64,000 bases of DNA, from NCBI GenBank assembly GCA_964607975.1, contig CAZSMF010000001.1, positions 4,663 through 68,662 of the forward strand, in the 5' to 3' direction. The notes under the pieces were generated by a model, which was given only the letters and a program-made list of their open reading frames with translations, searched no databases and had not been told where the DNA came from. The position numbers and the translations under genes were made by a program. The number at the start of each line of letters is the position of its first letter. Position 1 is the stretch's first letter. This DNA comes from an uncultured Campylobacter sp. Its GTDB lineage: Bacteria > Campylobacterota > Campylobacteria > Campylobacterales > Campylobacteraceae. Positions 1-64,000 of this stretch are shown here, piece by piece.

Positions 1-933
1 CATTCAAAGCCCAATGAAACGCCTCTTTTGAAATTTTTAAAATTACCCATTTTAGCCCTGCGTTATAAAAAACTTTGTCAAAATTTAGGCATAGACAAGC
101 AATTTGTCCTGCTTAATCGCCCCAATTATGTAGCCCTACTCGCAAGAGTTTTTGGACTAAAAGCTAGGCTCATCATCAACGAATGCACCACACCAAGCAT
201 AATGTATGCGAAAAACAACGCCACCTCCTTTGTCAATAAAATGCTGATTCGCTTTTTGTATCCAAAGGCGGATTTGATTTTAGCCAATTCCAAAGGCAAC
301 CAAGAGGACTTAATCAACAATTTTGGCATAAAAGCAAACAAATGCCAAATTCTACACAATGCCATAAATTTACAAAAAATCAAAAAACTCTCCCAAGAAA
401 GCATTGATGTAGAGGGTAAATTCATACTCAATGTCGGCAGACTTGATAGAGGCAAAAACCACAGCCTTTTAATCCAAGCTTTTGCAAGGTGCGAAAGTGA
501 TTATAAGCTTGTTATTTTGGGCGAGGGAGCTTTACAGGCTGAGCTTTTAAGCCTCATTTCGCTTTTGCATTTGCAAGATAGGGTGAGTTTATTGGGCTTT
601 GATGCCAATCCTTACAAATATATGAGTAAATGTGAATTTTTCGTTTGTGCTTCAAGCTATGAGGGCTTTTCAAATGTTTTAATTGAAGCCTTAGCTTGTG
701 ATTGTGCTGTGCTTTGCACCGAGCATAAAAGCGGAGCAAAAGAGCTTTTTGGTGATGATGAATTTGGGCTTTTGGTTAGGGTTGATGATGAGGAGGCTTT
801 GTTTGAGGGCTTAAAAACAATGAGTGAAAATGCAAATTTACGCCAAAAATTCAAGCAAAAAGCCCATTTAAGAGCAAGTGAATTTGATGTGGTGAAAATA
901 GCCAAAGAGCTTTTAGATTATATTAAGGATTAG
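1..933 (+). CDS. pglJ: PglJ GalNAc transferase (GT4), 5'-truncated by the window edge
   Basis: Frame open from base 1; INECTTPS, GRLDRGKNH and EGFSNVLIEALA motifs; directly upstream of pglB as in Campylobacter pgl loci. Confidence 0.92.
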   Translation, partial: HSKPNETPLLKFLKLPILALRYKKLCQNLGIDKQFVLLNRPNYVALLARVFGLKARLIINECTTPSIMYAKNNATSFVNKMLIRFLYPKADLILANSKGNQEDLINNFGIKANKCQILHNAINLQKIKKLSQESIDVEGKFILNVGRLDRGKNHSLLIQAFARCESDYKLVILGEGALQAELLSLISLLHLQDRVSLLGFDANPYKYMSKCEFFVCASSYEGFSNVLIEALACDCAVLCTEHKSGAKELFGDDEFGLLVRVDDEEALFEGLKTMSENANLRQKFKQKAHLRASEFDVVKIAKELLDYIKD

Positions 934-935
934 CA

Positions 936-3257
936 ATGGAGCATTTTAAAGAGCATAAAATCTTTTATCTTTGCCTTTTGCTTTGCTATGCTTTTAGCGT
1001 GCTGTGCCGTTTGTATTGGGTTTGGTGGGCGAGTGATTTTGACTCTTTTAAATTTAACGATGAATTGATGATAATCTCAAATGACGGCTATGTCTTTGCT
1101 GAGGGTGCAAGGGATATGATAGCTGGTTTTCATCAGCCCAATGACTTGTCCTTTTTTGGCAGTCCGCTTTCGACTTTGACTTATTATTTTTACAAATTCA
1201 CGCCTTTTAGCTTTGAGAGTATTATTTTATATATGAGCGTGTTTTTATCCTCGCTCATTGTCGTGCCTGTTTTACTCATCGCTAGGCTTTATGGTTCGCT
1301 TGGCGTGGGCGTTATCGCCGCTTTGTTAGCAAGTATTGCTCATAGTTATTACAATCGCACTATGGCAGGGTATTTTGACACTGATATGCTTGTCATCGTC
1401 TTGCCAATGCTTCTTGTTTATTGTATGCTTCGTTTCATCATCAAAAAAGACGCTCTATCTCTCATCGCAATGCCTTTGGTAATGGCGTTTTACCTGTGGT
1501 ATTACCCATCAAGTTATACTTTAAACTGCACAACCATAGCCCTTTTTGTGATTTACACCTTGATTTTTCACCGAAAAGAAGTGCCTTTTTATGTGGCTGT
1601 GGTGTTTATGTTAATCAGCCTTGCTGAGGTGGCTTGGTATGTTAAATTAGCCCTCATCGCTTGTCTTTTCGCACTTTATGGCTTTAAATCGCAGTGGTTT
1701 AAGCTTCGTTTCACCCTCATTTTAGGCGTGGCTGTCTTTGCCTTTGTGGCTTTTAGCGGTGGCTTTAATGCGATTTGGTATCAGCTTGAATTTTATATTT
1801 TTAAAAGCGATGTTTCCTTGGCAGCTCAAAGCTTTGCGTATTTTAATGTCTCTCAAACCATACAAGAAGTCTCAAATATCAGCCTTTCGATGTTTATGAA
1901 AAGGATAAGTGCTAGTGAAATAGCGTTTTTGTTCTCTTTTGTGGGCTTAATCTTGCTTATTAAGGAGCATAAAAGTGCCATTTTGATGCTGCCTATGCTG
2001 ATTTTAGGCTTTTTAGCCTTGCGTGGAGGTTTGCGATTTACTATTTATGCTGTGCCTGTAATGGCTCTTGGTTTTGGCTATTTTGCAATGAGCTTTTTGC
2101 AAAAAATTCAAAATTACGAGCTAAAAATTGGCAAATTATTTTCCTCTCATTTGTTTTATCAAGGCTTTTTGATTGTTGTTGTTTTATTTTTAACCTTGAT
2201 TTTTGCCCTTTTAGCCCTTTATTTTGAAATAAATTTTTTCGCTCAATTAGCCTTTTTGTGTGTTTTTGGCTTTATTTTTATCATTCTTTTACAAGCAAAA
2301 TTTGTAAAAGCAGCACGCTGTTTTATGATTTTTATCATTCTTTTCTTTTCTGTGGGCTATGCCCTCGTTCATATTTACGGCTACAAGGCTTCAAGCGTTT
2401 TTAACAAAGACGAGGTGATGATTTTAGATTCGTTTAAAAATGTAGCTGATAGAGAAGATTATGTGCTTGCTTGGTGGGATTATGGTTATCCCATTCGTTA
2501 TTATAGCGATGTAAAAACCCTCGTTGATGGGGGCAAACATTTGGGGAAATTTAACTTTTTTCCCTCCTTTGTAATGAGTTTTGAACAAAGAGCAGCGGCA
2601 AATATGGCAAGACTTGCCGTAGAATACACAGAAAAAAGCTTTTACGATACTAACGATAGCCTTTTACAAACGGATTTACTTAAAGCTATGATGAGAGATT
2701 ATGGCTATGGTAGCGGTGCTGGGAATGAAATTTTATTTTTAAACGCCTTAAATAGCCCAAATTTCAAACTTAAAACCCAAAAAACACGCGATATTTATTT
2801 ATATATGCCTGTGCGAATGGCGATGATTTTCTCCACTGTGGCGAGTTTTTCAAAGATAGATTTACACACGGGCAATATCAACAAGCCCTTTATTTTCTCC
2901 CCCGCACTTGCACTAGCAAAGCAAAATGGGGCTTTTATTTTAAGCAATGGTATGCAAATTAGCGAGGATTTCACTCAAATATTCTTTAACGGTAAAAGCT
3001 TTAATATCAATAGTTTCATTGAATTCACCTCCATTAAAGACAGGTATTATGATGATAAAGTCCTTGATGAAAACGGGCTTTTTTATGTGTTTTATTTGAA
3101 AGAAAATTTAGCCCTACCTATGCAGTTTATCATTATGGACAAATCAATGTTTAATAGTGCTTTCGTGCAGATGTTTTTCTTTGAAAACTACGATAAAAAC
3201 TTATTTGAACTCATCATCAACGAAAAAAATGCCAAAATTTACAAGCTTAAAAGGTAG
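936..3257 (+). CDS. pglB: PglB oligosaccharyltransferase (STT3 family), 773 aa
   Basis: SNDGY, NRT, DTD, TIQE, GLRF, WWDYG, DGGKH and MxxI motifs; multi-TM N-terminus with periplasmic C-terminal domain. Confidence 0.98.
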   Translation: MEHFKEHKIFYLCLLLCYAFSVLCRLYWVWWASDFDSFKFNDELMIISNDGYVFAEGARDMIAGFHQPNDLSFFGSPLSTLTYYFYKFTPFSFESIILYMSVFLSSLIVVPVLLIARLYGSLGVGVIAALLASIAHSYYNRTMAGYFDTDMLVIVLPMLLVYCMLRFIIKKDALSLIAMPLVMAFYLWYYPSSYTLNCTTIALFVIYTLIFHRKEVPFYVAVVFMLISLAEVAWYVKLALIACLFALYGFKSQWFKLRFTLILGVAVFAFVAFSGGFNAIWYQLEFYIFKSDVSLAAQSFAYFNVSQTIQEVSNISLSMFMKRISASEIAFLFSFVGLILLIKEHKSAILMLPMLILGFLALRGGLRFTIYAVPVMALGFGYFAMSFLQKIQNYELKIGKLFSSHLFYQGFLIVVVLFLTLIFALLALYFEINFFAQLAFLCVFGFIFIILLQAKFVKAARCFMIFIILFFSVGYALVHIYGYKASSVFNKDEVMILDSFKNVADREDYVLAWWDYGYPIRYYSDVKTLVDGGKHLGKFNFFPSFVMSFEQRAAANMARLAVEYTEKSFYDTNDSLLQTDLLKAMMRDYGYGSGAGNEILFLNALNSPNFKLKTQKTRDIYLYMPVRMAMIFSTVASFSKIDLHTGNINKPFIFSPALALAKQNGAFILSNGMQISEDFTQIFFNGKSFNINSFIEFTSIKDRYYDDKVLDENGLFYVFYLKENLALPMQFIIMDKSMFNSAFVQMFFFENYDKNLFELIINEKNAKIYKLKR

Positions 3258-3260
3258 GCG

Positions 3261-4394
3261 GTGAGGGTTGGATTTTTAAGCCACAGCGGGGCGAGTGTGT
3301 TTCATTTTAGAATGCCCATTATCAAGGCTTTAATCGCAAGGGGCGATGAAGTCTTTATTATAGTGCCAAAAGATGAATACAGCCAAAAACTTGAAGCTTT
3401 AAATTTAAACATTGTTTATTATGATTTACAAAGAACGAGCCTTAATCCTTTACTTGTCCTTAAAAACAGCTTTCATCTTTACAAGCTTTTAAAGGGCTTA
3501 AATTTACACTTACTTCAAAGCAACGCTCATAAGAGCAATACTTTGGGGATTTTGAGTGCTAAAAAAGCCGGGGTGAAATGCTGCATTGGGCTTGTGGAGG
3601 GACTTGGCAGCTTTTATGTGGATAGGGATTTTAAAAGCTTTCTTGTGCGAATGAGTATCAACGCTTTGTATAAAATCGCCTTTAAAAAGGCTGATAAATT
3701 CATCTTTGTTAATGAGGCAAATGCGAATTTTATGCGAACTTTGGGCTTGAAAGAGGAAAAAATCGCCATTATTAAATCCGTTGGTGTGAATTTAAAGCAT
3801 TTTTGTCCCATTAAAATAAGCAAAGATGAAAAAAGGCATTTTTTGCAAAGCATTAAAGCAAATGCTGATTTACCCATAGTCTTAATGGTGGCTCGCACCT
3901 TGTGGCATAAGGGTGTGCGTGAGTTTTATGAGGCGGCGAATTTGCTTCAAAAAAAAGCCAATTTTATCTTTGTGGGTGGGAGTGATAAGAATAAATCCTG
4001 CGTCAATGCTGAATTTTTAGAAAGCGGTGCGGTTTTTTATTTAGGACAACGAACTGATATTGCTTTTTTGATGAATTTGTGTGATATTTTCGTCCTGCCA
4101 AGCTACAAAGAGGGCTTTCCTCAAACCATACTTGAAGCAAAAGCCTGTGCTAAGCCTTGTGTGGTGAGCGAGGTTGAAGGCTGTGTCGAAGCAGTGCGTC
4201 ATAGCATAGACGGGCTTTATTGCAAGGTGCGTGATAGCAAGGATTTAAGCGATAAAATCACCCTTTTGCTTGATGATGAGCCTTTACGCACTATTTTGGG
4301 ACAAAATGCCTTTAAAGACGCCTTAAACTACGATGAAAACTCCATTGCCAAGAAATATTTAGCCGAGTATGAACGCACTATGAATACTCTTTAA
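3261..4394 (+). CDS. pglA: PglA alpha-1,3-GalNAc transferase (GT4)
   Basis: GTG start; FLSHSGAS..HFR, GLVEGLGSFY and PSYKEGFP motifs; follows pglB. Confidence 0.93.
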   Translation: MRVGFLSHSGASVFHFRMPIIKALIARGDEVFIIVPKDEYSQKLEALNLNIVYYDLQRTSLNPLLVLKNSFHLYKLLKGLNLHLLQSNAHKSNTLGILSAKKAGVKCCIGLVEGLGSFYVDRDFKSFLVRMSINALYKIAFKKADKFIFVNEANANFMRTLGLKEEKIAIIKSVGVNLKHFCPIKISKDEKRHFLQSIKANADLPIVLMVARTLWHKGVREFYEAANLLQKKANFIFVGGSDKNKSCVNAEFLESGAVFYLGQRTDIAFLMNLCDIFVLPSYKEGFPQTILEAKACAKPCVVSEVEGCVEAVRHSIDGLYCKVRDSKDLSDKITLLLDDEPLRTILGQNAFKDALNYDENSIAKKYLAEYERTMNTL

Positions 4395-4431
4395 AAAATT
4401 GGTGAATTTATGCTGAATTTTTGGCTAAAAA

Positions 4432-4440
4432 TGCTACAAT
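4432..4440 (+). promoter_or_regulatory. Extended -10 sigma70 promoter for hydA2
   Basis: TGcTACAAT about 23 nt before the ATG; AAGGA ribosome-binding site follows. Confidence 0.6.
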
Positions 4441-4463
4441 ATAGCTTGAAAAAGGACTGAAAA

Positions 4464-6077
4464 ATGCCTGATTTAAACAATGATGAACTAAAAATCCTAC
4501 TTGAAAAGCGAGTTAAAGAACTCGAAGAAAATTCAAATACCGAGTTAAAGAGCATAAACAATGAAAGTGTGAGCTTTTTGCTTAAAACCCTTGCTTTACC
4601 TAGTGATTTTACGCCTTTGGCACAAAGAGTGCTAGAACTTGCCCCACGCACAAAGCTTGTGTGGCTTCATTTGGCTGAATGCACGGGTTGTAGCGAGAGC
4701 TTTTTAAGAACGACTTATCCAAATTTAGCCGAGCTTTTATTTGACTTTATCTCACTAGAATACCACGAAACGCTGATGACATCGGCAGGTTGGCAAGCAG
4801 AAGAGCTTTTAGAACAGCTTTTGCACTCAAATGCTGAATTTATCCTTGCTGTTGAAGGCGGTGTGGCGGCTTTTCAAACGCATTTTTTAACCATAGGTGC
4901 GTTGAGTGGTTTTGAGCTTTTGCAAAAAGCAGCTAAAAATGCCAAGGCTATCTTTGCCATAGGCACTTGCAGTTGCTATGGTGGCATACAAGCAGCAAGT
5001 CCTAACCCCTCAAAATGCTGTGGTATCAGCGAGGTTTTAAGCCAAAAAGTCGTGCAAGTGCCGGGCTGTCCGCCAAGCGATATAAATATAGTAACCAATT
5101 TACTCTTTTACACCCTCTTTCAAACCCTGCCGAATTTAGACAGCAAAAATCGTCCTAAATGGGCTTATGGCAAATGTTTGCACGATATGTGCGAAAGAAA
5201 GATGAAATTTGAAAGTGGAATTTTTGCTGAGCATTTTGATGATGATTTAGCCAAGGACGGAGCGTGTTTGTTTAAGCTTGGCTGTAAGGGACCTTATGCG
5301 TTTAGTAACTGCCCTAAAACCAAATTTAACAATAAAATATCTTGGTCCATAGAGGCTGGACACGGCTGCATAGCGTGTTGTGAGCCAAATTTTTGGGACG
5401 ATTTTGGCTTTTATGAAAAGCCTATGAATAACAATTTTGCCTATAAAGACTTTTCTTTGCCTAAAAGCTCTTTAATTGATTTAAAGCCCGATGAAACAAG
5501 CGTTTTTTTACGCCTTGATGATGAATTTGGAGTGTTTTACAAAGATGAGCATACAACGCACAATGCCTTGCAATTTGAATTTCAAAGCAATGTCAAACTC
5601 ATCTTACAAAACTTGGCTAAAAACAAAATAGGGGCGATTTTGGTGCAAAATTATAAGGATAAATTCCCGCAAAATTACGCCTTTATCGAGCAAAATTATG
5701 ATGATAATCCTCAAACAAGCACGGATATTGCCAAATTTTTTGACTACATTTTCATCTTGGCAAGGGGTAAGAATTTAAAAAACACGCAAGACTTTTTTGA
5801 ATACGCTCAAAGCTATAAATTCAAGCATTGCAGCCCCTTTGACATTAAAATGAGCTTTGATGAAAACAGGGCAAAGCTTGACATAAGCAAGGCTATGCGT
5901 TTTCCGCTCATTTATCTTTGCGGTGGTTTAGAGCTTGAAGGCATAGCATATAGTGCTTGTGTAAGCCTTTTTCAAAAGCTCAAAGAAGCCTTGCAATTTA
6001 CCAGCCAAAAGCAGAATAAAAAGATTTCTATCGCCTCAAATTCAGCTTTCGTTCAAGCTTATTTTGCTAACCCTTAA
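4464..6077 (+). CDS. hydA2: NiFe-hydrogenase small-subunit-like protein HydA2 (Cj1399c-like) with long C-terminal extension
   Basis: WLHLAECTGCSES, GTCSCYGGIQAA, VPGCPP, CLFKLGCKGP and GHGCIAC Fe-S motifs; no twin-arginine signal. Confidence 0.85.
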   Translation: MPDLNNDELKILLEKRVKELEENSNTELKSINNESVSFLLKTLALPSDFTPLAQRVLELAPRTKLVWLHLAECTGCSESFLRTTYPNLAELLFDFISLEYHETLMTSAGWQAEELLEQLLHSNAEFILAVEGGVAAFQTHFLTIGALSGFELLQKAAKNAKAIFAIGTCSCYGGIQAASPNPSKCCGISEVLSQKVVQVPGCPPSDINIVTNLLFYTLFQTLPNLDSKNRPKWAYGKCLHDMCERKMKFESGIFAEHFDDDLAKDGACLFKLGCKGPYAFSNCPKTKFNNKISWSIEAGHGCIACCEPNFWDDFGFYEKPMNNNFAYKDFSLPKSSLIDLKPDETSVFLRLDDEFGVFYKDEHTTHNALQFEFQSNVKLILQNLAKNKIGAILVQNYKDKFPQNYAFIEQNYDDNPQTSTDIAKFFDYIFILARGKNLKNTQDFFEYAQSYKFKHCSPFDIKMSFDENRAKLDISKAMRFPLIYLCGGLELEGIAYSACVSLFQKLKEALQFTSQKQNKKISIASNSAFVQAYFANP

Positions 6078-6429
6078 AGGCGATAATTTCTATTTCTACC
6101 TTTGCTCCCTTTGGTAAATCTTTTACCGCAAAAGCTGAACGAGCAGGGTATGGGGCGTTTAAAAAAGAAGCATAAGTTTCATTCATTTGACTAAAATCGT
6201 TAATGTCAGCTAAAAACACCGTGGTTTTAACAATGTGGCTTAAATTCAAGCCATTTTCAGCTAAAATCGCCTTAATATTTTCAAAACATTGTGCGGTTTG
6301 TTCTTTAATGTCTCCTTTGACAAGCTCGTTTGTAGCGGGATTTATAGGAATTTGCCCCGAAGCAAAGATGAAATCCCCAGCAACTCTATACGCTGAGTAA
6401 GGTCCTATGGCTTTTGGATAATTTTGCAT
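6067..6429 (-). CDS. ridA: RidA/YjgF enamine-imine deaminase
   Basis: AIGPYS, SGQIP, KTTVFL, PARS and LPKGAKVEIE motifs. Confidence 0.92.
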   Translation of the reverse strand: MQNYPKAIGPYSAYRVAGDFIFASGQIPINPATNELVKGDIKEQTAQCFENIKAILAENGLNLSHIVKTTVFLADINDFSQMNETYASFLNAPYPARSAFAVKDLPKGAKVEIEIIAFKG

Positions 6430-6550
6430 TTTTGTCCTTTCTAAAATGATGAGTGATTATACAAAAAATTTAACAATAATAATAATTTTTTGTTAAAAAA
6501 TATTATTATACTTTGAGTAAAATATTCAAACGAATTATAAAAGGAAAGCT

Positions 6551-7219
6551 ATGAACGAAGCACAAAAAGAATTATTCATTAAACTAACAGAGTTTTTGGG
6601 GCAGGTTTTAGGAAAGCAGTATGAAATCGTCTTTCACATAGTCTCCAAGGAGGGTTCGTATATAGCAGCTATTGTTAATAATCACATTAGCGGACGAACG
6701 ATAAATTCGCCGCTTACGGATTTTGGCAGCAAACTCATACAAGAAAAAGCGTATTTGCGTCAGGATTTTTTGTGTAATTACAAAGCCCTCACCGATGAGA
6801 ATGAACTTGTCAATGGCTCGACTTTTTTTATTAAGAAAAAACGCAAACTTGTGGGGATTTTATGTATCAACCACGATAACAAAGAAATGAGAAAAGTCGT
6901 GCATAAAATCATAGAGCTTGAAAATTTAAGCGGCTTTAACGAAGTGTCCTCTATTATTAGCAAGGCAAATGAAGATGATGAGTTGAGTTTGGAAACTTTA
7001 AGCCATAATATTGAGGATATTTTAGCTCAAAGCATTGATTTAAATGTGCTTAAATCAGGCTTAACGCTTAAAAGCGTTCAAAAAAATGACATCATCAAAA
7101 AGCTTTATAAAAAGGGGATTTTTAACATAAAAGGCAGCTTAAATATCGTTTCAAAGCTGCTTAAAATGTCAGAATCAAGCATTTACCGCTACATAGGCAA
7201 ATTCAAAAAGCAGCAGTAA
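6551..7219 (+). CDS. heuR: YheO-like PAS-HTH transcriptional regulator (HeuR, Cj1387c-like)
   Basis: YEIVFH, NNHISGR..SPLTD, STFFIK, LCINHD and C-terminal SESSIYRY HTH; divergent from ridA as in C. jejuni. Confidence 0.85.
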   Translation: MNEAQKELFIKLTEFLGQVLGKQYEIVFHIVSKEGSYIAAIVNNHISGRTINSPLTDFGSKLIQEKAYLRQDFLCNYKALTDENELVNGSTFFIKKKRKLVGILCINHDNKEMRKVVHKIIELENLSGFNEVSSIISKANEDDELSLETLSHNIEDILAQSIDLNVLKSGLTLKSVQKNDIIKKLYKKGIFNIKGSLNIVSKLLKMSESSIYRYIGKFKKQQ

Positions 7220-7862
7220 TATTTAGCTGTTTAAAGTCCTCAAAGCCACTTGCTAGGGCGGTTTTTTGCTCTAAAATTTGCAAAAATTCCGCTCGTGGTA
7301 TGGCTTTTGCACCCATAAATTCTAAATGCGAGTTATGCACTTGACAATCGATGATGAAGTCATAAGGGGCTAAAAGCTCACAAAGCTTTATCATCGCTAC
7401 TTTTGAAGCGTTTTTAGCAAGGCTTACCATACTTTCGCCAAAAAATACCTTTCCTAAAATCAGCCCATAAATGCCCCCTACAAGTTCTCCGTCCTCAAAA
7501 ACCTCTACGCTGTGGGCGTATCCGTCCTTAAAAAGCTCGTTATAAACCTGTATGAAGTCCTCATCAAGCCAAGTATTTTCTCTCGCACTCGCACAAAGGG
7601 CGATGAGCTTTTCAAAAGAGCTATCAAGCCTTATTTCATAGCGATTTAAAAATCTTTTTATACTTTTTTGTTTGTAAATTTCATTAGGAAAAAGCACCAT
7701 TCTAGGGTCAGGACACCACCAAGAAACGGGCTTGTTCGTCCAAGGGAAAAGCCCAAATTCATAGGCTTTTGCCACCATTTCTTTATCAAGTGTAGGGCTT
7801 AAAAAAACGGGAGCATTGCAAGGAGATTTTAGAAGTTTAGAATACAAACTCGATTTTGTCAT
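7203..7862 (-). CDS. aat: Leucyl/phenylalanyl-tRNA-protein transferase
   Basis: GLFPW, WWCPDPR, HSVEV, VGGIYG, FFGESM and IDCQ motifs. Confidence 0.95.
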   Translation of the reverse strand: MTKSSLYSKLLKSPCNAPVFLSPTLDKEMVAKAYEFGLFPWTNKPVSWWCPDPRMVLFPNEIYKQKSIKRFLNRYEIRLDSSFEKLIALCASARENTWLDEDFIQVYNELFKDGYAHSVEVFEDGELVGGIYGLILGKVFFGESMVSLAKNASKVAMIKLCELLAPYDFIIDCQVHNSHLEFMGAKAIPRAEFLQILEQKTALASGFEDFKQLNITAAF

Positions 7863-9966
7863 TTAAGAGCCTAAGTTTGATGACACCGCCTTTTTTAAGC
7901 TTTCCAAACAAAATTTCATCACTTATTTTCTCCCCTATTTCCTCAGCCAAAACACGCTTTAACAATCTCACGCCAAATTCTTTTTTATAGGCTTTTTTGA
8001 CTAAATAAAGCTTGGTTTTTTTATCAGCGATAATGCTTATGTTTTTAAGGTTTTTAGCCATTTCATCAAGCTCTTTTTGGACGATTTTTTCAAGGCTTTC
8101 ATCGTCTAAATCCTTAAAGTGTAGGATTTTATCGATTCTGTTGATAAATTCAGGGGCGAAAAAATCCTTAATCGCCCTATCGCTTTTCGCCTCATCTTTA
8201 CTCAAAAAGCCAAGTTCAGCACTTTCTTTCAAGCCCAAATTTGAAGTCATTACTATAATGGCGTTTTTAAAATCTGCCTTTAAGCCTATATTATCGGTTA
8301 AACTTGCATTGTCAAAAATTTGCAAAAAAGTGTTGCTTAAATCAGGGTGTGCCTTTTCTATCTCGTCAAATAAAATCACGCTAAAAGGGTTTTTACGCAA
8401 GGCATTGCTTAAAAGCCCTCCGTCCTCATAGCCTACATAACCAGCAGGCGCACCGATGAGTTTGCTCACGGCGTGTTTTTCAGCATATTCGCTCATATCA
8501 AATCGCTCTAAATTCAGCCCCAAGCATTCAGCCAAAACCTTGCAAAGCTCTGTTTTACCAACTCCGCTTGAACCCGTAAATAAAAACACCCCACGAGGTG
8601 AATTTAAACTTTTAAGCCCAGCATAACTTTGACGAAGTGTGGCACAAACAGCTTTAATCACCTCATCTTGCCCGAAAATTTGCTTTTTCAAAGAGCTTTC
8701 AAGATTTTTAAGCATTTTGCTTTTATCCAGCTCAAAGACTTTGTGCGAATGCGTCATTTTCGCCAAGGTATGCTCTAAATCCTGCAAGGTGGCGACTTTC
8801 TTACGCTCTTTTAAGACAAAAGACGCTCCAAGCTCGTCTAGCAAATCAATAGCAGAATCAGGTAGGAATTTATCCTGAAAAAATTTCTTTCCAAGCTCGA
8901 CACTTGCTTCTAGCACTTCATCGCTGAATTTGACTTGATGAAAGCTTTCGTATTGGCTTTTAAGCCCTTTAACAATCTGCAAAGCCTCCTCTTTACTCGG
9001 CTCATCGACATCGATTTTCGCAAAACGCCTACTTAAAGCCTTGTTTTTACCAAAAGTGTTTTTATATTCTATGAAAGTTGTCGCACCTATACATTTAAGC
9101 GTGCCGTTGGTTAGGGCTGGTTTTAAAAGATTTGACATATCTGCTTGACTCTCGCTTGTCGCACCAGCACCGACTATGGTGTGAATTTCATCGATAAATA
9201 AAATGGCGTTTGAAACCTTGCTTAATTCACTCATTATATCTTTAAGTCTTTTTTCAAAATCGCCCCTGTATTTCGTGCCTGAAAGCAAAGAAGCAATGTC
9301 AAGGGCGTAAATTTGAGCGTCTTTTAAGTTATCAGGCACTTTTTTTTGAGCTATCGCCAAAGCCAAGCCCTCAACGATAGCCGTTTTACCAACACCAGCT
9401 TCGCCCACTAGCACGGGGTTATTTTTCTTTCGCCGACTTAAAATTTGTATCATTCTTTCAAGCTCAAATTGACGCCCAATCAAAGGATCAATCTTGCCAT
9501 TTTGAGCCAAAGCAAGTAAATCATTAGCGTAAAGATTTAAATTTTCAAAGCCTTGATTGCGTTTGAATTGCTTGATTTTATTTACATTAAAAGCGTGTTT
9601 TTCAAGCAAAATTTTAGAATAAGTCCTCTCATCTTTACTCAAACTCTCCAAAAAATCAAGGATTTTAAGCTCTTCGCCTTGTTTTTCTTTCTCCAAATTT
9701 TCAAGTATATCATCAAGCACCACAGAATGCACGGGTTCGACTTGATAATTTAAAATTTGATTTCTTTGGGCTATATGATTTTTCAGCTCATTTTCAAGCA
9801 TATCAAATTCCCCATCGGCAAATTCCTTAAAAATGTGCTTAAAATCAGCACTAAGCCTTACAAGTGCAAAGAGCAAATGTTCGCAAGTGATGAATTCGTG
9901 GCGATTAACCGTGCTTAAATATTTAGCATTGGGAAGGTATCTTCTCAAATCCTCATTATAAGTCAT
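7837..9966 (-). CDS. clpA: ATP-dependent Clp protease ATPase ClpA
   Basis: Two AAA modules (GEAGVGKT and GSSGVGKT), FIDEIH, RFDMSEY; downstream of clpS. Confidence 0.96.
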
Positions 9967-10256
9967 TCTTCTTCTAACCTCGTTTGCAGTGGAAAATTGG
10001 CTTCTCGTGCGGCAATTTGCACCTGTCTTTGTTTAGAAAGGGCAATCTCTTGGGTAAAAACCCCGCACACACCGCTGCCATTGTTGTGAATTTCAAGCAT
10101 TATGCGTCCTGCATTATCTAAATCATAGTGAAAAATATCCATCAATACCTCGATGACAAAGTCCATAGTCGTGGTGTCATCGTTAAGCAATAAGAGCTTA
10201 AACATCTTTGGCGTAGCTAGTTCAAGCTCTTCATCAATCTCAGTTTTTAGCATCAT
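9963..10256 (-). CDS. clpS: ClpS N-end-rule adaptor (ATG 10256 preferred over TTG 10265)
   Basis: LLNDDTTTMDFVIEVL and MLEIHNNGSG motifs. Confidence 0.93.
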   Translation of the reverse strand: MMLKTEIDEELELATPKMFKLLLLNDDTTTMDFVIEVLMDIFHYDLDNAGRIMLEIHNNGSGVCGVFTQEIALSKQRQVQIAAREANFPLQTRLEEE

Positions 10257-10845
10257 CTTGTCCAAATATAAAGTCTAAATCCTCTTGCATAAGCTCAGTA
10301 GGGACTTTACCCAGATAAAACTGCACCTTTGAGCCTTTGTTCCAATAATCTTGCAAGCTTTGATACACTCCATTTTTAAAAACCACCTTAAAAGGCAGTT
10401 GTTCCATATTTTGATAGTTAATGTCCTTTAAAATTTGAGCGATAAGCCTAGCATTTTGCGTAGAATTACTGAGAAAATAATACGCCCCATAATCATTAGC
10501 AAACTGCCTCACCACCTCATCACTGACATTTTCAAAATGCGTTAAGCCTATAAGTATGAATTTTTGGGCGTTTTTCCTGTAAAGCTGAGTAAGGTGAGCC
10601 GCTTCTTCTTTACACGGCGCACAAAAAGTGCCAAAAAAGTCTATCATAACGACTTTATCTTCGTTATTTTCTATCACAAAGCCCTTTTTAGCACGGATAA
10701 AAGTCAATTTCTCTCCGTTAATGCTTTGCAAAGTCATCTTTTCGCCAAGTTTATACTCATCAAAAACGAAGTCATTGACAACTTCTTCTTTCGAACACGC
10801 TACAAATACCCATAAACACACACTCAAAGTTAAAATTTGTCTCAT
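10240..10845 (-). CDS. Thioredoxin-like (TlpA-type) lipoprotein, Cj1106-like
   Basis: Lipobox FVAC; [10 protein letters not shown] CxxC motif. Confidence 0.8.
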
Positions 10846-11294
10846 TTTACCCCTTTCATTGCTGCACGAGCCTCTAAATCGGCTTGTTTTTTCTTTAAGG
10901 CTTCCCTTTTATCGTGGAGCTGTTTGCCTTTTGCGAGGCAAAGCGTGGCTTTTGCTTTGTTTTTAGCGTTAAAATAAAGCTCCAAAACAAGCAAAGTCAG
11001 CCCATCAACGCTTACCTTTCCTAAAAGCTTATCGATTTGCTTTCTGTGCATCAAAAGCTTTCTTGCTCGGCGTTCATCGTGCTTAAAATGCGAATGCGTA
11101 GTGCTTAAATGCGAGATATGAGCGTTGAGTAAGAAAAGTTCGCCCTTGATAATACGCGCAAAGCTGTCTTTTAAATTCGCTCGTCCTGCACGCAAAGCCT
11201 TGACTTCACTGCCTTTAAGCTCTATACCTGCTTCGAATTTTTCAAGTATGGTGTAGTCAAATAAAGCCTTTTTATTTCTAGCAATAATCTTCAT
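10842..11294 (-). CDS. smpB: SsrA-binding protein
   Basis: [22 protein letters not shown] and KLLMHRKQI motifs. Confidence 0.97.
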
Positions 11295-12052
11295 TCAAGC
11301 ACCTTAAATACGCTACTTCCGCTACCACTTAAAAAGAAATCCTGCTCTAAAAACGCTGACATTTTAGGGTATAAATTTACACAAGGGGTAAATAAATCAT
11401 TCAAAATAGTATTTTTATGCTCCAAAACTTCCTTGCTGCTTAATTTCGCAAAGATTTTTGCCTGTGCTGCGTTTTTTTCAAAATCAAAAACACCCTTGTC
11501 AAATTCCTTATACACCAAGGCTGTGCTGCATTGAATTTGAGGGAAAGTAAATTGTAAATGCGGCACTTCATCATCAAATTCAGCCACAAGCTCACCCGTG
11601 CCGCTGACATTAGCACTTTGATAACCGCTTAAAAAAAAAGGCACATCAGAGCCTAATGCAAAGCCCATTTGCATAAGTTTTTCTTTGGAAATTTTTAAAC
11701 CAAGCTCTTCATTCATCAAAAGCAAAAAACAAGCCGCATCAGAGCTTCCTCCGCCAAGCCCTGCACAAAGAGGAATGTTTTTTTTAAGCACTAAACTATG
11801 TGTTTTAAAGCATTCATCAAGCTCGTTAGAAAAGCCATTTTCACGCAAAAGAGCATAGGCTTTAAAGATGATATTGTCCTCACATTTAAAATCACTTTGC
11901 AGCTCAAAACCTGAATTTTGCTTATCTTTATTCAAAAAAAGCTCATCAAAAAGCGTGTTTATAAGAACGAAACGAGATTGTAAGCAATGATAAAAGCGTT
12001 TGTCAAAGCCTATAAGCTTTAAAAAGATATTGGCTTTTGCAAAGGCTTTCAT
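11291..12052 (-). CDS. ispE: 4-diphosphocytidyl-2-C-methyl-D-erythritol kinase
   Basis: [32 protein letters not shown] and LSGSGSS motifs. Confidence 0.95.
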
Positions 12053-12276
12053 TTTTTAATCTTTTTACTCAAAGTTGCCAAAGAAACATCTTCTTTTTCA
12101 ACTGAGAGTAAATTCTTATCCTTAACATCGTCTATAAGCTCTTTACGCAAGATAAGCAAGGATTTTGGAGCGTCAATGCCTATCTTTACATAACCTTTGG
12201 CGGTTTGGACTATTTTAATCTCTATATCATCGCCGATTTTGACGCTTTCTTCTTCTTTTCTGGATAAAATCAACAT
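12049..12276 (-). CDS. csrA: Carbon storage regulator CsrA
   Basis: [23 protein letters not shown] and ILRKEL motifs. Confidence 0.96.
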
Positions 12277-13091
12277 TTTGCCACCTTATTTAAAAGATAT
12301 TTTACAACATTATCTTTAACGCTAATAATACTAAAAAATTTTTCATCTTCGATAATAAATTCACCATTTTTTTGAATTTTAAGCTCATTTAATGTGATTT
12401 TCGTGCCGTTTTCAAGTTTTGAATTATCTTTTAAGGCGTTTTTTTCCAAAGCTAAAAAATCCAAAATATTTAAATTTTTCTCATTTTCATACACAAATTT
12501 ACCCTCGCTTAATCTTTCAAGAGAACTCAAAGTCGCATTAACGCCTAGTTTTTGAGCTAGAATTTCACAATAAGAACGAACATAAGCCCCCTCGCTCACG
12601 CTTAATCTCAAAGTCAAAAAAGGGTGATTATAATGCACAATTTGACTTGAAAAAATTTGCATTTGGCATTCTTTAAGCGGCGCTTGTTCTCCTCTTTTGG
12701 CAAATTCATACGCCCTTTTGCCCTTAATGCGTTTGGCGCTAAATTGCGGCGGGGTAAAGGTGATTGTGCCTGAAAGTTCTTGTATAATTTTGGCTAAATC
12801 CTCAAATTTAAAGGCTGGTATTAGCCTTGTTTGAATGATGTTTTTATCATCAAAGCTTAAAGATTTTACGCCCAGCCAAATAGTCGCCTCATACATTTTT
12901 GGCACTTTATTTAAAAAGCGAAAAAGACGGGTAAAATTGTTAAAAGCGATGATTAAAACACCCTTTGCAAAAGGATCAAGCGTGCCAGAATACCCCGCCT
13001 TTTTCACCCCGTATTTTTTCTTAATGCTTTGCAAAAAGGCATTTGAGCTTATATTGCTTGGTTTGTAAGCGACAAAAATTCTATTCATCAT
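12270..13091 (-). CDS. truB: tRNA pseudouridine-55 synthase
   Basis: [18 protein letters not shown] and SEGAYVRS motifs. Confidence 0.94.
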
Positions 13092-15142
13092 TTTACTTTT
13101 TCTAAAAATCCAGCCAACAAAGTCCGCTCTATACCGCCAAAATTCACAGCGATTTTTTCACCTTTTTTATCCACTCCAATCACCCGCCCTATGCCAAAAA
13201 TTTTATGTTTGACTAGGTCTGCTTTTTTAAAATTTTTATCCTCATCAGCTTGATTTTGCTCACAATTTATCTCTTTTAAAAAGCGACTTTTTTTCAAATC
13301 ATCACTCCTGCTTCCACGATAAAAGCGTGAATTTGCACGGCTTAAAAAGAGTTGTTTTTTCGCTCTTGTTATGGCAACATAAGCAAGTCGCCTCTCCTCC
13401 TCATAGTCTGTATCCTCATTCATAATAGGAAAAAAGCCATCTTCAAGCCCCACTATAAACACCGCATCAAATTCAAGTCCCTTACTTGCGTGTATGCTCA
13501 TCAAATACACACACTCGCCCTCGACATTGTCTTGTTCGCTTTGCAAGGAGATTTCATTGAGGAGCTCGTTGATATTAGCGATTTGCCCCTCATCAGCCCT
13601 TTCTTTGACATTGGCATAAAACTCGTCAATATTTCTCACCCTATCATCGCCCTCAACGCTGTTTTTGTAAAATTCTTTAAGCTTAATCTTCTTTTCAAAT
13701 TCATTAAGCAAAACACCCACTTCATCAATTTGACTTAATTCCTCGATATTTTGGATAAAAAGAACAAGTTCTTTATCAAGCTTTGTGCTAAAAAAGCCCG
13801 TTCCTTGCACAGCACATAAAGCCTCAAAAAGCGATAAATTCATAGTCTTTGCATAATTTTCAAGCTTGTTTAAACTCGTATCGCCAAAGGCTCTTTTGGG
13901 TTTGTTGATAATGCGTTTGAAAGAAAAATCATCGTTGTGATTGAGTAAAAATCTAAGATAAGCAATGATGTCTTTGATTTCTGCTCTTTCATAAAAACGC
14001 ATTCCGCTTAAAATTTTAAAAGGAATTTTAGCCTTCATCAAGGCTTCTTCAAGGAAGCGAGAAAGGGCATTAACGCGGTATAAAATGGCTATTTCATTGG
14101 GTTTAATCCCCTCTTTTAAAAGCTTTTGAATGCAAGTAGCTATGCTTTGTCCTTCTTCTTTTTCGTTAAAATGTTCTAAAATTTGTAAATTTTCGCCTCT
14201 TTCTTTGGTAGAAATAAGCATCTTGCCAAGTCTTTTTGTATTGTGAGCAATCAAAGCATTTGCAGCGTCTAAAATCATCTTTGTGGAGCGGTAATTATGC
14301 TCTAATTTAACCAAATTCACATTGTGAAATTGATGCTTGAAATTTAAGATATTTTCAATCTTTGCCCCACGCCACGCATAAATACTTTGATCATCATCGC
14401 CCACAACGCAAATATTTTCGTGTATCATACAAAGCTTTTTTAGAATTTGATACTGCAATTCATTGGTGTCTTGATACTCATCAACCATTATGTAGCGGTA
14501 TTTTTCGCTTTGTTCTTTGGCAAAATTCGCATCATCATTTAAAATATGATAAGTAAGTAATAATAAATCATCAAAATCCACAAAATTATGCTTTAACAAA
14601 AACTCTTGATAAGCCTTGTAGTATTGTGCCATTTTCTCAAATCTTTCCCTGTCTTGTCCTTGCAAAAAATCAAGCTCTTTAAAGACATCATCAACCGAAG
14701 ATAAGTCATTTTTAAAGCTTGAAATGTTTGCAAGTATGGTTGAAGCGGGTGTTTTTTCATACTCACTCATCAAGCCTTTGAGAATTTTTTTCATATCATC
14801 AGTGTCGATGATGATAAAATCATTCTTTCGCCCAAGTCTTTCTATGTAAAGCCTTAAAAACAAAAGCCCAAATTTGTGAAAAGTGCAGAGTAAAGGATTG
14901 TGCGAGGCGTTATTTTGAAGCAAATTCAAAGCCCTTGTCCGCATAGAAGCGGCGGCTTTATTGGTAAAAGTGAGCGTAAGCGTATTTGTCGCTGGAATGC
15001 CCACCTCATCGATGAGATAAGCAAGTCTTGTGGTAATAGTCTTTGTCTTACCGCTACCCGCACCAGCTAAAATCAGCATAGCCCCGTCTATGTGCGAAAC
15101 CGCCTGTGCTTGTGCCTCGTTTAAACCCTTAAATAAACTCAT
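13088..15142 (-). CDS. uvrD: UvrD/PcrA/Rep SF1 helicase
   Basis: [45 protein letters not shown] and [13 protein letters not shown] motifs. Confidence 0.95.
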
Positions 15143-15579
15143 TTTTTAAGGCTGTCTTTATTGTTTGGATTTTTTAAAAAAACATTCATTGAATTTTGCG
15201 TCAATTTATCCTCATCAATCCTATCATAAAGGCTAAAATTCACAAAAATCAAGTCATTTTCCACCTGAATTTGCTTAATCGCTCCTAAATCAATACTCAC
15301 AAAGGTGGCAAAATCATTGGGACCAAAACCAGCGTGAAAGTCTATCCTGTCGCCGTGAAGTTCTAGGCTGTCAAAGGTATAACCAGCCAAAGCGAACAAA
15401 GCAAGGGGATTTTTGCTGGGATTTAAATCATCGGGCAAAGACGGAGCGTAGCTTACAAATTGAGTATCTGCTACAACGCAAAATTCAACCCTTAACTCAA
15501 TGAGCCTTTTAATCACCTCATAACAATGCTCTTGCATAGTTTGTATAAATCTTTTATCACCCAAAATTTGTTCTATCAT
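15139..15579 (-). CDS. Conserved Campylobacter hypothetical protein (Cj1100-like)
   Basis: FALAGYTF and FHAGFG motifs; position between pepF and uvrD. Confidence 0.75.
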   Translation of the reverse strand: MIEQILGDKRFIQTMQEHCYEVIKRLIELRVEFCVVADTQFVSYAPSLPDDLNPSKNPLALFALAGYTFDSLELHGDRIDFHAGFGPNDFATFVSIDLGAIKQIQVENDLIFVNFSLYDRIDEDKLTQNSMNVFLKNPNNKDSLKK

Positions 15580-15621
15580 TTTTGCTCCTTATTTGCACCA
15601 AAAATAGCAAGTTATAAAAAC

Positions 15622-17334
15622 TCATCTTAACGCCAAAAACTCGCCGACAAGTTTTTCTATTTCTTTTATGCCAAATTGCCAAAAATTCTTATCCTCTATA
15701 TCAAAGCCAAAAAGCCCAACAAGTTCTTTTGGACTTTTGCTACCACCAAGGCTAAGCATTTTAAGATAATTTTCTTTGAAATTCTTTGATTTGCCGCTTT
15801 TATGCAGCCCGTAAAGGGCTAAAACTAAAAGTTGAGCGTAAGCATAAGCGTAGCAGTAAAATGGCGTGTGTATGAAATGCGGGATATAACTCCACCACAA
15901 AGCATAATCTTTGCTAAGTTTGACGCTTTTTCCAAACATTTTTTTGCTCTCTTTAAGCCAAATTTGGCTGATTTGTTCCGTGCTTAACTCGCCCTCATAA
16001 GCGTGAATGGCTCTTTCAAAGGTGGTGAAATTGATTTGCCTGTAAAGAGTGGCAAAAATATCTTCAAGTTTTGCAGCGTAAAGCCCTATGAGTTCGTCTT
16101 TTTTAAGCTGTTTTTTGGTATAGTCAAAAACAAGCATTTCAGCAAAGACAGAAGCCGTTTCAGCTGTGGTTAAAGGCGTATCTTGGTTAAGAAAGCTCAC
16201 CTTGTAGCTTAATTTTTGATGAATGGCGTGTCCTAACTCGTGAGCTAGGGTAAATAAATCCCGCCTCGTGCCTGTGAAATTAAGCATTACATAAGGGTGT
16301 GCCTCGCTCACAGCAGAGTGTGAAAACGCCCCGCCTTGCTTGTATTCTTTTGGATACACATCTATCCAATCCTTATCAAAGGCTTCTTTGGCTATATCAG
16401 CAAATTCACTAGAAAAAGCTTTAAAGGCTTTAAGGACTATGTCTTGGGCTTGTTTATAGCTTAATTTAATATCCTTGCCTATGGGAGCGTATCTATCATA
16501 ATCTTTAAGGCTTTTAAGCCCCAAAATTTGTCTTTTCCTTTCATAAAAGGTGCTGACTAAATGAAAGTTTTTTTCGCTAGTAGCGATGAGAGAATCCACA
16601 CTGATTTGCGAAATTTGATTGCTTATATGTCTTGGCTCTTCGGCGTTTTTATAGCCTCGCAACAAGCTTATATTTTTTCTCTCACTTTTTATCATATTTA
16701 AAATGTAAGTTAAAAGCGGGGCGTTATTTTTCAATACCTTGCTGAAATTTTTGGCTGCTTTTTGCCGAATTTTTGGCTTTGCGTTGTAAAGTTTGCTTAA
16801 AATTTCTTCCTCGCTTAATATTTTATCCCCAAAAGGCACTTTCAAGCGGCTCATCGTCTCATCAAAAAGCCTTGAAAATGCGTTCGCACCTGTGCTTGAA
16901 AGATAAAGCATAATGCGTTCTTCTTTTTTGCTTAAATTATGCTTTTTATTTTTCATAATCTTTTCTATGTAAAAGCCGTATTCTTGGCATTCTTTAATGC
17001 AAAGTTGAGCCTTTTTCTCCTCAAATTCACTTAATTCTAGCTCAAAAAAGAGTATATTTTCCTCAATCTTTTTGCACTCTTGCTCGAATTTAGCGTAATT
17101 TGCACCCCTTGTTGTGTTTTGAGCAAAGCACAAATAAGCATAAGTCATTATTTTAGCCACGCTCATAGCGATTTGCTCGAATTCTTTAAGGGCGTTTTGA
17201 AATTGGCTCAATGAAAGCGTGGCAAGTTTGTTCTCATAATCTTGCCTAAATCGTTGTGAATTCTCTTGACAAGCCTTTAAATAAGCATTTGCTTCTTTTT
17301 CGTCTTTAAATAAATCTTTTAAATTCCATTGCAT
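15622..17334 (-). CDS. pepF: Oligoendopeptidase F (M3 family)
   Basis: HELGH zinc motif, AETAS, WSYIPHF and FYCYAY. Confidence 0.93.
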   Translation of the reverse strand: MQWNLKDLFKDEKEANAYLKACQENSQRFRQDYENKLATLSLSQFQNALKEFEQIAMSVAKIMTYAYLCFAQNTTRGANYAKFEQECKKIEENILFFELELSEFEEKKAQLCIKECQEYGFYIEKIMKNKKHNLSKKEERIMLYLSSTGANAFSRLFDETMSRLKVPFGDKILSEEEILSKLYNAKPKIRQKAAKNFSKVLKNNAPLLTYILNMIKSERKNISLLRGYKNAEEPRHISNQISQISVDSLIATSEKNFHLVSTFYERKRQILGLKSLKDYDRYAPIGKDIKLSYKQAQDIVLKAFKAFSSEFADIAKEAFDKDWIDVYPKEYKQGGAFSHSAVSEAHPYVMLNFTGTRRDLFTLAHELGHAIHQKLSYKVSFLNQDTPLTTAETASVFAEMLVFDYTKKQLKKDELIGLYAAKLEDIFATLYRQINFTTFERAIHAYEGELSTEQISQIWLKESKKMFGKSVKLSKDYALWWSYIPHFIHTPFYCYAYAYAQLLVLALYGLHKSGKSKNFKENYLKMLSLGGSKSPKELVGLFGFDIEDKNFWQFGIKEIEKLVGEFLALR

Positions 17335-17336
17335 TT

Positions 17337-18224
17337 TTATTCTCCTTCGTTTTCTAAAATGAGTTTTTTAAGGGCTGCCATTCTTATGGCAACGCCGTGT
17401 TTGACTTGCTTTAAAATCAAACTTCGCTCATCGGCTAATAGCTCATCGCTAATGTCTATATTTCTATGCACAGGACCCGGATGTAAAATAATCACTTTTT
17501 TATCCTTAATACGCTCTTTGCTAATGCAAAAATCACTCGCATAATCTTGCAAAGAGCCATACATTTGATTTTCGTGCCTTTCAGTTTGCGTCCTTAAACT
17601 CATAATAATATCAGCCTCAGCAATGCCCTCTTCAAGCTTGTAGCATTTTGGTAGGTTGATATTTGGCATAAAATGCGGTGGGGCGACTAAAATGAGCTTT
17701 AAGCCAAAACGAGTTAAAAGCTCGATATTTGAAGCTGCCACACGAGAATTTTTAATATCGCCCACTATGATGAGCTTTTTACCCTCAATATCGCCTTTAA
17801 AGTGCTTTTTTATGGTAAATAAATCAAGCAAAGCCTGTGTAGGGTGGGCGTGTTTGCCATCTCCTCCGTTTAAAACAGGGCAATGCACATATTCAGCAAG
17901 TTTAAACGGCACACCACTTCGAGCGTGTCTCATCACAATGGCACTTGGACCCATAGCGTCTAAATTTGCTGCTGTATCATAAAGGGTTTCGCCCTTGCTT
18001 GAACTACTACGAGAAACATCAAGGCGTAAAACCTTAGCGTCAAGGCGTTTTGCAGCAGTTTCAAAAGATGAAAGTGTGCGAGTGGAATTTTCAAAAAAAA
18101 TAGTCGTTACACTCTTGCCTTGAAGCAAAGTTCTTGGCTTTTCGTCCAAAAAATCCTCTGCATCTTTAAAAAGGGCTAACACTTCATTATTGCTTAAATC
18201 TTTGGTTGTGATAAGATGTCTCAT
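17337..18224 (-). CDS. pyrB: Aspartate carbamoyltransferase catalytic subunit
   Basis: [25 protein letters not shown] and HPGP motifs. Confidence 0.97.
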
Positions 18225-18343
18225 TGTGTCCTTCTTGTTTTTGAGCCAAATTTTAGCAAATTTTGGGTAAAATTATCATTTAAATTAGTGAAAAGTGAAG
18301 CAAAAAATCAAACACTTTTTAACGCCAATTTTTAAGGATTGTA

Positions 18344-19342
18344 ATGCAAGCACAGCCCTCACTTTTTGAGCCAAATTTATTAAGTGATGTAAAAAAGCTT
18401 GATTTAAAAGAGCGATTTTTGCATTCTTTAAGGGGTAAAAATTTGCATTATAAGCGTTATACCAAATCCCCACTTCGCTATGGTGGGGGCAAGAGCCTTG
18501 CTGTGGGGCTTATCATAGAGCATTTTCCAAATGACATTAAAAGAGTGATTTCGCCCTTTATGGGTGGGGGCAGCGTGGAAATAGCCTGTGCTTTGGAGCT
18601 TGATTTAAAAGTCATCGCCTTTGATATTTTTGATATTTTGGTGAATTTTTGGCAGGTTTTTATAAAAGATTCTAAAAGCCTCTATGAAGCCCTTTTAAAG
18701 TTAGAGCCTACAAAACAGCAATATGAAATGATAAAAAACGAGCTTAAAGACTTTTGGAATGAAAGGCATAAAAATGCTTTAAATGCCCCTAAAATCACGC
18801 TAGATTCTATCACTTTGGCAAGGGATTATTATTTTAACTTTAATTTAAGCTATGGACCCGGATTTCTAGGCTGGATGAGTAAGATTTATGAGGATAAAAA
18901 CCGCTATATCAATGCTTTAAAAAAGCTAAAACAAATAGGGCAAGATTTGAAATTGCAAAATTTAAGCGTAAAGTGTGAGGGCTTTGAGAAAGTGTTTGCA
19001 AAATACCCAAACGACTTTTTCTACTGCGACCCGCCATATTTTCTAACAGGCGATAGCAAAATGTTTAAGGGCATTTATCCTATGCGAAATTTCCCCATTC
19101 ACCACAACAGCTTTAATCACCTGCTTTTAAGCAAGTGTCTTAAAAATCACAAGGGCAAATTCATACTTTCTTACAATGACTGCGAGTTTGTAAGGGAGGC
19201 TTATAAGGATTATAAGATTTTAGAGCCAAGTTGGCAATACACTATGGGACAGGGTGAAACGAGAATTGGCAAAAACCGCATTCAAAGAAATGATAATACA
19301 AATATCAAAAACAGCCACGAGTTGTTAATAATAAAGGAGTGA
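18344..19342 (+). CDS. Dam/D12-class N6-adenine DNA methyltransferase
   Basis: SPLRYGGGKS, SPFMGGGSV (SAM binding), DPPY catalytic motif, FILSYND and ELLI. Confidence 0.92.
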   Translation: MQAQPSLFEPNLLSDVKKLDLKERFLHSLRGKNLHYKRYTKSPLRYGGGKSLAVGLIIEHFPNDIKRVISPFMGGGSVEIACALELDLKVIAFDIFDILVNFWQVFIKDSKSLYEALLKLEPTKQQYEMIKNELKDFWNERHKNALNAPKITLDSITLARDYYFNFNLSYGPGFLGWMSKIYEDKNRYINALKKLKQIGQDLKLQNLSVKCEGFEKVFAKYPNDFFYCDPPYFLTGDSKMFKGIYPMRNFPIHHNSFNHLLLSKCLKNHKGKFILSYNDCEFVREAYKDYKILEPSWQYTMGQGETRIGKNRIQRNDNTNIKNSHELLIIKE

Positions 19343-19344
19343 GA

Positions 19345-19623
19345 ATGAAAATAAGCGAAGTGAAAACGGCTTTTAAGATAGCTGATGTGGAATTTGTGCA
19401 AGGTTGCACGAGGCTAAATTTTAACTATTTAAAAGAGTTAAAAGATGAAAATGGCAAAGCTTTACCGCAAAGCATTTTAACGAGTAATGTCGCAAGGGTT
19501 TATCTTATCGTTGTAAATGGTGAGATTAAAAAATTGGCGGAAGCAGGAGACGAACACGCCCAGCTTCTTAAAAATAGCTCCTTGCGAGAAAAAAATGTCA
19601 AAAGAAAAGAAGTGAAAAGATAA
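19345..19623 (+). pseudogene. Decayed GIY-YIG (Hpy188I-like) restriction endonuclease
   Basis: RVYLIVVNGEIK followed by an A6 run at 19528-19533; adding one A restores KIGGS (VY-x9-KIG spacing as in Hpy188I); too short to hold the downstream catalytic residues; AAGGAG RBS overlaps the MTase stop. Confidence 0.7.
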
Positions 19624-19627
19624 AGCC

Positions 19628-20596
19628 TTAAAGCCAAGTCATAAATTCATCAAGCTTTATGTGTTTAGAGTATAAATATGGACGCAAAAGCTTTGGAATT
19701 TGTGCTTTTCGGTAAAATTCTTTGTGAATTTTGGGGATTTTTTCGCATTTTACATACTCAAAAATCAAAGCCTTCTGCCCCATTTTCACCACGCCCACCT
19801 TGCCAGAGACTACTATATCGCCCTTTTCTAGCTCTTTTCTTTGCTTTGCACTCATCACAACACCCTTTTTTTTCACCGCCCTTGCGATAAGGCTTTCATT
19901 AAAAGCACATTTTAAAATGCCCTCAAATTCAGCCAATTCATCGTCAAACAAAGCCTTTGCGTCTTTTTCAAGGTAGGCAAAACTTTTCGCCACGCCCCTA
20001 TGAAATTCCTGCATAAAAGGCGTAGCAAAATGTTTTCTAAAAAAATTCCGCTGATACTGCTCGTTTTCATTGCTTTCATCATTAAAAAATAAAATGTTTT
20101 TTTTCTCTAAAAAGTCTAAAATTTCAGCTTTTGAATGATTTAAAAAGGGACGAATAAGCGTAAATTTAGCTCTTTTTTCAAGCTCTTTCATTCCCAAAAG
20201 CTCCAAAACCCCAGCCCCACGAGCAAACTGCCTTAAAAACCACTCAAATCTATCATTTAAATGCTGTGCCACAAGCACATTTTCATAGGCAAATTCCTCA
20301 CAAATTTTGGCAAAAAATTCATAGCGAAAAGCCCTTGCTTTATTTTGAAAATCGCTCTTAAAATTTAAAGCCTTTTTGATGAAAATTTTTTTGCCAAATT
20401 CTTGGGCTAACTTTCTTGCTTCTTGCTCCTCCTCATCGCTTTGTGGGCGTTTTTTGTAATTTACCATCGCCAAATCAAAGCTAATGCCCTTTTCTAAAAG
20501 CGTGTAAAATAAAGCCGTGCTGTCGCTTCCATAAGAAAAAGCGAGTAAATTTTTCCCTTTTTTTAAACGCTTTACAAGCTTTTCACTCAAACGCAT
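19628..20596 (-). CDS. tilS: tRNA(Ile)-lysidine synthase
   Basis: [10 protein letters not shown]-loop, ARAFRY, AQHLND, LIRPFL and DESN motifs. Confidence 0.93.
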
Positions 20597-21902
20597 TTTT
20601 CTGCCTTAACGCTGTGGCGATGAGCTTTTTATCCACACTTTGCGTGATGAGGCATTCATAAATTTTACCCTGTTCTAAACGCCCACACTCGCTTTCATTG
20701 ATGAGAATTTCACCATCAATGTCCCTGTCCCAAAGCAAATCCTTTCCAGCGATGAAAAATTCACCCTCACTGCTTACGCCCGTGCAAACTACCGCACGGA
20801 CTTTTCCTACTTGCTTTGAAAAGCTTTGTTCTATTTTTTTATCCACGATTTTTTCTATGATTTTAAGCCTTGAATTTATGGTTTTGCTTGGAATTTGAGG
20901 CATTAAAAACGCCTTTGTGTCCTCTTCTTTTGAATAGCCAAAAACGCTTATTCTATCGAAATTAAACTCCAAAATAAACTCACAAAGTGCTTTAAAATCG
21001 CTCTCATCTTCTTCTGGGTGTCCTACTATAAAGCCCGTGCGTAAAAAGCTCTCATTGGCATTTTGCATTAAATTTAAAAGCTTGATAAAATGCTTTTTTT
21101 CTCCTCTTTTCATCACTTTAAGCATTTTATCGCTACTATGTTGCAAAGGCATATCAAAATAATTCACAAAAACGCTTGAAGCGATGATTCTTTTAATGAG
21201 CCTTTCGCTCGTGCTTGTGGGGTAAAGATACAAAATTCGAGCCGCCTTAACGCCCTTTATCTTTTCAATCTCCTCAATCAGCAAAAGCAATCCGTCCCTT
21301 TGCCCCTCGTCCAAAAGATAGGAGCTGCTATCTTGTGCTATGAAAGAAAAGTCGAAAAATCCTTGCTTTACAAGCTTTTCTACCTCTGCGACAATGCTTT
21401 TTAAGGGGCGTGAGCGGAGTTTTCCCTTAAAAGTAGGTATGGCACAAAAGCTGCATTGCTGATTACAGCCCTCAGCGATTTTCACAAAGGCGTGTGAATT
21501 TGAGCCTGTGATGATTCTTTTCGTGTCCTCATTTTGCAAATATGTAGAAGTTGAAAATAAATTCTGCCTTTTTAAAATCAGCTCATCAATGCGTTCAAAA
21601 TCGCTAGTTCCCGTAAATAAATCAACCTCCGGCAAGGCTTTGATAAGCTCGTCTTTATACCGCTGCATCAAACAGCCCGTAACCACGAGCAAAGAGCCTT
21701 TTTTGCGTTCATTATGCAAGGCTAAAATACTGCTAATGCTTTCTTCTTTGGCACTTTTGATAAAGCCGCAGGTATTGACTATCAACACATCAGCCTCGCA
21801 AGGCTCATTAACAATGGCATAATTTTCAAGGCGTCCAAGCATAATTTCACTATCGACTAAATTTTTATTGCATCCTAATGACTGCAAATAAAGTTTTGGC
21901 AT
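20583..21902 (-). CDS. rimO: Ribosomal protein S12 methylthiotransferase
   Basis: [18 protein letters not shown], CxxxCxxC ([10 protein letters not shown]) and C-terminal TRAM domain. Confidence 0.96.
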
Positions 21903-21949
21903 AGTTTTCCTTAAATTTTTATTTTTAAATTTAGATTAAAGCTAAAATT

Positions 21950-21958
21950 TGCTACAAT
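21950..21958 (+). promoter_or_regulatory. Extended -10 promoter for prfB
   Basis: TGcTACAAT about 31 nt before the ATG. Confidence 0.55.
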
Positions 21959-21989
21959 TTGAAATTATATCAAAAAATAGTAGAAATTT

Positions 21990-23084
21990 ATGGATAATTA
22001 CGAATACAGCGAACTTTTAAAAAGGCTCAAAAACAAAGTCGGCAACATAGCCTCCATTATCAAGCCTGCAAGCATTAAGGCAAGGCTTGATGAGATAGAA
22101 AAGCTTGAAAATTCACCAAATTTTTGGCAAGAAGCTTCAATGGCAGCACTCATTGGCAAGGAAAAAACCAAAATTTCAAATTTGCTTAAAAATTACGAAA
22201 ATGCCGAAAATGCCCTAAATGACGCTAGTGAGTTGTTTGAACTTGCCAATAGTGAAAATGACGATGAAACGCTTAAAGCCTTGTTTGAGGACGCTACAAA
22301 GCTTGAAGAGACGATTACAAGCCTTGAAATTTCTATGCTTTTAAGTGGGGAAAATGACGGCAAAAATGCTATAATCAGCATTCACCCCGGAGCCGGTGGG
22401 ACTGAGAGTAACGACTGGGCGAGTATGCTTTATAGAATGTATTTGAGATTTTGCGAGAGAGAGGGCTTTAAGGTAGAGACTTTGGACTTTCAAGAGGGCG
22501 ATGAGGCTGGGCTTAAAGATGTGAGCTTTTTAGTCAAGGGCGATAATGCTTATGGCTACTTAAAGGCTGAAAATGGCATTCACCGCCTTGTAAGAATAAG
22601 CCCTTTTGATAGTTCAGGACGCCGTCATACAAGCTTTTCAAGCGTTATGGTAAGCCCTGAGCTTGACGATGATATTATCATAGAGATTGAGGAAAAGGAC
22701 TTACGCATTGATTATTACCGTGCAAGTGGAGCGGGCGGACAGCACATTAACAAAACAGAAAGTGCCGTGCGTATCACGCATTTGCCAAGCGGCATAGTGG
22801 TGCAGTGTCAAAACGACAGAAGCCAACATAAAAACAAAGCCACAGCGATGAAAATGTTAAATTCTCGCCTTTATGAATTAGAGCGAATGAAGCAACAAGA
22901 CGCTAACAACACGGGCGAAAAAAGCGAGATAGGCTGGGGGCATCAAATCCGCTCTTATGTGCTTTTTCCTTATCAGCAAATCAAAGATAATCGCTCTAAT
23001 GAGGCTTTTTCAAATGTGGAAGCCATTTTAGACGGAGATATTAAAAAGCTCATTGAGGGCGTTTTAATCGCTCAAAAAAGCTAA
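21990..23084 (+). CDS. prfB: Peptide chain release factor 2 (continuous ORF, no programmed frameshift)
   Basis: SPF anticodon tripeptide, GGQ, RRHTSF and IRSYV motifs. Confidence 0.97.
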
Positions 23085-23590
23085 TGCTTACTGCCCTTGT
23101 GTAAGAAATAAAGCCCCACGCAAAGTGCCAAAATCGAACCGGCAAGATAAGTCATATCAAGCATTGTTTCAAGTTTCATTTGCAAAACGCGTTGAAAGAA
23201 ATTCACCACCAAAACCATAATAATCACTTTGGCGAGTTTATCTTTAAGCTGGTCTAAACTATGCACTTCAAGGACTTTGGATTGTTTTAGCGTTTTTAGC
23301 TCCTCAATTTCACTCACAAAAAGTTCATAAATTCCAAAAGAAAAGATGAAAAGCACCAAAGCCATAAGATACAAATCCACAGCCCCGATAATCTGCCCCA
23401 CAATGTCCTCGTGCAAATCTATGCTTGAATTTGGCAAAATAAAATAATCAAAAGTGTAGATTAAAACCTTGATAATATCATAACTTGCGATGAAAAATAA
23501 CACAAAAGCACCGATAAGCCCAAAGATAACGGGCAAAATCGTTACTATGCGGCTTTTCATCAAAATTTTTTGAAACATTTTTTTAGGCAT
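23081..23590 (-). CDS. YqhA/UPF0114 membrane protein (Cj1022c-like)
   Basis: [18 protein letters not shown] and LDQLKDKL motifs; four hydrophobic segments. Confidence 0.85.
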
Positions 23591-23804
23591 TTTTTCCCCA
23601 TTTGTAAAGTTTTAAAAGCAAAAATTTAACCAAAAATTCTAAATTTGACAAATTTTTTAAATTGTAAATCTTTATTTTGAGCTTTTTAACGCAGCAATCA
23701 AAGCCCATCAAGACAATAGCCTTGTCATCTGCTTTAATGTAAAAATCAAAGGCTTAAAACAAATTATTTTATCTTTTAAAGCATTTATCAGCAAAATGTA
23801 AGGC

Positions 23805-24830
23805 TTATTTGCCTTGCATTTGAAGCCATTTTTGAGCGATGCGAACCGCATTTGTCGCCGCACCAACGCGAATTTGGTCTGCCACGCACCACAAATGAAG
23901 CACATTTTTGCGGTTAATGTCATTTCTTATGCGTCCTACATAGGTTTCATTGGTATTGCTCGTATGTAAAGGCATAGGGTATTTGTTGTTTTTTGGCTCA
24001 TCAATCACGCTCACGCTTGGAGCATTAGCAAGTATCTGCCTTGCCTTTTTCGCATCAACTTCCTTTTTAAAATGCAAAGTCAAAGCCTCACTATGACTTC
24101 GCAAAACACCCACACGCACACAAGTTGCACTCACTTCAAGCACCTTGTGTAAAATCTTTTGCGTTTCATTCACCATTTTCATTTCTTCTTTGGTGTAGTC
24201 ATTTTCCATAAAAACATCAATATGCGGAATCACATTAAGAGCTAGGGTGTGCGGAAAGGTTTGAGCCTTAAATTCATCAAGTTTAAAGGCAAAAAAGCTT
24301 TGCAAACCACTCACAAGCTCCTCCATACCCTCTTTCCCCGCTCCACTTGCTGCTTGATAGGTAGCAACATCAACCCTTTGCAAGTCAAATACCTCATCAA
24401 GTGGCTTTAAAATATGCACCATTTGAATGGTGGAGCAGTTTGGATTGGCGATTATGCCTCTTTTTTTCCACTGCGAAATATCATCAGGATTTACCTCTGG
24501 CACGACAAGGGGGACATCTTTATCCATTCTAAAATGGCTCGTGTTATCAATCACCAAAGCACCCGCTTCAACGGCAAATTGAGCAAATTGAGCTGAAATA
24601 TTACCACCAGCACTGAAAAAGGCAATATCCACAGGATTTTCTTTAAACACTTCTTTGCTTAATTCCTGCACCTTGTAGTTTGTGCCTTTAAAATTCACAT
24701 TAGCACCAGCACTTTTAGCACTTGCTAATGGTAAAATGCTTTCTACGGGGAATTCAAGCTCAGCTAAAACATTTAAAAGCTCCTCACCCACCGCACCTGT
24801 GGCTCCAACTATGGCTATTTTTGCTTTCAT
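23805..24830 (-). CDS. asd: Aspartate-semialdehyde dehydrogenase
   Basis: VGATGAVG, NPNCST, YQAASGAG, HSE and KGAATN-like GAATNAV motifs. Confidence 0.97.
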   Translation of the reverse strand: MKAKIAIVGATGAVGEELLNVLAELEFPVESILPLASAKSAGANVNFKGTNYKVQELSKEVFKENPVDIAFFSAGGNISAQFAQFAVEAGALVIDNTSHFRMDKDVPLVVPEVNPDDISQWKKRGIIANPNCSTIQMVHILKPLDEVFDLQRVDVATYQAASGAGKEGMEELVSGLQSFFAFKLDEFKAQTFPHTLALNVIPHIDVFMENDYTKEEMKMVNETQKILHKVLEVSATCVRVGVLRSHSEALTLHFKKEVDAKKARQILANAPSVSVIDEPKNNKYPMPLHTSNTNETYVGRIRNDINRKNVLHLWCVADQIRVGAATNAVRIAQKWLQMQGK

Positions 24831-24910
24831 TTTTCTGCCTTGTCTTTAATTTTTAGGGCTTTGATTGTATTATATTTAATATTAAGATTTGCTTAATTTT
24901 ATAAAGCAAA

Positions 24911-26200
24911 TCATAGCTCTAAATCATATTTTTGCATTTTTTCTTTCAGCACTTCTTCGCTCATACCAAGCATTGAGGCGGATTTTTTGAGATTATTTTT
25001 ACACTCACTTAACACCTCGATAATCAATTCTTTTTCTAAAATTGGAATCTCTCTTTTTGCCCTGCTGTCTAAAAATAAATCCTCGCTTGAAATTTCGGCA
25101 TTCTCGCTTAAAATACACGCCCTTTGCACTATGGAAATCAGCTCTCGTATATTGCCCGGATATTCATAATCTAAAAGGCTATACTCAGCCTCTTTACTCA
25201 GCGTTTTAGCTTCAAGTTCGTATTCTTTGCAAGTGTCTTTAAGCACTTGCTCGGCTATGCCTAAAATCTCCTCTTTTCTTTGCTTTAAAGGTGGAATTTT
25301 AATGGGTATGGTGTTAAGGCGGTAGTATAAATCACTTCTAAATTCATTATTTTCAATCTTTTTTTCTATATTTGCATTTGTCGCACACACTATACGCACA
25401 TCGATTTTAATGGGCTTTGTTCCGCCAAGCCTTGAAATTTCACGCTCTTGCAAGGCTCTTAAAAGTTTGGCTTGAATTTCAAAGGGCATTTCGCCTATCT
25501 CATCTAAAAACAATGTGCCTTCATTAGCCAACTCAAAAAGCCCTATTTTCGTGGCATTTGCGTCTGTAAATGCCCCCTTTTCAAAGCCAAAAAGCTCACT
25601 TTCGATGAGATTTGCGGGGATTGCTGCCATATTGATAGCCACGAAAGATTTCATCGCTCTTTTTGAATTTTTATGTATGTAATTAGCAACCAATTCCTTA
25701 CCCACGCCACTTTCGCCAAAAAGCATAACACTAGCATCTGTTTTTGCCGCCTTTAAGCTCAAATCCAAAGTCTTTTGCAAAGCCGGAGAACTTGCAAAAA
25801 ATTCCCCATTTGCCTTTTGATTATTTGCCTTGCTTTTGTGTGCGGTTTTTTCGCGTATGATTTTAACCCTTTTAATGGCTTGAACTAAGGTAGAAATGTC
25901 AAAAGGTTTGGTTAAAAAGTCCTTAACTCCAAGTCGCACCGCTTCTATGGCGCGGTTAAGCGTAGCGTTGCCTGTGATGATGATAAAATCGTATTTATTG
26001 GCACATTGTTTGACAAATTCTATGCCATCAATGCCGGGCATATTGATGTCTGTGATGATTAAATCCACCTCATTGTCAAGCTTTTTTAACGCCTCTGTGG
26101 CGGATTTATACGAAGTAATGTTAAATTCCTTATACTCGCTCAAAGCGATTTCTAGGGACTTTCGCATATTTATATCATCTTCAACGACCACTAAATTCAC
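24911..26200 (-). CDS. flgR: Sigma54-dependent flagellar response regulator FlgR
   Basis: Receiver domain (DINMP), [21 protein letters not shown] and YPGNIREL; GTG start with AAGGAG RBS. Confidence 0.92.
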
Positions 26201-26221
26201 GCTTTCTCCTTCAAAAAATTA

Positions 26222-26638
26222 TCACTTTTGGCGACTTTTTCTCTGCTCTACGCCTAATTGCTCGTAAGCTTCAATATCTGCTTTGTAAGTGCCATAAAGC
26301 TTTGCTAATGCTCTGTTTAAAAATGAAATATGTTTGGCTGTGGAATTTGAATTTAAGGCGACATTACGCACAAATTCAAGCTTTTTTTTCGCCTCTACAC
26401 TTAAAGTTTCACTTTGTTTGTAAGGCAGTTTTTGGGTTTTGATAAATTCCTCTATAAGCTCTTGCAAAGCCGCTCCACGCAAGGTTAAAGCCTCTTGTAA
26501 AAAATCATCAAGGCTTCTTTCTTGCTTTTTAAACTCACTTTGGCTTTCTTTTTTGCTAAGGCGAAACAGCACAAGCACTAGAATTAAAAGCACAAAAATG
26601 ATGATGAAAGATAAAAGCACTATGCTGGTGTGGCTCAT
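26222..26638 (-). CDS. Single-TM membrane hypothetical protein (probably Cj1012c-like)
   Basis: N-terminal hydrophobic helix; directly downstream of ccsBA. Confidence 0.65.
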   Translation of the reverse strand: MSHTSIVLLSFIIIFVLLILVLVLFRLSKKESQSEFKKQERSLDDFLQEALTLRGAALQELIEEFIKTQKLPYKQSETLSVEAKKKLEFVRNVALNSNSTAKHISFLNRALAKLYGTYKADIEAYEQLGVEQRKSRQK

Positions 26639-26646
26639 TTTCGCTC

Positions 26647-29600
26647 CTATAATTTTTTAGCATAAGATTTTTTAAAAAAGCTTATTATAGCTAAAATTAA
26701 CATTAAAATAAAACTATAATAGACATAATCTGGTATTTTCGTCCCATCTCCTGCGGCGTAAGAGTGCATTCCTGTGAGGAAGTAATTAACGCCAAAATAA
26801 GTCATTATAATGCTCCAATACGCAAACATTGAAGCTGTCGCAAAGACATATTGATTTGCTAAATTTGGTATCATTCTAATGTGAAGCACGGCTGCGTAAA
26901 TGAGTATACTGATTAAAGCCCAAGTTTCCTTTGAGTCCCAGCTCCAATACCGCCCCCAGCTTTCATTCGCCCAAATCGCTCCTAGAAAATTGCCTATGGT
27001 AAGCAAAATTAGCCCTAAAATCATAGACATTTCATTGATACGAGTGGCTTCTGTAATGTTTCTTTGTATGTTTTCGTTGAATTTACCGCCCTTTTTCATA
27101 AAGCAAAATAAAATTAAAACAAAAATACCAAGCAAGGTGCAAAGCCCTAAAAATCCATAACTAGCAGTGATGACAGAAACGTGAATGCTTAGCCAATAGC
27201 TATCCAGCACAGGCACTAAATTTGTAATTTGCGGGTCCATTTCGCCCAAATGCGCTACCCACAACACAAGCCCTGCTAAAATAGAAGTGAGCGACAAAGC
27301 CACAGGGCTTTTGCGTGAAAATAAAAGCCCACAAAGCCCCAAAGCCCAAGCAATGTAAATCATACTTTCATAAGCATTACTCCAAGGGGCGTGCTGAGCG
27401 ATATAGGCTCTTAAAACAAGCCCCAAAGTCAGCACAATAAAGGCAAAAATCGTTAAAGCATACACGATTTTAAAGGCTGTTTTGATATTTGTTTGCGGAC
27501 GAAGCATTTTAAACAGCACTAAAATCAGCAGTAAAATTCCAACAAACAAATAAACAGGCGTGAGTTTGACAAAAATTTGAGCGTTATTGACAAAAATTTC
27601 GCTTTGAATTTTACTCTCACTTGGCATAACTTGTAAGCCGTATTTTTTTTGATACTGCTTGATAAGTGCTAATGCCGAATCAACCTTGCTATAATTGTTT
27701 TCTATAAGGGCTAAAATATTGGCGTTAATGTAGTTGCCAAAGAGCATTGCCACTTCCTCGCCCTCAGCATTTTCAATCATTTGACGCATTCTCGCCTCAT
27801 CAAGATGACTTGGAGAAAGCCAAAGATTGTTTTGTCCGCTTTGCAAAGGAAAGAGTTTAAGCAAATCCCCACCCAAAACCAAATTCACGATATTTGCCCT
27901 CTCATCAAGCTTGATGATTTCTTTGTCAAAAACACCACGAGAATTTGGATTTTTGCGATTGGCATTTTCTACATATTTTTGTAATTTGTAATTATCGTTA
28001 GCGTCAAAAAAGTCCGCATAGCGAATGTATTTTTGCGGGGCTTTTAGCCCTAGAATTTTGGCAAATTCCTCGTTGACGGCTTTATTTTTTGTAGTAAAAA
28101 TCATAGGCTCATAAGCCCACCACTCTTTAAAAATAAACATAGAAAACACCACAGCATTGGCATTTTTACCCTCATAAGTTCTTTTTTTATGCACCTTTTC
28201 TAAAATTTCACCCGCTAAGGTGTCAAAAGGCACCATTCTGCCGCTGTTTTTCTGCACGATGAGCGAGGCGATTTTATCGGCGTGTTCTTGTGAGGCTATG
28301 GGGGCTTCTTTTCGATTTTGAGCATTCATCGGCGGTGCAAAACTAAGATAAGCAAGGGCTAAAAGCACAGCACCCACCTTTAAAGCCTCTTTATTGATGA
28401 GTTTGGCAAGGGTTTGAAACCTTGAATTTGGATTAAATAAACTTAAAACCATTCCCAAGCAAAGTAAGAAATAGCCTATGTAGGTAGGCACTTTGCCCGG
28501 GTCTTTATTAACAGATAAAATCGTCCCTCGCTCATCTTGGTCGTAAGAGCTTTGATAAAAGCGGTAGCCTTTGTAATCAAGGACATTATTCATAAAAATT
28601 CTATAATCAAAACGATTTTCGCCATCTTGCACCTCAACTTCACTCGCATAAGAGCTTGGCGACATTGAACCCGGATACCTTTCTAAAACAAAGTCTTTCA
28701 AATAAAGCTCAAAAGGTGCTGCTTGGCTTGCTGGGCTGTAAGAGATGAAAAAGAGCTGTCCTGCCACATCAACAGGAGTAGGTTTGGCGTGTTCAAATAT
28801 TGTTATATCCTTGCTCTCGCCCTTGTATTCTAGGGTAAGTTCTAAGGCGTTAATCGCATTTTTATCCAGCACAAGCTTTTGGCTATTACCAAAAACAAGG
28901 CTTAAAAGCCATTTAAAGAAATTGTTATCCTCAGGGCGATTTTTGCCGACAAGTTCAATTTTGCCGTTTAAGGAAGCAAATTTGATGACAAAATTCATAT
29001 CCTTGTGGCTGTAAAGTCTTTTTTCACTTGCTTTTGCCTTTGAGAGAGCTTTTAAATTCGCATTTTCTCCACCGCTCATACTCATAAAATCCAAATTTTC
29101 ACTCGATATTAGCTCTAAATTTTCATTGATTTTCACAAAGGGTTTAGCCACCTCATCATTTAAAAAAGCAAAATGAACGCCATCAATTTGCACCACATCA
29201 CCCCTGCCAAGCACAAGTTCATTGACGCCGTCTGTTTTTGTGTTTATCATCAAAACCATCATAGGCTCACTTTGATTGTCCTCTTTATAAAGCTCCTCGA
29301 CATTTAAGAGCAAATTTTTGTATTTAAGTCTGGCTTTTTCATCGCCGAATTTAAGCTTAATGTCAAAGCTGTTGGCAAAGGGCAAAAGGGCTATGTCTGT
29401 GTTAAGCTCCTCGCCATAGGCGGTATTGTCTTTAAGAGCAGCAAATTTTATGAAAGATTTTGAGCTGTTAATTACCGAGCTTGACGCATTTTCTCTAATA
29501 TGCATATAGCCTTCAAAGCCCATATAACGAGTCATCGCCGCACCAAGTAAGATAAATAAAAAAGACAGGTGAAAGACAAGCAGGGGAATTTTTTTGCGTG

Positions 29601-29817
29601 AAATCATCTTATAACGCCAAATTCCACAGGCTAAATTTAATCCCAACAAAAGCTGTATCAAAGCAAAATAAGCACTACCATACACCATAACCCAAGCTGT
29701 TGGTGTATCATAAGCACTTTCTATAAAAGTCGCCAAAGCACAAAAACAGGCAAAAAGCAAAAATAAAGCAACGCTGATTTTCAAGCTACCCACGGCGTTA
29801 ATCACATTTTTCATCAT
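26647..29817 (-). CDS. ccsBA: Fused system II cytochrome c biogenesis protein CcsBA
   Basis: WGRYWSWDSKETW (WWD domain), HLSF, HVS and GMHSYA histidines; ResB-like N-terminal part. Confidence 0.93.
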   Translation of the reverse strand: MMKNVINAVGSLKISVALFLLFACFCALATFIESAYDTPTAWVMVYGSAYFALIQLLLGLNLACGIWRYKMISRKKIPLLVFHLSFLFILLGAAMTRYMGFEGYMHIRENASSSVINSSKSFIKFAALKDNTAYGEELNTDIALLPFANSFDIKLKFGDEKARLKYKNLLLNVEELYKEDNQSEPMMVLMINTKTDGVNELVLGRGDVVQIDGVHFAFLNDEVAKPFVKINENLELISSENLDFMSMSGGENANLKALSKAKASEKRLYSHKDMNFVIKFASLNGKIELVGKNRPEDNNFFKWLLSLVFGNSQKLVLDKNAINALELTLEYKGESKDITIFEHAKPTPVDVAGQLFFISYSPASQAAPFELYLKDFVLERYPGSMSPSSYASEVEVQDGENRFDYRIFMNNVLDYKGYRFYQSSYDQDERGTILSVNKDPGKVPTYIGYFLLCLGMVLSLFNPNSRFQTLAKLINKEALKVGAVLLALAYLSFAPPMNAQNRKEAPIASQEHADKIASLIVQKNSGRMVPFDTLAGEILEKVHKKRTYEGKNANAVVFSMFIFKEWWAYEPMIFTTKNKAVNEEFAKILGLKAPQKYIRYADFFDANDNYKLQKYVENANRKNPNSRGVFDKEIIKLDERANIVNLVLGGDLLKLFPLQSGQNNLWLSPSHLDEARMRQMIENAEGEEVAMLFGNYINANILALIENNYSKVDSALALIKQYQKKYGLQVMPSESKIQSEIFVNNAQIFVKLTPVYLFVGILLLILVLFKMLRPQTNIKTAFKIVYALTIFAFIVLTLGLVLRAYIAQHAPWSNAYESMIYIAWALGLCGLLFSRKSPVALSLTSILAGLVLWVAHLGEMDPQITNLVPVLDSYWLSIHVSVITASYGFLGLCTLLGIFVLILFCFMKKGGKFNENIQRNITEATRINEMSMILGLILLTIGNFLGAIWANESWGRYWSWDSKETWALISILIYAAVLHIRMIPNLANQYVFATASMFAYWSIIMTYFGVNYFLTGMHSYAAGDGTKIPDYVYYSFILMLILAIISFFKKSYAKKL

Positions 29818-29876
29818 CTACCTCAACTTTATAAAAGTCTTTAAGCCTTTATTATAGTCTTTTTTGGTTTCTAAAA

Positions 29877-30566
29877 CTACGCCCCCAAATATTTTTTACG
29901 AATTTCATCATTGTGGCTTAATTCCTCGCCTTGCAGGGTGATTTTGCCATTTTCTAAAACATAGGCATAATCGCTGATTTTAAGTGCTAAAAAGGCGTTT
30001 TGCTCGACTAAAAGTATGGTAATGCCCTCATTTTTCAAACGCACAATGGTTTCAAACACCTCAGCGACTATTTTAGGGGCAAGTCCAAGACTTGGCTCAT
30101 CAAGCATTAAAAGCTTTGGCTCACTCATCAAAGCCCTTGAAATCGCAAGCATTTGAGCCTCACCGCCGCTTAAATTTCCGGCTAGAATTTGCCTTTTTTC
30201 AGCAAGTCGCGGAAAGAGTTTATACATTTGTTCTTTTAAATGCTCGTAATTTTCTCCATTGTTAAAAGCTCCTATTTTGAGGTTTTCCTCCACGCTTAAA
30301 TTGATAAAAACCCGCCTTCCCTCAGGCACAAGGGCTATGCCTTTTTGCACCAAAGTATGCGGCAAGTGCCTTTTGGTATCATAGCCTAAAAAATTCACCT
30401 CGCCCTTTCTTTTTACGCTGTTAAGCAAGGCATTAAGCGTTGAGCTTTTACCCGCTCCGTTTGAGCCGATTAAGCTTACAATCTGCCCCGTTTGCACTCT
30501 AAAATCAATGCCTCTTACCGCTTCAATCAAGCCATAATACACCTTTAAATTCTTAACCCAAAGCAT
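29877..30566 (-). CDS. livF: Branched-chain amino acid ABC ATPase
   Basis: GSNGAGKS, LSGGEAQM, LDEPSLGL and LVEQN. Confidence 0.93.
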   Translation of the reverse strand: MLWVKNLKVYYGLIEAVRGIDFRVQTGQIVSLIGSNGAGKSSTLNALLNSVKRKGEVNFLGYDTKRHLPHTLVQKGIALVPEGRRVFINLSVEENLKIGAFNNGENYEHLKEQMYKLFPRLAEKRQILAGNLSGGEAQMLAISRALMSEPKLLMLDEPSLGLAPKIVAEVFETIVRLKNEGITILLVEQNAFLALKISDYAYVLENGKITLQGEELSHNDEIRKKYLGA

Positions 30567-31335
30567 TATTTACTCCCAAATTATCACCAAGATAAGCACG
30601 GACAACATCTTCATTTAAAATCGCCTCACTCACCTTGCCTTCAAAAATGCTTTTGCCATAATCTAAAACCAAAACCCTATCGCACAAAGCATTGACAAAA
30701 TGCATATCGTGTTCTATGAGTAAAATGCTTAATTTATAATCCTCGCGTAATTTTAAAATGAGCTTTGCTAATTCATCGCTTTCACTCGCATTCATACCAG
30801 CTACTGGCTCATCAAGCAAAAGCAAACTCGGCTTTGTCGCCATAGCTCTTGCGATTTCAACCTTTCTTTGCTGCCCGTAGCTTAAATTTGAGGCTTTTTC
30901 ATCGGCAAATTGAGCGATATTAAGCATTTCTAAAAGCTTGAAAGCCTGTTCTTTGGCTTCTTTTTCAGCTTTTTTAAAGCGTCCTAAATGCAAAAAGGCT
31001 TCAAAAATGCTGTATTTTATGCTTTGATTAAAGCCTATCAGCACATTTTCAAGCACACTCATACTCGAAAAAAGGCGTATATTTTGAAAGGTGCGAGCTA
31101 TGCCAAGATGAACGATTTGATGAGCTTTGAGCTTGTGGATTTTTTGCCCCTTAAAAATCACCTCGCCCTTTGTGGGCTTGTAATTTCCTGTGATGATATT
31201 AAAAAGCGTGGTTTTACCTGCTCCATTTGGACCAATGAGGGCAAAAATTTCGCCCTCTTTAATGCTAAAATGCGTGTCATTTATCGCTACAACGCCACCA
31301 AAACTTTTGCTGATATGTTTTAAGCTAAGTATCAC
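30553..31335 (-). CDS. livG: Branched-chain amino acid ABC ATPase
   Basis: GPNGAGKT, RTFQNIRLF, LSYGQQR and IEHDM. Confidence 0.93.
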   Translation of the reverse strand: MILSLKHISKSFGGVVAINDTHFSIKEGEIFALIGPNGAGKTTLFNIITGNYKPTKGEVIFKGQKIHKLKAHQIVHLGIARTFQNIRLFSSMSVLENVLIGFNQSIKYSIFEAFLHLGRFKKAEKEAKEQAFKLLEMLNIAQFADEKASNLSYGQQRKVEIARAMATKPSLLLLDEPVAGMNASESDELAKLILKLREDYKLSILLIEHDMHFVNALCDRVLVLDYGKSIFEGKVSEAILNEDVVRAYLGDNLGVNNALG

Positions 31336-32356
31336 GGCTTTTCCTTTTAAAGAGGCTTAAAAGCTCTTTATCACCCATCAAGCCCCTACGAGCAAAGAGC
31401 ATAACCAAAATGAGTATGAGGGAATACACCACCATACGAAGTCCGGGCAAGGCTTTGCTCTCATAACCAAACAAATTCATAGGCTCGTCTAAAAATCTCA
31501 ACCACTCAGCCCCGCCAATGACTAAAAACGCTCCAATAATAGCCCCCGTAGTTGAGCCAAGTCCGCCCAAAACGATGATGATGAGCAGTTGAAAGGTGAG
31601 TAGAAAGTCAAATTGCTCTGGTGAAACTGAGGCTAACAAACAAGCCAAAAGTCCGCCTCCAACGCCCTCTAAAAAGGCAGAAGTGCCAAAGGCAAAGCTT
31701 TTAATCCAAAAGGTATTTATCCCCATAGCACTTGCCGCGTCCTCATCATCTCTTACCGCACGCATTGCCCTGCCATACTTTGAATACACCAAATTTAAGA
31801 TGAGTATCACCGAAATAATGGCAATGCCGCCTGTGTAGTAGATATTTGAATGTCTTGGTAAGTCATTAAGCCCCAAAGAACCATTCGTAATGCTTGGAAA
31901 ATTTATCGCCAAAAGCTTGATAATAATGCCAAAGCCCAAAGTAACGATAGCTAAATAATCCCCCCTCACACGAAACACCGCAAAAGACAACACCAAAGAT
32001 AAAAGCAAAGCACAAAAACCACCAGCTAAAAGGGCTAAAATGAAATTATCATTATGCAAAAACATTATCACCGAGCTTGGATTTTCGAGCATAAATTGCT
32101 CACTTTTGCTCTCAGGGCTTAAAAGGATTAAAGCGGCTACATAAGCTCCCACCGCAACAAAGCCATTTGGTTCGAGGCTAAACTGCCCTGTTACGCCGTT
32201 TATGAGATTATAACTTACAGCAAGTATCACAAAAATGGCGATATTATTAACTATACGCACTCCATAATCGCTAAATAAATGAGGTGTAAGCACGATAAAA
32301 GCAAGAGCAATGATAAAAAAGCTTATATGAGCGAATTTGCGTTGTTTAGCTATCAA
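31325..32356 (-). CDS. livM: Branched-chain amino acid ABC permease
   Basis: GVTGQFSL, GDYLAIVTLGF and VRDDEDAA. Confidence 0.92.
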   Translation of the reverse strand: MIAKQRKFAHISFFIIALAFIVLTPHLFSDYGVRIVNNIAIFVILAVSYNLINGVTGQFSLEPNGFVAVGAYVAALILLSPESKSEQFMLENPSSVIMFLHNDNFILALLAGGFCALLLSLVLSFAVFRVRGDYLAIVTLGFGIIIKLLAINFPSITNGSLGLNDLPRHSNIYYTGGIAIISVILILNLVYSKYGRAMRAVRDDEDAASAMGINTFWIKSFAFGTSAFLEGVGGGLLACLLASVSPEQFDFLLTFQLLIIIVLGGLGSTTGAIIGAFLVIGGAEWLRFLDEPMNLFGYESKALPGLRMVVYSLILILVMLFARRGLMGDKELLSLFKRKSRDT

Positions 32357-33249
32357 AATCTGCTCCTTTCGTAATTTATCCCTAAAATTCCGCTTGGTTT
32401 AAAAAGCAAGATAAACACCAAAAAGATGAAAGCAAAGGCATCTTTAAAACCTGCAAGTTCTGGGAAAAACGCCACAGCCACCACTTCGCTAAAACCAATG
32501 ATTAAAGCTCCCAAAACCGCCCCAAGCACACTGCCAATGCCCCCTAAAACAGCAGCGGCAAAGGCTTTTAAGCCTATTAAAACACCCATATTTGGATCTA
32601 CTGAGGGGTAATTTATCGCCCAAAACACCCCGCCAATAGCCGCCAAGGCTGAGCCAAGTGCAAAGACTATGGAGATGATTTTATTTGCATCAATACCCAT
32701 TAAATTCACCATATGCACATCAAAGGCAAGGGCGCGAATGGCTACGCCGTATTTGCTCTTATAAAGCATAAGCAAAACCAAACACAAAATGATAAAAGTA
32801 AGAAGCGGCACAAAAATGCTCGTATAACTTATACTTAATCCCTTAAATTCAATGATTTTTTCCAAATAACTTGGCACAGGAAAAGAACGAGGTGTCGAAC
32901 CAAAAAAGATATTGAAAAGATTTTGAATTAAAAAGCTCATTCCTATGGCGGTGATGAGTAAAGAAATTCGCGGGGCTTTGCGTAAAGGCTTATAAGCTAT
33001 CTTATCCATAGCTATACCCACACAAGCAGCAAATATCATCGCAAGGCTTAAAGCTCCTAAAAAAGGCACATTCATCGCAGTAATGCAAAAAAGTGCCGTG
33101 TAAGCTCCTATCATCATAATTTCGCCGTGAGCGAAGTTGATAAGCCTTAACACTCCATACACCATAGTATAGCCTATGGCAATAAGTGCATACATACTGC
33201 CAAGGCTGATACCATTGATGAGCTGCTGTAAAAATAAGGTGCTATCCAT
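32353..33249 (-). CDS. livH: Branched-chain amino acid ABC permease
   Basis: GSMYALIAIGYTMVYG, NFAHG and KAFAAAVLGG. Confidence 0.93.
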   Translation of the reverse strand: MDSTLFLQQLINGISLGSMYALIAIGYTMVYGVLRLINFAHGEIMMIGAYTALFCITAMNVPFLGALSLAMIFAACVGIAMDKIAYKPLRKAPRISLLITAIGMSFLIQNLFNIFFGSTPRSFPVPSYLEKIIEFKGLSISYTSIFVPLLTFIILCLVLLMLYKSKYGVAIRALAFDVHMVNLMGIDANKIISIVFALGSALAAIGGVFWAINYPSVDPNMGVLIGLKAFAAAVLGGIGSVLGAVLGALIIGFSEVVAVAFFPELAGFKDAFAFIFLVFILLFKPSGILGINYERSRF

Positions 33250-33257
33250 TAAACCGC

Positions 33258-34367
33258 CTAAGGATTGATGATGTCTTTATATCGCTGTTTGCCGTCTTTA
33301 ACCTCTTTTAACACCAAAGAACGACTTGCATTACCGCTTTTGTCTATACTAATCAGCCCTGAAACGCCTTCAAAATTGCTTGTTGAGTGAATGGCATTGT
33401 TGATACACTCGCTATTTAAAGAATTTACGCATTTTTGCATTGCCTCAAACATTACAAAATAAGCATCAGCTCCCATAGCTGTGAAATTTGGCACTTCGGC
33501 TACACCTTTTTGCTTTTTGTATGCGGCTATGAATTCGTGGCTTAATTTTGTCGGCGGATTAGCATAATCAAAGCTATCTGTGAAGATATAACCCTCACTT
33601 GCCTTTCCGGCTAATTTGATAAAACTCTCATCAGCCGTGCCATCAGCTGAACCCATAGGCGTTGTAAGCCCAGCACTTCTTGCTTGTCTGACAAAAAGCG
33701 AAGCCTCGCTGTAATACACAGGCAAATAAATAAAGTCCGCTTTTAAGGCTTTAAGCTGTGCGATAATGGCTTTGTAGTCTTTATCGCCTGAGCTGATTTT
33801 CATTTTGGCAAGGATTTTACCGCCCTTTTGTGTGAATTCACTCTCAAAAGCCTTAGCCAAGCCCAAAGAATAATCCGTGCTTTGGTCTATAACTATGGCG
33901 ACATTTTTGTAATGTAATTTTTCAAAGACATATTTACCCAAAGATGAGCCTTGAAAGCTGTCTTTAAAGCACACTCTTGCTGAGTAAGATTTGCCATTTA
34001 AGAGCTTATCGCTTGTCGCAGCTGGTGCGATGAGTGGAATTTTCTTACTTTCAGCAACTGAAATGGCTTGCATAGTGTTTGCTGTTACCATTTCGCCGAT
34101 GATTCCTAAAACTTTATCTTGGGCGATGAGCCTTGTGGCTGCTGTTGCACTTTCTATTTTATCGCCTTTGGTGTCTAAAACAACGAGTTTGACACTGTCT
34201 CCATTGCTTAACTTGCTACGCATAGAATGCGCAAGTTTTATACCCTCATAAGCACTTTGTCCATAAGCTGCCGTAGCCCCTGTTAAAGGCATTATAATGC
34301 CTAAATTCAGCTCCTTAGCACTCACACAAACGATAAATACACTTAATAATGCAAAAATTTTTTTCAT
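33258..34367 (-). CDS. livK: Branched-chain amino acid periplasmic binding protein
   Basis: Signal peptide; PLTGATAAYG, DTKGDK and SARVCF; second of two paralogues, named by position. Confidence 0.82.
   Translation of the reverse strand: MKKIFALLSVFIVCVSAKELNLGIIMPLTGATAAYGQSAYEGIKLAHSMRSKLSNGDSVKLVVLDTKGDKIESATAATRLIAQDKVLGIIGEMVTANTMQAISVAESKKIPLIAPAATSDKLLNGKSYSARVCFKDSFQGSSLGKYVFEKLHYKNVAIVIDQSTDYSLGLAKAFESEFTQKGGKILAKMKISSGDKDYKAIIAQLKALKADFIYLPVYYSEASLFVRQARSAGLTTPMGSADGTADESFIKLAGKASEGYIFTDSFDYANPPTKLSHEFIAAYKKQKGVAEVPNFTAMGADAYFVMFEAMQKCVNSLNSECINNAIHSTSNFEGVSGLISIDKSGNASRSLVLKEVKDGKQRYKDIINP
33387..33427. repeat. 41-bp perfect repeat shared by livK and livJ (other copy 34506-34546)
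   Basis: gtgaatggcattgttgatacactcgctatttaaagaattta occurs at both sites; further identical blocks 33453-33486 = 34572-34605 and 33319-33347 = 34438-34466. Confidence 0.9.
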
Positions 34368-34376
34368 TTTTTATCC

Positions 34377-35486
34377 TTATGGGTTGATAGTGCTTTTATA
34401 CACTTGTTTGCCGCCTTGAATTTCTTTGATAACGACTGAACGACTTGCATTACCGCTTTTGTCTATGTTGATAACGCCACCAACGCTTTGAAAATCACTC
34501 GTTGCGTGAATGGCATTGTTGATACACTCGCTATTTAAAGAATTTAGGCATTTTTTCATCGCTTCAAAGACTACAAAATAAGCATCAGCTCCCATAGCTG
34601 TGAAAGCTGGAACGGCTTTTGAGCCTTTTGCTTTGTTATACTCATTGACAAAGTCCTTGCCAAGCTGTGTTGGTGGATTGTTATAATCAAAGCTATCCGT
34701 AAAAATCACCCCATTGACAGCCTCTCCGCCAAGTTCGATGAAGGTTTGATTATTCACGCCATCACCTGCGCTTAAAAGCTTGTTAAAGCCCACAGCCCTT
34801 GCTTGTTTAGCAATCAAAGCAGCCTCTGGGTGATAAATTGGCATATACACAAAGTCAGCTCCCGTGCTGTTAAGCTGTGAAACTATGGCTTTAAAGTCCT
34901 TATCACCAGAGCTTATCATCAGTTTTTTAAGCACCTTGCCGCCTTTTTTTGTGAATTCACTCTCAAAAACCTTAGCCAAACCCACAGAATACACATTCAC
35001 TTGGTCGCTAATGATGACAGCATTTTTTAGCCCAAGCGTGTTAAGGGCGTAATCTGCGAATTTTTCGCCTTGAAAACTATCCATAAAGCACACCCTGCTT
35101 GAATATTTCTTTTTATCCAAAAGCTTGTCCCCACTCGCCACAGGTGCAATCATCGGCACTTTTTTATTTTCAGCGACTGAAATGACTTGCATAGTGTTGG
35201 TTGTAATGGCTTCGCCTATGAGTGCAAGGACTTTATCTTGGGCGACAAGGCGAGTTGCAGCAGTTGAAGTTTCGATTTTATCGCCCTTGCTATCCACAAC
35301 GACAAGTTTTACTACATCGCCATTATCAAGCTTAAAGCTCATTTTATTGGCAAGTTCTATACCCGCATAAACATCTTGTCCGTAAGCAGCAAGTGAGCCT
35401 GTAAGAGGCAAGACAACGCCGATTTTAAGCTCTTTTGCGTTCAGCACACTAGCTAAAAGTAACGCACACAAGGCTAGTTTTTTCAT
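34377..35486 (-). CDS. livJ: Branched-chain amino acid periplasmic binding protein
   Basis: Signal peptide; PLTGSLAAYG, DSKGDK and SSRVCF; first of two paralogues, named by position. Confidence 0.82.
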   Translation of the reverse strand: MKKLALCALLLASVLNAKELKIGVVLPLTGSLAAYGQDVYAGIELANKMSFKLDNGDVVKLVVVDSKGDKIETSTAATRLVAQDKVLALIGEAITTNTMQVISVAENKKVPMIAPVASGDKLLDKKKYSSRVCFMDSFQGEKFADYALNTLGLKNAVIISDQVNVYSVGLAKVFESEFTKKGGKVLKKLMISSGDKDFKAIVSQLNSTGADFVYMPIYHPEAALIAKQARAVGFNKLLSAGDGVNNQTFIELGGEAVNGVIFTDSFDYNNPPTQLGKDFVNEYNKAKGSKAVPAFTAMGADAYFVVFEAMKKCLNSLNSECINNAIHATSDFQSVGGVINIDKSGNASRSVVIKEIQGGKQVYKSTINP

Positions 35487-35557
35487 TTATTTTCCTTTGT
35501 AGTGAATTTTTAATGCAAAATTATATCATAAAAATTTGACTTTAAATGCTTAAAAGC

Positions 35558-36496
35558 TTAATGCAAATTTTCTATGTAATTTAAAGCCGATAAGGCTGCC
35601 ATAGCTCCGTCTCCTGCGGCACAAACCACTTGTTTTGGAGCATCCTTTCGTAAATCCCCAGCGACAAACAATCCAGCGACATTTGTCTGCATTTTAAGAT
35701 TGACACTTACCTGTCCGCCCTGTTCCATAGCACACAAAAATTCGCCATTTTCCTGTCTTAAAATTTCATTTCTCACATCAAGTCCCACAAAGACAAAAAT
35801 GCCCGGCACTTGTAAATCCCTTAAATTCCCATCTTTAAGCTTGATTTTAAGCCCCAAAAGTCCGCTTGTATCTCCGTAAGCTTCATCTATCGTAGCGTCT
35901 GTGATAAATTCGATTTTTTCATTTTTTCTTGCTTTTTCAAGGGTAAGCGGTGCGGCACGAAATTCAGCTCGGCGATGAATGACATAAACCTTGCTGCAAA
36001 TATTTGCCAAATACAAAGCCTCTTCTATGGCGGTGTCCCCACCTCCAAGCACGGCTACTTCTTTATTTTTATAAAAAAAGCCATCACAAGTGGCACAAGT
36101 GCTAACGCCCCTGCCAAAAAATTCAGCCTCTCCCTTAAAACCTGCTTTTCGCGGAGCTGAACCCGTGCAAACTATCACAGCTTTGGCTTTTTCTTCCTTT
36201 CCACCCTCGATAAAAACGCTAAAACTATTATCAGTATTTTTGCTTACTCTTTCAACGCTTACCATTTCGTGCTTTAAGCCAAAACGCATACATTGCTCGT
36301 TCCACGGAGCCATAAAAGACATTCCGTCTGTTACTTGGGCTATGCCCGGATAGTTTTCTATTTCAGAGCTTGATGTGATTTGTCCGCCCGGCATTCCTTT
36401 CTCAAACATCACGACATTTTTAAGTCCGCCTCGTGTGGCGTATAGTCCAGCAGCGAGTCCAGCAGGACCTCCACCAATGATAGCTAAATCTAACAT
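35558..36496 (-). CDS. trxB: Thioredoxin reductase
   Basis: GGGPAG, CATCDG, GGGDTA and VAGD motifs. Confidence 0.97.
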
Positions 36497-36538
36497 TAAC
36501 TTTTCCTTTATTTTATGAATTTTTAGGCTTTTTCAAAT

Positions 36539-36566
36539 AAAATTTGCCATAAATAAGGCAAATTTT
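36539..36566. promoter_or_regulatory. Perfect 10-8-10 inverted repeat upstream of trxB
   Basis: AAAATTTGCC-ATAAATAA-GGCAAATTTT. Confidence 0.5.
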
Positions 36567-36762
36567 CTATTTTTAAAGCCATAAGTGAAATTATAATCAA
36601 CAAAAATTATCATTAAGCTAATTTCGCCACATTTATGATTAAAATTTGGTAAATTTGTAACAAAGCTTGAAAAAATAACACGATAATAATAGAGGATTTA
36701 AACAGCTTTTAAACAAAGAAATGCTATATTTATGCCAAATTTTAAAAATTAAAGGAGACAAG

Positions 36763-38886
36763 ATGAACCTAGCCTCAAAAATTGCTTGGGTTTTAGTTGC
36801 CGTTTTGGCGGCGTGGTGCTTTGGCGTTCTTGCCTTAAACACAGGCGAGACTATAAGTGCAGCGTGGCTTGTGGTAGCCGCAGTGTGCTTTTATATGATA
36901 GGCTATCGCTTTTACAGCAAATACATTGCTGAAAAGGTGTTAGAGCTTGATGATAACCGTGCAACACCAGCTGTGGTGAAAAATGACGGGCGAGATTTTG
37001 TCCCAACGAACAAAATCGTGCTTTTTGGACACCATTTTGCTGCCATTGCTGGTGCTGGACCTTTGGTTGGACCTATACTAGCTGCACAAATGGGCTATTT
37101 ACCAAGTCTCATTTGGGTTGTCGTGGGCGTTGTTTTAGCTGGTGCGGTGCATGACTTTACAGTGCTTTTTTGCTCTATGCGTAGAAATGGCAAGAGTTTG
37201 GGCGAAATTATCAAGCTAGAACTTGGAAAAGGCGTAGGAAGCATTGCGATGATAGGAATTTTAGGCATTATGATGCTCATTATCGCCATACTCGCTCTCG
37301 TTGTCGTCAATGCTTTGGCTGATTCTCCTTGGGGACTTTTCACCATTGCTATGACTATACCAATCGCCATTTTTATGGGAATTTATATGCGTTTTATCCG
37401 TCCGGGCAGAGTGGGTGAAGCTAGTATCATAGGCTTTGTTCTCTTGCTTTTGGCACTTTATTTTGGACGCGATGTCGCTCAAAGTGAGACTTTAAGTGCG
37501 ATTTTCAAGCTTTCTCCTGTAACGCTTACTTATGTCATCATCGCTTATGGCTTTATCGCGGCGATTTTACCTGTGTGGTTTTTACTCGCACCAAGGGATT
37601 ATTTAAGCACATTTTTGAAAATTGGCGTTATCGTGCTTATGGCACTTGGAATCTTATATGTCGCCCCTGATGTGCAATTTGCCGCTACGACTAAATTTAT
37701 AGACGGCACGGGACCTGTTTTTAGCGGACAGCTTTTCCCTTTCTTGTTTATCACTATCGCTTGTGGTGCGATTAGTGGTTTCCACGCCCTTGTTTCAAGC
37801 GGAACAACTCCAAAAATGCTTGAAAAAGAATCTCACGCTAGAATGGTAGGCTACGGCTCAATGATAATGGAATCAGCCGTTGCTGTAATGGCGTTAATCG
37901 CTGCTGTGATTTTAACTCCGGGCTTGTATTTTTCTGTCAATGTCGCTCCTGCTGGGCTTGGCACAGCTGGTGTGAAAGATGTTGCCGAAGCAGCAGCCAT
38001 TGCCGCACAGACTATCAGCTCTTGGGGCTTTACTATAAGTCCTGAGGATATTTTAAATAAAGCCACAGAAATTGGTGAGAATTCCATACTTAGCAAAACA
38101 GGCGGTGCGCCGACTTTTGCCATTGGTTTAGCTACTATCATTTCGCAAGTGCCTTTGTTTAACTCAGGCTCAACAGCGTTTTGGTATCATTTTGCCATAC
38201 TTTTTGAAGCCTTATTTATTTTAACAGCCGTTGATGCGGGAACTCGTGCGGGTAGATTTATGGTGCAAGATGTTTTGGGTAATGTGTATAAGCCAATAGG
38301 TAATATCCAGTCTATGCCTTGGGGCATTGTCGCTACGCTCATTTGTGTGGCTGGTTGGGGCTACATACTCTATCAAGGTGTTACAGACCCACAAGGTGGG
38401 ATTAAATCTCTTTGGACTCTCTTTGGCGTTAGCAATCAAATGCTTGCAGGTATCGCACTACTCACCGTTATTACCATACTCTTTAAAATGGGTAAGGCAA
38501 AACAAGCTTGGGTTGTCATACTTCCAGCAGCTTGGGTGCTATTTAGCACACTTTATGCAGGTGTTTGCAAACTTTTACCAGCAAATGGCGAAAAAATTCA
38601 CGATGCCGTTTCTCACATTGCTTTGTGGCAAAACAACAAAGCAAAGGCTGCTGAGGCTTTGGCACAGGGATTAAGCGAACAGGCTGATAAATTGCAAACC
38701 ATAGCGACAAACAACCTCATCAACGCCTTTTTATGCGGCTTGTTTATGTTTGTAACTTGCCTTGTTTTAATCCAATGCATTCGCATTTGCATCAAGTGCA
38801 TAAGAGGCAAAAACGACATTCCACTTGCCGAAACAAAATACCTTAAAGCGAGTGCTTATGAGGGCAAGATAGCCGCACACGGATGA
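36763..38886 (+). CDS. cstA: Carbon starvation protein A (peptide/pyruvate transporter); true start ATG 36763
   Basis: DGRDFVP, GHHFAAIAGAGPLVGP, ACGAISGFH and DAGTR; AAGGAG RBS; TGcTATATT -10 at 36722-36730. Confidence 0.96.
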   Translation: MNLASKIAWVLVAVLAAWCFGVLALNTGETISAAWLVVAAVCFYMIGYRFYSKYIAEKVLELDDNRATPAVVKNDGRDFVPTNKIVLFGHHFAAIAGAGPLVGPILAAQMGYLPSLIWVVVGVVLAGAVHDFTVLFCSMRRNGKSLGEIIKLELGKGVGSIAMIGILGIMMLIIAILALVVVNALADSPWGLFTIAMTIPIAIFMGIYMRFIRPGRVGEASIIGFVLLLLALYFGRDVAQSETLSAIFKLSPVTLTYVIIAYGFIAAILPVWFLLAPRDYLSTFLKIGVIVLMALGILYVAPDVQFAATTKFIDGTGPVFSGQLFPFLFITIACGAISGFHALVSSGTTPKMLEKESHARMVGYGSMIMESAVAVMALIAAVILTPGLYFSVNVAPAGLGTAGVKDVAEAAAIAAQTISSWGFTISPEDILNKATEIGENSILSKTGGAPTFAIGLATIISQVPLFNSGSTAFWYHFAILFEALFILTAVDAGTRAGRFMVQDVLGNVYKPIGNIQSMPWGIVATLICVAGWGYILYQGVTDPQGGIKSLWTLFGVSNQMLAGIALLTVITILFKMGKAKQAWVVILPAAWVLFSTLYAGVCKLLPANGEKIHDAVSHIALWQNNKAKAAEALAQGLSEQADKLQTIATNNLINAFLCGLFMFVTCLVLIQCIRICIKCIRGKNDIPLAETKYLKASAYEGKIAAHG

Positions 38887-39101
38887 AAAAGGGTAAATTT
38901 AGAGCGTTTATAGAGCGAATTGCTAGGCTTTATAGACGCTCAGATAGGTTCGTTCATTTATTAGTCGGGCTTCCTAGCTATGATAAATATGTCGAGCATA
39001 TGCACTTGCACCACCCTGACAAAACTCCAAAGTCTCGCAAGGAATTTTTCAAAGAGGCTTTGGATAAAAAATATGGTGCTGATGGAGCAAAGTGCTGTTA
39101 A
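38883..39101 (+). CDS. YbdD/YjiX family small protein (CstA partner)
   Basis: GLPSYDKYVEHM..HP, EFF and C-terminal CC; overlaps the cstA stop. Confidence 0.9.
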   Translation: MKKGKFRAFIERIARLYRRSDRFVHLLVGLPSYDKYVEHMHLHHPDKTPKSRKEFFKEALDKKYGADGAKCC

Positions 39102-39109
39102 AAGCTTGT

Positions 39110-39241
39110 GTGCGAGGTTCGCACGGACAAAAAACATTTTTTACCGCTTTGATAGCGTTTTGACAAATAAAATTTTGCTTAAAGGCGTTAAACGCTTTTT
39201 TGCTAGGACTTTACGCAATGTGGTGAGCGTAAATGGGAGGT
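39110..39241 (+). promoter_or_regulatory. Multi-hairpin leader/intergenic region ending in a strong SD for modD
   Basis: Stems GTGCGA/TCGCAC, CGCT/AGCG, AAAGGCGT/ACGCTTTT plus T-run, and TTTACGC/GCGTAAA; then GGGAGGT. Confidence 0.5.
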
Positions 39242-39244
39242 GAA

Positions 39245-40084
39245 ATGCTTGATTTTAGCGATGAGGAATTGCTAAATTTACTTCATCAAGATGTGCCTTA
39301 CCTTGATAATACGAGCTTTGGCTTAAACATTAAAACTAGGGCTGCTTTGGAATTTTTTCCCAAAAAAGACGCCCTTGTGCTGTGTGGCATTGATGAATGT
39401 TTGCAACTTGCTCGAATTTTAGGCATTGAATGCAAATTTTCTGCCCCAAATTCAAGTCAAATTCAGCCAAAAGAAGTGTTTTTATCCTTGCGAGGTGAGG
39501 CTTTGAGCCTACTTCGTGTGGCAAAAAGTTTTCAAAATATCCTAGAACACGCTAGTAGCGTAGCCACTTACACCAACGCTATGTTAAAAATCGCTCGAAA
39601 AGTTAATCCTCAAATCACCCTGCTTGGCACACGAAAAACTATGCCCTTTGCGAAAAAACTCCTGCTCAAAGCACTCATTAGCGGCGGTGGTTTGCCTCAT
39701 CGATATGGGTTAAGCGATAGTGTGCTACTCTTTAAAGAGCATCGTTTGCTTTGCAAGGACTTAAAAGAGGACTTTGCAAGGCTTAAAAACTCCTTCAAGG
39801 AGCATAAAATCATCGTTGAAGTAGAAAATGAGGAGGAGGCGGAGTATTTTGCGAATTTAGGGGCAGATATTTTGCAATGTGAGCGGTTTGAGTGTGAGAA
39901 TTTAAGGGCTTTGGTGGGTAAAATGAGGGCGAAATTCCCGCACATTTTGCTTTCTGCCACAGGAGGCATAGATAAAGAAAATGTGGCTGAATTTGCCAAA
40001 ACGGGCGTGGATATGGTGGTTAGCACTGCAATGTATAGGGCAAAAATCCTTGATGTAAAAGCCAATTTTTCAAGGCTTGATTAA
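39245..40084 (+). CDS. modD: ModD / quinolinate phosphoribosyltransferase-like protein; start ATG 39245
   Basis: DVPYLD, GTRKT, HRYGLSD, FKEH, VEVE, QCERF and TGGI (ModD-type rather than NadC KDNH/LDN). Confidence 0.85.
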   Translation: MLDFSDEELLNLLHQDVPYLDNTSFGLNIKTRAALEFFPKKDALVLCGIDECLQLARILGIECKFSAPNSSQIQPKEVFLSLRGEALSLLRVAKSFQNILEHASSVATYTNAMLKIARKVNPQITLLGTRKTMPFAKKLLLKALISGGGLPHRYGLSDSVLLFKEHRLLCKDLKEDFARLKNSFKEHKIIVEVENEEEAEYFANLGADILQCERFECENLRALVGKMRAKFPHILLSATGGIDKENVAEFAKTGVDMVVSTAMYRAKILDVKANFSRLD

Positions 40085-40230
40085 AAACTCAAATACTCTT
40101 TTATCAGCTTTTGACTGCATTTGTGCTTTGATTTATTTAAAGCTAAAAATGCTTTCATAGTCGCAAGTATGCAAAGTTTTATCGTAAGGCACATTTTAGC
40201 CTCACTCATTTGCTTGAAATTGCTGAAATT

Positions 40231-40833
40231 TTAGAAGTTGATGTGCGTAAAAGGATTGACTATCCCTTTAATTTCATTTGGAAGTAAAGATTGGCGAATA
40301 TGCCTTGCTTTTATCTCAAACCAAGCATTTGCTTTCTTTTGCAAATCATAAGATTGTTTCACTCTCTTTGGCGGAACAAGCAGTATAAGCCTTTTGTTTG
40401 GAAAAAGTTGCCTGAATTTAACAATAGTTGAGTTCAAATCCGTATCCGCTGTAATCAAAAAAGCCTTGTCTATTTTATTTAAAAAAGCATCTTCTAAAAG
40501 CTGTATGGCTATATTTACATCACTTTCTTTTTCCTCATAAGTTTGATACTTTCCACCGCATATTTTGCATTTTGGATATTTCTTTTTAAATTTACCTAAA
40601 ATAGTGCGAACACTAGAATTTTCCAAAGCTTTGGTGTAAATTTGGTGTCGTGCTTTTTTTGCATAATCAAAATTTGTATAAGCGGTAAAATAATAAACTT
40701 CATTCAAAATATCTTCTTTGTCTAAAAATAAAGAACACATTTTGCGTAAATCAAGCCATTTAAAAGCATTGTTTTTAAGCTCTTTAAGAGAATAGTAAAG
40801 ATTAAATCCGTCTATATAAGCATTAACACGCAT
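40231..40833 (-). CDS. NYN (LabA/DUF88, PIN-like) domain ribonuclease
   Basis: YIDGFNLY, WLDL, YYFTA, EEKESDVNIA and ITADTDL acidic motifs intact; CKIC insert; visibly more AT-rich than its neighbours. Confidence 0.9.
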   Translation of the reverse strand: MRVNAYIDGFNLYYSLKELKNNAFKWLDLRKMCSLFLDKEDILNEVYYFTAYTNFDYAKKARHQIYTKALENSSVRTILGKFKKKYPKCKICGGKYQTYEEKESDVNIAIQLLEDAFLNKIDKAFLITADTDLNSTIVKFRQLFPNKRLILLVPPKRVKQSYDLQKKANAWFEIKARHIRQSLLPNEIKGIVNPFTHINF

Positions 40834-40909
40834 AAAAACCCAAGAAGTAAAGTCCGCCCAAAAGGGCGGCTACTACCATAAAGATAAGTAGGAAAACGCA
40901 CCTATTATA
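40834..40909 (-). promoter_or_regulatory. Sigma70 promoter and structured 5' leader of the NYN gene
   Basis: TATAAT on the minus strand at 40909-40904; stem CCGCCC-UUUU-GGGCGG at 40854-40869; second imperfect stem just 5' of it; no AGGA SD. Confidence 0.65.
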
Positions 40910-40967
40910 CATTTTTTCAGTAAATGATAAAAAACAACGCTTTTCAATGCGATGATTAGCTAAAAAA

Positions 40968-40976
40968 TGCTATACT
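40968..40976 (+). promoter_or_regulatory. Extended -10 promoter for uvrA
   Basis: TGcTATACT; AAGGA RBS before the TTG start. Confidence 0.6.
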
Positions 40977-41013
40977 TCAAGCCCAAATAAATTTACACAT
41001 TCAAGGACATATT

Positions 41014-43821
41014 TTGAACGAAACGATAAAAATCATCGGTGCGAGGGAAAATAATCTCAAAAATATCAATCTTGAAATCCCTAAAAACAAGCTTATCGTT
41101 TTCACAGGGCTTTCAGGCTCTGGTAAAAGCACACTTGCCTTTTCTACGCTCTATGCAGAGGGACAAAGACGCTACATAGAAAGTTTAAGTGCTTATGCAA
41201 GGCAGTTTTTAGACAAGGTAGGCAAACCAGATGTCGATAAAATAGAGGGTTTAACACCAGCCATAGCCATAGACCAAAAGACAACCTCCAAAAATCCACG
41301 CTCGACAGTGGGAACGATAACAGAAATTTATGATTATTTAAGGCTTTTATACGCTAGAATAGGCATTCAGCATTGCCACAAGTGCGGTAAAGTCATATCA
41401 AGTATGAATTCAAGCGATATTACAAATGAAATTTTAAAGCTTCCTGTGGGGGCGAAAATCATCATCTACGCCCCGCTTGTGCGTGAAAAAAAGGGAACTT
41501 TTGCGGATATGATAGAAAATTTACTCGCCAAAGGCTATATTAGAGCACAAATTGACGGGGTTATGGTGCGACTTGACGAGGACATAGAGCTTTCAAAAAC
41601 TAAAAAACACACCATAAAACTCGTCATTGACAGGCTTGAAATCAAAGAGGACTTACTCAACCGCCTTGCTGCCGATGTTGAAAAGGGTTTAGAACAAAGC
41701 TTTGGCGAACTTGAAGTAGAGGTGTTAAATGCCGATGAGTTAGGCATTTCTAAACATTTTCATTATAGCGAACATTCGGCTTGTTTTGATTGTAAAATTT
41801 CCTTTTTGCCCCTTGAACCTTTAAGCTTTTCGTTTAATTCCCCAAAGGGAGCTTGTGAGGAGTGTGATGGATTAGGCATTCGCTACACGCTTGATATGAA
41901 AAGGCTCATTGATGAGAATTTAAGCATTGAAAATGGGGCGGTGAAAACAATGTATGGCTTTAACAAAAGCTATTATTACAAATTTTTAATAGCCTTTTGC
42001 GAACAAAACGACATAAACATTAAAAAGCCTTTCAACGAGCTAAACGAGGACGAACAAAGGCTCATTCTATACGGCAACGCCAAGCAAATCAGCTTTTTGT
42101 GGAAAAGACACCGCATTAACAAAAGCTTTGAAGGCGTGGTAAAACTTGCCTATGATATGCTTAAAGATGAAAAAGATTTGGAAAATTATATGAGCGAAAA
42201 AACTTGCAGTGCTTGTGGGGGTTTTAGGCTCAAACCCGAAAGCCTCGCGGTAAAAGTCGCTCAAAAGGCTTTGAGTGATATTTTGCAAATGAGTATTGAA
42301 AATTGCGTTGCATTTTTCTCAAATTCAGCCAAATTTGACTATTTAAGCCCTCAACAAAAACTCATCGCCAATCCCATTTTAAAGGAAATCAGCGAAAGAT
42401 TATACTTTCTTTTTGATGTGGGCTTGGGGTATTTATCGCTTGGGCGAGATTCAAGGACGATTAGCGGAGGTGAGGCTCAAAGAATTCGCATAGCATCGCA
42501 AATTGGCAGTGGTTTAAGTGGGGTAATGTATGTGCTAGACGAGCCTAGCATTGGCTTACACGAACGCGACACAGAAAAACTCATCAAAACGCTAAGAAAT
42601 TTACAAGCCAAAGGCAATACGCTCATAGTCGTAGAACACGACAAAAAAACCATACAAGAGGCTGATTTTATCGTAGATATAGGAGAAAAGGCGGGTAAAT
42701 TCGGCGGAGAAGTCGTTTTTGCAGGAACTTATGAGGATTTACTCAAAAGCAAAAGCCAAACAGCACTTTATCTTACTCAACAAAAAAGCATTTTACACCG
42801 AAAAGACCGCCCTCAAAAAGAATGGCTCAAACTCAAAAATGTTTGCGTTAATAATATAAAAAACCTCAACGCCGAATTTCCCTTACAAAATTTAGTCGCT
42901 ATCACCGGTGTTTCAGGCTCTGGCAAAAGCTCACTCATCTTGCAAACCTTGCTGCCCTTTGCTCAGGAGGAATTAAACAGGGCAAGGAAAATCAAAAAGG
43001 TTGGAGGCGTTGCGATAGAAGGGCTTGAAAAGCTTGACAAAGTCATTTACCTTGACCAAAGCCCCATAGGACGAACACCTCGTTCAAATCCAGCCACCTA
43101 CACAGGAGCAATGGATGAGATTCGCAATCTTTTCGCCTCAACAAAAGAAGCCAAAATGCTTGGCTACAAGGCTGGGCGATTTAGCTTTAATGTCAAGGGT
43201 GGGCGTTGCGAGAAGTGCCAAGGGGACGGGGAGCTTAAAATAGAAATGCACTTTTTACCCGATGTAATGGTGATTTGCGATGCGTGTAAGGGCAAAAGAT
43301 ACAACGAAGCAACGCTTAAAATCAATTACAAAGGCAAAAATATAGCCGATGTTTTGGCGATGAGTATTTTAGAAGCAAATGAATTTTTCGCCGCCGTGCC
43401 TAAAATCAAGCAAAAGCTTGATACCCTTGTGAAAGTGGGGCTTGATTATCTTACCTTGGGGCAAAATGCTACGACTTTAAGCGGCGGGGAAGCTCAACGC
43501 ATAAAACTTGCCAAAGAATTAAGCCGAAGCGATACGGGCAAAACACTTTACATACTCGATGAGCCAACTACTGGACTGCATTTTGAGGATGTCAATAAAC
43601 TCATACTCGTTTTGCAGCATTTAGTCGAGCTTAAAAATTCAGTCTTTGTGATAGAACATAATTTAGATGTGATTAAAAACGCTGATTATATCATAGATAT
43701 GGGTTTAGAGGGCGGAGATAAGGGCGGTAAAATCATCGCCACAGGCAATGTCAATAAACTCATCAAAGAGCATAAAAAAACAGGCTCTTACACGGGCTAT
43801 TATCTTAGTTTAGAGACTTAA
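41014..43821 (+). CDS. uvrA: Excinuclease ABC subunit A
   Basis: GLSGSGKS, GVSGSGKS, LSGGEAQR twice, zinc-finger cysteines. Confidence 0.98.
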   Translation: MNETIKIIGARENNLKNINLEIPKNKLIVFTGLSGSGKSTLAFSTLYAEGQRRYIESLSAYARQFLDKVGKPDVDKIEGLTPAIAIDQKTTSKNPRSTVGTITEIYDYLRLLYARIGIQHCHKCGKVISSMNSSDITNEILKLPVGAKIIIYAPLVREKKGTFADMIENLLAKGYIRAQIDGVMVRLDEDIELSKTKKHTIKLVIDRLEIKEDLLNRLAADVEKGLEQSFGELEVEVLNADELGISKHFHYSEHSACFDCKISFLPLEPLSFSFNSPKGACEECDGLGIRYTLDMKRLIDENLSIENGAVKTMYGFNKSYYYKFLIAFCEQNDINIKKPFNELNEDEQRLILYGNAKQISFLWKRHRINKSFEGVVKLAYDMLKDEKDLENYMSEKTCSACGGFRLKPESLAVKVAQKALSDILQMSIENCVAFFSNSAKFDYLSPQQKLIANPILKEISERLYFLFDVGLGYLSLGRDSRTISGGEAQRIRIASQIGSGLSGVMYVLDEPSIGLHERDTEKLIKTLRNLQAKGNTLIVVEHDKKTIQEADFIVDIGEKAGKFGGEVVFAGTYEDLLKSKSQTALYLTQQKSILHRKDRPQKEWLKLKNVCVNNIKNLNAEFPLQNLVAITGVSGSGKSSLILQTLLPFAQEELNRARKIKKVGGVAIEGLEKLDKVIYLDQSPIGRTPRSNPATYTGAMDEIRNLFASTKEAKMLGYKAGRFSFNVKGGRCEKCQGDGELKIEMHFLPDVMVICDACKGKRYNEATLKINYKGKNIADVLAMSILEANEFFAAVPKIKQKLDTLVKVGLDYLTLGQNATTLSGGEAQRIKLAKELSRSDTGKTLYILDEPTTGLHFEDVNKLILVLQHLVELKNSVFVIEHNLDVIKNADYIIDMGLEGGDKGGKIIATGNVNKLIKEHKKTGSYTGYYLSLET

Positions 43822-44431
43822 CCTTTGCCACAGCAATGGCAAGTAAGAAAAGAAAAACAAGATAAGAGAGGAAATTTAACAATATGGCAGCGTAAATAAT
43901 AACAAAAGGATTAAAAAAATACATAAGATAAGGCAAAAAAGCTACTATTGCTTGGGTAATCATAAGCCCCACAAAGGCATAAAAACACCACAAAAACATT
44001 CTTTCATTAGTGATAAAAACAAGTTCTTTGAAAAATTTCAAGGTAAAATAAAGCAGCAAAGCCGCACTCACAATCAAAATTATAACGCCAAATACAAACA
44101 CACCATCACCTTGTGCTACAAGAGCGATAAAAATTGGATTGACAAAAACCATAGAAAGCACAAAGGCAAGGCTAGTCAAAAACGAGAAAATCAGTGTTTT
44201 AAACAGGCTTGAACTTTGTGTCATTTTTTGCAAAACATAAACGATATGAAAAGGTAAAATCAATGCTCCCACAATCGCAACCATACGCATAAATTTCAAA
44301 AATTCATCAAAAGCCGTTTTTTCAAAAACAAAGCTGCGTTTATCAAGTAAATGAAGCAAAGAAACAAGGCAAAGAAAGACGCATAAGCCTATGAAAATAT
44401 AAGTTTTTATTTTAAGCTTTTTTAGACTCAT
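43805..44431 (-). CDS. Polytopic membrane hypothetical protein (possibly DUF996-like)
   Basis: About six hydrophobic segments; FKEL..ITN..MFLW motif; in the same strand run as dut and the EI24 gene. Confidence 0.6.
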   Translation of the reverse strand: MSLKKLKIKTYIFIGLCVFLCLVSLLHLLDKRSFVFEKTAFDEFLKFMRMVAIVGALILPFHIVYVLQKMTQSSSLFKTLIFSFLTSLAFVLSMVFVNPIFIALVAQGDGVFVFGVIILIVSAALLLYFTLKFFKELVFITNERMFLWCFYAFVGLMITQAIVAFLPYLMYFFNPFVIIYAAILLNFLSYLVFLFLLAIAVAKVKSLN

Positions 44432-44439
44432 TTTTACTC

Positions 44440-45168
44440 CTAAATTGTATCAATCTTTGGCTTTAAAAAAAGTTCTTTTTGATAAAAAAGATGAGTGAGA
44501 AAAATAACAAAAAACACCTGCAAAAACAGCCCCGCAAAAGGCACGCAAGCAAGTAAATAAAAACACAGAGTGGAGATTTTAAACTCCAAGGGTGAAGTTT
44601 TAGCGTAAAATAAAGTAAATTCATCAATATTAAGCACATTACTCGCCACATCTAAAATCAAAAGCTTATGAAAAAGATAATACACCACGACATAATACAC
44701 AAAAAGATTCACAAAAGGCACGAGGAGCAAAAAGGTGGCGATGAAAAAGAAAAGGACAAATTTGGCAAGTATCCACAAGCTTTTGAGTAAAATTTTTGTG
44801 GTGGGAACGGGGTTTTTTAAGGGGTGGTGGTAGTATTTTTCGTTAATGGCTTTGCAAATAAAGGGCGTAAGAAAGCTTACGATAAAAATGGCAAAAAATA
44901 CCGAAGCAAAAACCACGATGAAAGAAGCCGATAAAACGCTTAAAATGGCGATTAAAATCTGCACGAAAGCAAGGCTGTAAATAAAGGCAAACACTGAATT
45001 TTCAGTATCTTTGCCAAATAATTCATCAAAAAATTCAAGCAAAGCCGAAAAACCAAAATAAGCTAGAATTGCAAACAAAACGAGGCTAAAAAAGAAAGGC
45101 AAAAGGGCAAAATTTAAGAATTTTTTAGTGCAAAAATCCCGCAAAGAAAGACGCAAAAGCTCAGTCAT
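44440..45168 (-). CDS. EI24/CysZ-like membrane protein (Cj1452-like)
   Basis: FLTPF..K..N.KYY and YLFHKLL.LD motifs; downstream of dut. Confidence 0.75.
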   Translation of the reverse strand: MTELLRLSLRDFCTKKFLNFALLPFFFSLVLFAILAYFGFSALLEFFDELFGKDTENSVFAFIYSLAFVQILIAILSVLSASFIVVFASVFFAIFIVSFLTPFICKAINEKYYHHPLKNPVPTTKILLKSLWILAKFVLFFFIATFLLLVPFVNLFVYYVVVYYLFHKLLILDVASNVLNIDEFTLFYAKTSPLEFKISTLCFYLLACVPFAGLFLQVFFVIFLTHLFYQKELFLKPKIDTI

Positions 45169-45177
45169 TTTTTATCT

Positions 45178-45870
45178 TTATTTTATCGCTTCATAGCGTT
45201 TTTCAAGCTCTTTGTAAATGCGTTCAAAATCAAGCTCGTTTTGCACAATGCCATTTAAAACCTCATTATCCTCAACGCCATTCCACACTTTTTTGTATGT
45301 GCCGTCCTTGTAGCCATTGTTTTGACGAAATTGATTCAGCACATTTTTAGCAATGTAAATTCTATAAAGCAAGTCTAAATTCAAGCCGCACTTCATCGCC
45401 AAAACAAAATACGCCGATAAAAGCTCACCCAAATCAAAGCCAAAGCCCGTGCATTTGTGGATAATCACCTCAATATCATTTAAAATTCCATACATATCAG
45501 CCTCATCAGGCGTGCCTTTTTCCTTGCAAAACTCATCAAAATGATTTACCGAACGCACTTCCTCAGCAAGTTTTTTATGCGAAATTTTATCGTCCTTGCT
45601 TTCTTCAAGGAGTAAAGATAAGATAAAATGCCAAATATCGACTATCTCAATGCGGACATTGTCCCAATTTGTAGGTGCTGTAATGTTTTTCCAGTGTTTC
45701 CACGCAAAAGAGTCAATAAGCTCGGCACACTCCATATAAATGCAGCGGCGAAAGCTGATGAGTTTGCCCTCTTTGGTAAAGCCATTTTCCCAGCCCTTGC
45801 CATTTGTCTCATCATTCAATTTTTTTTGTAAATGAAGCATAGCCTCGATAATTTCTGCATTATTCATCAT
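45178..45870 (-). CDS. dut: Dimeric all-alpha dUTPase
   Basis: ECAELIDS, WKHWK, EIVDIWHF, KNVLN.FRQ and GYKDGTY motifs. Confidence 0.93.
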   Translation of the reverse strand: MMNNAEIIEAMLHLQKKLNDETNGKGWENGFTKEGKLISFRRCIYMECAELIDSFAWKHWKNITAPTNWDNVRIEIVDIWHFILSLLLEESKDDKISHKKLAEEVRSVNHFDEFCKEKGTPDEADMYGILNDIEVIIHKCTGFGFDLGELLSAYFVLAMKCGLNLDLLYRIYIAKNVLNQFRQNNGYKDGTYKKVWNGVEDNEVLNGIVQNELDFERIYKELEKRYEAIK

Positions 45871-45930
45871 CTATCCTTTTTTTTTAAACAAATTATAAAA
45901 TATTTTAATAAATTATTAGTCAAAAGAAGT

Positions 45931-45951
45931 AAAGCGACTTAAAGCCGCTTT
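45931..45951 (-). terminator. Probable intrinsic terminator after ciaI
   Basis: AAAGCGAC-TTAAA-GCCGCTTT stem (one G-U pair on the minus strand) followed by a U-rich tail on the minus strand. Confidence 0.55.
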
Positions 45952-45954
45952 TAA

Positions 45955-46524
45955 TCAAGCATAAAAGCCAAGTGCGTTTTTATTTTGCTTATCTTGTGTG
46001 TTTTGCAAAAGCTCTCTTTTTTGCTCCTCGATTCTAGCTAGAATTTCATCAATGAGCTTTTTGCTATCTTCAAGCATATTGGCATTTTGCGTAGCGTCTT
46101 GGCTTTGGTGGCGTTTTAATAGCTCATCAAATTTACCCACAAGATTATTCATAGTCGCATTTTGCTTGTTTTCATCGCTTGAACTTGGGAGTATATTAGC
46201 AATTTGCATAGCACTTTGGATAAAGTCTTTTGGATTTAACTCGCCCACCTTTGAGCTTTGCAAAAAGTCATTCAGCAAAGGCTCGACATCTTTCATCGCA
46301 TCTTTAATCTCGCTAATATCATCTTGCGTAAGCTTTGAACCCTCATAAGTGAAGTGAAAGCCGTATTCTCTTTTTAAACTAATGCTTTGAGCGTTGTTTT
46401 CCTTGCTATAACTCGCACTTTGATTGTCAAACATTGACAAAGATAGGCTCTTTCCGCTAGTCGTTGTGTAAGAAAAGCCGAAATTTTGGCTACTACTTGC
46501 TTGAATTTGCATACTATTCTCCAT
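45955..46524 (-). CDS. ciaI: Flagellum-secreted invasion antigen CiaI (Cj1450-like)
   Basis: SGKSLSLSMFDNQ, YGF.FTYEGSKLT and EDSKKLI; C-terminal ..FYA; upstream of dut; sigma28-type promoter. Confidence 0.8.
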   Translation of the reverse strand: MENSMQIQASSSQNFGFSYTTTSGKSLSLSMFDNQSASYSKENNAQSISLKREYGFHFTYEGSKLTQDDISEIKDAMKDVEPLLNDFLQSSKVGELNPKDFIQSAMQIANILPSSSDENKQNATMNNLVGKFDELLKRHQSQDATQNANMLEDSKKLIDEILARIEEQKRELLQNTQDKQNKNALGFYA

Positions 46525-46539
46525 AAAAGATTTGCGTTT

Positions 46540-46546
46540 AAATCGG
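46540..46546 (-). promoter_or_regulatory. Sigma28 (FliA) -10 element for ciaI
   Basis: CCGATTT on the minus strand about 15 nt upstream of the ATG. Confidence 0.65.
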
Positions 46547-46589
46547 TTATTTTTGATTTTTTTTGAATTTTTGTAATATAATTACAAGT

Positions 46590-46997
46590 ATGAATGAAAA
46601 AATAAAAAGCTTTTTACAAAAAAATACCTTGCTTTCGTGGGCTATGCAAGATGATGATGGGGTGTATTGTGCGAATGCTTTTTACGCCTTTGATGATGAG
46701 GAGTTAAGCCTCATAGTCGCCTCGCACAGCGATACCAAGCACATTAAACTCGTCCAAAAAAACCCAAAAATCAGCATAAATATAGCCAAATTTGGCAATA
46801 TAGCCTCTCTCAAAGGCATTCAAATCAAAGCTCTTTGCAAAAAAGCAAGTAAGGTGCAAGAAAATTTGTATTATACGCATTTTCCTTTCGCTAAACTCAA
46901 AGGCGGCACTTGCTTTGCCTTGCAAATTTTATATGCTAAATTTACAGATAATGCCTTGGGTAAAAAGCTTGAATTTACGAGGATTGAAAGTGATTAA
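46590..46997 (+). CDS. Pyridoxamine 5'-phosphate oxidase-like FMN-binding protein (Cj1449c-like); start ATG 46590
   Basis: VYCANAFY, SHSDTKH, GIQ and KFTDNALG motifs. Confidence 0.75.
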   Translation: MNEKIKSFLQKNTLLSWAMQDDDGVYCANAFYAFDDEELSLIVASHSDTKHIKLVQKNPKISINIAKFGNIASLKGIQIKALCKKASKVQENLYYTHFPFAKLKGGTCFALQILYAKFTDNALGKKLEFTRIESD

Positions 46998-47044
46998 ATT
47001 TGATTAAAAAATTTAAGCTAATATGAAAGGTTAAAGGATATTGA

Positions 47045-47995
47045 ATGAAAACAAATGTGATTGACATTGCCAAAGAAGTTTTTGCCATTGAAGCACAAAC
47101 GGTGAGGGATTTAAGCGACAAGCTTGATGCAAATTTTAGCCAAAGCATAGAACTCATCTTGCAGACAAAAGGGCGTTTAGTCGTAAGCGGTATGGGTAAA
47201 TCAGGACACATTGGGGCTAAAATCGCCGCTACCCTTGCTAGCACAGGAACGCCGAGCTTTTTTATGCACCCAGCAGAAGCCTTGCACGGCGATTTGGGAA
47301 TGCTAACTCAAAATGATGTTTTATTAGCCATTTCAAATTCAGGTGAAAGTGAGGAAATTTTAAAGATTATCCCAGCGGTGAAAAAAAGGGGGATTAAGCT
47401 CATCGCAATGAGTGGAAATTTAAACTCAACCTTGGCAAAACAGGCTGATTTTGTGCTTGACATCTCAGTAGCCAAAGAAGCTTGTCCCTTGCAACTTGCC
47501 CCTATGTCCTCAACCACAGCGACTTTGGCAATGGGAGATGCCATAGCAGCAGCCTTGATGAAGTTAAGAAATTTTAAACCAGATGACTTTGCTTTGTTTC
47601 ACCCGGGCGGAAGTTTGGGTAAAAAGCTTCTCACGAAAGTGCAGGATTTAATGATAACAAGCCTTCCAAAAGTAAGCCCAGATACTCTTTTTAACGAGCT
47701 TATCGATGTAATGACAAGTGGCAAACTTGGACTTTGCCTTGTAATGCAAGAGGACAAACTCATCGGCATTATCACTGATGGGGATTTGCGTAGGGCTTTA
47801 AAAATGAGCGATAAAGCTCGTTTTGATTTTAAAGCCAAAGAAATTATGAGTAAAAATCCCAAAGTCATAGACGCTGATGCTATGGCTACACAGGCTGAGG
47901 AAGTGATGATAAAGCACAAAATTAAAGAACTTCCAGTGGCTAGGCAAGGAAAAATTGTCGGCATTATCCAACTCTACGACATAGGGCGAATTTAA
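47045..47995 (+). CDS. kpsF: Arabinose-5-phosphate isomerase KpsF/KdsD (SIS domain plus two CBS domains)
   Basis: GMGKSGHIG, EALHGDLG, SNSGE, APMSST, FHPGGSLG and ITDGDLRR. Confidence 0.95.
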   Translation: MKTNVIDIAKEVFAIEAQTVRDLSDKLDANFSQSIELILQTKGRLVVSGMGKSGHIGAKIAATLASTGTPSFFMHPAEALHGDLGMLTQNDVLLAISNSGESEEILKIIPAVKKRGIKLIAMSGNLNSTLAKQADFVLDISVAKEACPLQLAPMSSTTATLAMGDAIAAALMKLRNFKPDDFALFHPGGSLGKKLLTKVQDLMITSLPKVSPDTLFNELIDVMTSGKLGLCLVMQEDKLIGIITDGDLRRALKMSDKARFDFKAKEIMSKNPKVIDADAMATQAEEVMIKHKIKELPVARQGKIVGIIQLYDIGRI

Positions 47996-48084
47996 GCTTT
48001 AAACTCCCAAAAATTCAGCGTTCATAACAATGTGGAACGGAATTTGCTTTCAATCTTGTAGATTGATTGAAAAGAGGTTTTACA

Positions 48085-48621
48085 ATGAAAACTATGGACG
48101 CTGCTTCTATAAAGAGGCTAAACGAAGTCATCGCTTGTTTAAGACAGACAAGCAAGGGTTGCCTTATGGCTAATCTTTATCAAAAAATTGTCTTTTTGAT
48201 AGAACTCAATCATTTTAGAACGCATCAAAATCTTTTCATAGGGCTAACTTTCCACAGCCTTAAATATGGACCTTTTAGTATGGACTTGGCTAAGGCTTTG
48301 GACGCTCCTGATGAAAAAATGGATATTAGCCTTGAAGTGCAAAATGCCATTTGGGAAGTTTTGGAGGAATTTGCCTTGCAAGATTTTTCTTATGAGACTA
48401 TGCAAAAAGCGTATGCAAAGATGAATGCTTATATCAGCTCTTTGTATATTTACAATATCACGCCTTTTGAATTTGCTTTGGACTTTGAAAAATACAATTT
48501 TGAGGACTTGTTCGAAACAGTAGCTTACTCAAAGCTCACAGGAGAGGAGCTTGAAAGGGAAATGATACAAGCACCTCTTACAAGACAAAGGGCAAAAGAA
48601 TACGAGCATTTTTTTGCTTAA
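48085..48621 (+). CDS. Panacea/SocA (DUF4065)-like protein; start ATG 48085
   Basis: LYQKIVFLIEL..F....FIGL.F..LKYGP resembles the KLxY...G..Y....GP signature; AGAGG RBS. Confidence 0.6.
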   Translation: MKTMDAASIKRLNEVIACLRQTSKGCLMANLYQKIVFLIELNHFRTHQNLFIGLTFHSLKYGPFSMDLAKALDAPDEKMDISLEVQNAIWEVLEEFALQDFSYETMQKAYAKMNAYISSLYIYNITPFEFALDFEKYNFEDLFETVAYSKLTGEELEREMIQAPLTRQRAKEYEHFFA

Positions 48622-48631
48622 ACTCCTTTAC

Positions 48632-48658
48632 AAAGTGAGCATTTTTTGCTCACTTTTT
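48632..48658 (+). terminator. Intrinsic terminator after the Panacea-like gene
   Basis: AAAGTGAGCA-TTTTT-TGCTCACTTT, perfect 10-bp stem running into a T-tract. Confidence 0.8.
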
Positions 48659-48786
48659 ATTTACAATCACCAATTTAAGCCCACAAAATCACTTTTTGCA
48701 AACTAAACGCATTTACTTTTTTCGTTTTTATTGTTTTATTAGTATTTTTTGTGTAAAATTGCCTTATTCAAAATAAAGGCAGATTG

Positions 48787-49227
48787 ATGATAGACATTAT
48801 GCAAATTCAGGCTATACTACCGCATAGATACCCTTTTTTGCTGGTTGATAAGATTACTGAGTTAGAAATTGGCAAATTTGTGCGAGGCTACAAAAATATC
48901 AGCATATCAGACCAAGTGTTTATAGGACATTTCCCAAACCACCCTATTTATCCGGGTGTGCTTATTTTAGAGGGTATGGCTCAAACAGGTGGCGTTCTTG
49001 CCTTTAAGAGTATGGACGAACAGGTTAATCCTGAGGAAAAAGTCGTGTATTTTACCGGCATTGACGGGGCTAAATTTAGAAATCCTGTGCGTGTGGGCGA
49101 CAGGCTTGATTATGAAATGAATGTGGTTAAGAGTCGTGGTGCTTTGTGGGTGTTTCAAGGCAAGGCTTTTGTTGATGGTGTTTTGGTGGCTGAGGCTGAA
49201 CTCAAAGCGATGATAATGGACAGATGA
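48787..49227 (+). CDS. fabZ: 3-hydroxyacyl-ACP dehydratase
   Basis: [21 protein letters not shown] and EGMAQ. Confidence 0.97.
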
Positions 49228-50027
49228 TGAGTAAAATTCATTCAAGTGCGGTTGTGGAGGACGGAGCGATTTTAGGCGATAATGTCATCGTTGAGCCTTA
49301 CGCTTTCATCAGCAAAAAAGCAAAAATTGATAACAATGTCATCATCAAGCAAGGTGCTAGGATACTTGGCGATACGCATATAGGTGCAAATAGCCGAATT
49401 TTCTCCTATGCCATAGTTGGCGACATACCGCAAGACATTTCCTACAAAGATGATGAGGTAAAATCAGGCGTTATCATTGGCGAAAATTCAACCATACGCG
49501 AATTTGCCACCATAAATTCAGGCACAGCAAAGGGAGATGGCTTCACTCGCATAGGTAAAAATGCCTTTATAATGGCGTATTGCCACATAGCACACGATTG
49601 CAAACTCGGTGAAAATGTCATTTTAGCAAATAATGCCACCCTCGCAGGACATATAGAGCTTGGAGATTTTGTCGTGGTTGGCGGTTTAACGCCCATTCAT
49701 CAGTTCGTTAAAGTCGGTGAAGGAGCGATGATAGCGGGTGCTTCGGCTTTATCACAAGATATAGTGCCGTTTTGCTTGGCTGAGGGCAATAGAGCAAAGA
49801 TAAGAAGTTTAAATTTAGTCGGCATTCGCAGACGCTTTGACAAGGACGAAGTCGAGCAAATCAACAAAGCGTTTAGGTTTTTATTTAATGGCAAGGATTT
49901 AAAGCAAAATGCCACCGAACTTTTGCAAAATGCAAAAAGTCAAAATGTCAAAAAAATGTGCGAATTTATACTCCAAACCAAACGCGGAATTCCTGTGTAT
50001 AGAGGTAAAGATGATGAAAAAATGTAG
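49224..50027 (+). CDS. lpxA: UDP-GlcNAc acyltransferase
   Basis: Hexapeptide repeats; PQD, HIAHDC, LAGH and HQF motifs. Confidence 0.97.
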
Positions 50028-51246
50028 TTTTTGCGGTAATGAGGAAAATGCAAAAATACGCGTTTTTGCAAATGATGATTTGAGTGCTTTTATTTGTGAA
50101 TTTTGCATAAAAGGCTCTCACGCCTTACTTTACGGCACAGCAGAGCGAACAAACACAAATGCCCCAGCACATAAAGAATTAAGTGAGTTTAAAAACATTA
50201 CACCAAAAGAGCTTAAAAAGCATTTAGATAACTATGTCATAGGACAAGACAGAGCCAAAAAGGTATTTAGCGTAGGTGTATATAATCACTACAAAAGGAT
50301 ATTCAAAGCCCAGCTACAAAGCGATGATACAGAGCTTTTCAAATCAAACATTTTGCTTGTAGGACCAACGGGCAGCGGTAAAACCCTACTTGCTCAAACT
50401 TTGGCTAAATTTTTAGATGTGCCAATAGCCATTTGCGATGCGACTTCATTAACGGAGGCTGGATATGTGGGCGAGGATGTTGAAAACATACTCACAAGGC
50501 TTTTACAAGCTGCTGATGGCGATGTAGAAAAGGCTCAAATGGGTATAGTTTTTATCGATGAAATCGATAAAATCGCTAGAATGAGCGAAAACCGCTCAAT
50601 CACAAGAGATGTAAGCGGTGAGGGTGTGCAACAAGCCTTGCTTAAAATCATTGAAGGAAGTGTGGTGAATATACCGCCAAAGGGCGGACGAAAGCACCCT
50701 AATCAAGACTTCGTGCAAATTGACACCTCAAATATTTTATTTGTGTGCGGTGGGGCTTTTGACGGCTTGGAGCAAATTCTAAAACGCAAGGTTGGTGATA
50801 AGGTCGTGGGCTTTTTCGATGAGGACGCAAAAGAAAGCAAAAACACCTTGTTAGACAGGATAGAGCCTGATGATTTGGTTCATTTTGTGCTTATCCCTGA
50901 ACTTATAGGGCGTTTGCATATCATCGCCTCGCTTAATGAGCTTGATGAAGCGGATATGGTTCGCATACTCACAGAGCCTAAAAATGCTATTATCAAGCAG
51001 TATCAAAAGCTTTTTGCCATAGATGGTGTAAGGCTGAAATTTGAAGATGAGGCTTTAAGGGAAATTGCAAAACTTGCTTTGGAGCGAAAAACGGGAGCTA
51101 GGGGATTGAGGAGTATCATAGAGGAGATGATGGTGGATTTAATGTTTGAATTACCAGAATACAAAAATTATGATATAATCATCACTAAGGAAGTAGTAAA
51201 AGAAGGCACGAAGCCTTTATTCATCAAAACTAAAAAGGCGGTATAA
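50011..51246 (+). CDS. clpX: ATP-dependent Clp protease ATPase ClpX; start 50011 or 50014
   Basis: CSFCG zinc finger, [30 protein letters not shown] and GARGL. Confidence 0.97.
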
Positions 51247-52289
51247 TGATATTTGACAAAGTTGCGGGATTTTTTTCCAGCGATATGGGTATAGATTTAG
51301 GCACGGCAAACACACTTGTGCTTGTTAAAGACAAGGGCATTATCATCAACGAACCATCAGTTGTAGCCATTGAACGCGACAAATACAGCGGAGGAAAGTT
51401 AAGAATTCTAGCTGTGGGTAAAGAGGCAAAAGATATGGTGGGTAAAACACCAGCAAACATAGAAGCCATTCGTCCTATGAAAGATGGGGTGATTGCAGAC
51501 TTTGATATGACTGAAAGAATGATTCGTTATTTCATCGAAAAAACGCACCACAGAAAGAGTTTTCTACGCCCACGCATTGTCATTTCCGTGCCTTATGGAC
51601 TCACCCAAGTGGAAAGAAAAGCTGTGCGTGAGAGTGCGTTAAGTGCTGGGGCTAGGGAGGTGTTTTTGATAGAAGAGCCTATGGCTGCGGCTATTGGTGC
51701 AAATTTAGCCATACAAGAACCAAAAGGCAACCTCATCATCGACATAGGCGGTGGAACGACTGAAATAGGCGTTACCTCACTTGGCGGACTTGTCATTTCT
51801 AAATCCATTCGCATAGCTGGGGACAAACTTGATATGGGTATCATCAACTGGGCGAAGCAGCATAGAGGACTTATCATAGGTGATAAAACAGCCGAAGAGG
51901 TTAAGATTAAAATCGGCTCGGCTTATCCTTTGGATAAAGAACTTTCTATGGGCGTTAAAGGTAGAGATCAAATCACAGGCTTACTCACTCGTATAGAACT
52001 TACAAGTGAAGATATTCGCGAGGCTATGCGTGAAAATTTAAAAGAAATTTCAGACGCTCTTAAAATCGTGCTTGAAATGATGCCAGCAGATTTAGCTGGT
52101 GATATAGTCGAAAATGGCGTTGTTGTCAGTGGTGGTGGGGCTTTGATTAGAGGGATTGATAAATACCTATCAGAAGCTGTGCGTTTGCCTGTTTATATTG
52201 CCGATGAGCCGCTTTTATGCGTAGCAAGGGGAACAGGTAAAATTTTAGAAGAAATCAAATTACTCCAACAACTCACTAATGAAGAGTAA
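51246..52289 (+). CDS. mreB: Rod shape-determining protein MreB
   Basis: IDLGTAN, DIGGGT and GGGALI motifs. Confidence 0.97.
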   Translation: MIFDKVAGFFSSDMGIDLGTANTLVLVKDKGIIINEPSVVAIERDKYSGGKLRILAVGKEAKDMVGKTPANIEAIRPMKDGVIADFDMTERMIRYFIEKTHHRKSFLRPRIVISVPYGLTQVERKAVRESALSAGAREVFLIEEPMAAAIGANLAIQEPKGNLIIDIGGGTTEIGVTSLGGLVISKSIRIAGDKLDMGIINWAKQHRGLIIGDKTAEEVKIKIGSAYPLDKELSMGVKGRDQITGLLTRIELTSEDIREAMRENLKEISDALKIVLEMMPADLAGDIVENGVVVSGGGALIRGIDKYLSEAVRLPVYIADEPLLCVARGTGKILEEIKLLQQLTNEE

Positions 52290-53031
52290 ATTTTCGCTGA
52301 TTCTTATTTTGGCTTTTTTGATTTTTATGTCCTTTTATTATGGCACTTATGTCAAAAGAGCCATTTTACTTGTCAATGACAATGTCATCGAGGCTTATTA
52401 TAACGCTAAAACTTACATTATAGATACCATAAACGAGCATTTCAATCAAGTCGAGGAAATCCGCACCCTGCGTGCTAAAAATGAAAGTTTAGAGCAAATG
52501 AGTATGCTTGCTAGCACCTTTGCCGAGCAGCTTAACAGGCTTTTGGAGGATAAAAATTCCACCCAATATTTCCCAAAAATTTCTTTGGTTAAAGCCATAT
52601 CTTATGTGCAAATTAGCGATTATAAGAGGGTTTGGCTGTCCTTTTCTACAAATTTACACAATACAAGAAACAAAGGGCTAATCTATCAAGGCTACACAGC
52701 AGGTATTGCTGTGGTAAAAGATGGGCGTTTAATGGCGATTTTACAAGGCGATGAACAATGCGTGTTTTCAGTTTATATAGGCGAAAATAAAGTCCCCGGT
52801 GTCGCCCAAGGTAAAAATGGCAAAGTCATTGTCAATTTCATACCCAAATCTTACAAAATCAATATAGGCGATGAGGTTTTAACAAGTGGGCTTGATGAAA
52901 TTTTCTTTTCTGGCGTGCCTGTTGGTAGGGTGGTGAGCGTTTTTAACGAAAATATGTATCAAAGCGTGGAGCTAGAAAGCTTTGCAGAGATTGACATACC
53001 AAGTTATATGTATTTGATTGAACGCTTTTAA
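52279..53031 (+). CDS. mreC: Rod shape-determining protein MreC
   Basis: N-terminal TM and coiled coil; GDEVLTSGLD and GVPVG motifs. Confidence 0.92.
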   Translation: MKSKFSLILILAFLIFMSFYYGTYVKRAILLVNDNVIEAYYNAKTYIIDTINEHFNQVEEIRTLRAKNESLEQMSMLASTFAEQLNRLLEDKNSTQYFPKISLVKAISYVQISDYKRVWLSFSTNLHNTRNKGLIYQGYTAGIAVVKDGRLMAILQGDEQCVFSVYIGENKVPGVAQGKNGKVIVNFIPKSYKINIGDEVLTSGLDEIFFSGVPVGRVVSVFNENMYQSVELESFAEIDIPSYMYLIERF

Positions 53032-53735
53032 AGCTTTGCACACTCGTATTTTTTGCCCTTAAAGTCTATAAATTCAGCCAAATAAGCATAACCGCTTAAA
53101 GTGTCTATGACTATGCAAAGGGCTTCATCTTTGGCAATAAGCTTAATCACACAGGCTTCGTTTTTATGAAAAAGTGCTTTTTCATAAGGCTTGTTCGCCG
53201 TTCTTAAAGGAGAATGCACCCTGCCAAATTCATCAAAAATAATCCTTGTCATCGCAGCACACGCCCCTTTAAATTCGACCCTTTCAACCCCATAGCTTTT
53301 TTGTATATTAAATCTTGCCGACACCCTTTCATCATCTTTGTCAATCACCCCACTTTGCCCTGAATTCATCAGCTTTTGCGGATTTAAAATATCCACAGCG
53401 ATTTCCCTATCTAAATTCACATCGCTTTTGCCTATATTAGCGTTGCCGTCTGCGTTTTTATCCAAAAAAATAGTATAGGTTTGTTCGTTATTTGTCGCTG
53501 ATTTTGAGCGTATGAAATAAAGCTGCCACCTTGCCTGAAACCACTCGCTTTTGCCTGAATTTTTAAAGGAATTTTGTATGAGGGCTAAATTTCTTGTATA
53601 AGCTAAATCATTAAGAATTTGCTTTGCGGCTAAATCAAGCTTATTGTCCTTAAAATTAAGCTTTGCCACAGCAAAAACAATGCCTAAAATAACAATAACA
53701 AAACAAAGTTCAAGCAGGGAAAAGGCTTTTTTCAT
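53028..53735 (-). CDS. Prepilin-type (FimT/pseudopilin-like) protein
   Basis: MKKA-FSLLE type IV prepilin cleavage/methylation motif followed by a hydrophobic helix. Confidence 0.85.
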   Translation of the reverse strand: MKKAFSLLELCFVIVILGIVFAVAKLNFKDNKLDLAAKQILNDLAYTRNLALIQNSFKNSGKSEWFQARWQLYFIRSKSATNNEQTYTIFLDKNADGNANIGKSDVNLDREIAVDILNPQKLMNSGQSGVIDKDDERVSARFNIQKSYGVERVEFKGACAAMTRIIFDEFGRVHSPLRTANKPYEKALFHKNEACVIKLIAKDEALCIVIDTLSGYAYLAEFIDFKGKKYECAKL

Positions 53736-54904
53736 TGTATTTTTTTCAAGGCATAATGCTCGTCATTTTTACCCAAAGTAATGGTAAAATCAGCCAAATT
53801 CTTTCTTTTTACTCGTTCAAGTTTAAGGCTTTTGCTTGTTTTAATGCCGTAAAATTTAAGCCTTAATTGCATACTACTATTTGTTTGCACCCTGTTTATG
53901 CCCTTTTCTTTTAAATTTTGAGCTATATCTTTGGCAATGTGATAATTATAAACAAAATGTTTGCTTGGATTTTCCACAAAGGCGTATAAAAAGGTATTGA
54001 AAATAATCACCACATAACAAAGCAGCAAAACAACGCTTGATAAGCTGATAAAAACATTATATCTCACCCTTAAATTTGGCAATCTTATGCGGTAAGAACT
54101 CATCAAAGCACTGATTAGCAAAGGAGTGCTTATCACACAAAAGGGTAAAAATTCGTCCAAATAAAGCTTTTGACGCATTGATAAAATGAGACAAAATAAA
54201 AAACTTGTCGTCATTATAAACCACAGCATAGGCTTTTTAGGCTTAAAAGCAAGGCGGTAAATAATGTAAAAATAATAAATAAACACAAGGGGCGAAAAAC
54301 ACGCCGCAAAAATCCCCAAAGTGTCTAAAAAATACCCCTTAGGCTTACCCGCAAAGTCAAATTCATACAAGCTTATGCAAGAGGCAAACAAAGCCAAGGT
54401 GATGACGAGTAAGGGTGTGTTTTTTTTGTATAAAGCATAAAAAAACAAGGATAAAAACAAAAGCCCAAAGGACTTATCCACAAATAAAGCCAAGATAAGC
54501 AAAAGATAAAAAATCTTTTTAAAGCCGTATTCATAAGCACAAAGTATGAGAAGGCTCAAAAAAATCACTATACAAGCATCATTTACGCACAAAGCACTAG
54601 CCACTGTGCCGGGCAAAAGCAAGAAAAGCAATAAAGACAAAAAGGCGTCTTTTTGAGTTTTTGTGATTTTAAGGGCGTAAAGATAGAGCAAAATGGCACT
54701 GATAAAATGCAAAAACACAAAAGGCAGACGCAAACCAAAGTCATTCTGCCCTAAAATTCGCGTCCCAAGATGAGCTAAAAAGGCTGTTAAGGAGTTATTG
54801 TCAAAATAAATTTTCGCCTCATAAGCACTAATGCTTAAAGTGCTTATGCCATAGCTTAAAGCGAGTAAATCCAAAAACAAAACGGCACATAAAGCTTTTT
54901 TCAT
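53732..54904 (-). CDS. GT-C fold membrane glycosyltransferase-like protein (GT39/ArnT-like); start ATG 54904
   Basis: About 11 TM segments; DFGLRLPF loop motif; short C-terminal soluble domain; AAAGGA RBS. Confidence 0.65.
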   Translation of the reverse strand: MKKALCAVLFLDLLALSYGISTLSISAYEAKIYFDNNSLTAFLAHLGTRILGQNDFGLRLPFVFLHFISAILLYLYALKITKTQKDAFLSLLLFLLLPGTVASALCVNDACIVIFLSLLILCAYEYGFKKIFYLLLILALFVDKSFGLLFLSLFFYALYKKNTPLLVITLALFASCISLYEFDFAGKPKGYFLDTLGIFAACFSPLVFIYYFYIIYRLAFKPKKPMLWFIMTTSFLFCLILSMRQKLYLDEFLPFCVISTPLLISALMSSYRIRLPNLRVRYNVFISLSSVVLLLCYVVIIFNTFLYAFVENPSKHFVYNYHIAKDIAQNLKEKGINRVQTNSSMQLRLKFYGIKTSKSLKLERVKRKNLADFTITLGKNDEHYALKKIQ

Positions 54905-55031
54905 CTTTTTCCTTTGTGAAATTATAATCACTTTTAGCTTAAAAATGTAAATTCAAATTCACTTTTATCAAATCATCAAGCTTTAAGGCTATTTTGAGTA
55001 TAATGGGCTAAATTTTAAGAAAGCTTAATCA

Positions 55032-55853
55032 ATGTTTGAAATTTTGCACTATTCCTTCTTTCAAAATGCACTTATCGCAGCCCTTTTAGTCAGTGTTGCT
55101 TGTGGCATTATCGGTTCTTTGGTGATGATAAACCGCCTTTTTTCTATGGCTGGTGGCATTACACACGCTGCATTTGGTGGCATAGGCATAGCTTTTTATT
55201 TTGCCTTGCCTGTGTTGTTAAGTGTTGGAGTATTTACCCTATTTTTAGCCCTAATCGTTGCTTTTTTAAGTCAAAAATACCCCCACAGAAGCGATAGTAT
55301 CATCGCTGTGATTTGGGCTTTTGGTATGGCTTTTGGACTCATACTCATTGATTTAAGCGCGGGTTATCAAAGCGATGTGATGGCTTATTTGTTTGGCTCG
55401 ATTTTGGCTTTATCAAGTGAGGATTTGTGGCTAATGTTTGGGGTTGATATTGCTTTTATCCTGCTTGTTTTGTGCTTTTACAGACAATTTGTCGCCATTA
55501 GTTTTGACAAAGAATTTGCCCTTTTGCGTGGGGTAAATGTGAATTTTTTTTATTATTTACTCATCGCTATGATAGCCTTTTGCATAGTCATTTGCATTCG
55601 TGCAGTAGGACTCATACTCATCATCGCCCTTTTGAGTGTGCCTTGTTTTATCGCCGAAAATTTCGCTAAAAGGCTGGGGACTATGATGATACTTTCTTGT
55701 TTTTTAAGCGTGATTTTTTGCCTTGTGGGGCTTTGCATTAGTTATGTTTTCAATCTCAGCGGCTCGGCAAGTATTATAATGGTAGCGTGTTTTGGCTTTT
55801 TATGCACTGTGTTTTTTAAGATGATTAAATACAAAACTCTTCAAAAGCACTGA
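55032..55853 (+). CDS. znuB: Zinc ABC transporter permease
   Basis: HAAFGG, YLFGSIL, FDKEFA.LRG and AVG.IL..ALL motifs. Confidence 0.9.
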   Translation: MFEILHYSFFQNALIAALLVSVACGIIGSLVMINRLFSMAGGITHAAFGGIGIAFYFALPVLLSVGVFTLFLALIVAFLSQKYPHRSDSIIAVIWAFGMAFGLILIDLSAGYQSDVMAYLFGSILALSSEDLWLMFGVDIAFILLVLCFYRQFVAISFDKEFALLRGVNVNFFYYLLIAMIAFCIVICIRAVGLILIIALLSVPCFIAENFAKRLGTMMILSCFLSVIFCLVGLCISYVFNLSGSASIIMVACFGFLCTVFFKMIKYKTLQKH

Positions 55854-56571
55854 ATTTACTTAAAAACTGCCTCGTTCTTTGCTGCTTTGGATAAGCAAAA
55901 AACTCATTTGTCAAGGCTTCTTCTATGATTTGCCCCTCGCTCATAAAAATGACTTTATCAGCCACTGCTTTGGCGAATTTAAGCTCGTGAGTAACGATGA
56001 GCATTGTTTTGTCGCGTATGTTTTTAATCGTTTCTAAAACCTCTCCCACAAGCTCGGCATCAAGGGCTGAGGTAGGCTCGTCTAAAAGCATTATGCTAGG
56101 ATTTAAAGCCAATGCCCTTGCTATGCCAACCCTTTGTGCCTGTCCTCCGCTTAATTCAAAAGCATAAGAATTTGCCTTATCTGCAAGTCCAACGGCTCTT
56201 AATTGCTCGTAAGCTATGTCTATGGCTTGATTTTTTGGCATTTTTTTCACAATGATTAAAGCCTCAGTAATGTTTTCAAGGGCGTTTTTATTGATGAAAA
56301 GATTGTAATGCTGAAAAACCATAGCCGATTTTTGCCTAAGCTTTAAGGCTTCTTTGTGGGTGAATTTAGCGTAATTAAAATGCAGCTCATCAATGCTAAT
56401 TTGCCCCTTTTGAGGCGTTTCAAGCAAGTTAATGCTTCTTAATAAGGTGCTTTTCCCTGCCCCACTTGGACCAATGAGTGCAACGATTTGCCCCTTATTT
56501 ATAGTAAGGTTAATGTCCTTTAAAATGGCTTTTGAGTTGAAATTTTTATGTAAATTGCTGATTTTTAACAT
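55825..56571 (-). CDS. Polar amino acid ABC ATPase
   Basis: GPSGAGKS, VFQHYNLF, LSGGQAQR, DEPTSALD and VTHE. Confidence 0.93.
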   Translation of the reverse strand: MLKISNLHKNFNSKAILKDINLTINKGQIVALIGPSGAGKSTLLRSINLLETPQKGQISIDELHFNYAKFTHKEALKLRQKSAMVFQHYNLFINKNALENITEALIIVKKMPKNQAIDIAYEQLRAVGLADKANSYAFELSGGQAQRVGIARALALNPSIMLLDEPTSALDAELVGEVLETIKNIRDKTMLIVTHELKFAKAVADKVIFMSEGQIIEEALTNEFFAYPKQQRTRQFLSKFSAFEEFCI

Positions 56572-56578
56572 TTTATCC

Positions 56579-57271
56579 TCAAACATAATTTTTTCTAAAC
56601 CGCTTAAAACGCTCTTCTATCTTAAAAAACACTGCTTCAAGAAAAACGCACATCGCCCAATACATTATCGCCGCCATTAAATACACTTCCAAAAATTTAG
56701 AACTTCGTCCTGATTCAATATCTGCAAGTCCCATAAGCTCTGGCACCGTGATGATAGAAGCTAATGCTGTATTTTTAATCTGCATAATGAAAAAATTCAA
56801 CAAATTTGGCAAGGTTATCATAAAAGCCTGTGGTAAAATAATGCGTTTTAGGGCTTGATAAGGTGTCATACCCACTGAAAAAGCCGCTTCTTTTTGCCCC
56901 TTATCCACAGATAAAAGTGCCGAACGCATAATCTCTGCTAAATACGCACTCGCATAAAATGAAAAAATCACCAAAGCATAATAAATCGCATCGATTAGGG
57001 CAAAATTAAATTCAAAGCCCAAAGATTTAAGAAAAATGGGAATTCCATAATAAAACATAAAAAGCTGCACCAAAAGCGGTGTGCCTCTAAAAAAAGACAC
57101 ATAAATAACAGCCAAAGCATTAAGCACAGGCACTTCATAAAGTCTAATCAAAGCGATAATCAGCCCAGCAAAAAGCCCCACACAAAAAGAAAAAAACGCA
57201 ATAAAAAGCGTCATAGGAATGCCCGGAAGCAATCTTATAGCCGTATCTAAAAAATACGCAAAATCAAACAT
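56579..57271 (-). CDS. Polar amino acid ABC permease (TcyB/HisM-like)
   Basis: RGTPLLVQ, AYLAEIMR, GQKEAA, ILPQA and IKNTAL. Confidence 0.93.
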   Translation of the reverse strand: MFDFAYFLDTAIRLLPGIPMTLFIAFFSFCVGLFAGLIIALIRLYEVPVLNALAVIYVSFFRGTPLLVQLFMFYYGIPIFLKSLGFEFNFALIDAIYYALVIFSFYASAYLAEIMRSALLSVDKGQKEAAFSVGMTPYQALKRIILPQAFMITLPNLLNFFIMQIKNTALASIITVPELMGLADIESGRSSKFLEVYLMAAIMYWAMCVFLEAVFFKIEERFKRFRKNYV

Positions 57272-57283
57272 TTCCCCGCACTT

Positions 57284-58063
57284 TTACTGAATTTTATCGA
57301 ATTCTTTTTGCAGAATTTGAGCGTATTCCTCGCCAAAATACTCCTTGATTAAAGCACTGACTTTGCCCTCTTTTATGGCTTTTTTCAAAGCCTCATCAAA
57401 GCTATCAGCCAAAGCCTTTGAATCTTTTCTAAACACGAAAAATACAGGCGTTTCTTGGAGATAAATCTTTGTTGGAGTGATTTTGACATTTTGAGCCTTT
57501 GCATAATCAAGTGCGGCTATGGGGTCGTTAATCATAGCCTCTACCCTACCCACAGCTAAATCAGATACCAAAGAAGGCGAGGTTTTATAATACACTATTT
57601 GCAAATTAAGCTCGGGGTGAGCCTTGGCGTAATCTTCAAGATTTTTGGCGTGATTTGAACCAACGGTTACGCCTATTTTGCTGTTTTTAAGCTCGTTAAA
57701 TGAGTGAATTTGCTTGTTATTACCTACTATTAAAGCACTGATGCCGTAAAAATAAGGGTATTTTGAAAAGAGGTATTTTGCCTCTCTTTCTTTATTTTTA
57801 GCAATTTGATTGGCAATCACATCAAATTTAGCACTATCAAGCCCCGAAAATATGGCATTCCAAGTTACAGAGACAAATTTAGCCTCACTCTTTGGCATAT
57901 AGCTTAAAACGATTTTCACAAGCTCATTGTCAAAGCCTGTGGCATTGCCCTTTTCATCCAAATAAGCAAAGGGTTTGTAAGCATTTTCGCTGCCTATTTT
58001 AATCTCCTGTGCTAACAAAACATTTAGCGTTAAAAAGAAAGCAAAACATAGTTTTTTCATCAT
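57284..58063 (-). CDS. Polar amino acid periplasmic binding protein (family 3, cystine/TcyA-like)
   Basis: Signal peptide; YKPF, GFD, GLDSAKFD and GSN. Confidence 0.85.
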   Translation of the reverse strand: MMKKLCFAFFLTLNVLLAQEIKIGSENAYKPFAYLDEKGNATGFDNELVKIVLSYMPKSEAKFVSVTWNAIFSGLDSAKFDVIANQIAKNKEREAKYLFSKYPYFYGISALIVGNNKQIHSFNELKNSKIGVTVGSNHAKNLEDYAKAHPELNLQIVYYKTSPSLVSDLAVGRVEAMINDPIAALDYAKAQNVKITPTKIYLQETPVFFVFRKDSKALADSFDEALKKAIKEGKVSALIKEYFGEEYAQILQKEFDKIQ

Positions 58064-58818
58064 TTATCCTTTATTTGAGTGTAATCAGCGTCAAAATATT
58101 TAAGCGAAAGTTCTTTTAATTTTCCGTCATTCCTAGCCTTTTGAAGTGCTTTTGAAACCTTATCTTTCAAGGCTTTGTTATTTTTAGGAAAGAGAAAATA
58201 AATCGCCGTTTTTTGCAAATTTAAATCCGTGATTTTAATTTTCAAGCCCTGAGCTTTGGCGTAATCAAGGGCGACTATGGGATTATTAAGCAAGGCGTCA
58301 ATTTGTCCATTAGCTAGGGCTAAAAATTCAGCACCATAATTTTTAAAATAAACAAGCTTGATTTTATAATCCTTATGTTTAGCCACAAATTCCTCCACAC
58401 GCAAGGCTTGATTAGAACCAACCACAGCCCCTATTTTCTTGCCTTTTAAATCCTCAAAAGATGAAATTGTCGAATTTTCAGCAACGATGAAATTCAAAAC
58501 AGCGTTAAAATAAGGCGTGTCAGAGAAAAGGTATTTTTCCTCTCTTTCTTTTGTTTTAGTAAGCTGATGGGCTAACATTTCGAATTTACCGCTATCAAGC
58601 CCAGCAAACAAAGAAGCAAAAGGCAGTGGGTGGAAGTTAAATTCCAAACTCTCATCATAAGTAGAAAGCAGTTTTAAAAGCTCAATATCAAAGCCTATGG
58701 CTTGATTTTCTTCACTCACATAAGCAAAGGGGCGGTAAGAATTGCCCGTGCCAACCTCGATGATTTGAGCATACGCAAAAATCGCACCAGCAAAAAGTGC
58801 AAGGAGAAGTTTTTTCAT
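58060..58818 (-). CDS. Polar amino acid periplasmic binding protein (family 3), second paralogue
   Basis: Signal peptide; YRPF, GFD, GLDSGKFE and GSN. Confidence 0.85.
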   Translation of the reverse strand: MKKLLLALFAGAIFAYAQIIEVGTGNSYRPFAYVSEENQAIGFDIELLKLLSTYDESLEFNFHPLPFASLFAGLDSGKFEMLAHQLTKTKEREEKYLFSDTPYFNAVLNFIVAENSTISSFEDLKGKKIGAVVGSNQALRVEEFVAKHKDYKIKLVYFKNYGAEFLALANGQIDALLNNPIVALDYAKAQGLKIKITDLNLQKTAIYFLFPKNNKALKDKVSKALQKARNDGKLKELSLKYFDADYTQIKDK

Positions 58819-58957
58819 TTATTTTATCCTTTTTAAGATTAAATTGAGTGTAATTTTATCTAATTTTTATCTCGTTAGATTAACAAAATGAGGAAACATT
58901 CATTTTATTTATCAAATAAATGTTAAAATTAGCTTTTCATTAGCACAAAGGCGAACG

Positions 58958-59686
58958 ATGATACAAATAGGAATTTGTGGTTTAAAAGGACGAATGGGCG
59001 AGGAAATCAGGCTTTGTTTAAAAGATGACAAAGAGGCACAATTTGCCTTTGGTATTGACAAAGGAGCTGAATTTGACGAGCTTTTCAAACGCTCACAGCT
59101 CATTATAGACTTTTCCGCACCAAGCGGGACAAAGGCTTTGCTTGAATTTGCAAAAAACTCACCAAAACCCCTACTCATAGGCACAACAGGACTTGATGAG
59201 CAAATATTTAAGCTGATGAAAGAAGCAAGTCTTTCTATGCCTGTATTTTACGCTACAAATATGTCATTAGGCGTTGCCGTGCTTAATCTACTCGCCACAC
59301 AAGCAGCAAAAATGCTTCAAAATTTCGACATAGAAATCACCGAAATGCACCACCGCCACAAAAAAGACGCTCCAAGCGGCACGGCGATGACTTTGGCTGA
59401 AAATGTCGCTAAGGCTAGAAATTTGGATTTACAAAAGGTAAGAATAAGCGGCAGAGACGGACTCATAGGACAAAGAAGCAAAGATGAAATCGCTGTGATG
59501 AGTTTAAGAGGCGGGGACATTGTCGGTAGGCACACCATTGGCTTTTATGAGGATGGCGAATTTTTAGAATTAAGCCACAACGCTACTTCAAGGGCAACCT
59601 TTGCCAAAGGAGCGATAACCATAGCCAAATGGCTTTGCTTTAAAGAGGCAGGTTATTATACTATGAGTGATTTTTTGGGGATTTAA
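58958..59686 (+). CDS. dapB: 4-hydroxy-tetrahydrodipicolinate reductase
   Basis: [27 protein letters not shown] and FAKGA. Confidence 0.96.
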
Positions 59687-59687
59687 A

Positions 59688-61034
59688 ATGTGTGCTGTGG
59701 TTGGAGTTATCAATTCAAAAAGAGCCAGTGCTTATGCTTACTACGCCTTATTTGCTATGCAGCACAGAGGACAAGAAGCAAGTGGCATAAGCGTAAGTGA
59801 TGGCGAGAATTTACACACCATAAAGGGCAAGGGCGAGGTAAATCAAGTATTTAAGGACTTAAAAGCCTTGCAAAATTTGCAAGGCTCACTTGCCATAGGA
59901 CACAATCGCTACTCAACAGCGGGAAATGCCTCTTTAAGCGACTCTCAACCCATATTTGCCACCTGCATTTTAGGCGACATAGCCTTAGCACACAATGGAA
60001 ATTTAGTCAATAAAAACGAAATCAGACAAAAACTCATCAGCGAGGGGGCGATTTTTCGCTCCAATATGGACACAGAAAATGTCATTCACCTCATCGCCAA
60101 AAGCAAAAAAGCCACCCTCAAAGAAAGATTTATAGAAAGCTTAAAAGACTGCGTTGGGGCGTATTGTTTTGTTTTAGCGAGTAAGGATAAGCTTTTTGTT
60201 ATTAGAGACAGATTTGGTGTGCGTCCTTTATCGCTTGGGCGTTTGAAAGATGGCGGCTACATAGTAGCGAGTGAAAGCTGTGCTTTTGACTTGATAGAAG
60301 CTGAATTTATAAGAGATGTTAAAGCTGGTGAAATGCTTATTTTCACGCAAGGACAAGATGAATTTGAAAGCCAAATGCTCTTTGAAGAAAGCAATCCTCG
60401 AATTTGTGCCTTTGAGTATATCTACTTTGCCCGTCCTGACAGCATTATAGAGGGTAAAAGTGTTTATGAAACGCGTAAAAAAATGGGCGAAATTCTAGCG
60501 AGTAAATTCAAATTCAAAGCCGATTTTGTCGTGCCTGTGCCAGATAGTGGCGTGAGTGCGGCACTTGGCTTTGCAAAGGCTTTAAACATTCCTCTTGAAA
60601 TGGCGATAGTGCGAAATCACTATGTAGGACGCACCTTCATCGAACCTACGCAAGAATTAAGAAATTTAAAGGTAAAATTAAAGCTCAATCCAATGTCAAA
60701 AGTCCTTCAAGGTAAAGAAATCGTTGTGGTTGATGATAGCATAGTGCGTGGAACGACTTCTAAAAAAATCATCTCCTTACTCAAAAACGCAGGGGCGAGT
60801 AAAATTCACTTCGCCGTAGCCTGTCCTGAAATCAAATTCCCAGACATTTACGGCATAGACACGCCAACATTTGACGAGCTTATCAGTGCTAATAAAAACG
60901 CCGAGCAAGTGCGTGAATACATAGGAGCAAACAGCCTTACCTTTTTAAGCATAGAGGAGTTAAAGCAAAGTATAGGTGAGGAGAGGGAGTATTCTCTTAT
61001 CAGTTTTGATGGAAATTATTTCATTAAAGATTAA
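59688..61034 (+). CDS. purF: Amidophosphoribosyltransferase; start ATG 59688 (catalytic Cys follows Met)
   Basis: M-CAVVG, QHRGQE, GHNRYSTAG, HNGN, EYIYFARPDS and VDDSIVRGTT. Confidence 0.97.
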   Translation: MCAVVGVINSKRASAYAYYALFAMQHRGQEASGISVSDGENLHTIKGKGEVNQVFKDLKALQNLQGSLAIGHNRYSTAGNASLSDSQPIFATCILGDIALAHNGNLVNKNEIRQKLISEGAIFRSNMDTENVIHLIAKSKKATLKERFIESLKDCVGAYCFVLASKDKLFVIRDRFGVRPLSLGRLKDGGYIVASESCAFDLIEAEFIRDVKAGEMLIFTQGQDEFESQMLFEESNPRICAFEYIYFARPDSIIEGKSVYETRKKMGEILASKFKFKADFVVPVPDSGVSAALGFAKALNIPLEMAIVRNHYVGRTFIEPTQELRNLKVKLKLNPMSKVLQGKEIVVVDDSIVRGTTSKKIISLLKNAGASKIHFAVACPEIKFPDIYGIDTPTFDELISANKNAEQVREYIGANSLTFLSIEELKQSIGEEREYSLISFDGNYFIKD

Positions 61035-61074
61035 AATTCAAGGCAAAATTTAACGAATTTCAAACAAATTTTTC

Positions 61075-61089
61075 AAAAAAAAAAAAAAA
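61075..61089 (+). repeat. A15 homopolymer in the chemoreceptor promoter region
   Basis: 15 consecutive A; TGcTACACT -10 at 61121-61129. Confidence 0.9.
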
Positions 61090-61174
61090 CGCTTTTTTTA
61101 ATTTTAATTTAAATATTTTATGCTACACTAATGCTGAATTTTTGAACTTTGAAATTATTTTGTAAAGGATAAAT

Positions 61175-63178
61175 ATGAAAAAAACGAGTTTAGCCACTAG
61201 GCTTTGTATCTACATAGTCGGTATTTTCGCTGTGATTATGGTGATTAGTGCTTTCTTTAACTATAACCGCAACTCCTCAACCGTTACCACACTTTACCAA
61301 AGCCTACAAAAAAACGCTTTGGGTGCTGCTTACACGACTATAAACCTTACGATGAATATCGAAGCTAACCAACACCTACAAGCCGTTAGAGATAAAATTC
61401 TCTCTTTTGACAAATTTGATGTCGTCTCTCAAAGAAATGTTTTAGCTACTGTGGAAAGATTGACAAAATACCCTTCTATGTTTATCGTTTATGAAGATGG
61501 CAATGTCATCTTGCAGGACTTTGACGCGAAAAATCCAAATCCAACCCTTTCGGCAAATTGGGACAATGGCAGTGATGATTGGAGATTAAGACAATGGTAT
61601 AAAGACACCAAAGCCACAAAAAAGGGCATTACTACCGCTGTTTATGAGTCTAAATCAGGGCTTTACGCTGGCAAAAGACTTTCTACTATAACTTACCCTC
61701 TTATTAAAAATGGCGAATTTGTAGGCGTTGTGGGTATGGATATTTTTGTCGATAGCTTCCAAGAAAGATTTAGAAATTTTGAGCGTCCAGAATTACCAAG
61801 TATGGATATTTACATAACTGACTCTACGGGTAGAATTTTTTCTCACAAAAACCCTGAAATAGTCGCTCACCAAGAACCTTACCAGCAAGAAATTGCTCTT
61901 AGCAAACTGCTTGAAACTTCCAGCGAGGGAGAATTTCATTATAACGACTTGCAAGGGCAAGAAAGAATGGGCTTTTACAAACAATTTCCTTTTGGCTGGA
62001 CGATAGTTTCTGCCGCTTCAATGCAAGATTACACAAAAGCCACAAATGAGCATTTTATCTTTAATGTGCTACTTACTGCTGTGCTTATCGTAGTGGGTGC
62101 TTTTATCCTTTATATCATCATCAAATCACAAATCATTGGACGCATTAAAGCTATATCTAATCAGCTTTTTAGCTTTTTTGACTATATCAATCACAAAGTC
62201 AATACCCCGCCAAAACTCCTACCACCAAAAGCTAATGATGAATTTGGACAAATGGCTGCGGCAATCAACGAAAACATTAAAACCACTGAGGCAAATTTAG
62301 ACAAAGACAGCAAATTGGTTAAAGAATCTCTTGATGTTATCGATTTCACAAGGGAGGGATACGCCACTAAACGCATAACGCTTTCAGGCTCAAATCCTCA
62401 ACTTAATACCCTAAGAGACTCTGTCAATCAGCTTTTAGACTTGTTAGCCACTGCCATAGGCACTGACTTAAACGAACTTAACCGCGTATTTGATAGCTTT
62501 ACCAAGCTAGATTTTAGCACTAGGGTGAAAAATCCTTCTGGTAGAGTCGAGCTTGTAACCAATGCTTTGGGCGATGAAATCATCAAAATGCTACAAACCT
62601 CATCAGGCTTTGCCAACTCTTTAAGTGAGGAAAGTCAAAAACTCGCAGGTGCGGTAAATACGCTCACTCAATCTTCAAATTCACAAGCACATTCCCTTGA
62701 AGAAACAGCCGCTGCACTCGAACAAATCACCTCATCTATGCAAAATGTTTCGACAAAAACGACAGAAGTCATCGCACAAAGTGAGGAGATTAAAAATGTA
62801 ACTAGCATTATTGGCGAGATAGCCGACCAAATCAACCTCCTTGCCCTTAATGCCGCCATAGAGGCTGCAAGAGCCGGCGAACACGGACGAGGCTTTGCTG
62901 TCGTGGCTGATGAGGTGCGAAAACTAGCCGAAAGAACTCAAAAATCTTTGAGCGAAATCGAAGCGAACACGAATTTACTCGTGCAAAGCATTAACGATAT
63001 GGCAGAAAGCATTAAGGAACAAACCGCTGGTGTAACGCAAATCAATGACGCTGTGGCACAGATTGAAACCGTTACCCAAGATAATGTCAAAATCGCCAAC
63101 AATTCTTCTGCTATCTCAGACAGCGTTAATACCATAGCTTCTGATATACTTGAAGATACAAAGAAAAAGAAATTCTAA
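61175..63178 (+). CDS. Methyl-accepting chemotaxis protein (group A Tlp) with dCache_1 sensor
   Basis: Two TM helices flanking a dCache domain (RQWY, VY, GMD); signalling domain [35 protein letters not shown]. Confidence 0.95.
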
Positions 63179-63187
63179 TTTTGCTAC

Positions 63188-63214
63188 AACTTCGCTTGTC
63201 TTTCAAGCGAAGTT
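63188..63214. terminator. Bidirectional intrinsic terminator between the Tlp gene and mqnD
   Basis: AACTTCGCTTG-TCTTT-CAAGCGAAGTT, perfect 11-bp stem followed by T-run. Confidence 0.8.
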
Positions 63215-63237
63215 TTTATAATGATTTTTACCCAAAG

Positions 63238-64000
63238 TTAAGTAAAACGCAAAGCCTCATACTCGCTTGGTATGAGAAAATCACTTGCCTTGATGAGTTT
63301 GTCATAAAATTTATGTGTGTAGCCAAGTTCAAAGAGTTTATCAAGGGCTTTAAGCTGAATTTCATTCATTGAAATGGAGTTTTCATTGGCGTAAAGATTA
63401 AGATAGTGGTTGAGTTTAGCTTCATCAACACGGATTAAATTTCGCTCTACAAGCATTTTGCTTAAAAGTTTTTTATTATCATTGGCGAGTTTTACGGCTT
63501 TTGTGAGTATTTTTTCAAGCTCTATTGCCGTGGTTAAAGGCAGACTTCTCCTTAAAGCCATACCGCCAAGCGGTAGAGGCAAATCCTGCCCCGCTAACTC
63601 ACGCCAAATATCCCAAATTTCAGCCTCTACACACAAATTCTCATCAAATTCTAAAATGCTCTCGTGTATCAAAACCCCTGCATCAACCTCGCCGCAAAGC
63701 ACAGCATTTTCAATCTCCAAAAAGTTTTTATAAACAATCTTTGCTTGTGGATAAGCTATGCGAAAAAGCAAGGCATTGCTGGTGTTTGCTCCGCTTAAAG
63801 CCACCTTGAAATTTCGTTTTAAAGTGCTGTTTTTACGGCGAATGAGCTTTGGTCCATAGCCCTCACCAAAACTCACAGCAGTGCGTAAAAGGGCGTATTC
63901 ATCGGCGATGAGCGGATAGAGGGCAAATGAAATCGCACTCACAGCAAATTCATTTTGCAAGGCTTTTTCATTGAGTGTTTGAATGTCAAGGGCATAACTT
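63238..64000 (-). CDS. mqnD: MqnD 1,4-dihydroxy-6-naphthoate synthase (futalosine pathway), 5'-truncated by the window edge
   Basis: DIQTLNEKAL, SFGEGYGP, SGANTSNALL, LIHE and PLPLG; frame open to base 64000. Confidence 0.88.
   Translation of the reverse strand, partial: SYALDIQTLNEKALQNEFAVSAISFALYPLIADEYALLRTAVSFGEGYGPKLIRRKNSTLKRNFKVALSGANTSNALLFRIAYPQAKIVYKNFLEIENAVLCGEVDAGVLIHESILEFDENLCVEAEIWDIWRELAGQDLPLPLGGMALRRSLPLTTAIELEKILTKAVKLANDNKKLLSKMLVERNLIRVDEAKLNHYLNLYANENSISMNEIQLKALDKLFELGYTHKFYDKLIKASDFLIPSEYEALRFT

What the first reader, a model, noticed from the sequence alone, without database searches (positions are those of the whole stretch)
40231..40909. Stand-alone NYN ribonuclease gene with its own promoter and a GC-rich two-hairpin leader lacking an SD: candidate RNA-controlled toxin/defence module
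Seen: an AT-rich gene with the acidic NYN/PIN residues intact (DGFN, EKESD, TADTD). It has its own TATAAT (40909-40904) and a leader of about 63 nt, GCGUUUUCCUACUUAUCUUUAUGGUAGUAGCCGCCCUUUUGGGCGGACUUUACUUCUUGGGUUUUU-AUG. The leader holds a perfect CCGCCC/GGGCGG stem, which is strikingly GC-rich against the local background. It also holds a second stem CUACU(U)AUC/GGUAGUAG that competes with an extended GUAG..AG/CU..UUAC form of the first. No canonical SD and no convincing partner protein gene are present. Known: NYN/LabA-DUF88 proteins are PIN-fold RNases, and PIN nucleases usually need an antitoxin or other control. Inference: the leader could be a cis-acting RNA antitoxin or self-cleavage substrate that restrains the nuclease, analogous to type III or AbiF-type RNA-based toxin-antitoxin systems, possibly with an anti-phage role.
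Basis: partly seen in the sequence, partly recalled or inferred. Interest (0 to 1): 0.72.

Follow-up and report, generated by a model that had tools for sequence, protein, structure and literature searches.

The report
Conserved small RNA preceding NYN nuclease
The hairpin "leader" in front of this horizontally acquired RNA-cutting enzyme gene (NYN family) is the local copy of a small two-hairpin RNA, absent from RNA databases, that accompanies this enzyme family in many bacterial phyla, plasmids and prophages and probably keeps the enzyme in check.

Summary
Window 40231-40833 (-) encodes an intact 200-aa single-domain NYN nuclease, and it matches the PADLOC candidate defence gene HEC-09 over its full length. 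The gene sits in an AT-rich islet between nadC and uvrA. It is absent from 36 congeners and from 399 of 401 representative genomes of the order.

The 64-nt leader is not a private oddity. The same layout lies beside NYN homologues in about 67-75 of 82 loci from more than ten phyla. That layout is a -10 box, a short G-free C-rich 5' tail, hairpin 1, hairpin 2, and usually a U-run. Both hairpins covary. Rfam 15 has no such family.

A model built without the window's sequence finds the window's leader as the best hit in the window. In two clades the RNA lies on the opposite strand. Some Betaproteobacteria carry 2-3 tandem units. One genome keeps an intact orphan RNA without NYN. A purely cis-acting leader therefore does not explain the family.

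My best reading is an RNA partner that restrains the nuclease, laid out like a type III toxin-antitoxin pair but with a different toxin fold. Transcription, binding, toxicity and defence are all untested. HEC-09 gave no protection in its only published test.

The parts
40904..40909 (-). -10 box TATAAT of the RNA/NYN promoter
   Evidence: Read directly from the sequence. A -10-like hexamer sits at the same distance in front of the RNA in the relatives. Across 76 loci, -10-like hexamers peak where they end 11-16 nt before hairpin 1.
40850..40897 (-). Small RNA unit (5' tail + hairpin 1 + hairpin 2), the local member of the NYN-associated RNA family
   Evidence: Model R2 was built without this sequence. 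It matches 40850-40897 (-) at 19.3 bits, E 0.013, which is the best hit in the window. The unit is nearly identical to the L086 leader, which scores 37 bits, E 3e-7.
40892..40897 (-). Single-stranded 5' tail (G)UUUUCC; likely transcript start near 40897
   Evidence: Its position relative to the -10 box fits a start here. In 83 units the five bases before hairpin 1 are almost free of G (6 of 415), and the last base is C in 76 of 83. The transcript start itself is inferred, not mapped.
40870..40891 (-). Hairpin 1, CUACU(U)AUC / GGUAGUAG, with one bulged U
   Evidence: In the Campylobacter/Helicobacter group, 3 of its 8 pairs show changes on both sides.
40854..40869 (-). Hairpin 2, CCGCCC-UUUU-GGGCGG, terminator-like
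   Evidence: It is 100% paired in 11 related leaders, and 4 of its 9 pairs change on both sides.
40834..40853 (-). U-rich tract and weak ribosome-binding site (GGG at 40838-40840); only 20 nt between hairpin 2 and the AUG
   Evidence: There is no room here for a separate promoter. In 64 of 78 terminal units, at least 5 of the 8 bases after hairpin 2 are U.
40231..40833 (-). NYN-domain nuclease gene, 200 aa, HEC-09 family
   Evidence: Pfam NYN. PADLOC HEC-09, E 3e-56, covering model positions 3-189 of 203. Invariant acidic residues. NYN fold.

Best explanation
The leader is the local, slightly weakened copy of a conserved small RNA of about 50-65 nt that travels together with HEC-09-type single-domain NYN nuclease genes as one mobile cassette.

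Proposed mechanism: transcription starts about 7 nt after TATAAT, near 40897. The RNA opens with a short G-free, C-rich single-stranded tail, followed by hairpin 1 and the GC-rich hairpin 2. Hairpin 2 plus the U-rich tract stops or attenuates most transcripts 20 nt before the AUG. The short RNA is therefore made in excess, and the nuclease is made only from read-through transcripts with a weak ribosome-binding site.

I propose that the RNA is the nuclease's cognate partner and restrains it in two ways. First, it limits synthesis in cis. Second, and most likely, the NYN protein binds the RNA, and perhaps cuts it in the conserved tail, so that it is held inactive. This is the logic of a type III toxin-antitoxin or abortive-infection pair, with an NYN fold in place of ToxN.

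Shown here: conservation, covariation, co-occurrence, independence of orientation, tandem arrays, promoter position, and the lack of a second promoter.

Inferred only: transcription and termination, binding, cleavage, toxicity, and any anti-phage or plasmid-addiction role.

The confidence of 0.5 is for 'RNA partner that restrains the nuclease'. I put about 0.9 on the narrower statement that this is a real, conserved, NYN-linked structured RNA.
For: Conservation near the window.
- The leader is conserved upstream of homologues with 98, 83, 67, 66 and 64% protein identity. Hairpin 1 is better conserved there than the coding sequence, and hairpin 2 shows compensatory changes.

Conservation across phyla.
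- The same architecture lies upstream of homologues in Alpha-, Beta- and Gammaproteobacteria, Campylobacterota, Bdellovibrionota, Rickettsiales, Bacteroidota, Chlamydiota, Verrucomicrobiota, Actinomycetota and spirochaetes.
- Under strict criteria, 54 of 82 NYN loci have a unit on the gene strand within 50 nt of the start, and 13 more have one on the other strand. Controls give 4 of 152 ORFs, and one of those four is an NYN gene.

Covariation.
- Alphaproteobacterial set, aligned by sequence only: 97% of cells paired, 12 of 20 pairs changed on both sides, 0 of 500 shuffles reach this, slid controls 33-45% paired.
- Campylobacter/Helicobacter set: 97.7% paired, 7 of 17 pairs changed on both sides.
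- Opposite-strand set: 89.6% paired, 7 of 12 pairs changed on both sides.

Homology of the window's own leader.
- R2, built without the window, finds the window's leader.
- R1, built from alphaproteobacteria only, finds other clades at E 5e-5 to 3e-3, including a minus-strand copy.

Evidence that the RNA is more than a leader.
- In Actinomycetota and Saprospiraceae the RNA is divergent from NYN, and no gene follows it on its own strand.
- Tandem arrays of 2-3 units occur, and the internal units lack the U-run.
- One genome has an intact orphan RNA with its own -10 box and compensatory changes, but no NYN.
- Units on the gene strand end 6-45 nt before the start codon, which leaves no room for a second promoter.
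- Hairpin 2 is a terminator in most clades. In Campylobacter prophage copies it lacks the U-run and instead overlaps the ribosome-binding site. What is conserved is therefore the hairpin itself, not one regulatory device.

Genomic context.
- Homologues lie in prophages, next to conjugative-transfer genes (TraG, relaxase), in plasmid-like loci and on 3.5-4.3 kb ColE1-type plasmids.
- HEC-09 was defined by being embedded in defence systems.
Against: - No transcript data could be obtained for this organism or for any relative.
- HEC-09, cloned with its native upstream region, protected against none of the phages tested. Neither toxicity nor RNA binding has ever been shown for this family.
- The window has one RNA unit, not a repeat array.
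- The window's allele has a bulged hairpin 1. Its minimum-free-energy fold is the non-conserved alternative.
- The R2 match to the window is only borderline (E 0.013, and calibration is rough).
- Alignment A9 was fitted to the model, so its pair counts lean towards the structure.
- The broad survey of the architecture rests on per-sequence folding, which finds hairpins by construction. Only the control-ORF comparison and the sequence-only alignments are unbiased.
- The strand call for the divergent copies rests on the tail, the U-run, G-U pairs and CM hits, not on data.
Confidence: 0.5

Rival explanations
1. Purely cis-acting expression leader. The promoter, 5' hairpins and attenuator or RBS-occluding hairpin only keep expression of a potentially harmful nuclease low and stabilise its mRNA. 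The RNA and the protein do not interact.
For: - On the gene strand the unit always lies directly before the start codon.
- Hairpin 2 is either an intrinsic terminator or overlaps the ribosome-binding site.
- HEC-09 showed no phenotype.
- In proteobacterial copies the C-rich tail can pair with the GGGA/GGAG ribosome-binding site (by inspection).
Against: - 11-13 loci carry the unit on the opposite strand with no gene after it.
- Arrays of 2-3 units exist.
- An intact orphan copy exists without NYN.
- The tail is conserved in Bacteroidota as well. By general knowledge, not tested here, Bacteroidota make little use of Shine-Dalgarno pairing.
- The same RNA stays with one protein family across phyla that differ widely in expression signals.
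Confidence: 0.2
2. Autoregulatory substrate. NYN cleaves its own leader, as RNase III does on rnc, RNase E on rne and Regnase-1 on its own mRNA (comparisons from general knowledge). This sets its own level. The RNA does not inhibit the protein.
For: - The architecture is the same as for the best explanation.
- The conserved single-stranded tail next to a helix would make a plausible cleavage site.
- In Campylobacter prophage copies the RNA and NYN are co-transcribed with no terminator between them.
Against: Divergent and orphan copies cannot regulate NYN mRNA in cis. Arrays are not needed for feedback control.
Confidence: 0.15
3. The RNA is a positive cofactor, scaffold or sensor. NYN and the RNA would form an RNA-protein complex whose activity or target choice needs the RNA, for example a defence switch triggered when a phage alters the RNA.
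For: - RNA and NYN co-occur strictly across phyla.
- The RNA is an independent gene in some clades.
- The context is defence islands and mobile elements.
Against: - The tail is conserved rather than variable, so it is not a programmable guide.
- An orphan RNA without NYN is hard to explain.
- No data support this reading.
Confidence: 0.1
4. Chance hairpins, or an ordinary terminator of a neighbouring gene.
For: Hairpin 2 matches a simple terminator pattern.
Against: - The upstream neighbour uvrA is on the other strand, so no gene lies upstream on the minus strand whose transcript hairpin 2 could terminate.
- The element is conserved and covaries in distant relatives.
- The frequency is 54 of 82 NYN loci against 4 of 152 controls.
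Confidence: 0.02

Closest known systems
HEC-09 (PADLOC candidate defence gene; Payne et al., bioRxiv 10.1101/2024.01.29.577857)
   Same: The protein matches the HEC-09 model end to end (E 3e-56). It is a single-domain NYN/MARF1-like nuclease with the conserved aspartates, and it is carried by mobile elements and defence islands.
   Different: HEC-09 was described as a protein-only candidate. No accompanying RNA is mentioned, and no phage protection was seen. The conserved RNA partner is what this report adds.
Type III toxin-antitoxin / abortive-infection systems (ToxIN, CptIN, TenpIN; from general knowledge)
   Same: The order is the same: promoter, structured RNA, terminator, endoribonuclease gene, so the RNA is made in excess over the nuclease. 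Some relatives carry tandem RNA arrays. Both occur on plasmids and prophages.
   Different: The toxin fold is NYN (PIN-like metal-dependent), not ToxN/AbiQ. The RNA is usually one two-hairpin unit of about 60 nt rather than 2-5 short pseudoknot repeats. In two clades it lies on the opposite strand. Processing, binding, toxicity and abortive infection are all unshown.
AbiF / RCd22-type RNA-controlled HEPN toxin (abiF motif, Rfam RF03085; bioRxiv 10.1101/2025.04.15.648962, title and abstract seen; paper not read)
   Same: A conserved structured RNA lies just upstream of a single nuclease gene on a mobile element and is proposed to act as an RNA antitoxin.
   Different: The protein family differs (HEPN/Abi_2 against NYN). 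The RNA also differs: no Rfam family matched the leader at E up to 10 in the window or up to 1 in 20 homologue loci.
Self-regulating RNase leaders (rnc, rne 5' UTR; Regnase-1 stem-loops; from general knowledge)
   Same: A stem-loop in the nuclease's own transcript could be its substrate. Regnase-1 is also NYN/PIN-like and recognises stem-loops.
   Different: Those elements act only in cis on their own mRNA. This RNA also occurs as a separate, divergent or orphan gene and in arrays.

Membership tests
NYN domain (Pfam PF01936) / HEC-09 | Profile match above the curated threshold; full-length match to the HEC-09 model | tested here: met
   PF01936: 42.8 bits against a cut-off of 24.2. PDLC04163 HEC-09: E 3.3e-56, residues 2-189 on model positions 3-189 of 203.
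NYN domain (Pfam PF01936) / HEC-09 | Conserved acidic metal-binding residues and the NYN/PIN-like fold | tested here: met
   D8, E100, E101, D105 and D132 are invariant and D130 nearly so in 28 homologues. The model has pLDDT 95.9. Best PDB matches: 2qip (E 6e-8) and MARF1 NYN 5yaa (E 3e-4).
NYN domain (Pfam PF01936) / HEC-09 | Ribonuclease activity; anti-phage function | not testable with these tools
The published screen of HEC-09 found no defence.
Type III toxin-antitoxin | Toxin of the ToxN/AbiQ (or CptN/TenpN) family | tested here: not met
   The protein is NYN. PADLOC, Pfam and the fold search give no ToxN-like match.
Type III toxin-antitoxin | Antitoxin encoded as tandem direct repeats upstream of the toxin | tested here: not met
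   The window holds a single unit (R2 finds one significant hit). Arrays of 2-3 units exist only in some betaproteobacterial loci and, with 2 units, in one Saprospiraceae locus.
Type III toxin-antitoxin | Terminator between the RNA and the toxin gene, with no separate toxin promoter | tested here: met
   The terminator-like hairpin at 40869-40854 lies 20 nt before the AUG. In 64 of 78 terminal units, at least 5 of the 8 bases after hairpin 2 are U. Actual termination has not been measured.
Type III toxin-antitoxin | Toxin processes and binds the RNA; the RNA neutralises toxicity | not testable with these tools
   Needs expression, binding and cleavage assays.
AbiF-type RNA/HEPN module (Rfam abiF motif RF03085) | Match to the abiF RNA motif and to an Abi_2/HEPN protein | tested here: not met
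   No Rfam match on the leader. The protein is NYN.
NYN-associated two-hairpin RNA (family proposed here; not in Rfam 15) | G-free C-rich 5' tail, then hairpin 1, then hairpin 2, beside a HEC-09-type NYN gene, detectable by a covariance model built from relatives | tested here: met
   R2, built without the window, hits 40850-40897 (-) at 19.3 bits, E 0.013, the top hit in the window. The leader is nearly identical to L086's, which scores E 3e-7. The tail is UUUUCC and hairpin 1 has one bulge, so this is a weak member.
Ordinary intrinsic terminator of a neighbouring gene | Lies at the 3' end of a co-directional gene | tested here: not met
   The upstream neighbour uvrA is on the opposite strand, and the hairpin lies between a -10 box and the NYN start codon.

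The most novel reading that the evidence does not exclude
HEC-09-type NYN nucleases and this two-hairpin RNA of about 60 nt form a very widespread, unrecognised class of RNA-antitoxin (type III-like) toxin-antitoxin or abortive-infection modules with a new toxin fold. One hairpin RNA would serve at once as antitoxin, as transcription terminator and, through its conserved tail, as the nuclease's processing site. The module would move as a unit between prophages, conjugative elements, small plasmids and chromosomes across more than ten phyla.
Probability: 0.2. Interest if true: 0.85.

Novelty: new variant of a known kind. Interest (0 to 1): 0.6.

Why it matters
If the RNA does control the nuclease, this would be a new and phylogenetically very broad family of RNA-protein toxin or defence modules.

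- It would explain how a stand-alone NYN RNase can be carried safely with no protein antitoxin.
- It might explain why HEC-09 looked inert when tested as a protein-only gene in a foreign host.
- It would add a structured RNA family to the databases.
- The cassette is small (about 0.75 kb) and its parts are sharply defined, so the hypothesis can be tested directly in E. coli K-12.

Even on the most modest reading, the result corrects annotation. The 'terminator' or 'leader' next to these genes is a conserved RNA element, and in some clades it is a separate RNA gene.

Tried and rejected
1. RNA-seq evidence.
- Only DNA metagenome runs hold the window.
- No RNA run holds the Marinovum locus.
- The runs labelled 'RNA?' for the Brachyspira locus behave like DNA assemblies, with long contigs of even depth, and say nothing about transcripts.

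2. One alignment across all clades.
- MAFFT misaligns the hairpins between clades.
- Padding the loops with N did not hold the columns.
- I therefore ran covariation tests per clade, and the pan-clade picture rests on per-sequence folds plus a control comparison.

3. RNA copies on their own in phages (a lead from earlier notes).
- Five pattern scans of viral contigs found only Campylobacter prophage copies that carry NYN, or chance matches inside coding sequence.
- BLAST of the enterobacterial plasmid leader against phage genomes found only a chance terminator-like match.
- The lead is neither confirmed nor refuted, because the patterns were too crude.

4. Other copies in the window's own genome: none convincing (best 17.8 bits, E 0.36).

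5. Insertion boundaries from congeners. Homology to the window stops about 30 nt upstream of uvrA, and nadC is not adjacent in the relatives, so no clean empty site could be reconstructed.

6. The tail as an anti-Shine-Dalgarno sequence. This is plausible by eye in some Proteobacteria. I rejected it as the general function, because the tail is also conserved in Bacteroidota, in internal array units and in divergent copies.

7. The 42-aa ORF downstream of NYN as a protein partner. It has no family hit and is not conserved in other loci.

Full report
**What is there.**

On the minus strand, TATAAT (40909-40904) is followed by a 64-nt leader and a 200-codon ORF at 40833-40231. The ORF lies between nadC (39233-40084, +) and uvrA (41014-43821, +).

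The ORF is a bona fide NYN domain.
- Pfam PF01936 scores 42.8 bits against a cut-off of 24.2.
- It matches the PADLOC model HEC-09 over its whole length, E 3e-56.
- Among 28 homologues, D8, G9, N11, E100, E101, K102, D105 and D132 are invariant.
- An AlphaFold2 model has pLDDT 95.9. It matches the LabA-like protein 2qip and the MARF1 NYN domain.

The gene has 29-32% GC against about 40% in the flanks. It is absent from 36 genomes of the same genus and from 399 of 401 representative genomes of the order. In congeners, homology to the window stops about 30 nt before uvrA. This is a horizontally acquired single-gene cassette.

**The leader.**

I propose these parts:
- a tail (G)UUUUCC at 40897-40892;
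- hairpin 1 at 40891-40870 (CUACU[U]AUC / GGUAGUAG, one bulged U);
- hairpin 2 at 40869-40854 (CCGCCC-UUUU-GGGCGG);
- a U-rich tract;
- a weak GGG 5-7 nt before the AUG.

The terminator scan flags hairpin 2. The leader folds better than shuffles, z = -2.9. In 8 of 10 related leaders it is hairpin 1 plus hairpin 2. The competition is therefore a peculiarity of this allele, caused by the bulge.

**Comparative test.**

The closest homologues (98, 83, 67, 66 and 64% protein identity) all carry the same element at the same place. In it, a -10 box is followed 6-10 nt later by the tail, hairpin 1 and hairpin 2. Hairpin 1 is nearly invariant in sequence. Hairpin 2 changes by compensatory substitutions: CCGCCC/GGGCGG, CCACCC/GGGUGG, CCGAGCCC/GGGCUUGG.

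I then extracted the upstream DNA of 83 homologue loci from many phyla. The same architecture appears in Proteobacteria, Campylobacterota, Bdellovibrionota, Rickettsiales, Bacteroidota, Chlamydiota, Verrucomicrobiota, Actinomycetota and spirochaetes.

The architecture is:
- a 5' tail that is almost free of G (6 G in 415 positions) and ends in C in 76 of 83 units;
- a 7-9 bp hairpin;
- a linker of 0-3 nt;
- a 6-13 bp hairpin;
- in 64 of 78 terminal units, at least 5 U in the next 8 nt.

With strict automatic criteria, 54 of 82 NYN loci have such a unit on the gene strand ending within 50 nt of the start. Another 13 have it only on the other strand. Controls give 4 of 152 ORFs from the same loci, and one of those four is itself an NYN gene. 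-10-like hexamers peak where they end 11-16 nt before hairpin 1, so the RNA should begin with the tail.

**Covariation.**

| Set | How aligned | Cells paired | Pairs changed on both sides | Shuffles reaching the observed both-sides count | Slid controls paired |
|---|---|---|---|---|---|
| 12 alphaproteobacterial units | sequence only | 97% | 12 of 20 | 0 of 500 | 33-45% |
| 11 Campylobacter/Helicobacter units | fitted to model R2 | 97.7% | 7 of 17 | 2 of 500 | 23-52% |
| 12 opposite-strand units | sequence only | 89.6% | 7 of 12 | 7 of 500 | 33-60% |

- Model R2 was built from eight Campylobacter/Helicobacter leaders. The window, L086 and L004 were left out.
- R2 recovers L004 (E 6e-8), L086 (E 3e-7) and the window's leader (40850-40897, 19.3 bits, E 0.013). 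The last is the top hit in the window.
- Model R1, built from alphaproteobacteria alone, reaches other clades at E 5e-5 to 3e-3, including a minus-strand actinobacterial copy.
- Rfam 15 has nothing on the leader in the window (E up to 10) or in 20 homologue loci (E up to 1).
- Full-text searches found no paper that links NYN genes with an RNA motif or with type III toxin-antitoxin systems.

**Why it is more than a leader.**

1. In Actinomycetota and Saprospiraceae the unit lies on the opposite strand, 30-60 nt from the NYN start. The gene beyond it is co-directional with NYN, so the RNA precedes no gene.
2. Several betaproteobacterial loci have two or three units in tandem, and one Saprospiraceae locus has two. 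Only the last unit carries the U-run.
3. Searching 401 genomes of the order with R2 found matches in two genomes where the protein search had found no NYN.
   - One match is an intact RNA with its own TATAAT and compensatory changes in both hairpins but no NYN ORF. It lies next to an AAA_21 + RloB pair.
   - A second is an RNA followed by an NYN remnant of 32 codons.
   - A third is a decayed copy.
4. Hairpin 2 is a terminator in most clades. In Campylobacter prophage copies it has no U-run and overlaps the ribosome-binding site. The conserved feature is therefore the hairpin, not one regulatory device.
5. On the gene strand the unit ends 6-45 nt before the start codon, so NYN can only be made by read-through.

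**Context.**

Campylobacter-group homologues lie in:
- prophages with ERF/YqaJ/SSB modules, Mu-like prophages, and prophages with pRha/ANT genes;
- a locus next to a TraG conjugative-transfer gene and ParE-type toxin genes;
- a locus beside a relaxase gene;
- a Rep3/NikA plasmid-like locus.

The plasmid collection holds 81 records. They include 3.5-4.3 kb ColE1-type plasmids of E. coli, Klebsiella and Salmonella. Apart from replication functions, their annotated cargo is mainly an HTH protein and NYN (the Klebsiella plasmid L118 has a second HTH gene). These plasmids have a longer structured leader that ends in a strong terminator.

HEC-09 was defined as a gene embedded in Hma defence systems. 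It gave no protection against the phages tested, and the paper mentions no RNA.

**Interpretation.**

The best-supported reading is that the RNA and the nuclease form a two-part module in which the RNA restrains the nuclease. The cis part follows from the anatomy: an attenuator or an occluded ribosome-binding site, with read-through as the only route to expression. The trans part (binding and perhaps processing in the tail, as in type III systems) is inference from the divergent, arrayed and orphan copies. I give this 0.5.

The rivals are:
- a purely cis-acting leader, 0.2;
- an autoregulatory substrate, 0.15;
- a positive cofactor or sensor, 0.1;
- chance, 0.02.

The module works like a type III or AbiF-type system but is a member of neither. 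The toxin fold and the RNA differ, and the window has one unit rather than a repeat array.

**Caveats.**

- No transcript data exist for any carrier.
- Model E-values are rough.
- Alignment A9 is fitted to its model.
- The pan-clade survey uses per-sequence folding.
- The strand of the divergent copies is inferred.
- The window's copy is a weak member.

**Earlier notes of this scan.**

At least eight other windows led earlier agents to the same module. I treated those notes as leads only.
- The family-level claims that I re-derived here agree with them.
- I could not reproduce their claim that lytic phages carry the RNA alone, because my patterns were too crude.
- One note carries a later check that rated the bold toxin-antitoxin reading at 6 in 100. 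That made me lower my own odds for that reading to 0.2.

Noticed in passing
L261:1490-1560 (genome G143, same family): An intact orphan copy of the RNA (TATAAT, tail, hairpin 1 UUAAUAUC/GAUAUUAA, hairpin 2 CCGAGUUCC/GGGACUUGG). No NYN ORF follows it. About 130 nt downstream lies an AAA_21 ATPase + RloB/TOPRIM pair, which resembles an AbiL-like defence pair.
   Followed up: partly
L260 and L262 (genome G100, same family): L260 has a full RNA unit followed by an NYN remnant that is homologous for only the first 32 codons. L262 has a decayed RNA in which hairpin 1 is kept and the 5' arm of hairpin 2 is replaced. Both look like stages of cassette decay.
   Followed up: partly
L123:8823-9030 (IMG/VR Campylobacter prophage contig): The 5' half of the RNA unit is separated from the NYN start by an insertion of about 180 nt of GC-rich hairpin-forming DNA inside hairpin 2. 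This may be a small mobile repeat.
   Followed up: no
L117:1190-1280 and L118:975-1060 (3.5-4.2 kb ColE1-type plasmids): There are two long perfect palindromes between the divergent HTH gene and the NYN leader: GTTACTACCTAACTACTCTTA..TAAGAGTAGTTAGGTAGTAAC and GGATGACAT..ATGTCATCC. They are probably operators for the HTH protein. The annotated NYN start adds about 22 non-homologous residues.
   Followed up: no
window 40081-40209 (-): A 42-aa ORF lies between the NYN stop and the end of nadC. A 44-aa gene call lies at the equivalent position in L084 (2781-2915), but I did not compare the two sequences. It has no Pfam hit and is not conserved at other NYN loci.
   Followed up: partly
L084:2146-2784 versus window 40231-40833: The 98%-identical protein from other metagenomes is 212 aa, not 200 aa. 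The difference is a 12-residue C-terminal extension, so the stop codon position varies within the species.
   Followed up: no
L058:3301-3654, L005:3806-3879, L008:1681-1752: In these loci the NYN cassette lies within 0.3-1.5 kb of a tmRNA gene or a tRNA gene. These are typical integration sites for genomic islands.
   Followed up: no
L051:2877-3678 (Brachyspira hampsonii): In four public runs the leader plus NYN forms a separate 808-nt assembly unitig bounded by 32-nt junction nodes. This suggests that the cassette is present in some strains and absent in others. The runs labelled 'RNA?' look like DNA.
   Followed up: partly
window 38883-39101 (+): A 72-aa ORF overlaps the stop of the cstA-like gene (36721-38886) by 4 nt, the usual small partner gene position. 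I did not examine it.
   Followed up: no
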